From positions 1 to 27,417 of IMG/VR virus record IMGVR_UViG_3300025585_000140: DNA of 27,417 nt; one strand, given 5' to 3'. Every line of letters starts with the position of its first letter. The first letter of the stretch is position 1. The position numbers and the translations under genes were made by a program. The DNA comes from a virus (lineage: Duplodnaviria > Caudoviricetes). The notes under the pieces are model-generated. The model did not search any database and was not told the DNA's origin. It saw only the letters and a list, made by a program, of their open reading frames with translations. Below are positions 1 through 27,417 of the stretch, piece after piece.

Positions 1-18
1 CGTTCGGGATAGATGGGG

Positions 19-180
19 CTAGGTAAGCGACAAAAGCTTGTAAATGAGCGCGAGCGGGAAAAATGCGAGCGTGCAGAACACAAGGCTCGCGGGCGTCCAG
101 AGCCAGTCGAGCTGGAAGCACCGCCAGTTGCGCGGGTGGCGATAAAATATCCTTTCGGACGCGGGCTTGGTGTTTTTCAT
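19..180 (-). CDS. Small 53-aa membrane protein (not in ORF track), lysis region
   Basis: ATG at 180 overlaps the TGA of 177..779 (ATGA); MKNTKPASERIFYRHPRNWRCFQLDWLWTPASLVFCTLAFFPLALIYKLLSLT, with a C-terminal hydrophobic helix. Confidence 0.5.
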   Translation of the reverse strand: MKNTKPASERIFYRHPRNWRCFQLDWLWTPASLVFCTLAFFPLALIYKLLSLT

Positions 181-779
181 AGCGGTGTCACCTCTTCAAA
201 GCGCCCCAGGAACCCGACAGGCTTGCCATCTGCGCCCATAATGGGGTTCGCAACCGCGCGCACCCTTGACTGCTTCTTGGTCTGTGAGTGAATGACCGTA
301 TAGGTGTATTCAAAGTCACGGGCGCGGGTGACGGCATCATTCCATGCCTCCCAGACCTGCTGACGCTCTGGGCCCGGCGGCAATATATTCTCCCACGCAG
401 CCCCTGACATCTGTTCGCTTGATCGTCCGGTCAAATCCGACATGGCAACGTTGACGCGGATGCAACTGCCGTTCGCATCGCTTTCCCACATCGGCATTTT
501 GTAGGCTTGGCTGAAGGATATCTGCCACGCCTTGACCCGCTGGACATCAGACCCAAGAACATCAACCTTCGTCTTCGTTTCCTTCACCAAGTCAAACAGG
601 CTCGAACCCCCATTGGTCACAAGCTGCTTTTTGATGTCGGAGAGGCTTGCAATAAGCTCCTCGATGTTTTTTTTGCTTTGGATCAACACTCGCCACGCCC
701 ATGCTGCGGCACCGCCCAAGGTCCCGAGAAAGATAAATATCTCTGTGTAGCTTTTCGCATTCGCGATGAGCCATTCCAT
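177..779 (-). CDS. Membrane-anchored PAS-domain protein (N-terminal TM, NGGSSL coiled region, PAS/PAC)
   Basis: TM IFIFLGTLGGAAAWAW; PAS pattern MWESDANGSCIRVNVAMSDLTGRSSEQMSG..WENIL; PAC-like VRAVANPIMGADGKPVGFLGRFEEVT; GGGGG RBS. Confidence 0.85.
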   Translation of the reverse strand: MEWLIANAKSYTEIFIFLGTLGGAAAWAWRVLIQSKKNIEELIASLSDIKKQLVTNGGSSLFDLVKETKTKVDVLGSDVQRVKAWQISFSQAYKMPMWESDANGSCIRVNVAMSDLTGRSSEQMSGAAWENILPPGPERQQVWEAWNDAVTRARDFEYTYTVIHSQTKKQSRVRAVANPIMGADGKPVGFLGRFEEVTPL

Positions 780-799
780 TAGTTGTGCCCCCTAACGAA

Positions 800-1174
800 T
801 CACTTATAGACCGCCCTCGACAGTTCGATATGCGGGCCATCTTTGAAGCGTTTCCAGTCCCCGCCCCATTCGATAGCAATGTCCAGTTCCTTTGCAGCGG
901 CCTTGAAGGCGTCAGCCACAGGCTTGAAGGCTGGCCACTTCCATGTCACTTGGCCGTCGATCAGGGGGGCGAAGTCCACCGCGAGGCCGTACAGGTGGCG
1001 GCTGTTCATGGTCTTGGACAAGCCCTTGGCGAACAGTTCTCGCTGGCGTTCCTTGGTCCGCATTCCCTCGGTCAAGATAAAGCCACCCGGCATGATCTCA
1101 GCCGCCCTGCGGACCACACTAACTAGGTCCGGGTGAACCCCGACCAAAGCCTTTTCACTGCGTTCATTCAACAT
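800..1174 (-). CDS. Endolysin, peptidase M15 (L-Ala-D-Glu peptidase-like)
   Basis: LVGVHPDL, TEGMRTKERQ, SRHLYGLAVD, WGGDW, DGPHIEL zinc-peptidase motifs. Confidence 0.93.
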   Translation of the reverse strand: MLNERSEKALVGVHPDLVSVVRRAAEIMPGGFILTEGMRTKERQRELFAKGLSKTMNSRHLYGLAVDFAPLIDGQVTWKWPAFKPVADAFKAAAKELDIAIEWGGDWKRFKDGPHIELSRAVYK

Positions 1175-1235
1175 CAGAAGACACCCACATCAGGAGAAGC
1201 AGTAAGCCTAGGAAGGCGGCAATGGCCGGGGTCAT
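1164..1235 (-). CDS. Putative 23-aa hydrophobic micro-peptide
   Basis: MTPAIAAFLGLLLLLMWVSSDVE; ATG overlaps the upstream stop (ATGA at 1235-1232) and the stop lies just inside the endolysin start. Confidence 0.45.
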   Translation of the reverse strand: MTPAIAAFLGLLLLLMWVSSDVE

Positions 1236-1816
1236 GCGAAGATCAGGACGATGGTTGCCCACGTCACTGCTCCGACGATGACCTCCGATGTCTCCCCGCG
1301 CCCGTTGATGCGATAGCCCAGCCAGTAGAGGGGGCCATGCAGAAGCCCTGTCAGCGCATAGATGAGGCAGGGGATTTCATGAGACGGGGACAGGGGAAGG
1401 ATGGCCGTTGTGTTGCGCACGAGGCCGATAAACGACATCCCAGCGAGGTTGTACGCAGTGACGCGAGAGTGATGCCACGTCGTATCCGGGATGCCGCCGA
1501 AGGCTTGGGGAAGCCACCACTCGGTGAGGAGTTCGGTCTTGTTCTTTGAGAACGCAATGAACTGCTTGGCATCGAACACCATGTGCGCACCGTGACCGTA
1601 CAGGGCCATAGATGCGAACACAGAGACGATCAGCAGCGGGGCCAAGTACCAGGGGCCGCCAGCGAGGAAGTACAGCAGCAGGCCCGTGGGGACGGACCAT
1701 ATGGCGCGCATCAACTGCGTCTTTTGCTTCCACCCGGTGAGGATGGAGAGCCAGCCACCGCGCAGGCGATAGAGTATCCCGCCTACGATGGCGGCAATGA
1801 AAGCCCATCCAGCCAT
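1232..1816 (-). CDS. Multi-pass membrane protein of unknown function
   Basis: 194 aa with several hydrophobic segments; lies between the tail fibre module and the endolysin. Confidence 0.75.
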   Translation of the reverse strand: MAGWAFIAAIVGGILYRLRGGWLSILTGWKQKTQLMRAIWSVPTGLLLYFLAGGPWYLAPLLIVSVFASMALYGHGAHMVFDAKQFIAFSKNKTELLTEWWLPQAFGGIPDTTWHHSRVTAYNLAGMSFIGLVRNTTAILPLSPSHEIPCLIYALTGLLHGPLYWLGYRINGRGETSEVIVGAVTWATIVLIFA

Positions 1817-2340
1817 ATCTTCCGAAGCTCCTCGTCATCGCGTGCGTGCTTGATTGCGTTCTGGTAGGTCAGCCGTGGGAACTTGATTGGCGGCAGGCCA
1901 AACAGGTCGAGTTCCCTGCGCTTGTTTTCGCGTGAAACAGCGTCAACGAGTTTTTGCCACTGGATGGGCTTGGCTTTCTCAAGGTCAACGGACGGTGGAC
2001 CGCCATTGCTTGACCGTCGCCAAGCGTCACGGAACCAGCGGTCTGGCAGTTCGCTCACGTCAATCAGTTCGTGCAGGACCCCATGCCTTGCACAGTCACG
2101 GTCGCGGACAATCTCCCAGACCTCGGCTTCCGTGCAGCCACCGAAGGCCACCGCATGGGCAAAGCGCCGTGCGTGGTCTGCGTCGATGCCCGCCTGGATC
2201 TGCCGATCGATCTGCGTCTGCACGTAGCCACGGGGTTTGCTGTCCCAATAGCCACCATGCTGCATGACACGGAAGATGTCGGGGGTCGGGTATGTAACCG
2301 TAACCCCGCCATCATGCCGGGTGTAGAGAATGCCCTTCAC
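1783..2340 (-). CDS. Tail-fibre-associated protein (possible assembly chaperone)
   Basis: Start re-assigned to GTG at 2340, overlapping the fibre stop (GTGA); IDVSELPDRWFRDAW...VDLEKAK motif of the kind seen in genes downstream of phage fibres. Confidence 0.65.
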   Translation of the reverse strand: MKGILYTRHDGGVTVTYPTPDIFRVMQHGGYWDSKPRGYVQTQIDRQIQAGIDADHARRFAHAVAFGGCTEAEVWEIVRDRDCARHGVLHELIDVSELPDRWFRDAWRRSSNGGPPSVDLEKAKPIQWQKLVDAVSRENKRRELDLFGLPPIKFPRLTYQNAIKHARDDEELRKIWLDGLSLPPS

Positions 2341-3506
2341 AGGTCGCCGTGGAATATCGCGCTGTAGAAGCTGGGGTCTGTATTCGATGCACCGTCTGAC
2401 ACGAAGGCAACCGCGCAAGCCGAAGCGGTCGGGTCGGTGCCCTGATGGATGGAAGGCCACAGACCGGAGTTCGCCGAAGCACGCTGACACATGCCGGACT
2501 GCACATAGTTGGCAGAACTAAAAGAGGTCGTGAAGTTGACCGTCATCAGGCCGGGACCAGAGTCAGACACAGACGACACGTTGTAGCTGTCCGTAGCGGG
2601 GGACGGCGTACCACCACCTGCATAATCGCCCGTCAGCCAAGCTTTCGCCGCGCTGTCGTGGAAATGCTGCCGACCGGGGGAGACAAAGACCGCCGTGCTG
2701 GAACCTGTTTCCTGCTGCGCCTGGGTGGCTGCAAAGGACGACAGAAGCACCTTCTTGGCACCTGACGCTGTTGCATCGTAGGTGGGGAAGTAGTCCGCTG
2801 CACCGTCTGGAGAAGCATCCGCAGTCAGCGTGTTGATGGTCTTGTAGAAGTTCGTGATGGTTGTGGTTTTGGCTGCTGTACCGCTTGCATCATAGGTCAG
2901 TAAACTATCAGCCACGTCCGGGGTTGTGTCTGCGGTCAATCCGGTCAGCGCATTGTCCAGCATCTTCTGGAGCGTGACTTTGTTGAGTGCATTGCTCTCG
3001 GAAGCATCTGCGAACAGGAACAAGTCGCCGACCGCACCGCCCGTAGCATCCGTGGGGATGTCCGTGGTTGCCCAAGACAGACGGGGCGGGTTGAGCATCT
3101 GGAAGCGTGCCCCGTCATAGACAACGAACACCCAATCCGATGTCGCAATGTCGCCAGAGACAAGGGCTACGTCCTTGTAGCGAACTGCAGTAGCCCCAAG
3201 GCTATCCACGTTCAGCGTGACAGCGCCCGTGTTTCCCGTGGAAGTGTACTTGAACAGGTAACGCTGGCCTGCTGCCAAAGCAGAGACAGTCGGAGAGCAT
3301 GTCAGCGTGATGGCATCTGCCGACCCGGCTACAGTGCCGCCAGAGACGGTGCCGGCGTCAATCAGCGCGTACCATGAAGCGACTGCAGCCATCATGGCGC
3401 GGGCGCTGTCGTTTACCGTTGCTGGCGACTGGCCTTCAAGCCAGTTGATCGAAGCGTCTGCGTCGTCGTTGTCGGCGGCGGTTGTGGACCAGTCTTTAAC
3501 AGCCAT
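2337..3506 (-). CDS. Tail fibre/spike protein
   Basis: N-terminus WSTTAADN...EGQSPATVNDSARAMMA; NTGAVTLNVDSLGA module; Ala/Thr/Ser-rich repeats; C-terminal AKAW...SYNVSSVSDSGPG.MTVNFTTSFSSANY tip domain. Confidence 0.85.
   Translation of the reverse strand: MAVKDWSTTAADNDDADASINWLEGQSPATVNDSARAMMAAVASWYALIDAGTVSGGTVAGSADAITLTCSPTVSALAAGQRYLFKYTSTGNTGAVTLNVDSLGATAVRYKDVALVSGDIATSDWVFVVYDGARFQMLNPPRLSWATTDIPTDATGGAVGDLFLFADASESNALNKVTLQKMLDNALTGLTADTTPDVADSLLTYDASGTAAKTTTITNFYKTINTLTADASPDGAADYFPTYDATASGAKKVLLSSFAATQAQQETGSSTAVFVSPGRQHFHDSAAKAWLTGDYAGGGTPSPATDSYNVSSVSDSGPGLMTVNFTTSFSSANYVQSGMCQRASANSGLWPSIHQGTDPTASACAVAFVSDGASNTDPSFYSAIFHGDL
2733..3068 (-). repeat. Three imperfect ~37-aa repeats in the fibre shaft
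   Basis: IPTDATGGAVGDLFLFADASESNALNKVTL / LTADTTPDVADSLLTYDASGTAAKTTTI / LTADASPDGAADYFPTYDATASGAKKVLL. Confidence 0.7.
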
Positions 3507-3932
3507 TTACCTGACCCCCTGAAGCTGAGACAGCAACATCGCGTTGCGTGCGCGTTCTCTATCGAAATCATCAAGCGCCTGAGCGTGGCGCTGGTTGTTC
3601 TGGAACATGGCCCCTGCCTGCTGGCCTAGCCTGTTGTCCGTGGCTGGGTCGGGCGTGGCCTTGCCCTGAAACATCGAGATCAGGTCTGACAGGTTCGGGA
3701 AGCCTCCCATTGCGGGCTGCTTGGGAGCCGCGCGCATCTGGGGCATGGAAGGGTCCACCTGGGCCTTCATCCCTGCGATGTATGACCCCAGTGTAGGCTG
3801 CTGGGGCATACGGGCTTGAGCCTGTGCGATCTGGGCCAGCCACTCCTGTTCGGAGATGGGGCCGGGTTCTGACATGGGGGCTTGTTCGGAGGGGGCTTGA
3901 GGCCTCATCCGTATCAGGTCGGTGGATGGCAT
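3507..3932 (-). CDS. Hypothetical Gln/Pro/Met-rich protein (possible internal virion protein)
   Basis: Fills the gap between adjacent genes exactly; low-complexity composition. Confidence 0.65.
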   Translation of the reverse strand: MPSTDLIRMRPQAPSEQAPMSEPGPISEQEWLAQIAQAQARMPQQPTLGSYIAGMKAQVDPSMPQMRAAPKQPAMGGFPNLSDLISMFQGKATPDPATDNRLGQQAGAMFQNNQRHAQALDDFDRERARNAMLLSQLQGVR

Positions 3933-3936
3933 GTGC

Positions 3937-5532
3937 CTACCTCTGTCGGGTGTTTACGGAGCCGGGGATTGCGGGGGCAGCGGATTGGCCGGCAAGACGG
4001 GCGCGGCGCTGCATTTCGAGCATGATCTGGTTCGCGCGCTGTATTGTCGTCGGCGTGGTTAGAGGCCCGCCCCTAGCCGCTGCGGAGACGCGAGAAGCGT
4101 TTCGCGTTGCAAGCGCCTCCGCCATTGCTTTCGCCCCCATGCCAGCAGCAGGGACCATTGCCAATCCGGGATGGATGAACATCGCCGCCAGCCCGGACGT
4201 GCCGAGCGTGCCAAGACCTTGCAAGGCCCCTGTGCTGGGGGAGAATGAACGGCCAAACCAGCGAAGGAATTTCTCGGGGTTGCTCCCCTCAACTGCCCTT
4301 CTGATGAGCGCACGCTCTGGCTTTGTGAACCCCTTGATCTTCTTCGGGTTCAGAAGGATGGACTTTAAGTTCTGCTTGATGCGGTTTTCGAGATTGCCGC
4401 CAGTTCCACTGGAAGATGCTTCAAGGCGCGCCTTGTCTACAGCCTCGTCAATCATCTGGGCCTTGCGCATCCGGTGCCACATTGAGCGCGCCGCCTTGAG
4501 AGCCTCGACCGCACCAGATGGGCCACTAGCGAGATTTGCCGGAACAGCCAAGTCCTGCGGCGTCAAGTTCTCCATGAACTCGTCAATCTTGTCGATGACC
4601 ATGCTGCCAAGACGGGACTCGCCTGGCACCTTGCTCATCGCTGCATTGCCCGTCAGCCCCCTGATCACCTTGTCCAAGTGCTTCAGGGTTGCATTGTTCT
4701 TTGCCGATTTCGATATGACGCCCAGCGCCGCTGAAACGCTTGGGGCCTGCTTTGGGTGGTAGGCTTCATTTGCCAGCAAGTTTTCAACCTCGGTGGCAAG
4801 CCTCTGCATGGCATTGCGCCCGACGATTACCCCTGATTTGTCGGCAACATCGTAGGCTGCGTCTGCGGTAGTGCGCAGGTCGTCGATGCTGGGGGCTGCC
4901 CTGATGCCTGAGGTGAGTTGCCCTTTAAGAACTCCGGGGGCGAGGCCCCCGGTGATAGCCCCAGCAGCCTCTCCATAGCCCCCAGTAAGTTCAGGAGCCA
5001 GCGTGTCAGCAGTGCGCCCAGCTTCCGAGCCAACGAGCGCCGTAGAACTTGGAAGGAACGATGTTGCAGCGCCCTTGATCCCACCAAGAAGACCGCCACC
5101 CGCGATACCGCCCCCGACGAACTGCCCACCTTTGCGGAAGATGCGCTGCGCTTCGTCGGTTGGTTGCGGGGCTGAGATTTCGCCAAGGTTGCGGCGGGCG
5201 AAATCGGTCCACCCCTGCGCACCCCACCCTTCAAGGTTGGACCCTTCAAGCGGAACCCCTTTGGCAAGCGAAGCCAGCTCCACGGGAAGGCCGGGAAGGC
5301 TTGCTACTCCTTCCATTACCCCGGAACCAGCCTGCACGGCAAGATTCCCTAGATCACCCAGCAGGCCACCGTCCTCTGGAGCATTGCCCTGCGTTAACTG
5401 CTGCGGCGGCTGTTTCTCGGTGCCGCCCTGCACTTTCGCCCAATGCTCTGCGGAAACCCGGCTCATGGTCTCCTGATCGGTGCCATCCGGGAAATTGATC
5501 TTGGAGCCGTCTGGAAACTTGACTGATGGCAT
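3937..5532 (-). CDS. Putative DNA ejection/internal virion protein
   Basis: 531 aa, Gly/Ala-rich hydrophobic stretches; N-terminal VKFPDGSKINFPDGT; position matches podovirus ejection genes. Confidence 0.7.
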   Translation of the reverse strand: MPSVKFPDGSKINFPDGTDQETMSRVSAEHWAKVQGGTEKQPPQQLTQGNAPEDGGLLGDLGNLAVQAGSGVMEGVASLPGLPVELASLAKGVPLEGSNLEGWGAQGWTDFARRNLGEISAPQPTDEAQRIFRKGGQFVGGGIAGGGLLGGIKGAATSFLPSSTALVGSEAGRTADTLAPELTGGYGEAAGAITGGLAPGVLKGQLTSGIRAAPSIDDLRTTADAAYDVADKSGVIVGRNAMQRLATEVENLLANEAYHPKQAPSVSAALGVISKSAKNNATLKHLDKVIRGLTGNAAMSKVPGESRLGSMVIDKIDEFMENLTPQDLAVPANLASGPSGAVEALKAARSMWHRMRKAQMIDEAVDKARLEASSSGTGGNLENRIKQNLKSILLNPKKIKGFTKPERALIRRAVEGSNPEKFLRWFGRSFSPSTGALQGLGTLGTSGLAAMFIHPGLAMVPAAGMGAKAMAEALATRNASRVSAAARGGPLTTPTTIQRANQIMLEMQRRARLAGQSAAPAIPGSVNTRQR

Positions 5533-6566
5533 TATTCAAGCCTCCCGGTTGCGGGGTTGAAGGTCAATTCGCCCGCAGGCGCAGGCGGAGCAAGGTTGAG
5601 TTCGAACAAGCCCCTGGTGCGGTCGGCTGATCCCTTTGGGTAGACGAAATCAAGCTGCCTGTTGTAGTCCCGCACGGTGTTGTTCATGGCTTTTTCGAGG
5701 ATGTCCAAAATCCGCTTGATTGACGTGGGATCAAGGTTGATGTCCCCGGCTGACGCACGCTCTGCGAACTTCAACTCGCCTTCCGAGAGTTGCGATGTGC
5801 CGGAAGTTGCCTTGAGGGTCGCGCCAACAAGCGGGGCAATAGCCGCCTTGAACGATTCTGTGTTGACCACTGCGGGATCGACTGGCTTCCCGGTCAACAG
5901 GCTCAGGACCTTTGACGCGCCGACACGGATGTCAGCCCCAGCACCAAACATGCCGCCATCGTTTACGAGTTTCCGCGCCTCACGCAGCGAGTTCATACCG
6001 CCCACAATCGGAGCGACCTTGTCATACCGGGACTGAACAGCATCAAATAGCTGCTTTTCAGAGCCGCCAACATTGACCGTGGTGCTGTTTGTGCTTGCGC
6101 TCGCCTTTCGCCTTTGTGTGTCCCAATCCTGGAACGTCCCCTGAAAGCCCTGCGACTTGGCGAATTCGTATTCCTGAATGTCGTCCGTCTTCTTTGGAGG
6201 CGGGGCAAACATATTCCCCGCCATCGTAGACACCAGACTGCGCTGCATCTCCGGGTCATTCCTTGCGGCTTCGAAAATCGGGCGCATTTGTTCCGGGATG
6301 GTCTGGGCCATGCTGTCGAAGGCAGAGGCGAGGCCCTTCTGCTTCTGGCTTTCACCCATCTGCCGGCCAAAGCCTGAAAGGCCCATTGCCAGCTTGGAGG
6401 CAAAGGGGCCACCCGGTCGCGCCATCGCTTCTGCAAGCGAGAAGAACGCTTCCGGCGGGGCATTCGTCCAGAGATTGCCCAGCCCTGTACCAACCCGGTC
6501 AAGGAAAGATGGCTTGGGGGCTTCTTCGCCCTGTGGGGCTGCGAGGTAATACGGGGTAGCCATCAA
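5532..6566 (-). CDS. Putative DNA ejection/internal virion protein
   Basis: 344 aa, helical; TDDIQEYEFAKSQGFQGTFQDW and SEGELKF motifs; lies in the ejection cluster. Confidence 0.7.
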   Translation of the reverse strand: MMATPYYLAAPQGEEAPKPSFLDRVGTGLGNLWTNAPPEAFFSLAEAMARPGGPFASKLAMGLSGFGRQMGESQKQKGLASAFDSMAQTIPEQMRPIFEAARNDPEMQRSLVSTMAGNMFAPPPKKTDDIQEYEFAKSQGFQGTFQDWDTQRRKASASTNSTTVNVGGSEKQLFDAVQSRYDKVAPIVGGMNSLREARKLVNDGGMFGAGADIRVGASKVLSLLTGKPVDPAVVNTESFKAAIAPLVGATLKATSGTSQLSEGELKFAERASAGDINLDPTSIKRILDILEKAMNNTVRDYNRQLDFVYPKGSADRTRGLFELNLAPPAPAGELTFNPATGRLE

Positions 6567-7369
6567 CCAAATCCTCCTGCCATCTTGGCAACGCCAGCCG
6601 CCGATGAAAGCAGCCCGGTCAACTGACTAAGCGGTGACATCTGCATCGTCTGCGTGTTCGTACCCGTCCCACCCATACCACCGATGCCTTGGGCCAAGCC
6701 CGCATAGCGCGTGAGGTTCTGCCACGGGGACTCCTGCTCAAAGTTCCAGCGGTTGAGCATGTCCTGCAGTGTCTCGCCTGCCTTGCCTTCACGGGCCGCG
6801 CCGACACCCGCCAGAGCGTTCAGGTCATTGTAGCCCGCCTGCTGATAGCCGGGGATTGCGGAGGTGTAGCCTGGCATCTGCCCCGCGGCGCTCAATTGGT
6901 TCTGCCGCTCGCGCTGATAGTCTTGGCCCCAAATCTGCGAGGCGAGGTTGCCAAGTTCCTTGGTCATGACGCCTGCATGGGCGGGGCTTCCTGTCCGTCC
7001 GTAGGATGAGAACTGCGAGTTGACCGCATCCGTCACATCGCCCGACATCGCGTTGAACATGTCGGAGAGGTACGGGTTCGAGTTCAGCATCTGACCCGAT
7101 GCCGTGCGCTGGAGCGTGTCAAGCCCGCCCGTCAGTGCAGCCTGGCCCTGATTGTAAAGCGGGTTGCCCTGCTGTGCCCTCTGCTCAATCCCCTGCAGCG
7201 CCTGTTCAGTTTGGTTGCTGAATGGCGTTACAGTCGAGAACGGAGCGTACTGCGAGCCTCGGTTATAGAGGTTCCCCGCCTGACCCAAGATGCCCTTCAG
7301 GGCGTCCTGTGCGGGTGCCCACGGCGCGTTTTCCTGCGTCGTGGTCTGTGTGTCTGACTTCCCACCCAT
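6563..7369 (-). CDS. Putative pilot/ejection protein
   Basis: Start re-assigned to ATG 7369 (MGGKSDTQTTTQENAPW); Gln/Gly-rich with NPYL motif and a Gly-rich C-terminus; follows a GNAT-like gene. Confidence 0.7.
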   Translation of the reverse strand: MGGKSDTQTTTQENAPWAPAQDALKGILGQAGNLYNRGSQYAPFSTVTPFSNQTEQALQGIEQRAQQGNPLYNQGQAALTGGLDTLQRTASGQMLNSNPYLSDMFNAMSGDVTDAVNSQFSSYGRTGSPAHAGVMTKELGNLASQIWGQDYQRERQNQLSAAGQMPGYTSAIPGYQQAGYNDLNALAGVGAAREGKAGETLQDMLNRWNFEQESPWQNLTRYAGLAQGIGGMGGTGTNTQTMQMSPLSQLTGLLSSAAGVAKMAGGFG

Positions 7370-7370
7370 A

Positions 7371-7805
7371 TCAATCAACCTTCCATTCAAGCATCACATG
7401 CGTCTTCTTGAATTCGGTAAAGACCCGCTCCCAACCCGGCCTTGCAATCAACTCGAACAACTTGCAGCCCTCGGCTTTCGCGAACATCTTGAGCGTATCG
7501 ACCGCGAGCCTCTGCCATCGGTCGCGGTTGTCGCCAGATGCCATGATGGCCTCCAGGGACTTTATCCCGCTGCTTTCGATGTTGAGGCGCGTGATGACCA
7601 CAGCCATGCACTTGGGGCCTTCCCAGTACGTCCAGCATTGCCACTTGCCGGAGGTGAGAAGGTCAAAGACGCACTTCTCGGTCAGCCGCCCGCTTGACCG
7701 CTCCACGCCTGACACGATGCGCTGCCGGATCGCAGGCCAAAGCGCGTCAATGGTGTCCGGGGGAAGCTGGAAGAACTTGTATTCGGTCTGGGTCTGGATG
7801 GTCAT
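7371..7805 (-). CDS. GNAT-fold-like virion morphogenesis protein
   Basis: Start ATG 7805 overlaps the upstream stop; FAKAEGCKLFELIARPGWERV motif; position before the ejection genes. Confidence 0.7.
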   Translation of the reverse strand: MTIQTQTEYKFFQLPPDTIDALWPAIRQRIVSGVERSSGRLTEKCVFDLLTSGKWQCWTYWEGPKCMAVVITRLNIESSGIKSLEAIMASGDNRDRWQRLAVDTLKMFAKAEGCKLFELIARPGWERVFTEFKKTHVMLEWKVD

Positions 7806-8044
7806 TGTTTCTGCTTGAGCATCTCGATGAGGGCCATAAGCGCCGACTGCGGGTTTTCCATCATGGGAGCGCCGGGTTGACCGGGTTGGCCACCCATTCC
7901 CTGCATCCCTTGGGCAAGGCCGGGGATCATCATCTGATTGCCCTGCCAATAGTTCGCAGGCGCGCCCATGTTGCCATTGTATTGTGGGGTCTGTTGCGGT
8001 GCCCCATCAGCAGCAGAGCCGCCCGCTATCATTCGTCCCATCAT
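7802..8044 (-). CDS. Small Gln/Gly/Met-rich hypothetical protein
   Basis: AAGGA RBS; fits between its neighbours with an ATGA overlap. Confidence 0.6.
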   Translation of the reverse strand: MMGRMIAGGSAADGAPQQTPQYNGNMGAPANYWQGNQMMIPGLAQGMQGMGGQPGQPGAPMMENPQSALMALIEMLKQKQ

Positions 8045-8056
8045 GTCCGTGTTTCC

Positions 8057-8476
8057 TTATCCACTCATTACGCCAGTGATGTACCAACCCACGCTTGCAT
8101 CGCAGGTCAGTTCGTAGCCCATGTATTGCTGGTAAATCGTGAGCGTTGCCGCCCCGTCGATTGTGTCCGTGCTGTCGCCGTCCAAGATGGCAACATTGTT
8201 CCCGCCCGTGATCCGCTTGAACTTCAGCACGCGCCCGTCATTGCTGGCCTTCGGAGGCAGCGTAATCGTCACATTGTTGGACGTGGTGTTGATCGGGATG
8301 AAGTAGTCGTTGTCGAGGACGGTGTAGGTGCTTGCGGTAACTGCGGCCAGCACACCAACCTTCTGCGGCCCCTGGTCCTGATGGGCATAGGTCACAAGCT
8401 GGTTGACGATGTCGGCTATTTCTCGCGGTGACGGCTGAAACGGGAGTTTGCGTACCCGCTTGAAGTCCGTTGTCAC
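8057..8476 (-). CDS. Tail accessory protein (needle/knob-like, beta-rich C-terminus)
   Basis: GTGA overlap with the nozzle gene; VTITLP...GRVLKFKR...DTIDGAATLTI module. Confidence 0.6.
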   Translation of the reverse strand: MTTDFKRVRKLPFQPSPREIADIVNQLVTYAHQDQGPQKVGVLAAVTASTYTVLDNDYFIPINTTSNNVTITLPPKASNDGRVLKFKRITGGNNVAILDGDSTDTIDGAATLTIYQQYMGYELTCDASVGWYITGVMSG

Positions 8477-9912
8477 CGCTGCCCCATGGAAACAGCCTTG
8501 ATGACATCAACGCCTTGCGCGTAGTTCCAACTGGTCGCAGCGGGAACCGTCACCCTTGCTCGATGAAAGCGCCCGGTGGAGCGGACCGGGCATGTACCAG
8601 TGGAGCGCTGGCTGCTTTCAGAACCAAACGTAACGGTTCCCGACTGCGTCTCTCGAACCCCCATAGCAATTGTCGCCGCGCTTGTATCGATGAGAGGGGC
8701 GACCTCGTGGACTTGCATCCGGCCCCGCTCGTTCAGTTGCCCCTCTGCCGTGGTCATGACCGCTTCCAGCGTGTCGCCGTCGAAGAAGGATAGCTTGTGA
8801 GATGAATTGAACGCCCCGATGGATTGGTTGCCGCCCTGATAGGCTGTCGAGTCAAAGGACAACGTCTGGCCTTCCAGCGTGCCTGTGATGCTGTCGAGGC
8901 CAGTACCAAGCGAGAAATGATTGTACAGAATCTCGCAGTCCTGAACGATGTAGGACCAGCGTTTCTCAGGCCAATGCCAGACCAGAATCTTGTTCGGCAG
9001 ACCGCCGCCGCCCGTGGGATAGGCTACGAAGACGAGTTTACGAACCGGGTCCACGGCAACGCTGATGCGGTCGTAGGCGGCTGTGTTGACCTCGTTGAAG
9101 AAGGTCTGGTCGATGCCGTTCTCCCCGATGGGAATAGACTGCACGCCATCGAAGAAATAGAAGCCGTCCGGGGCGAGGTAGAACACACCATTACCGACCG
9201 GAGCGACGCTGTAGGGAGCGAGCGCACCGCGCGCCTGCTCGACCACGTCGAACTGGAAGGTGATAGGAGCCGGAACACGCACCATGCGGACAATCTGCCG
9301 CTCCTGGAACACGTAGCCGACTTCACCCCCCACAATCGCCTGAATGACGCCACCGTCCGGGATGTCCTGATAGTTGCTTTCGTTCGTGCCGACTGTCCAA
9401 CCCACTGCGGAGTTCGAAGCCGACCACTGCACACGGTTGGCAGAGGCTGTGATGTTTCCCATCACGACGAATTCGCGAACCACTGCGATATGCTTTGCAG
9501 TCGGCGGTGAACCAGAGAGCGCGGCCCAGTTGGCACCGGAGGCCAGCGTGATGGACTGAGGCGCATCTGCCCCGTTCACGGCAATGCCGAGCGTTCCGTA
9601 CTTGACGAAGCGCCACTGGCCGTCTGAAGGCGTTGCGTAGGCACCACCTGCCAGACGGCTGGCATCTGTCCACGTGGAACCGCTCAGAAGGTAAAGCTTC
9701 GTCGCATCGCCTGCGTAGGCGTGGACGGTGCCTGAGTTGTCCTTGATCGCCCATGCGCCTTGGCAACGGGCCGTGAGGGCACTGGAATAGGCATTGATGG
9801 CGTACCACGGCAGGTAGCCACGGGCGAACGGGATGACGTTCTTTGCATCCGTGACGCCGGGATTTCCCAGAGCCGGGAGGTCTGGAAGCCAAGGGCCGAA
9901 TTCGAGTTTCAT
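8473..9912 (-). CDS. Tail nozzle/stabilisation protein (P22 gp10-like beta-propeller)
   Basis: Start re-assigned to ATG 9912 (MKLEFGPWLPDLP); beta-rich; NRVQWS, GALAPYSV..VGNGVFYLAPDGFY motifs; position. Confidence 0.8.
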   Translation of the reverse strand: MKLEFGPWLPDLPALGNPGVTDAKNVIPFARGYLPWYAINAYSSALTARCQGAWAIKDNSGTVHAYAGDATKLYLLSGSTWTDASRLAGGAYATPSDGQWRFVKYGTLGIAVNGADAPQSITLASGANWAALSGSPPTAKHIAVVREFVVMGNITASANRVQWSASNSAVGWTVGTNESNYQDIPDGGVIQAIVGGEVGYVFQERQIVRMVRVPAPITFQFDVVEQARGALAPYSVAPVGNGVFYLAPDGFYFFDGVQSIPIGENGIDQTFFNEVNTAAYDRISVAVDPVRKLVFVAYPTGGGGLPNKILVWHWPEKRWSYIVQDCEILYNHFSLGTGLDSITGTLEGQTLSFDSTAYQGGNQSIGAFNSSHKLSFFDGDTLEAVMTTAEGQLNERGRMQVHEVAPLIDTSAATIAMGVRETQSGTVTFGSESSQRSTGTCPVRSTGRFHRARVTVPAATSWNYAQGVDVIKAVSMGQR

Positions 9913-9913
9913 G

Positions 9914-11248
9914 TTACGTCCCGCCCATCTGCGCTGCAAACTCAGGCGGCATGTCTTGACCTGCGACCATCATGGCCCCGCCTGCGCCCGCAGTCATGGG
10001 GATGCCGTACTTCTTGAGGATGGTGATTAGGCTGTCGTCGAAAACGACATAGTTGTAAGTGCCGCCCTGACCGCCACGGCTTCCGGCGTCTTTGTACCGC
10101 AACCCCTTAATTCCCGCCGCCCTTAGTCTAGCGGCTGCTTCAGGCTGGCTTACAATGTCGCCCGCTTGTTTCAGCGCCACGCTACCATCCACGCCGTCAA
10201 ACGTTCCGTTTTGGATAGCGTCGAAATTCCTTTTGACAACCCCCTTTTTTTCAGGAGTTCCGCCGTTATATCTTGCACTTACAGCGGATTGGACTGCCTT
10301 TCTTACGGCCTCTGGCTGGTCGGACAATGGCGCGTCCAAGTCAAGCAGTTCATCAGGCTTTACGTTTATTTTGACTTGGTACATGGAGCCGGGGTTTTTG
10401 TTTACAAACTCTTTCCATCCGTACTTGTTCGCCAAGTCGTCCAGCGCGCCTGCGATCTCATCTTCCTTGCCACGGGGCGCAAGCTGCCGCACCTTGTCTG
10501 TCAAGCGGCCCCAGTCAGGTCGGCTTGACCCACCTTGCATGATGTCGATTTGCAATTCCTCTAGGGCTTTGTCTGCAAGCGTGTAGGCGTCATCTTGAGC
10601 CTCAGTCCAGTCCATACGCTGCCGCCAGTCAACGGCTGGAAGTGCCTGCGGCTGGTCGGAGAGCATATCGCGGTATTTCTTCGCCACATCTTCCGCTTCA
10701 GCAAAATACAGCCCATGCCCATAAGCCTGCGCGCCTTCTCCCGTCCCTATCTTCGACATATCAAATTTGTCGAATGAGTGCGGGGAGCCGTGATAAGCGA
10801 CAATGCCAGCATCAGCCACATCATCGGCCTTGTTCATGAGTTTGGACGCAAGTGGGGCCATTGCAAGCGCGCCGCCACCCGCCAACAGGTGAGGGTCAAC
10901 AACACTCGGGAGGTCCCCAAGCATCCCGCCTATGGACTGCCCCAGCCTTGATGTATTGCCTGCGTTTGCCAGACGCTCCCGCCATTCATCCCCCGTGGGG
11001 AAGAACGCAAGCGGATGTGTAACTAGCCCTGCAAGGCCAAGTGCCTTCATCCCCGCCCCTGTGAGCGGGTCGGTGTTCGGGTCAACGGCTTGGTTCAACA
11101 TCGCCAAGGAAGCGTCACGTTGTGCGCCGGACCTTCGGCCATAGCGAGCGAATGCGCCTGTGGCTTCGTCCCAGATGCCCTGCAAGGCCCCTGCAAGACC
11201 GCCCTGCGGTTCCTGCTGGCCTGCAACGGCTTTCCCCAACCCCGCCAT
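9914..11248 (-). CDS. ADP-ribosyltransferase-like (polyvalent-protein ART-type) domain protein with an ejection-protein-like N-terminus
   Basis: Start ATG 11248; AYHGSPHSFDKFD..KIGTGEGAQAYGHGLYFAE, MYQVKI, AGIKGLRYKD, NYVVFD motifs. Confidence 0.65.
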   Translation of the reverse strand: MAGLGKAVAGQQEPQGGLAGALQGIWDEATGAFARYGRRSGAQRDASLAMLNQAVDPNTDPLTGAGMKALGLAGLVTHPLAFFPTGDEWRERLANAGNTSRLGQSIGGMLGDLPSVVDPHLLAGGGALAMAPLASKLMNKADDVADAGIVAYHGSPHSFDKFDMSKIGTGEGAQAYGHGLYFAEAEDVAKKYRDMLSDQPQALPAVDWRQRMDWTEAQDDAYTLADKALEELQIDIMQGGSSRPDWGRLTDKVRQLAPRGKEDEIAGALDDLANKYGWKEFVNKNPGSMYQVKINVKPDELLDLDAPLSDQPEAVRKAVQSAVSARYNGGTPEKKGVVKRNFDAIQNGTFDGVDGSVALKQAGDIVSQPEAAARLRAAGIKGLRYKDAGSRGGQGGTYNYVVFDDSLITILKKYGIPMTAGAGGAMMVAGQDMPPEFAAQMGGT

Positions 11249-11249
11249 G

Positions 11250-11885
11250 CTAGAACTCCGTGGGTACGATGGAGCCAGTCGAACTGCGCGCGTTAGTCTC
11301 CTGAATGAGCGATTGCAGTTCCTCCGCCTCTGCCTGTGCCATAGCGGCGGCACCTTCGGCATCACGGATGACATGGGTCAGGAGTTCACGCTTGGCCCGC
11401 GAGCGAATGAGCGCCTCGGCATCCGTCATCCAGGCGTTTGTATCGCCTGTGGCTGAGAGGTCAGACAGGGCAAAGACCCCTGACACCCTGACGGCATAGG
11501 CTGCGTCCGGGATGGGATAGAGGCGCAACTGCTTGGCGTAGTAGGCGTATGACGTGGGCTGGCCTTCATCGACCGTCAGGTTGCTGCTGTCGTGTTCCAG
11601 TTCCGAGTATGGCACACGCTCCAGTTCCACCTTGTCGGAGCCGGAAATTGTCAGCTTCACATTGTCGATCATCAGCAGGTTGGGAATGTCGGAAGCGTCG
11701 GAGGAGGTGTAGAACTCCTGCCCGTCCACGGTGTTGAATGTCAGCGACCGGGCTTCGTTGAAGAAGAACCGCTTGCGCTGGTACTTATCAACTGCGGTCT
11801 GGATGGCCTTCTGGATCTGGCTTGTCAGGTCCGTCCTGTCCAACTCGTCCGCTATGCGGTCCTGCATCGCGCCGTATGTCGTCAT
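11250..11885 (-). CDS. Head-to-tail adaptor protein
   Basis: MTTYGAMQDRIADELDRTDL, TVDGQEFY, GQPTSYAYY..QLRLYPIPD motifs. Confidence 0.85.
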   Translation of the reverse strand: MTTYGAMQDRIADELDRTDLTSQIQKAIQTAVDKYQRKRFFFNEARSLTFNTVDGQEFYTSSDASDIPNLLMIDNVKLTISGSDKVELERVPYSELEHDSSNLTVDEGQPTSYAYYAKQLRLYPIPDAAYAVRVSGVFALSDLSATGDTNAWMTDAEALIRSRAKRELLTHVIRDAEGAAAMAQAEAEELQSLIQETNARSSTGSIVPTEF

Positions 11886-12027
11886 TCTTCACCCTCGACT
11901 TGTTCTTTGAACCCTTGGGACGCCCGCGCTTTTGCTCAACGGGAGTAAGGGTAATCACCACATCACAGACGGCTGCGAGCGGGTGCGGGGCGACCTTCGC
12001 CGCCGCCAACATCTGCCGCCGCCTCAT
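11788..12027 (-). CDS. Small basic protein with AT-hook-like motif
   Basis: ATGA coupling to the methyltransferase stop; KRGRPKGSKNK; 3' end overlaps the adaptor gene by 98 nt. Confidence 0.5.
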   Translation of the reverse strand: MRRRQMLAAAKVAPHPLAAVCDVVITLTPVEQKRGRPKGSKNKSRVKNDDIRRDAGPHSGRVGQDGPDKPDPEGHPDRS

Positions 12028-12542
12028 TTGCGCCCCACGACGACGCCGAAAACATTGTCGTCAACATTGAGTTCCTGAAGCACCTTGAAGTTGGTCTGGA
12101 AGATGTCCAGCCACCATTCCTTTGGCTTCACGATCCGGTGCGGGCTTGAGCCATCAGGCAACTTGTGGCGGCTCTCGCGTGTTGCCACGATGAACAGGCC
12201 CACGCCCTTCGTCACCCGGACAAGGTCTGCAATGACCGCATCAAGGCACTCAGGCTCGACATGCTCCAGCACATCCGTGCAGATGACGAGGTTCGCAGGG
12301 TCAGGGCTTGCACTCAGTTCCCCAAATGCCGGGTCATAGCCGATGACGCGATAGCCGAAGGGTTCCAGAGCCGCCTTGAGCGACTGCTTCCCACAGCCAT
12401 AGTCCAGCATGGTCTTGGTCCCGACTTGGTCAGCCAGGCTTTTGACCGTCTCCCAATACTTCATCGACTGCCTGCCCCACTCCGGTCTGTTGAAGTGGTG
12501 CTTTGCGTTCAGGATGCGGTATTCATCGCTGATGAGGGTCAC
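12024..12542 (-). CDS. Class I SAM-dependent methyltransferase
   Basis: LDYGCGK motif I; YDP; LVICTDVLEHVEP. Confidence 0.9.
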   Translation of the reverse strand: MTLISDEYRILNAKHHFNRPEWGRQSMKYWETVKSLADQVGTKTMLDYGCGKQSLKAALEPFGYRVIGYDPAFGELSASPDPANLVICTDVLEHVEPECLDAVIADLVRVTKGVGLFIVATRESRHKLPDGSSPHRIVKPKEWWLDIFQTNFKVLQELNVDDNVFGVVVGRK

Positions 12543-13276
12543 GGTGTACCCTCCAGAATGAGGCCGGCCTTGCGGCAGTAATCCTCTTCGTCCTTGACCT
12601 CGCCCGTCACAATCAGGCGGTTGACCACGCTGTCACGATGGACAGAGCGGCCCATCAGTTCCCACCATGAAACTGTGGCCCCGATGGATTCCTTGGCGTA
12701 CTCGACCCACTTGTCAGCGTGGGGCTGGTTGCGTGTTTCCCACCAGTGCGGCACGCCTTGCGTAAAGTGCACCAGCTTCGGGTTCTCGGGAGGATTGGAC
12801 GTGTACGGCACACACACATTCCATTCCCTTGGAAGATTGCCAATCTGATCCATAGGCAACCAGCCAATCTTGTGCAGGTTGTTGGTCTTCAGGTCGTCAA
12901 TGTGTTCCGGCGTCAACATCCGGTTTGAAGGATGCGAACAGTTGAACAGGATGGCGCTTGCCCATTCGAAGGCAGGCTGGTCCTTCATCACGTGGACGGC
13001 CTTGGAGGCATCCCCGCACTTGAAGATTTCGGAGATGTCCCCATTGCAGATCATGTCTGCATCAAGGAACAGCCCCCAGCCTTCGTAGTTGCACAGATAC
13101 GGCACCAGAAACCGCGACCACGTGAAGGGAGTCAGGCCCGCACGCTTGATCGGTAGCGTTTCCAAGACCAGCGGTGTAATCGAAACCGGCTCTTTCGCAT
13201 TCTTCGTGATCGACCAGATCAGGGTCGTGAGTGAAACAACTTGGCGGGGATCGCCGCCGATGAAGATTTTGTGCAT
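12539..13276 (-). CDS. GT-A glycosyltransferase (GT8-related, CDI-like)
   Basis: IFIG.DPR, TPFTWSRFLVP, FLDADM (DxD), LPREWN, KLVHFTQGVP. Confidence 0.88.
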   Translation of the reverse strand: MHKIFIGGDPRQVVSLTTLIWSITKNAKEPVSITPLVLETLPIKRAGLTPFTWSRFLVPYLCNYEGWGLFLDADMICNGDISEIFKCGDASKAVHVMKDQPAFEWASAILFNCSHPSNRMLTPEHIDDLKTNNLHKIGWLPMDQIGNLPREWNVCVPYTSNPPENPKLVHFTQGVPHWWETRNQPHADKWVEYAKESIGATVSWWELMGRSVHRDSVVNRLIVTGEVKDEEDYCRKAGLILEGTP

Positions 13277-13282
13277 TCGCTC

Positions 13283-13519
13283 CTATGCTCCATGACGCTC
13301 GTAAATTTCGTTGTGGTAGTTGTCCTTGTACGCCACCAGCTTGAAGTGCATCCGCTTGCCAAGGTCGTAGGCTTCCTCGACCAACTCCAACAACTGTTCC
13401 TTGGGCATGTCGTCCCGGATGCCCCGGTACAGTTCACGCTGCACTTCGCAGATCGTCCTCCACGTACCGTTGCCCTTTTCGGGGACAATCTTGTACTTAA
13501 TCGGACGCTTTGCGCTCAT
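13283..13519 (-). CDS. Hypothetical 78-aa protein
   Basis: GGGG RBS; fills the gap between the two glycosyltransferases; RTICEVQRE motif. Confidence 0.7.
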   Translation of the reverse strand: MSAKRPIKYKIVPEKGNGTWRTICEVQRELYRGIRDDMPKEQLLELVEEAYDLGKRMHFKLVAYKDNYHNEIYERHGA

Positions 13520-14942
13520 TGACTTTCCCCTTCAGGTCATTCGCAATTCTTGCGATTACGTCCGACCACTGCCCATGTTGGGTCTGCTTGTAGAGCCTTG
13601 CCGAAGGATACCAAGGCATTGTCTCCTGACAAAACTGCCACGGGGCCTTGATGGGTGTGAGGCACCAGGTCGGCACATTCATCGAGCCTGCGAAATGCAC
13701 ATTGCTCGTCAGGACCGTGATGACCAGATCCAGCCCGCCGATGCAGCCGAATAGCTGGTCGAGGTCAGCATTCATCTCGTTGTCGTGGGTGATGGACCAG
13801 CCGTATTTCGACCGGACCTTCTCCACTTCGTCCTTGGCATTCTCCGTGTACTGGAGGCTCACGAAGTCAATGCCGGGGAGGCTGAGTATGGGAGACAGCG
13901 TCTCGAGAGGCATGGACCGGAGGGCTACGTGGGTATCACGCGTCCCCCCGATCCAACTCACCCCTACTCGTAACCGTTTTCCATCGCCTGCAAACTTGCC
14001 CACAATAGAGGGGTCTGGCTTGATGTACCCATCAGCATATGTCGGAAAGTCCCCCGCGTTGCGTCGGAAGAACCGACTAAGGCTTCCGATGGGGACCTTG
14101 GCGTCGATCTCGTGATTGGCTGGCCAGTCGATCTTTTCGTCTTTTCGGGTTCCATAAACCGCGCACTCCGGGAATGAACGCTTGAAGATGTTCGTGAGCC
14201 TCGGATGACATTCGATAATCACCGATTTGCTGATCTTGATAATGTCGGGCAGTGCATGGGCGAACAGGATTTCATCCCCCACGCCCTGCTCGCCAAAGAC
14301 GACAACATTCTTCCCCGGTTCACCGTTCCACTTCTCGACCACGCGGCCCGGATGCGAATAATTCCGTGCCCATGTCGTGGCAATGCGGCCCAACTCATAC
14401 CCATCCCAGCCCTTGGCATAGTCGCCAAGTTCCAGATACGCCAAGCCCATGTTGAACTTGATGTGCTGGTTATCAGGATCGTGACTGAGGCCCTGCAGCC
14501 CCCACTCAATGGCCTTTTGCGCCTCACCCTCATTGATATAGGTCGACGCCATGTTGTGCATGATCTGCGCCCGCAGCTTGGCCTCTATGGGCAAGTGCAA
14601 GGCGCGCTCAAACGCTTCCCTGGCTTCCTGCAGTTTGTGGCAGCGGCGATAGCCTGCGCCCAGCGCATTCCAGTTCGCGGGCTCTTCAGGGGCCAAGCGG
14701 CACGCTGCCTTGAGCAGTGCAACGCCAAGACCCCAACGACCCACTTCGATGTAAAGGCTACCCAAGGCACCAAGGGCGATTTCGTCCTCGGCGTTGTGTT
14801 CGAGGCAGAACAGGTAGCAGTATTCTGCCTTGGCATATATCCGCTTGCGCTCGTCGCGGGACATCTCCCCGCCTGCTTCCTGCGCCTGCCGATGATAGGC
14901 CGCGCCCTCCTGAAGCACTTCAGAAATCGTCTTGTATTGCAT
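13497..14942 (-). CDS. TPR-repeat GT-B glycosyltransferase (GT9-like / FlmG-like architecture)
   Basis: Start ATG 14942 with GGGAG/GAGG RBS; N-terminal TPRs (WNALGAGY...EAREAFERAL); EQGVGDEILF, VGVSW.GG, FVSLQY, LDLVITV..SNVHFAGSMNVPTW, PWYPSARLYKQ. Confidence 0.88.
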   Translation of the reverse strand: MQYKTISEVLQEGAAYHRQAQEAGGEMSRDERKRIYAKAEYCYLFCLEHNAEDEIALGALGSLYIEVGRWGLGVALLKAACRLAPEEPANWNALGAGYRRCHKLQEAREAFERALHLPIEAKLRAQIMHNMASTYINEGEAQKAIEWGLQGLSHDPDNQHIKFNMGLAYLELGDYAKGWDGYELGRIATTWARNYSHPGRVVEKWNGEPGKNVVVFGEQGVGDEILFAHALPDIIKISKSVIIECHPRLTNIFKRSFPECAVYGTRKDEKIDWPANHEIDAKVPIGSLSRFFRRNAGDFPTYADGYIKPDPSIVGKFAGDGKRLRVGVSWIGGTRDTHVALRSMPLETLSPILSLPGIDFVSLQYTENAKDEVEKVRSKYGWSITHDNEMNADLDQLFGCIGGLDLVITVLTSNVHFAGSMNVPTWCLTPIKAPWQFCQETMPWYPSARLYKQTQHGQWSDVIARIANDLKGKVNERKASD

Positions 14943-14956
14943 CCTCGCTCCCAAGG

Positions 14957-14990
14957 AAAAAGGGGCAGAGGGTGTTACCCCTCCACCCCC
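14957..14990 (-). terminator. Intrinsic terminator after the capsid and decoration genes
   Basis: Minus strand GGGGTGGAGGG-GTAACA-CCCTCTGCCCC followed by TTTTT. Confidence 0.85.
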
Positions 14991-14995
14991 ATCAG

Positions 14996-15466
14996 TTAGG
15001 CACCAATCGTCGGGCGACCCATCACGTACTCGATGGTTCCCTTGATGATGCACGACACTTCCGCCGATGTGATCGACGCCAGCTTCGCCTGCAAGTAGCG
15101 GAAGCGAGGCTGGGTATCGTCACTCAGCGAAACGAAGTGAGGCAGAGCGCCTGTACGAACCGTGAGAGCGGCGGTTGCGGTGTTTGAAATCGCAGCGCCG
15201 TCCACAAGGAAGTCAAGCGAAGCCTCGCCGACCAGACCAACGTCAACCGTTGCGTTGCCAGCCGACGCAATCCAGCCCGACATATCAAGTCGGGTGATGT
15301 GTGCGCCGTGCGGGATTTTCGCAAGGAAGATGATGGTGGAAGCCGAAACAGTGACGCCGTTCGCAACGAAGTTGAACGGAACGGCGTTTACGCCTTCGTG
15401 GGAAGCAGTCACGTTGACCGTGGTGCCGACCAGAGCGGGCGAGTTTGCATGGGTTACATCAGCCAT
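14996..15466 (-). CDS. Capsid decoration/cement protein (putative)
   Basis: Directly after the capsid gene, AGGAGG RBS, beta-rich 156 aa (IFLAKIPHGAHIT, TVDVG), followed by a terminator. Confidence 0.7.
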   Translation of the reverse strand: MADVTHANSPALVGTTVNVTASHEGVNAVPFNFVANGVTVSASTIIFLAKIPHGAHITRLDMSGWIASAGNATVDVGLVGEASLDFLVDGAAISNTATAALTVRTGALPHFVSLSDDTQPRFRYLQAKLASITSAEVSCIIKGTIEYVMGRPTIGA

Positions 15467-15479
15467 GTGCTAGCCCTCC

Positions 15480-16310
15480 TTATGGTGCTGCCGCATACGT
15501 TGGGATGACAATTGTCCCAAAGTCTGCGGAGTTGAAACGGGTCTTCTTCAAGCCAGCCATCATGCCAGCCGAAACACCCAACTGGTTGCCGTAGTCGAAG
15601 GTTTCTTCGACGTACTTGACCTTCTCGTCCGGGGACGATGAGTCACGGCCCGTGGCGAACACTGCGGACTGAGCGCCGCAGAAGATTGCGCGGCGGGTGT
15701 TATCAACTGCCAGAGATGTGACAGTGCTGACACCCTTGGGAACGCGCGTGGCTTCATGGATGATGATGCCGCTGTACTCGCCAAGGCTTCCCTTGTAGAG
15801 CGCATCAGCGCCTTCACTCATGCCCGCCTGCAATGCAGAGCGGTTGACTTCCCACCACGTCACAGTGGCCGCTGTCGCCTCGCGGCGGAGCGAATACACT
15901 TGGTTCGGGTGAAGGAAGGCCACGTACTTTTCCTGACCGCCAATCTTGAACGGGCGGATCAGGGGCTGGCCCAGATCGTCCATCGTCTTGGCGCGGACAA
16001 GCGCGCGATCCAGCAGCGACGTGGTGAACGTGTCGATGGTGGACAGCGACTGGTCGCCAGTGCCGATGTTGGAGTTCGGGAAGATGATGTTGTTGGTGGA
16101 CGGAGCCACCGTGGCATTCATTCCCGTGTACTTCACATCAGTCTGCGCGGTGTTGCCCGCGATCTGATTGAAGAACCATGTGTCCATGCGGTCGGAGAAC
16201 CAGTCCGCAAGGGCGTCCATGTTTTCCTGACGCACGTCGAACAGCACGCGCTGTTCCGACATCTTGCCGGCACTCCGTGTGGCGTGCCGAAGTTGATCAA
16301 TGAGCAAGTC
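15480..16310 (-). CDS. Major capsid protein (N4-gp56 family), exon 2
   Basis: DLLIDQLRHA, MSEQR, YVAFLHPNQ, GSLGEYSGIIIHE, RAIFCGAQ, EETFDYGNQLGV, GLKKTRFNSADFG; 276 aa. Confidence 0.92.
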   Translation of the reverse strand, partial: DLLIDQLRHATRSAGKMSEQRVLFDVRQENMDALADWFSDRMDTWFFNQIAGNTAQTDVKYTGMNATVAPSTNNIIFPNSNIGTGDQSLSTIDTFTTSLLDRALVRAKTMDDLGQPLIRPFKIGGQEKYVAFLHPNQVYSLRREATAATVTWWEVNRSALQAGMSEGADALYKGSLGEYSGIIIHEATRVPKGVSTVTSLAVDNTRRAIFCGAQSAVFATGRDSSSPDEKVKYVEETFDYGNQLGVSAGMMAGLKKTRFNSADFGTIVIPTYAAAP

Positions 16311-16388
16311 CGTAGTGTTCAAGTTGGCTCGCTATGCCAACCCCGCCTTTCGGCTGCTGCATGTCACCATGCAGACCAGATCATATCA

Positions 16389-17000
16389 TCACCCCTGAGG
16401 GGTGCGGTGCGCTTCCAGCCGCTTGGCTGTACTCCCTTTCGGGATGATCGTTACGCCTTCCTTGTGAGGACAAATTCCGCCGTTACGGGACTTACCGTGT
16501 TGGCAGTTCATGCAGAGAATTTGGAATTCGTGAGTAGGCCACGTCCCATGTTCGCGGAAATATCTGTAGACCACCTGAGTTAATCGTGACCCACTTCCTT
16601 CGCCTGCCTTCCTTCGCTCGTACCCATCATTGTTGATGTGGTCGATACTCAGGAAAAGAGGCTCAGTCTCTCCGCAGCATTTGCAAATGTAGCCACCAAG
16701 ACCAAGGTAAGCCTTCTCCTTGGTTTGGTAATTCCAGCGCTTGGCTTTTTCTGCTTCCGCGCGCCGAAACCCGGCTTCATCGACAGCCATCTTCGCTGCC
16801 CTGTAGCGCCGCATACTGGCAAGCCCAAGAGCGCGTATCCGCTCCCGGTTCTTATCCCGCCAACCCTTCTGCCGCTCTAGTCCACATTTGCGGCACTCGT
16901 TTCGACGGTACTTCCTGCCGTTGCCTTCGCTTGTGCACGTGTTGAATTTTTCGAGGGGCTTTTCAACGCCGCACTTATTGCAAATTTTGCTCTGCATCAC
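16389..17000 (-). CDS. Intron-encoded HNH-type homing endonuclease with N-terminal zinc finger
   Basis: CNKC...CRKC finger; CKCCGE...LSIDHINNDG...ILCMNCQ.GK nuclease; starts in the L6 loop and reads through the ribozyme core to the 3' side of P8. Confidence 0.9.
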   Translation of the reverse strand: MMQSKICNKCGVEKPLEKFNTCTSEGNGRKYRRNECRKCGLERQKGWRDKNRERIRALGLASMRRYRAAKMAVDEAGFRRAEAEKAKRWNYQTKEKAYLGLGGYICKCCGETEPLFLSIDHINNDGYERRKAGEGSGSRLTQVVYRYFREHGTWPTHEFQILCMNCQHGKSRNGGICPHKEGVTIIPKGSTAKRLEAHRTPQG

Positions 17001-17023
17001 CGCACCTGATCAATTACCAGCGC

Positions 17024-17052
17024 AGTGTATTATTTATCAATTCCTCTATCAA
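17024..17052 (-). promoter_or_regulatory. Sigma70-like promoter inside the intron driving the endonuclease
   Basis: TTGATA (17052-17047), 17-nt spacer, TACACT (17029-17024), in an AT-rich patch about 25 nt upstream of the ORF start. Confidence 0.6.
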
Positions 17053-17144
17053 GGCTTGGCTCGGGATTGTCTCAGTTTTTCTGAGATGTTCCCCGAGTTC
17101 ACACCGTTTTCACTCACAACTTACGCTGCGAGGCGACCGTGATA

Positions 17145-17408
17145 ATCGTAATACGTGCTCAAAGCCTCTTCGTTGCCTTCGAGCGTGTCATCGCCCGAAA
17201 TACCGGCACCGGAGAGCTGCATACGAAGACCAATGCGGATACGGTCGCCCGCACTCTTCTTGGTTTCGTCTTTCCACTGGACAAGCGAGTCCGCCGACTT
17301 CCCCAGGAACCGCGAGAAATACGTTTCGCGCAGTGCCTGATAGAAAAGCTTCTTGGACCACAACTTGACCGCAAGGGGGTGATTCACCCCATACGTTGAA
17401 GCTGCCAT
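17145..17408 (-). CDS. Major capsid protein, exon 1
   Basis: AGGAG RBS; MAASTYGVNHPLAVKLWSKKL...AGDRI...GDDTLEGNEEALSTYYD (88 aa). Confidence 0.92.
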
Positions 17409-17597
17409 TTTGGCACTCCTATCTCGTTGATTGGGTTCAAATGCCGCGAACGCGCGGCTTCGTGCCCTTTGACGAGAAGCAAGTCGGAGTGCCTTGTTTT
17501 ACGACGGCGGCACCGTCGAAGCGTCCTTTAGGGTCTGACGTGACCAGCCTTTGACGCGGCTAACCGTGGCCCCAATGCGCTGGGGTGAGCGAACTTG
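17409..17597 (-). promoter_or_regulatory. Structured scaffold-capsid intergenic leader with repeated hairpins
   Basis: 189-nt gap; CGTCAAAGG occurs twice (17548-17556, 17466-17474); four stems with loops containing an AAA run. Confidence 0.45.
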
Positions 17598-18530
17598 TCA
17601 GCGAAGCCCCATGATCTTTTCCATGTCGCGCGTCCATGCGTTCGCGTCTCTGGAACCGTAGGTCTTCGCAAAATCATCGTCGTCCATCTGAAGCAATGCC
17701 TCAATGGTCGGTGTCCCCGGTGCTGCCTTGCCGGGAGCGGCAGAGGTGGACTTCGACGCCGCCAGCCCGCGCTGGATCGTGTCGAGGTTCGGCCCCTGCT
17801 GTGTCTGTGTTGGTGCCTGTGGCTTGGGAGCGGCTCCCGTGTATCCACGCTGCTTGGCGAGTTCGTAGGCGACCTGCGCCGGGTTCTTGTTCTGCTGGCC
17901 TGCCCGCTGGACAATCTGCATGGACCAGAAGCGAATGGCTTCTTCAGGTGATGCACCCAGAGCCTGCGCTTCCTGTGCCCATGAGGCGAACAGGTGCTGC
18001 TGTGCCTGATGGTAGTCAGGCGTCGACTTGGCGAATTCCTGCTCAAGCCGCGAGACTTCCGTGCCGATCTTCTGCAGGACTTCCTGCTGCTGCGTCACCT
18101 GCTGCGTCTGCTTGCGCCAGGATTCGGCCTCCTGAAGCTTGCGCTCCAGTTCCGCCTGCTTGGCTTGGAAATGGCCGATGGGGTCGCTGTTGATGTCCGG
18201 GATTTCCGGGGCCTTCGGCAGATCACGCTGTGCGTTCTGCTGGGCAATGATGGCAAGGCGCTCGTTCAGCTTTGCCATGTCGGCAGCGTAGCGGGCCTCC
18301 AGTTCCTGCTTGGCACGCTCTGCGGCTTCTGCCTTCTGCCTTAGGGCCTTGAAGTCACCCTTGCGGACAAACTGGCCTTCGTTGTCCCGCTCTTCCTCGC
18401 CCTCGGCTTCAGGCTCTTGTGCCTGTTCCTGTGGCTTCAGGGCGGGGTCTGCGGCCTTCGGGGCTTCAGTCTCCGGTTTCTCCAGTTCGGCAATTTCGGC
18501 TGCTTCATCAGCCAGCACGTCGTCTTTCAT
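17598..18530 (-). CDS. Capsid scaffolding protein
   Basis: AGGAG RBS before ATG 18530; acidic N-terminus, coiled coil, NPAQVAYELAKQRGY; lies upstream of the capsid gene. Confidence 0.8.
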   Translation of the reverse strand: MKDDVLADEAAEIAELEKPETEAPKAADPALKPQEQAQEPEAEGEEERDNEGQFVRKGDFKALRQKAEAAERAKQELEARYAADMAKLNERLAIIAQQNAQRDLPKAPEIPDINSDPIGHFQAKQAELERKLQEAESWRKQTQQVTQQQEVLQKIGTEVSRLEQEFAKSTPDYHQAQQHLFASWAQEAQALGASPEEAIRFWSMQIVQRAGQQNKNPAQVAYELAKQRGYTGAAPKPQAPTQTQQGPNLDTIQRGLAASKSTSAAPGKAAPGTPTIEALLQMDDDDFAKTYGSRDANAWTRDMEKIMGLR

Positions 18531-18548
18531 GTTTGCTCCTGTCATGCG

Positions 18549-19148
18549 TTAGGCGGCTCGAACCCATAGGGCCGGGGCTATTGACGCTTCTGTCACAGCC
18601 GAGGTTGCAGTAGCGGGGAGTGTGTAAGTTGCCCATGTCCCGACAGACTCGGCGTTCGAAACAATGGAAGGGCCTACTGATGTAGCGTCAGGGACGGACG
18701 CACCGTAAACCTGCAGGCTGATGGGCGACCGGACTTCGTTTGCCCATGCTCGAAGAGTTGGTTGCGTTGCGCTCGCACCAGCGGCGCGATTTGCAATGAT
18801 GGCAATCCATGACCAGCCAGCTGGCAGTGTCAGGGACAGCGTAACAGTAGTGTTACCTGTGCCCGTGCCGACGACCGTGCGGCCATTGTCGATAAGCCTG
18901 CCACCCGGTCGCCCATTGCTGGTGCCATAGACACCCGTACGAACTTCGTTTTCTGCCGCGCCTGCGCCTGTCGTAATGGCAAAGGCAAGACGGTCAATCG
19001 CCATTGGCGTGGGCGTGTAGAGCGGCTGGAAGTACAGCGTGTTTTCAACAAGGGCGAGCGTCGTGTTCGTCACGAACCCGGGCTGGGTGTAATAGCGCCC
19101 CGCGACATATCCGGGATGTGGCGATCCTGTCTGTGTGTAAATGGGCAT
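18549..19148 (-). CDS. Hypothetical beta-rich virion accessory protein
   Basis: Thr/Ala/Gly-rich; LYFQP...IDRLAF.ITT...VRTGVY...GRPG pattern. Confidence 0.6.
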   Translation of the reverse strand: MPIYTQTGSPHPGYVAGRYYTQPGFVTNTTLALVENTLYFQPLYTPTPMAIDRLAFAITTGAGAAENEVRTGVYGTSNGRPGGRLIDNGRTVVGTGTGNTTVTLSLTLPAGWSWIAIIANRAAGASATQPTLRAWANEVRSPISLQVYGASVPDATSVGPSIVSNAESVGTWATYTLPATATSAVTEASIAPALWVRAA

Positions 19149-19153
19149 CTAGA

Positions 19154-19450
19154 TCACCATTCGATTGCGCTAAACGCTTGCGATGTCGTCGCACCGATAA
19201 TGCTGATGGCATTGATGGGCCGCATCGTCTCCGGGCTTTCATACATAGCCCCTGGAATGAGCGTGAAGGATGACCCTGTGCCCGTGGTCACAGCAGTCCC
19301 ACCCACATCATTGATGAACAGGTTGCCGCTGGACAGGTTCTGCACCCGATAGCCCATGCGCTTGGGATCAGCCGCGCAAAGCGCCTGCGCCGTTCCTCCC
19401 GCCGCAATCGTGGACGATAGGTCTGTAGGGCGACCTGATCCGTGTGACAT
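19154..19450 (-). CDS. Small beta-sandwich protein (possible head spike base or decoration)
   Basis: GGAAGGA RBS; R.GYRVQNLSSGNLFI...SFTLIPG pattern. Confidence 0.55.
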   Translation of the reverse strand: MSHGSGRPTDLSSTIAAGGTAQALCAADPKRMGYRVQNLSSGNLFINDVGGTAVTTGTGSSFTLIPGAMYESPETMRPINAISIIGATTSQAFSAIEW

Positions 19451-19464
19451 GGTGTAGTTCCTTC

Positions 19465-19767
19465 CTAGTGGGTCATGAGGAGCAGCACGATGGCGTCCTC
19501 CTCGTCGCGCTTGCGCGCTTCAATCCGTGCGATGTGGTCTTTCAGCAGGACAACCACGCTCCCATCCATCGTCGGGAGTGGTGGCGGGGTCTGCGGCAGT
19601 TCAATCTCAACCCGCTTGCGGGCTTTCTTCGGGGCCTTGGGCTTAGGCTCGTCGGTATAGGTGGGCTGCTTGCCCCTGCCCGTCCGTGCGAATTTCTCTT
19701 TGCCCTTGAGGGTCCAAGGTTCGGCCTGCCCCAGCGCAAAGACGCCAAGGGCTTCAAAGCCAAGCAT
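19465..19767 (-). CDS. Hypothetical protein coupled to the fibre gene
   Basis: TAATG overlap; MLGFEALGVFALG N-terminus; DEEDAIVLLL C-terminus. Confidence 0.65.
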   Translation of the reverse strand: MLGFEALGVFALGQAEPWTLKGKEKFARTGRGKQPTYTDEPKPKAPKKARKRVEIELPQTPPPLPTMDGSVVVLLKDHIARIEARKRDEEDAIVLLLMTH

Positions 19768-21488
19768 TAGCGCCTCGCCTTCTTCAGGCTCTCCACTTCA
19801 GCCTTCAGGGCTTCCACTTGCTCGTAAACTGTCTTGAAGGCCGCTGTCTGCAACTCAAGCGCCAGGATGATGCGATTGGTGCGCTTCGCATTGCTCTCCT
19901 CATTCGGCACCCAGTTGGCCTTTGTCTTCAGACCCGGCAGGGCTTCATCAGCCAGCATCTTGTCAAAGTAGGCTTTGGGGTCGCGTGGGTCGAAGCCTTC
20001 GTCCAGCATGGCTTTGAACTCATGGGCGAGTTCGTTGCGGCGCTTGATGGTCTTGGCGGGTGTGACCTTCCTGACCGTCTGCGGCACCCACTCAATGCCT
20101 ACCTGCTCGCCCTTGTCATTGAGGACGGGGTGAGCCTCAAGCGGGGTCGCCTTCTTGCTCGTAGCCTCGACGCGCTTGAAGGTGCCGTCCCGCTGCCGCT
20201 CGACACGGACTTCAGGCTCGGACAACTGAACGTCGATCTCAACAATCTCTTCGCGTTCTTCGGCCTTGAACTCAACATCTATCGCGTACTCGTCCCACAT
20301 TGCCGTGTTGACGGTGCCGGATTTCATGAACTCGACAGGGGCGCAAAGCAGGACGCTGTCATCATAGACGGCGGTTGCGTTCAGCGTGCCGTTGCCCTTG
20401 GCTCCGCCTGTCGCGCCATTGCAATAGACACCATTTGCGATGAACAACACGTTCGACAGCGTTCCGGCAATCGTCGTCGTGAAGTTGAACTGGCTGTCTT
20501 CGCTGGTGTCTGTCGGGTCGAGGATTTGCCCACTGATCGTGCCGACCGTCCACAGGTTCCCGCCACTATCTTGCGCAGTGAACGAGAACAGGCCCACAAG
20601 GTCATTCGCAGCCGGGGAGGACGAAAGGCGGCGCAGCACCATGTTGGGTCCTGCCGCCGCCCCGCTGTCGGTATAGGCACACAGGAAAGGCGTTGCAGTG
20701 AACGTATTGATTGCGCTGAATGTGTTCGCCCGGCCCTCTGTCGGGATGTTGACGCCCTCAACAGAAAGCAGGCCAGCCGAAACCCTGGCAAGGGTCGTGT
20801 CCGATGCGTTGCCGACATTGATTGCCGTAAACTGCGGGCTGTCACCCGTGCCCAGTCCCAGCGTTGTCCTCTGCGCACTTGCGTCCGCGTCATCAAGCAG
20901 ATCGCGCCCTGCTGTCGTGAACGTGGCAAGTGCTGCTGTGCCTGATCCCGTGAAGTAGGGTAGCCGATCAGCGGCGCTTGTCAGCCCCGCAATGGCTGCT
21001 AACTCGGCATCGTATGCCTGAACATCAACACCGATCTCAAGGTTGACCGCGGCTTTGAAGTTGGCCTCGCTCGTTGTCTCAAGCAGGCTGCGTCCGTAGG
21101 TAGCGGTCGTCAGGGCCGCAATGCTCGTCAGGTCAGCATCAAGCGGCTGATAAGCCCCCGCTGCTGCAGCTGTTGTCAGGAAGGTGTCGAAGTCTTCCTT
21201 GGCCGCTGTGATGAAGACCTCAGACCGCCCCGTCAGGCTGATCTTTGAGCCACCATTCGTGGAACTGTAAACCGTTGCCCGTGTGAGGGTCAGGCCGGAC
21301 GCCGTATAGACCCCCGCCCCGATCTCACGATGTGGCCCGCAATAGAGCGCATAGGTGACTGTGGCCCCATCCGTGACCCCAGCATTGTCAAAGGTCAGGA
21401 AGGATGGAACAGCAGTCGTGAGTGTAAGCGTGCCCGTGCCTGTCGTCTCGGTATACATCCGGGCGAGGTTGGCGAGCGTGTTAGCCAT
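19767..21488 (-). CDS. Fibre protein with a C-terminal chaperone-like coiled-coil domain
   Basis: QPLDADLTSIAAL and QAYDAELAAIAGLTSAADRLPYFTG...RTTLGLG fibre repeats; C-terminal heptad VYEQVEALKAEVESLK. Confidence 0.8.
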   Translation of the reverse strand: MANTLANLARMYTETTGTGTLTLTTAVPSFLTFDNAGVTDGATVTYALYCGPHREIGAGVYTASGLTLTRATVYSSTNGGSKISLTGRSEVFITAAKEDFDTFLTTAAAAGAYQPLDADLTSIAALTTATYGRSLLETTSEANFKAAVNLEIGVDVQAYDAELAAIAGLTSAADRLPYFTGSGTAALATFTTAGRDLLDDADASAQRTTLGLGTGDSPQFTAINVGNASDTTLARVSAGLLSVEGVNIPTEGRANTFSAINTFTATPFLCAYTDSGAAAGPNMVLRRLSSSPAANDLVGLFSFTAQDSGGNLWTVGTISGQILDPTDTSEDSQFNFTTTIAGTLSNVLFIANGVYCNGATGGAKGNGTLNATAVYDDSVLLCAPVEFMKSGTVNTAMWDEYAIDVEFKAEEREEIVEIDVQLSEPEVRVERQRDGTFKRVEATSKKATPLEAHPVLNDKGEQVGIEWVPQTVRKVTPAKTIKRRNELAHEFKAMLDEGFDPRDPKAYFDKMLADEALPGLKTKANWVPNEESNAKRTNRIILALELQTAAFKTVYEQVEALKAEVESLKKARR

Positions 21489-21491
21489 CGG

Positions 21492-23630
21492 TTACTGCAG
21501 GACCTTGCGTGTGCCAGCGACTGCGCCTGTCAGCGGATCGCGGATGACTTCGTTAGGTGCTGCCATCAGGGCAATGAGGCTTTGCGTCTGCTGCGCATTC
21601 TGCTGGATGAGGCCCTGCGTCTGCTGGACGTTCGCGGCCATGACCTGGCCCATCTGCCCGATGCCCTGGAGCAATGCCGCGATCTGCGGGTCCTGACCGA
21701 TAGGCGTTTGCACCTTGGCCATGACTTGGCTGAACATGTCAGCGTTTGCGACCTGCTGGCCTTGCAACTCTGCGCGCTTCAGGTCTGCATCTGCCTTGGC
21801 CTTCTCGGCTTCGGCGCTGGTCTTCTGCACATCTGCGGTCTTGCCTGCGATTTCCAACTGCTTGGCCTGCTGCGCTTCCTGGACCTTCTGCGGGTCAGGG
21901 TTCTTGATGCTGTCGATGAGCGACTGAGGCAGTGGCAGGTATTCCATGACCTCGGGCGGCGGCTGGATGCCTGCCTGCATGAGCATTGGAAGCAAGCCTT
22001 GGAGGATGGCCCACGTCTTCTCTTTCTGGTTCGGCGAGGATGGGCTTTCGTCAATGATGACATCATAGGTTGACATGCCGTCTTCCTTGAGGAGCGGCAC
22101 GTATTCCTGACCCTTCTCGCCAATGATGCGGATGAGCCTGCCATCAGCGATGTAATTCTGGATGAGGTACAGGAGCGACTTGCCCTGCTCCTTGCGGTAT
22201 TTGCGGAGAGCATCGAACAAGGTCGCTAGGATCGTAACGCCCGCCTGCTTGCGCTGGTATTCCAGCACCGCAGCCTGCTCATGGCCCACACTGCCCAGCA
22301 TTTCAGGTGAAACACCCGACACGCGGTAGATGCTCGAGATGCTGAAATCCATCAGCTTGGCAAGTTCAGGCGGAAACGGCGGCGGGGCCTTGGGCTGTAT
22401 CTTGCCGGCAGCAACCGTACCAGACTTGACCACCGTGACCCTGTCCGGCTGCGCCCAGCTATCCTCGAACTTGGCCATGTTGTCCACGGCGTCATCTTCG
22501 ACCACCACGCCCCCTTTGGCATTGGTGTTCAGGATGAACATGGACTGGCTGAAGAACTTGTTGGTCCACCGCTGCGGGTCACGCATGGGGCGGACAAGGC
22601 CATACCAGCACGACTTGTTGCGGTCGCGCTTGGCGGTCATCGCATGGTAGGTAAACGAACTCGGGTCAGGGCACTCGCTGTCTTCCAGCAGCACAGAGCC
22701 GACCTTGTAAGCCCTGCGGTAGACGCACTTGGTCTGCTTCACGGACTTGAGCGGAGGGATGCCAGCGGCCTTCGCATTGGCTTGGACCGTCTCATGCTCC
22801 TCGGTCGACAACTCGGCGACCTGGCCTGTCTGCGGGTCTTGGATGCGGTAGAACGGAACGCGCGATTTATACTGGTACTCGACCAGCTTCACCAACCGCT
22901 TCGACTTCGCCTGCTTCGGGTTCGTGCCCTTGGCATACTGGTCGCCCACCACGTTGTGATGGCTTTCGCCGTCAAACTGCTCGTTGTCCTTGGTGTCGCC
23001 GGACATCACGTCGAGTTCGTCAGCCTTCTCAGGCCACGTATCCGTCAGCCACTTGTGGCTTACCATCCGCTCGCGGATCAGGTATTCGGCGTCTTTGTAG
23101 TTCTTCTTCTGCGAGCCGGGGTCTGGCAGGATTTCGAGGGGATCGACCCGCTCGATGATAATCATGCCGTCTTGGTCGTACTCGTAGTCAAGGCGGGTCT
23201 CGGTCCAGCCTTCGCCACAGATGACCATGTCAACGAAGGCTTCTGAGTCCTCGTCCTCGGCGTTGCACTCGTCTCTGACCCACTCGGCAGCGCCCGTGAG
23301 GATTTCGTTCTTCTTGCTGTCGCCGAGTTCACGCGGGAGGTACTTGACCTCCTGACGGTTGGTGACTTCAAGGCCAGCAACCACGTTCACAACGGGTTCG
23401 ATGAGATTGTAGGCCACTGGTGGCCGGCGCTGCTTGCGGAGCGCGTCCAGTTCTTCCGGCGACCACTGCGTTCCCGCAGTCATGCCGTAGCATTCCTTGG
23501 CCTCTTCGATCCAATCAGCACGCTTGCTGCGCGCTTCCTTGGCACAGGCGTCAATGGTCGCAATGAGGTCGGAGGCTTCGAGGTCTTGGCCTTCGCCGCC
23601 CTCCCCACCCATCATTACGCCGTCATCCAT
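21492..23630 (-). CDS. Portal protein (P22-like)
   Basis: 712 aa after terL; GTQW...RRPP..YNLI.P.V..V.G.E, YGLVRPMRDPQRWTNK, YDVIIDESPSSPNQKE; helical C-terminal barrel. Confidence 0.92.
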   Translation of the reverse strand: MDDGVMMGGEGGEGQDLEASDLIATIDACAKEARSKRADWIEEAKECYGMTAGTQWSPEELDALRKQRRPPVAYNLIEPVVNVVAGLEVTNRQEVKYLPRELGDSKKNEILTGAAEWVRDECNAEDEDSEAFVDMVICGEGWTETRLDYEYDQDGMIIIERVDPLEILPDPGSQKKNYKDAEYLIRERMVSHKWLTDTWPEKADELDVMSGDTKDNEQFDGESHHNVVGDQYAKGTNPKQAKSKRLVKLVEYQYKSRVPFYRIQDPQTGQVAELSTEEHETVQANAKAAGIPPLKSVKQTKCVYRRAYKVGSVLLEDSECPDPSSFTYHAMTAKRDRNKSCWYGLVRPMRDPQRWTNKFFSQSMFILNTNAKGGVVVEDDAVDNMAKFEDSWAQPDRVTVVKSGTVAAGKIQPKAPPPFPPELAKLMDFSISSIYRVSGVSPEMLGSVGHEQAAVLEYQRKQAGVTILATLFDALRKYRKEQGKSLLYLIQNYIADGRLIRIIGEKGQEYVPLLKEDGMSTYDVIIDESPSSPNQKEKTWAILQGLLPMLMQAGIQPPPEVMEYLPLPQSLIDSIKNPDPQKVQEAQQAKQLEIAGKTADVQKTSAEAEKAKADADLKRAELQGQQVANADMFSQVMAKVQTPIGQDPQIAALLQGIGQMGQVMAANVQQTQGLIQQNAQQTQSLIALMAAPNEVIRDPLTGAVAGTRKVLQ

Positions 23631-25075
23631 GTCTCTTCGTTTCCTTCACGCCTTCGTCTGGCGTACTTGTCCATGTTCGGTGCCTGGGCCGTGCCCTTGG
23701 CGATTCTCAGCATCATCAGTGCAATGCGGGTCGCGGACATCAGATCGTCTCGCTCCTTGACGATTAAGCCGTCTTTCCGGTGATACATGCGGAACTCTTC
23801 GAACCACTCGCCCAGATTGGCGAAGACTTTGAGCCTGCCCGTCGTCATCCGATCCAGCATCATGATGATGCCAGCCTCTAAGCCGTAGCCACCGTCTGAG
23901 CCGTCCGCATTCGTCGGGTGCTTCGCGTGTTCGAAGTGCAGTTGCAGCCCTTGCTCGCGGTAGGCTTGAGCGAGTTGCTTGCCAGATGTCTTGTCGTGCT
24001 GAAGGCCATCGTGCGGCCAAGCCCACGTCAACTGTTTGCCCCACGGCTTGAGCGCAGCGGCGTGGATGAGAGGTATCGCCTCGCGCATCCGGTAAATGTT
24101 CGTGACGTAGACCGTGTCGCTGTCCCGATCCCATGCCAGCTTCACAGCAGCGAAGGGATGGTCCCAGCCGAAGTCCATGCCGCCTAGTTGCGGCCACCAT
24201 TCCGGGATGGGGAATGGCTCGCACTTGACGACTTCTTCAGGCACAGGAAACACCCGGCCTGACCCCATGATGGGGATGCCCTTGGCGCGCGCCTCGCGTT
24301 CATGCGGCGGGTAGCCTGCGATGATCTTGGCGCGCTCTTCAGGCGTGTAGTGTTCAACGTCATCAATTGTCATTTGGGTGATGGAGCGATCTTCGCTTTT
24401 GTCCATCAGGAACCTCGTGACAACATCAGACATGCCGAGCAGCGGTGTGAAGGTAAGCCACACCATGCCGCCCGTGGCCTGTGTACGGGTCAAGCCTTCG
24501 CTGTAGATATCAAGCGGCGGCTCTTCATCGAACCATAGGAAGTCGATGGTGTCGCCCTGCCACTTTTCGCGGCCTTTCTCGTAGGACTTGAGATAGACGA
24601 TGGACTCGCCGCCACTCTCGTGCCTGACCTTCACATGGTCCAGGAGGTCCGGGACGCCACGGGCTGCTGGGCTGTCAACTATACATGCCTTGGGGATGTA
24701 GCCTGTGCCGTGGCGACCGGGACGCCCTATCAGAAGGCGCTGAACAGTGTCGCGTGTACTCTCGCCAGTAACGCCTGCCACCCATGCGGTGGTCGGTCGA
24801 TCCCAGCGTCTCCCTGTCCACCAGTCAGGGTATCGCCCTGTGAGGTGCATGGCAGTCTCTGCTGCGCCCGATAAAGTTTTTCCGAGCTGATTTCCCGACA
24901 TAAACAGGCGCTCACGGTACTTGGTGCCGTTCGCGTGGAACTCAGCCTGCTTTGGATATGGCCTGTACGTCTTGAGACGGTTTTCCGCCTGCCGCGTCTG
25001 TAATGTCTTCTCCGCTGCTGTCAATAATGCCAAGAGCTGATCTTGCGGCAGCGAGGATAGCGGCGAGTTGTTCAT
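23615..25075 (-). CDS. terL: Terminase large subunit
   Basis: Walker A SGNQLGKT, Walker B WFDEEP, motif C TFTP, RNase H-like GMDFGWDHP and DDLMSATR; start probably ATG 25075. Confidence 0.96.
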   Translation of the reverse strand: MNNSPLSSLPQDQLLALLTAAEKTLQTRQAENRLKTYRPYPKQAEFHANGTKYRERLFMSGNQLGKTLSGAAETAMHLTGRYPDWWTGRRWDRPTTAWVAGVTGESTRDTVQRLLIGRPGRHGTGYIPKACIVDSPAARGVPDLLDHVKVRHESGGESIVYLKSYEKGREKWQGDTIDFLWFDEEPPLDIYSEGLTRTQATGGMVWLTFTPLLGMSDVVTRFLMDKSEDRSITQMTIDDVEHYTPEERAKIIAGYPPHEREARAKGIPIMGSGRVFPVPEEVVKCEPFPIPEWWPQLGGMDFGWDHPFAAVKLAWDRDSDTVYVTNIYRMREAIPLIHAAALKPWGKQLTWAWPHDGLQHDKTSGKQLAQAYREQGLQLHFEHAKHPTNADGSDGGYGLEAGIIMMLDRMTTGRLKVFANLGEWFEEFRMYHRKDGLIVKERDDLMSATRIALMMLRIAKGTAQAPNMDKYARRRREGNEETWMTA

Positions 25076-25346
25076 CCGTGATGTCCCCAAAGGTGTCCGA
25101 CTTGATGGTCAGTTCCTTCGGTATGATCTGGGCAATGACCTTGAGGTAGACATCAGGTTTCTCAAGCCTGACAGCCTCAATGACCCTTGCACCGTGCTCC
25201 TGGAAGTCTTCATGAAGGGCGGCAACAAATGCCTCGCCCAACTTGTTCTTGCTGCCCTTGGGGCGGCCTGCATTTCCGGGCTGGAACCTGAATTCAACAG
25301 GAGGCTCCCGTTTTACTCCCGTTTTTTCGGGTAAAGCGAGGCTCAC
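24942..25346 (-). CDS. terS: Terminase small subunit
   Basis: GTG 25346 with GGAG RBS; FQPGNAGRPKGSKNKL...HG..VIE.VR.EKP..YLKVIA; overlaps terL. Confidence 0.8.
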   Translation of the reverse strand: MSLALPEKTGVKREPPVEFRFQPGNAGRPKGSKNKLGEAFVAALHEDFQEHGARVIEAVRLEKPDVYLKVIAQIIPKELTIKSDTFGDITDEQLAAILAAARSALGIIDSSGEDITDAAGGKPSQDVQAISKAG

Positions 25347-25365
25347 GGTTTCAGTCTCCAGACGC

Positions 25366-25402
25366 AGAAAAGGGCCAGTGCGTGGGAACTCGCGCTGACC
25401 CT
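25366..25402 (-). terminator. Intrinsic terminator in the late-operon leader
   Basis: AGGGTCAG-C-GCG-loop-CGC-A-CTGGCCCT followed by TTTCT, about 20 nt before terS. Confidence 0.6.
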
Positions 25403-25448
25403 GATGATTGAAGCGCCGCAATGCAGTCGAAGCGGCGAACATACGTGA

Positions 25449-25477
25449 TTTGTACCGATTCACCTCACTTTTTTCAA
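25449..25477 (-). promoter_or_regulatory. Putative late promoter
   Basis: TTGAAA (25477-25472), 17-nt spacer, TACAAA (25454-25449), in the only sizeable gap upstream of terS. Confidence 0.5.
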
Positions 25478-25953
25478 GCGTAAAGATACAAAAATTCGTC
25501 AGCCTCACACCTGTTGTTCTTTGAAAGGTTTTCGACCGCAGGGATTACCCGTAAGTTTGCAACGACATGAAGACCGCAAACTGCCTTGTGCTTGATTGGA
25601 ATAATGTGGTCGACGTGATGCGGGACGCCCGTGGTTTCCGACCGCGCTTTGGCTTCCTCGTAAATCTCCAGGATCTGCTTTTTGTCCTGCCATGCTGGGG
25701 TTGCGCGCTTGAGCAGTCTGGCCCGCGCCCTGCTGCGCTCGGTTGCCTTCTCTGAGCGCCGCCCTATTCCCTCGTCCGACCAGCGGTACGCAAGCTTCTG
25801 GGCCTTTTGCAATTGGCGCTTTGCCCTGTACCTGCACTCGGCACAGGCTCTTAACACTGTCTGCGATTTATCCGCGTAGTCGATGAAGTCACTCAGCAGG
25901 CGAACCTTGGCACACCCGCCGCACTTGATGAACTGCTGCCTCTCGGGGATCAA
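25474..25953 (-). CDS. Free-standing HNH endonuclease with N-terminal zinc finger
   Basis: TTG start after GGAGG; CGGC...CAEC; ATPAW; HHVDHIIP...VCGLHVVANL.VI...ENLSKNN. Confidence 0.92.
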   Translation of the reverse strand: MIPERQQFIKCGGCAKVRLLSDFIDYADKSQTVLRACAECRYRAKRQLQKAQKLAYRWSDEGIGRRSEKATERSRARARLLKRATPAWQDKKQILEIYEEAKARSETTGVPHHVDHIIPIKHKAVCGLHVVANLRVIPAVENLSKNNRCEADEFLYLYA

Positions 25954-25955
25954 AT

Positions 25956-26477
25956 CTACCTCCGAATTCCGTAATACAGACCCATCAGATCAAGCGCCTT
26001 ACGAAGCATCTTGATACCCTTCATCGGGTGGAAATTGTTCTTGACCGACCACGCCTCGGCATAGCCGTCATCGACGCAAACATGTTCCACAATTGATACC
26101 ATAAGCGGGCCATATTTTGGGAACGATTCCAGGTGCTTGATGCCATTATCCCGTTGAATTCCTGCGGACACTTGGGCGTCTGCCATCAGCTCGTTGGAGC
26201 CGTTAATTGGCCCCGACCAACTCATCGTGCACTTCGGAAACCGCTTTGAACGCATGGCGTAAGCGTGCCAGCGGTAGCCTGCTGCCAGTTGGTCTTCGGT
26301 CAGGGTCTTGCGCCGCTTGTACCTGTCGAGGGTCGATTGTGTTTCCACCCTCGCTGGTCGTGCTATCTGGTTGGTCCTGTCCACAGGGGGGACCTCTATG
26401 GCGTCATGCCTTAACCGTTCAGGTGTGGGCCTGATGGCTGGACGGCCTTCGTCTGTGAGGTCACGCTGGGGCTTCAT
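25956..26477 (-). CDS. DUF6456-like putative late transcription regulator
   Basis: STLDRY.RR..LT..QLAAG.R, VEHVCVD, LRKALD.MGLYYG motifs; position equivalent to lambda Q. Confidence 0.6.
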   Translation of the reverse strand: MKPQRDLTDEGRPAIRPTPERLRHDAIEVPPVDRTNQIARPARVETQSTLDRYKRRKTLTEDQLAAGYRWHAYAMRSKRFPKCTMSWSGPINGSNELMADAQVSAGIQRDNGIKHLESFPKYGPLMVSIVEHVCVDDGYAEAWSVKNNFHPMKGIKMLRKALDLMGLYYGIRR

Positions 26478-26692
26478 TGCGTCGGCCCTTCATGCCCTGC
26501 CCCGTTTAACAAATCATGGGCGGGTACTGGCTTGGGCTGCTTGGCCTCCCGCTTCTTGCGCTGGACCTGGGGTTTGAGGTTCAGGGCTGATGGCTGGGTT
26601 GCCTTCGTCAACGCTGCGTGGATGTCTGCGGCCCGCTGGTAGTCGGTGCGGGTGTTGTCTTTCAGGATTGTCAGGATTTCTTCGTAGGTCAT
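26474..26692 (-). CDS. Hypothetical protein (72 aa)
   Basis: GGAG RBS before ATG 26692 (alternative start 26743); ATGA overlap downstream. Confidence 0.6.
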   Translation of the reverse strand: MTYEEILTILKDNTRTDYQRAADIHAALTKATQPSALNLKPQVQRKKREAKQPKPVPAHDLLNGAGHEGPTQ

Positions 26693-26739
26693 TTGGGTCT
26701 CCAGTGGGTTGAAGTCCAAGGCGGGGCAGTAGGCGAAAT

Positions 26740-27378
26740 TCATTGGCGCAGTTCGCAGGATCTGCGGGCACAGTCGTGCTGGCATGTGTTCAGGCCGCGG
26801 GCGCGGCGTGCGGCGCACGATCCCAGCAACATGGGTGATACCGCGGTGTCTTGGCTCGCCTTAACCGTGGCCTCATCCCCGATAGGAACTTCCTTCTCCG
26901 GCTTGTCGTAGCCGAGTTCTTTCTTCATCCGGGCTAGCGCCGCGGCACGAGAGGCCAAGACCTCCGCCGGCAACGTCTCCCGCGGCGGAGACTTAAATGC
27001 TGGCTGGCCGGTGACGTGCAAAATCCCGTAGGTGTCCCGCCATCCCTCGTCATCCTTGCGGCAAATGGCGAAAATGTCCGCAATGGTCGGCCACCACTTG
27101 CTTTCGCGAATGTGTTCAGAAACCGCCTTCTCCACGGTCTTGGCCCCAAAGCACTTGAGCTGGGCGTGCCACTCCTTCGCCATTGCGAACAACTGCTCGT
27201 CTGACTTGGCCTTCGGCTCCCCAAAGACCACGGTCAGCCGCGTCAGCTGCTCACTCAGCTGCGTAGCTGTGATCGGCTCTCCCGTCGCCGCCCTCAACCT
27301 CTCGTAAGCGGTCAGCGAGTTTGCCAAAGAAGCCGAGGGGGTGCGCGCCAGGCTCCTGCTTTCCTGTTGATTTGCCAT
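26740..27378 (-). CDS. Replicative helicase loader/inhibitor-like protein (G39P-like)
   Basis: W..QL..F....V..AV.EHIRESKWWPTIADI motif; AAAGGA RBS. Confidence 0.6.
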   Translation of the reverse strand: MANQQESRSLARTPSASLANSLTAYERLRAATGEPITATQLSEQLTRLTVVFGEPKAKSDEQLFAMAKEWHAQLKCFGAKTVEKAVSEHIRESKWWPTIADIFAICRKDDEGWRDTYGILHVTGQPAFKSPPRETLPAEVLASRAAALARMKKELGYDKPEKEVPIGDEATVKASQDTAVSPMLLGSCAARRARGLNTCQHDCARRSCELRQ

Positions 27379-27417
27379 CGTTCTTTCCTTTCAAAACGGC
27401 TTGAATGTAGGGAATTG

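What the first reader, a model, noticed from the sequence alone, without database searches (positions are those of the whole stretch)
17000..17052. Degenerate copy of the intronless insertion site overlapping the endonuclease promoter and RBS: candidate autorepression operator
Seen: immediately upstream of the endonuclease start, 17029-17000 reads TAC ACT GCG CTG GTA ATT GAT CAG GTG CGG (YTALVIDQVR). The spliced exon junction reads TAC GAT GAC TTG CTC ATT GAT CAA CTT CGG (YDDLLIDQLR). They align without gaps at 20/30 nt, share the core ATTGATCA, and most mismatches fall at first or third codon positions. The copy begins exactly at the -10 box of a TTGATA-N17-TACACT promoter and covers the AGGTG RBS. 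Known: T4 I-TevI represses its own promoter through an operator resembling its homing site, and endonuclease genes are thought to invade introns at target-like sequences. Inference: this HNH enzyme either autoregulates through a target mimic or retains a fossil of its invasion site. The shared bases predict its recognition sequence.
Basis: partly seen in the sequence, partly recalled or inferred. Interest (0 to 1): 0.85.

Follow-up and report, generated by a model that had tools for sequence, protein, structure and literature searches.

The report
Homing-site mimic at intron endonuclease promoter
A group I intron in a phage capsid gene carries, over the predicted promoter of its DNA-cutting enzyme gene, a 20-of-30-base look-alike of the intron-free site, and some related introns at other sites carry look-alikes of their own sites, so the enzyme likely binds there to switch off its own gene, as one T4 phage enzyme is known to do.

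Summary
Bases 17029-17000 match the spliced capsid-gene junction at 20/30: the best match among 54,776 30-mers of the contig apart from the 3' splice junction itself, and rare even with -10 box, RBS and hairpin fixed (34/200,000). In 58 related introns at 20 capsid-gene sites, the region ahead of the HNH gene resembles its own site more than other sites (permutation p 5e-5 to 8e-4; 12 of 58 clear); 3 of 7 held-out introns repeat this. DNA behind the ORF shows no signal, against a split invasion scar. Against: most introns show no clear mimic, including the closest relative L002; the codon-position argument is not significant; binding is untested. Best reading (0.65): an I-TevI-type autorepression operator in a different nuclease family, re-tuned as the enzyme changed targets. 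The idea is in print for I-TevI (shown) and I-TevII/III (predicted), and this scan noted similar mimics on other DNA.

The parts
17145..17408 (-). Major capsid protein gene, exon 1 (88 codons, ends ...Tyr-Tyr-Asp)
   Evidence: PF13252 profile 2-83, phrog_334 1-85; last exon base 17145
16311..17144 (-). Group I intron, 834 nt; U.G P1 with IGS at 17137-17134, terminal G at 16311; P 17101, Q 17068, R 16459, S 16387
   Evidence: relatives with short or displaced inserts pass the RF00028 gathering score in 3 of 4
17047..17052 (-). Predicted -35 hexamer TTGATA; its first three bases overlap the 5' strand of intron stem P6a (17054-17050, partner 16464-16460)
   Evidence: sequence
17024..17029 (-). 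Predicted -10 hexamer TACACT; equals target positions -6..-1
   Evidence: same hexamer at the same 32-nt distance from ATG in L002
17000..17029 (-). Homing-site mimic (candidate operator), 20/30 to the spliced junction; best-matched part 17014-17000
16998..17027 (-). Predicted RNA hairpin (-14.3 kcal/mol) hiding the RBS in the long capsid/intron precursor; a transcript from the internal promoter would lack most of its 5' arm
   Evidence: unpaired probability of RBS-start 0.18 in precursor vs 0.39-0.48 from predicted starts
17003..17007 (-). Shine-Dalgarno-like AGGTG, 5 nt before ATG 16997
   Evidence: Sequence
16389..17000 (-). HNH (His-Me) endonuclease ORF in loop P6a, 203 aa from GTG or 202 from ATG 16997; N-terminal C4 zinc finger (C7,C10,C36,C39), long helix 52-100, C-terminal HNH with C106/C109, D120-H121, C163/C166, Q167; 3' end runs into intron core elements R/P8
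   Evidence: (phrog_1035 E 2.5e-16, phrog_2255 E 1.5e-14)
15480..16310 (-). Major capsid protein gene, exon 2 (276 codons, starts Asp-Leu-Leu-Ile-Asp-Gln-Leu-Arg); its first 24 bases are the part the mimic copies
   Evidence: PF13252 profile 85-375

Best explanation
The 30 bases are likely an autorepression operator: the intron's HNH endonuclease would bind this copy of its homing site without cutting it and so block the predicted promoter that drives its own gene. Shown by sequence: the copy overlaps the -10 hexamer and RBS, matches the conserved exon-2 side of the target, and departs from it almost only where -10 box, RBS and hairpin need other bases. Shown by comparison: a subset of related introns carry copies of their own, different insertion sites at their promoters. 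Inferred: the enzyme cuts intronless capsid alleles near this junction; it reads mainly positions 0..+23, while the conserved GA at -3/-2, which both the mimic and the intron-bearing 3' junction lack, is needed for cutting; the hairpin keeps the endonuclease untranslated on the long capsid precursor; together the two layers would limit stray cutting and keep ribosomes out of the intron core.
For: 20/30 match beyond three nulls. Own-site test on 58 introns, 20 sites: site-level permutation p 5e-5 (floor of 20,000) in three settings and 8e-4 in the fourth; 12 of 58 with z>2 vs 3.4% of non-cognate pairs; the window beats 54 of 54 other-site junctions. Against the intron's own capsid gene: 15 of 85 at p<=0.05, one-per-site Fisher median p 5e-4; signal peaks at offsets -15 and 0 and is near zero far away. 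Held-out: 3 of 7 with z>=2.7, Fisher mid-p 0.004. The 12 clear cases cover 9 sites, lie in either the P5 or the P6 loop, within 17 nt of the best -10 hexamer, and are scattered over the quick endonuclease tree. At the window's site, 4 of 6 introns carry ATNGAYCAR, each at a different place in the promoter region, vs 0 of 59 elsewhere. The mimic keeps 7 of the 9 positions conserved in >=80% of 59 intronless alleles; the two misses are G-3 and A-2. Excess matches over the non-cognate null are at codon positions 1 and 2 (68%, 65% vs 53%, 55%), not 3 (39% vs 41%). Precedent with the same layout (operator over internal promoter plus RBS hairpin, ORF running into the core): I-TevI (PMC2988022, passages).
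Against: No binding, cleavage or transcription data. 46 of 58 introns show no clear mimic. The closest endonuclease relative L002 (same site, about 46% identity, SH-aLRT 100) keeps the -10 hexamer, spacing and hairpin but no mimic (z -0.5). Within a site, own exon variant is not significantly preferred over sister variants (28 vs 22 of 50, p 0.07-0.14). The 4 of 9 free-standing relatives that could be tested show no mimic. The codon-position pattern is also expected, roughly, from an old copy whose exon drifted at silent sites. The promoter is a 9/12 consensus match only. The target is inferred from the insertion site, not mapped, and the window's enzyme has Gln where 47 of 70 relatives have Asn after the last CxxC (20 of 70 share Gln).
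Confidence: 0.65

Rival explanations
1. Non-functional relic: a piece of capsid exon was copied into the intron during repair of a homing break and was then kept only as raw material for promoter, RBS and hairpin; the enzyme gains nothing from binding it.
For: Explains own-site specificity, absence in 46 of 58 introns and in L002, varying position relative to the -10 box (-17..+17), loss of third-position matches, and non-significant within-site tracking.
Against: Needs repeated capture of exactly the +0..+20 exon segment into the promoter at 9 sites; four different placements of the same core at one site; the matches that survive are the conserved target positions (7 of 9) and the mimic matches its own host allele (20) better than 58 of 59 other alleles (mean 14.7).
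Confidence: 0.17
2. The site is bound, but the outcome is not repression: it acts as a non-cleavable sink that holds the enzyme on its own genome, or binding modulates timing or activates the promoter.
For: Some mimics lie in the -35/-10 spacer or downstream of the start rather than on the -10 box; the intron-bearing allele already keeps 24/30 of the target at its 3' junction, so own-genome binding sites exist anyway.
Against: All 12 clear mimics lie within 17 nt of the best -10 hexamer, where a bound protein normally blocks RNA polymerase; a sink need not sit on the promoter.
Confidence: 0.06
3. Chance plus layout: the -10 box, RBS and hairpin, with a partly dyad-symmetric target, produce the likeness without any link to the enzyme.
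For: Fixing these features lifts the expected match from about 7.5 to 11.9 of 30; reverse-complement control is slightly positive (z 0.49); generous shuffle p is only 0.011; the finding was picked from a large scan.
Against: 34 of 200,000 constrained simulations reach 20; family-wide and held-out own-site signal; no signal behind the ORF.
Confidence: 0.05
4. Invasion scar in the sense of Loizos et al. 1994: a free endonuclease cut a target-like sequence in the intron and inserted there, leaving the two halves on either side of the ORF.
For: In 7 of 12 clear cases the start codon lies 21-27 nt after the position equivalent to the insertion site; published precedent for I-TevII (PMC3984707, passage).
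Against: [quoted passage not shown]
Confidence: 0.04
5. RNA-level decoy: the mimic pairs with the intron's internal guide sequence so that the ribozyme cleaves or circularises at the endonuclease message.
For: The mimic spans the junction and keeps the U at -1.
Against: Only 2 of the 4 P1 pairs can form (mimic CACU vs exon CGAU against the guide at 17137-17134, read); likeness is strongest at +9..+23, outside P1/P10, and at null level at -6..-1 across 12 mimics (44% vs 43%).
Confidence: 0.03

Closest known systems
I-TevI operator in the phage T4 td group I intron (Edgell et al. 2004, as reviewed in PMC2988022; passages read)
   Same: Homing-site look-alike (15/20 there; best 20-nt window 15/20 here) over the internal promoter of an intron endonuclease gene, RBS-sequestering hairpin, ORF running into the intron core, operator lacking the cleavage determinant (shown there, inferred here).
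   Different: GIY-YIG enzyme and T4 late promoter there; here an HNH enzyme with N-terminal C4 finger and C-terminal nuclease, a sigma-70-type promoter, a capsid host gene, and a family with many different targets. Binding and repression shown there, untested here.
Putative operators of I-TevII (nrdD) and I-TevIII (nrdB, HNH) (PMC2988022; I-TevIII biochemistry PMC1865063, passages)
   Same: Predicted from sequence only; I-TevIII is an HNH intron endonuclease with zinc fingers that bind DNA.
   Different: I-TevIII has the HNH module first and fingers last, the reverse of this protein; single cases without an own-site statistical test; the word operator does not occur in PMC1865063.
Endonuclease-gene invasion model for I-TevII/sunY (Loizos et al. 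1994, as described in PMC3984707; passage)
   Same: Intron sequence next to the endonuclease ORF resembles the exon junction.
   Different: There both ORF flanks contribute and the fused flanks are cut; here the likeness is contiguous, upstream only.
His-Me finger nucleases: PHROG 1035 (endonuclease VII), PHROG 2255 (HNH), Hpy99I beta4-alpha2 zinc module (PF18275), Geobacter Gme HNH
   Same: Profile hits; weak fold likeness of residues 1-46 to Hpy99I (Z 4.8, rmsd 3.0, 45 aligned) and 87-185 to Gme HNH (Z 3.8, rmsd 4.3, 69 aligned).
   Different: No solved relative by sequence, no fold match at E<=0.001; best GenBank phage hits 30-40% identity (13 records).

Membership tests
Group I intron (RF00028) | 5' exon ends in U paired to G of an internal guide sequence; intron ends in G; in-frame spliced host gene | tested here: met
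   P1 exon 17148-17145 with 17134-17137, terminal G 16311, spliced peptide matches intronless L349
Group I intron (RF00028) | Catalytic core P3-P9 recognised by the covariance model | tested here: met
   Window: partial hit 26.5 bits, E 1.9e-4, below gathering because the ORF splits the core; 3 of 4 relatives with short or displaced inserts score 60.6-67.6, above 50
Group I intron (RF00028) | Self-splicing in vitro or spliced RNA in vivo | not testable with these tools
   Needs RNA or a splicing assay
HNH (His-Me) homing endonuclease | beta-beta-alpha-metal motif with catalytic His and metal ligands | tested here: met
   D120-H121 and C163xxC166 conserved in 70 sequences; phrog_2255 and phrog_1035 hits; last ligand Gln here, Asn in 47 of 70
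HNH (His-Me) homing endonuclease | Cuts the intronless allele near the insertion site and drives homing | not testable with these tools
   Indirect only: endonuclease clades follow insertion sites on the quick tree; intronless relatives occur in the same runs
I-TevI-type autorepression operator | Homing-site look-alike overlapping the endonuclease's own promoter | tested here: met
   20/30 from the -10 hexamer to the start; nulls; promoter itself only predicted
I-TevI-type autorepression operator | Look-alike tied to the enzyme's own target across relatives | tested here: met
   Between sites yes, in a minority of introns; within sites not significant; absent in the closest relative L002
I-TevI-type autorepression operator | Operator lacks the cleavage determinant | tested here: inconclusive
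   Mimic lacks the conserved G-3/A-2, but the cut site is unmapped
I-TevI-type autorepression operator | Enzyme binds the operator and lowers transcription | not testable with these tools
   Needs EMSA, footprint, reporter
I-TevI-type autorepression operator | GIY-YIG enzyme and T4 late promoter (features of the T4 case itself) | tested here: not met
   HNH enzyme, sigma-70-type promoter: works like it, not homologous
Endonuclease invasion scar (Loizos model) | Target halves on both sides of the ORF | tested here: not met

The most novel reading that the evidence does not exclude
In this widespread family of capsid-gene introns, each change of endonuclease target is followed by building a matching operator in the P5 or P6 loop, independently many times, so autorepression is a general requirement of homing-endonuclease retargeting outside T4, and the promoter region can be read as a label that gives the binding site of an uncharacterised nuclease.
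Probability: 0.35. Interest if true: 0.72.

Novelty: new variant of a known kind. Interest (0 to 1): 0.52.

Why it matters
In the papers found here, autorepression by a homing endonuclease is demonstrated for one enzyme (I-TevI) and only predicted for two others. This locus opens a natural series: one nuclease family, at least 21 insertion sites in two capsid families, with cognate enzyme-target-operator trios that can be cross-tested. It would show whether self-repression is general, how operator and target co-evolve when an enzyme is retargeted, and it gives testable binding-site predictions for a nuclease family with no solved relative. The 30-base element also packs four roles (promoter box, operator, RBS, hairpin), a compact case of overlapping constraints.

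Tried and rejected
Rfam at gathering score finds nothing in the window. Within-site covariation, striking by eye for L005/L010, is not significant over 50 introns. Free-standing relatives ahead of P22-type coat genes: 4 of 9 testable, no mimic. Three introns with deleted endonucleases (L239, L262, L310) show no mimic, too few to count. Split-scar control negative. IGS-decoy idea rejected on pairing. No solved relative by sequence; fold searches gave only weak matches; a single-sequence fold of the HNH domain failed (pLDDT 43.5) and was not searched. The careful tree did not finish; only the quick tree was used. No RNA holder listed, so promoter use and splicing could not be examined; no variant inside 17000-17052 was among the 40 rows shown (72 not shown), which proves nothing. 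L001 and L348 are near-identical copies of the locus and were not counted as support. L479 was left out of the held-out test because it has no canonical junction. Literature searches listed no paper on this intron family or on a tested HNH operator; the library lacks most subscription papers and no supplements were read.

Full report
Setting. The window is a phage contig with terminase, P22-like portal and a PF13252 (N4-gp56-like) major capsid gene on the minus strand. The capsid gene is split at 17145/16310 by an 834-nt group I intron. Exon 1 covers profile positions 2-83 and exon 2 positions 85-375; the intronless relative L349 reads YYD-DLLINQ across the site. Rfam sees only part of the core in the window (26.5 bits, E 1.9e-4), but 3 of 4 relatives with short or displaced inserts pass the gathering score. 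An HNH ORF (17000-16389) lies in loop P6a and runs into the core. A contig from another study spans 16203-17268 with 2 differences, and contigs that skip roughly the intron occur in three of the four runs laid.

The observation. 17029-17000 matches the spliced junction at 20/30. Among 54,776 30-mers of the contig, both strands, the junction's matches are 24 (the 3' splice junction itself), 20 (this site), then 17. In the spliced capsid gene the mimic's best position is exactly -6 from the site. In a generous search space 33 of 3000 dinucleotide shuffles reach 20. The promoter TTGATA-N17-TACACT is a 9/12 match, weak alone. The codon-position remark does not hold: mismatches are 4/2/4 (p 0.30).

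The same bases fold into a hairpin, 17027-16998, that hides AGGTG (-14.3 kcal/mol; -6.3 if the exon 30-mer is put in its place). The predicted unpaired probability of RBS and start rises from 0.18 in the precursor to 0.39-0.48 for transcripts starting at 17018-17015. Nine of the ten mismatches to the target lie in the -10 box (2), the RBS (3) or the 5' arm of the hairpin (4). With -10, RBS, start and hairpin fixed, random sequences match 11.9 of 30 on average and reach 20 in 34 of 200,000. So layout explains part of the likeness, not all.

The family. Protein and DNA-pattern scans gave 427 sequences, 288 with this endonuclease, 160 with a complete intron and flanks, 85 clusters, all in capsid genes of two families, at 21 sites. 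Junctions came from homology to uninterrupted proteins plus P1 pairing; 13 of 85 were set by hand from candidate lists, and one of these (L224) needs a terminal A. The region tested was fixed by rule: P5 loop plus P6 loop up to the start codon. Against windows of the intron's own capsid gene, 15 of 85 reached p<=0.05; drawing one intron per site gave 4.8 of 21 sites and a median Fisher p of 5e-4 (worst of 1000 draws 0.04); the window scored 11 against 5.8 +/- 1.2, unmatched by any of 361 overlapping windows. The site-averaged signal peaks at offsets -15 and 0 (z 0.76, 1.01) and lies between -0.43 and 0.62 for windows not touching the site (76 introns). In an own-versus-other matrix of 58 introns (3 with deleted ORFs and 24 of 28 near-identical members of one clade left out) the site-level permutation p was 5e-5, the floor, in three settings and 8e-4 in the fourth; 12 of 58 had z>2 against 3.4% of non-cognate pairs. 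A later scan gave 8 new clusters; 7 had canonical junctions and 3 of these scored z>=2.7 with the settings unchanged (Fisher mid-p 0.004). I had noticed two of the three by eye before running the test. At the window's own site 4 of 6 introns carry ATNGAYCAR in the promoter region, at four different places, against 0 of 59 at other sites (p 2e-5; motif chosen after looking; three of the four enzymes are 46-64% alike). [quoted passage not shown]

Shape of the mimics. In the 12 clear cases (9 sites) matches are 65-69% at 0..+12, 58% at +12..+18 and at null level at -6..-1; they exceed the non-cognate null at codon positions 1 and 2 but not 3; all lie within 17 nt of the best -10 hexamer. These 12 were selected on score, so the profile is descriptive. 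The window's mimic keeps 7 of the 9 positions conserved in at least 80% of 59 intronless alleles and misses G-3 and A-2; it matches its own allele at 20, the others at 14.7 +/- 2.3, one of them also at 20. On the quick tree endonucleases group largely by site and the mimic-bearing ones are scattered (deep branches weak).

Evidence against. 46 of 58 introns have no clear mimic. L002, the nearest enzyme, at the same site, keeps TACACT, the 32-nt spacing and a hairpin but has no mimic: hairpin and promoter are the more constant features. Within sites, own exon variants are not significantly preferred (p 0.07-0.14). Free-standing relatives show none in 4 of 4 testable. Nothing here shows binding, cutting or transcription.

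The protein. The model (pLDDT 86, alignment of 70) has an N-terminal C4 finger, a 49-residue helix and a C-terminal HNH domain with a second zinc site. Likeness to Hpy99I's zinc module and to Gme HNH is weak; there is no solved relative by sequence. Separate binding and cutting parts are what binding without cutting needs, but this is inference.

Mechanism. Most likely (0.65): the enzyme binds the exon-2 side of its target; cutting also needs bases just upstream of the insertion site, absent from both the intron-bearing allele and the mimic; bound at the mimic it blocks its own promoter, while the hairpin silences the copy of the ORF in the capsid precursor. The likeness and its own-site specificity are shown; promoter use, target, binding and repression are inferred. 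The main rival (0.17) is an exon fragment copied in during repair and kept only as scaffold.

Known and new. The review PMC2988022 (passages and section 16 read) reports this arrangement as shown for I-TevI and predicted for I-TevII and the HNH enzyme I-TevIII, so neither the idea nor an HNH candidate is new. PMC3984707 (passages) gives the invasion-scar model; PMC1865063, PMC8096241, PMC3073962 and PMC11878797 were searched for passages only. Seven searches listed no paper on this intron family or on operators tracking targets across a family; capsid-gene introns as such are in print (PMC3706429, listing only). This scan has noted similar mimics beside other endonuclease promoters (8 listed) and a capsid intron with an HNH gene in another genome; I did not check them and they are not evidence. 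What this case adds is the comparative series across many targets. Verdict: real, a new variant of a known kind, interest 0.52.

Noticed in passing
L007:1899-2432, L008, L435, L466, L484: Free-standing members of the same endonuclease family sit just upstream of intronless P22-type coat genes, about 93 nt from the site that sister introns occupy; L007 nests inside that intron clade on the quick tree. A natural case for collaborative homing or intron loss.
   Followed up: partly
L013:330-1071: [quoted passage not shown]
   Followed up: partly
L055, L239, L262, L310: Introns whose endonuclease is reduced by internal deletion to short remnants; L055's -10 region resembles the FFNQ codons expected after its site, but its exon 2 is missing.
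   Followed up: partly
85 clusters: All introns caught by the endonuclease/core pattern lie in major capsid genes (two unrelated families), at 21 sites, some only one or two codons apart; one more site appeared.
   Followed up: partly
L052, L060, L009 group, L130 and others: In P22-type coat introns the endonuclease frame starts in P5 and reads through element Q; L052 has no standard start codon in frame.
   Followed up: no
L224 3' end; L479 5' end: Non-canonical splice ends: L224 restores the frame only with a terminal A; L479 lacks a U at the expected P1 wobble position.
   Followed up: no
window 25474-25953 (-): A second HNH-like ORF (phrog_26577, phrog_1035) just upstream of the terminase genes.
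   Followed up: no
L264: Shares an 11-base stretch starting at the -10 hexamer with the window although its insertion site differs, and also forms an RBS hairpin; no mimic of its own site.
   Followed up: partly
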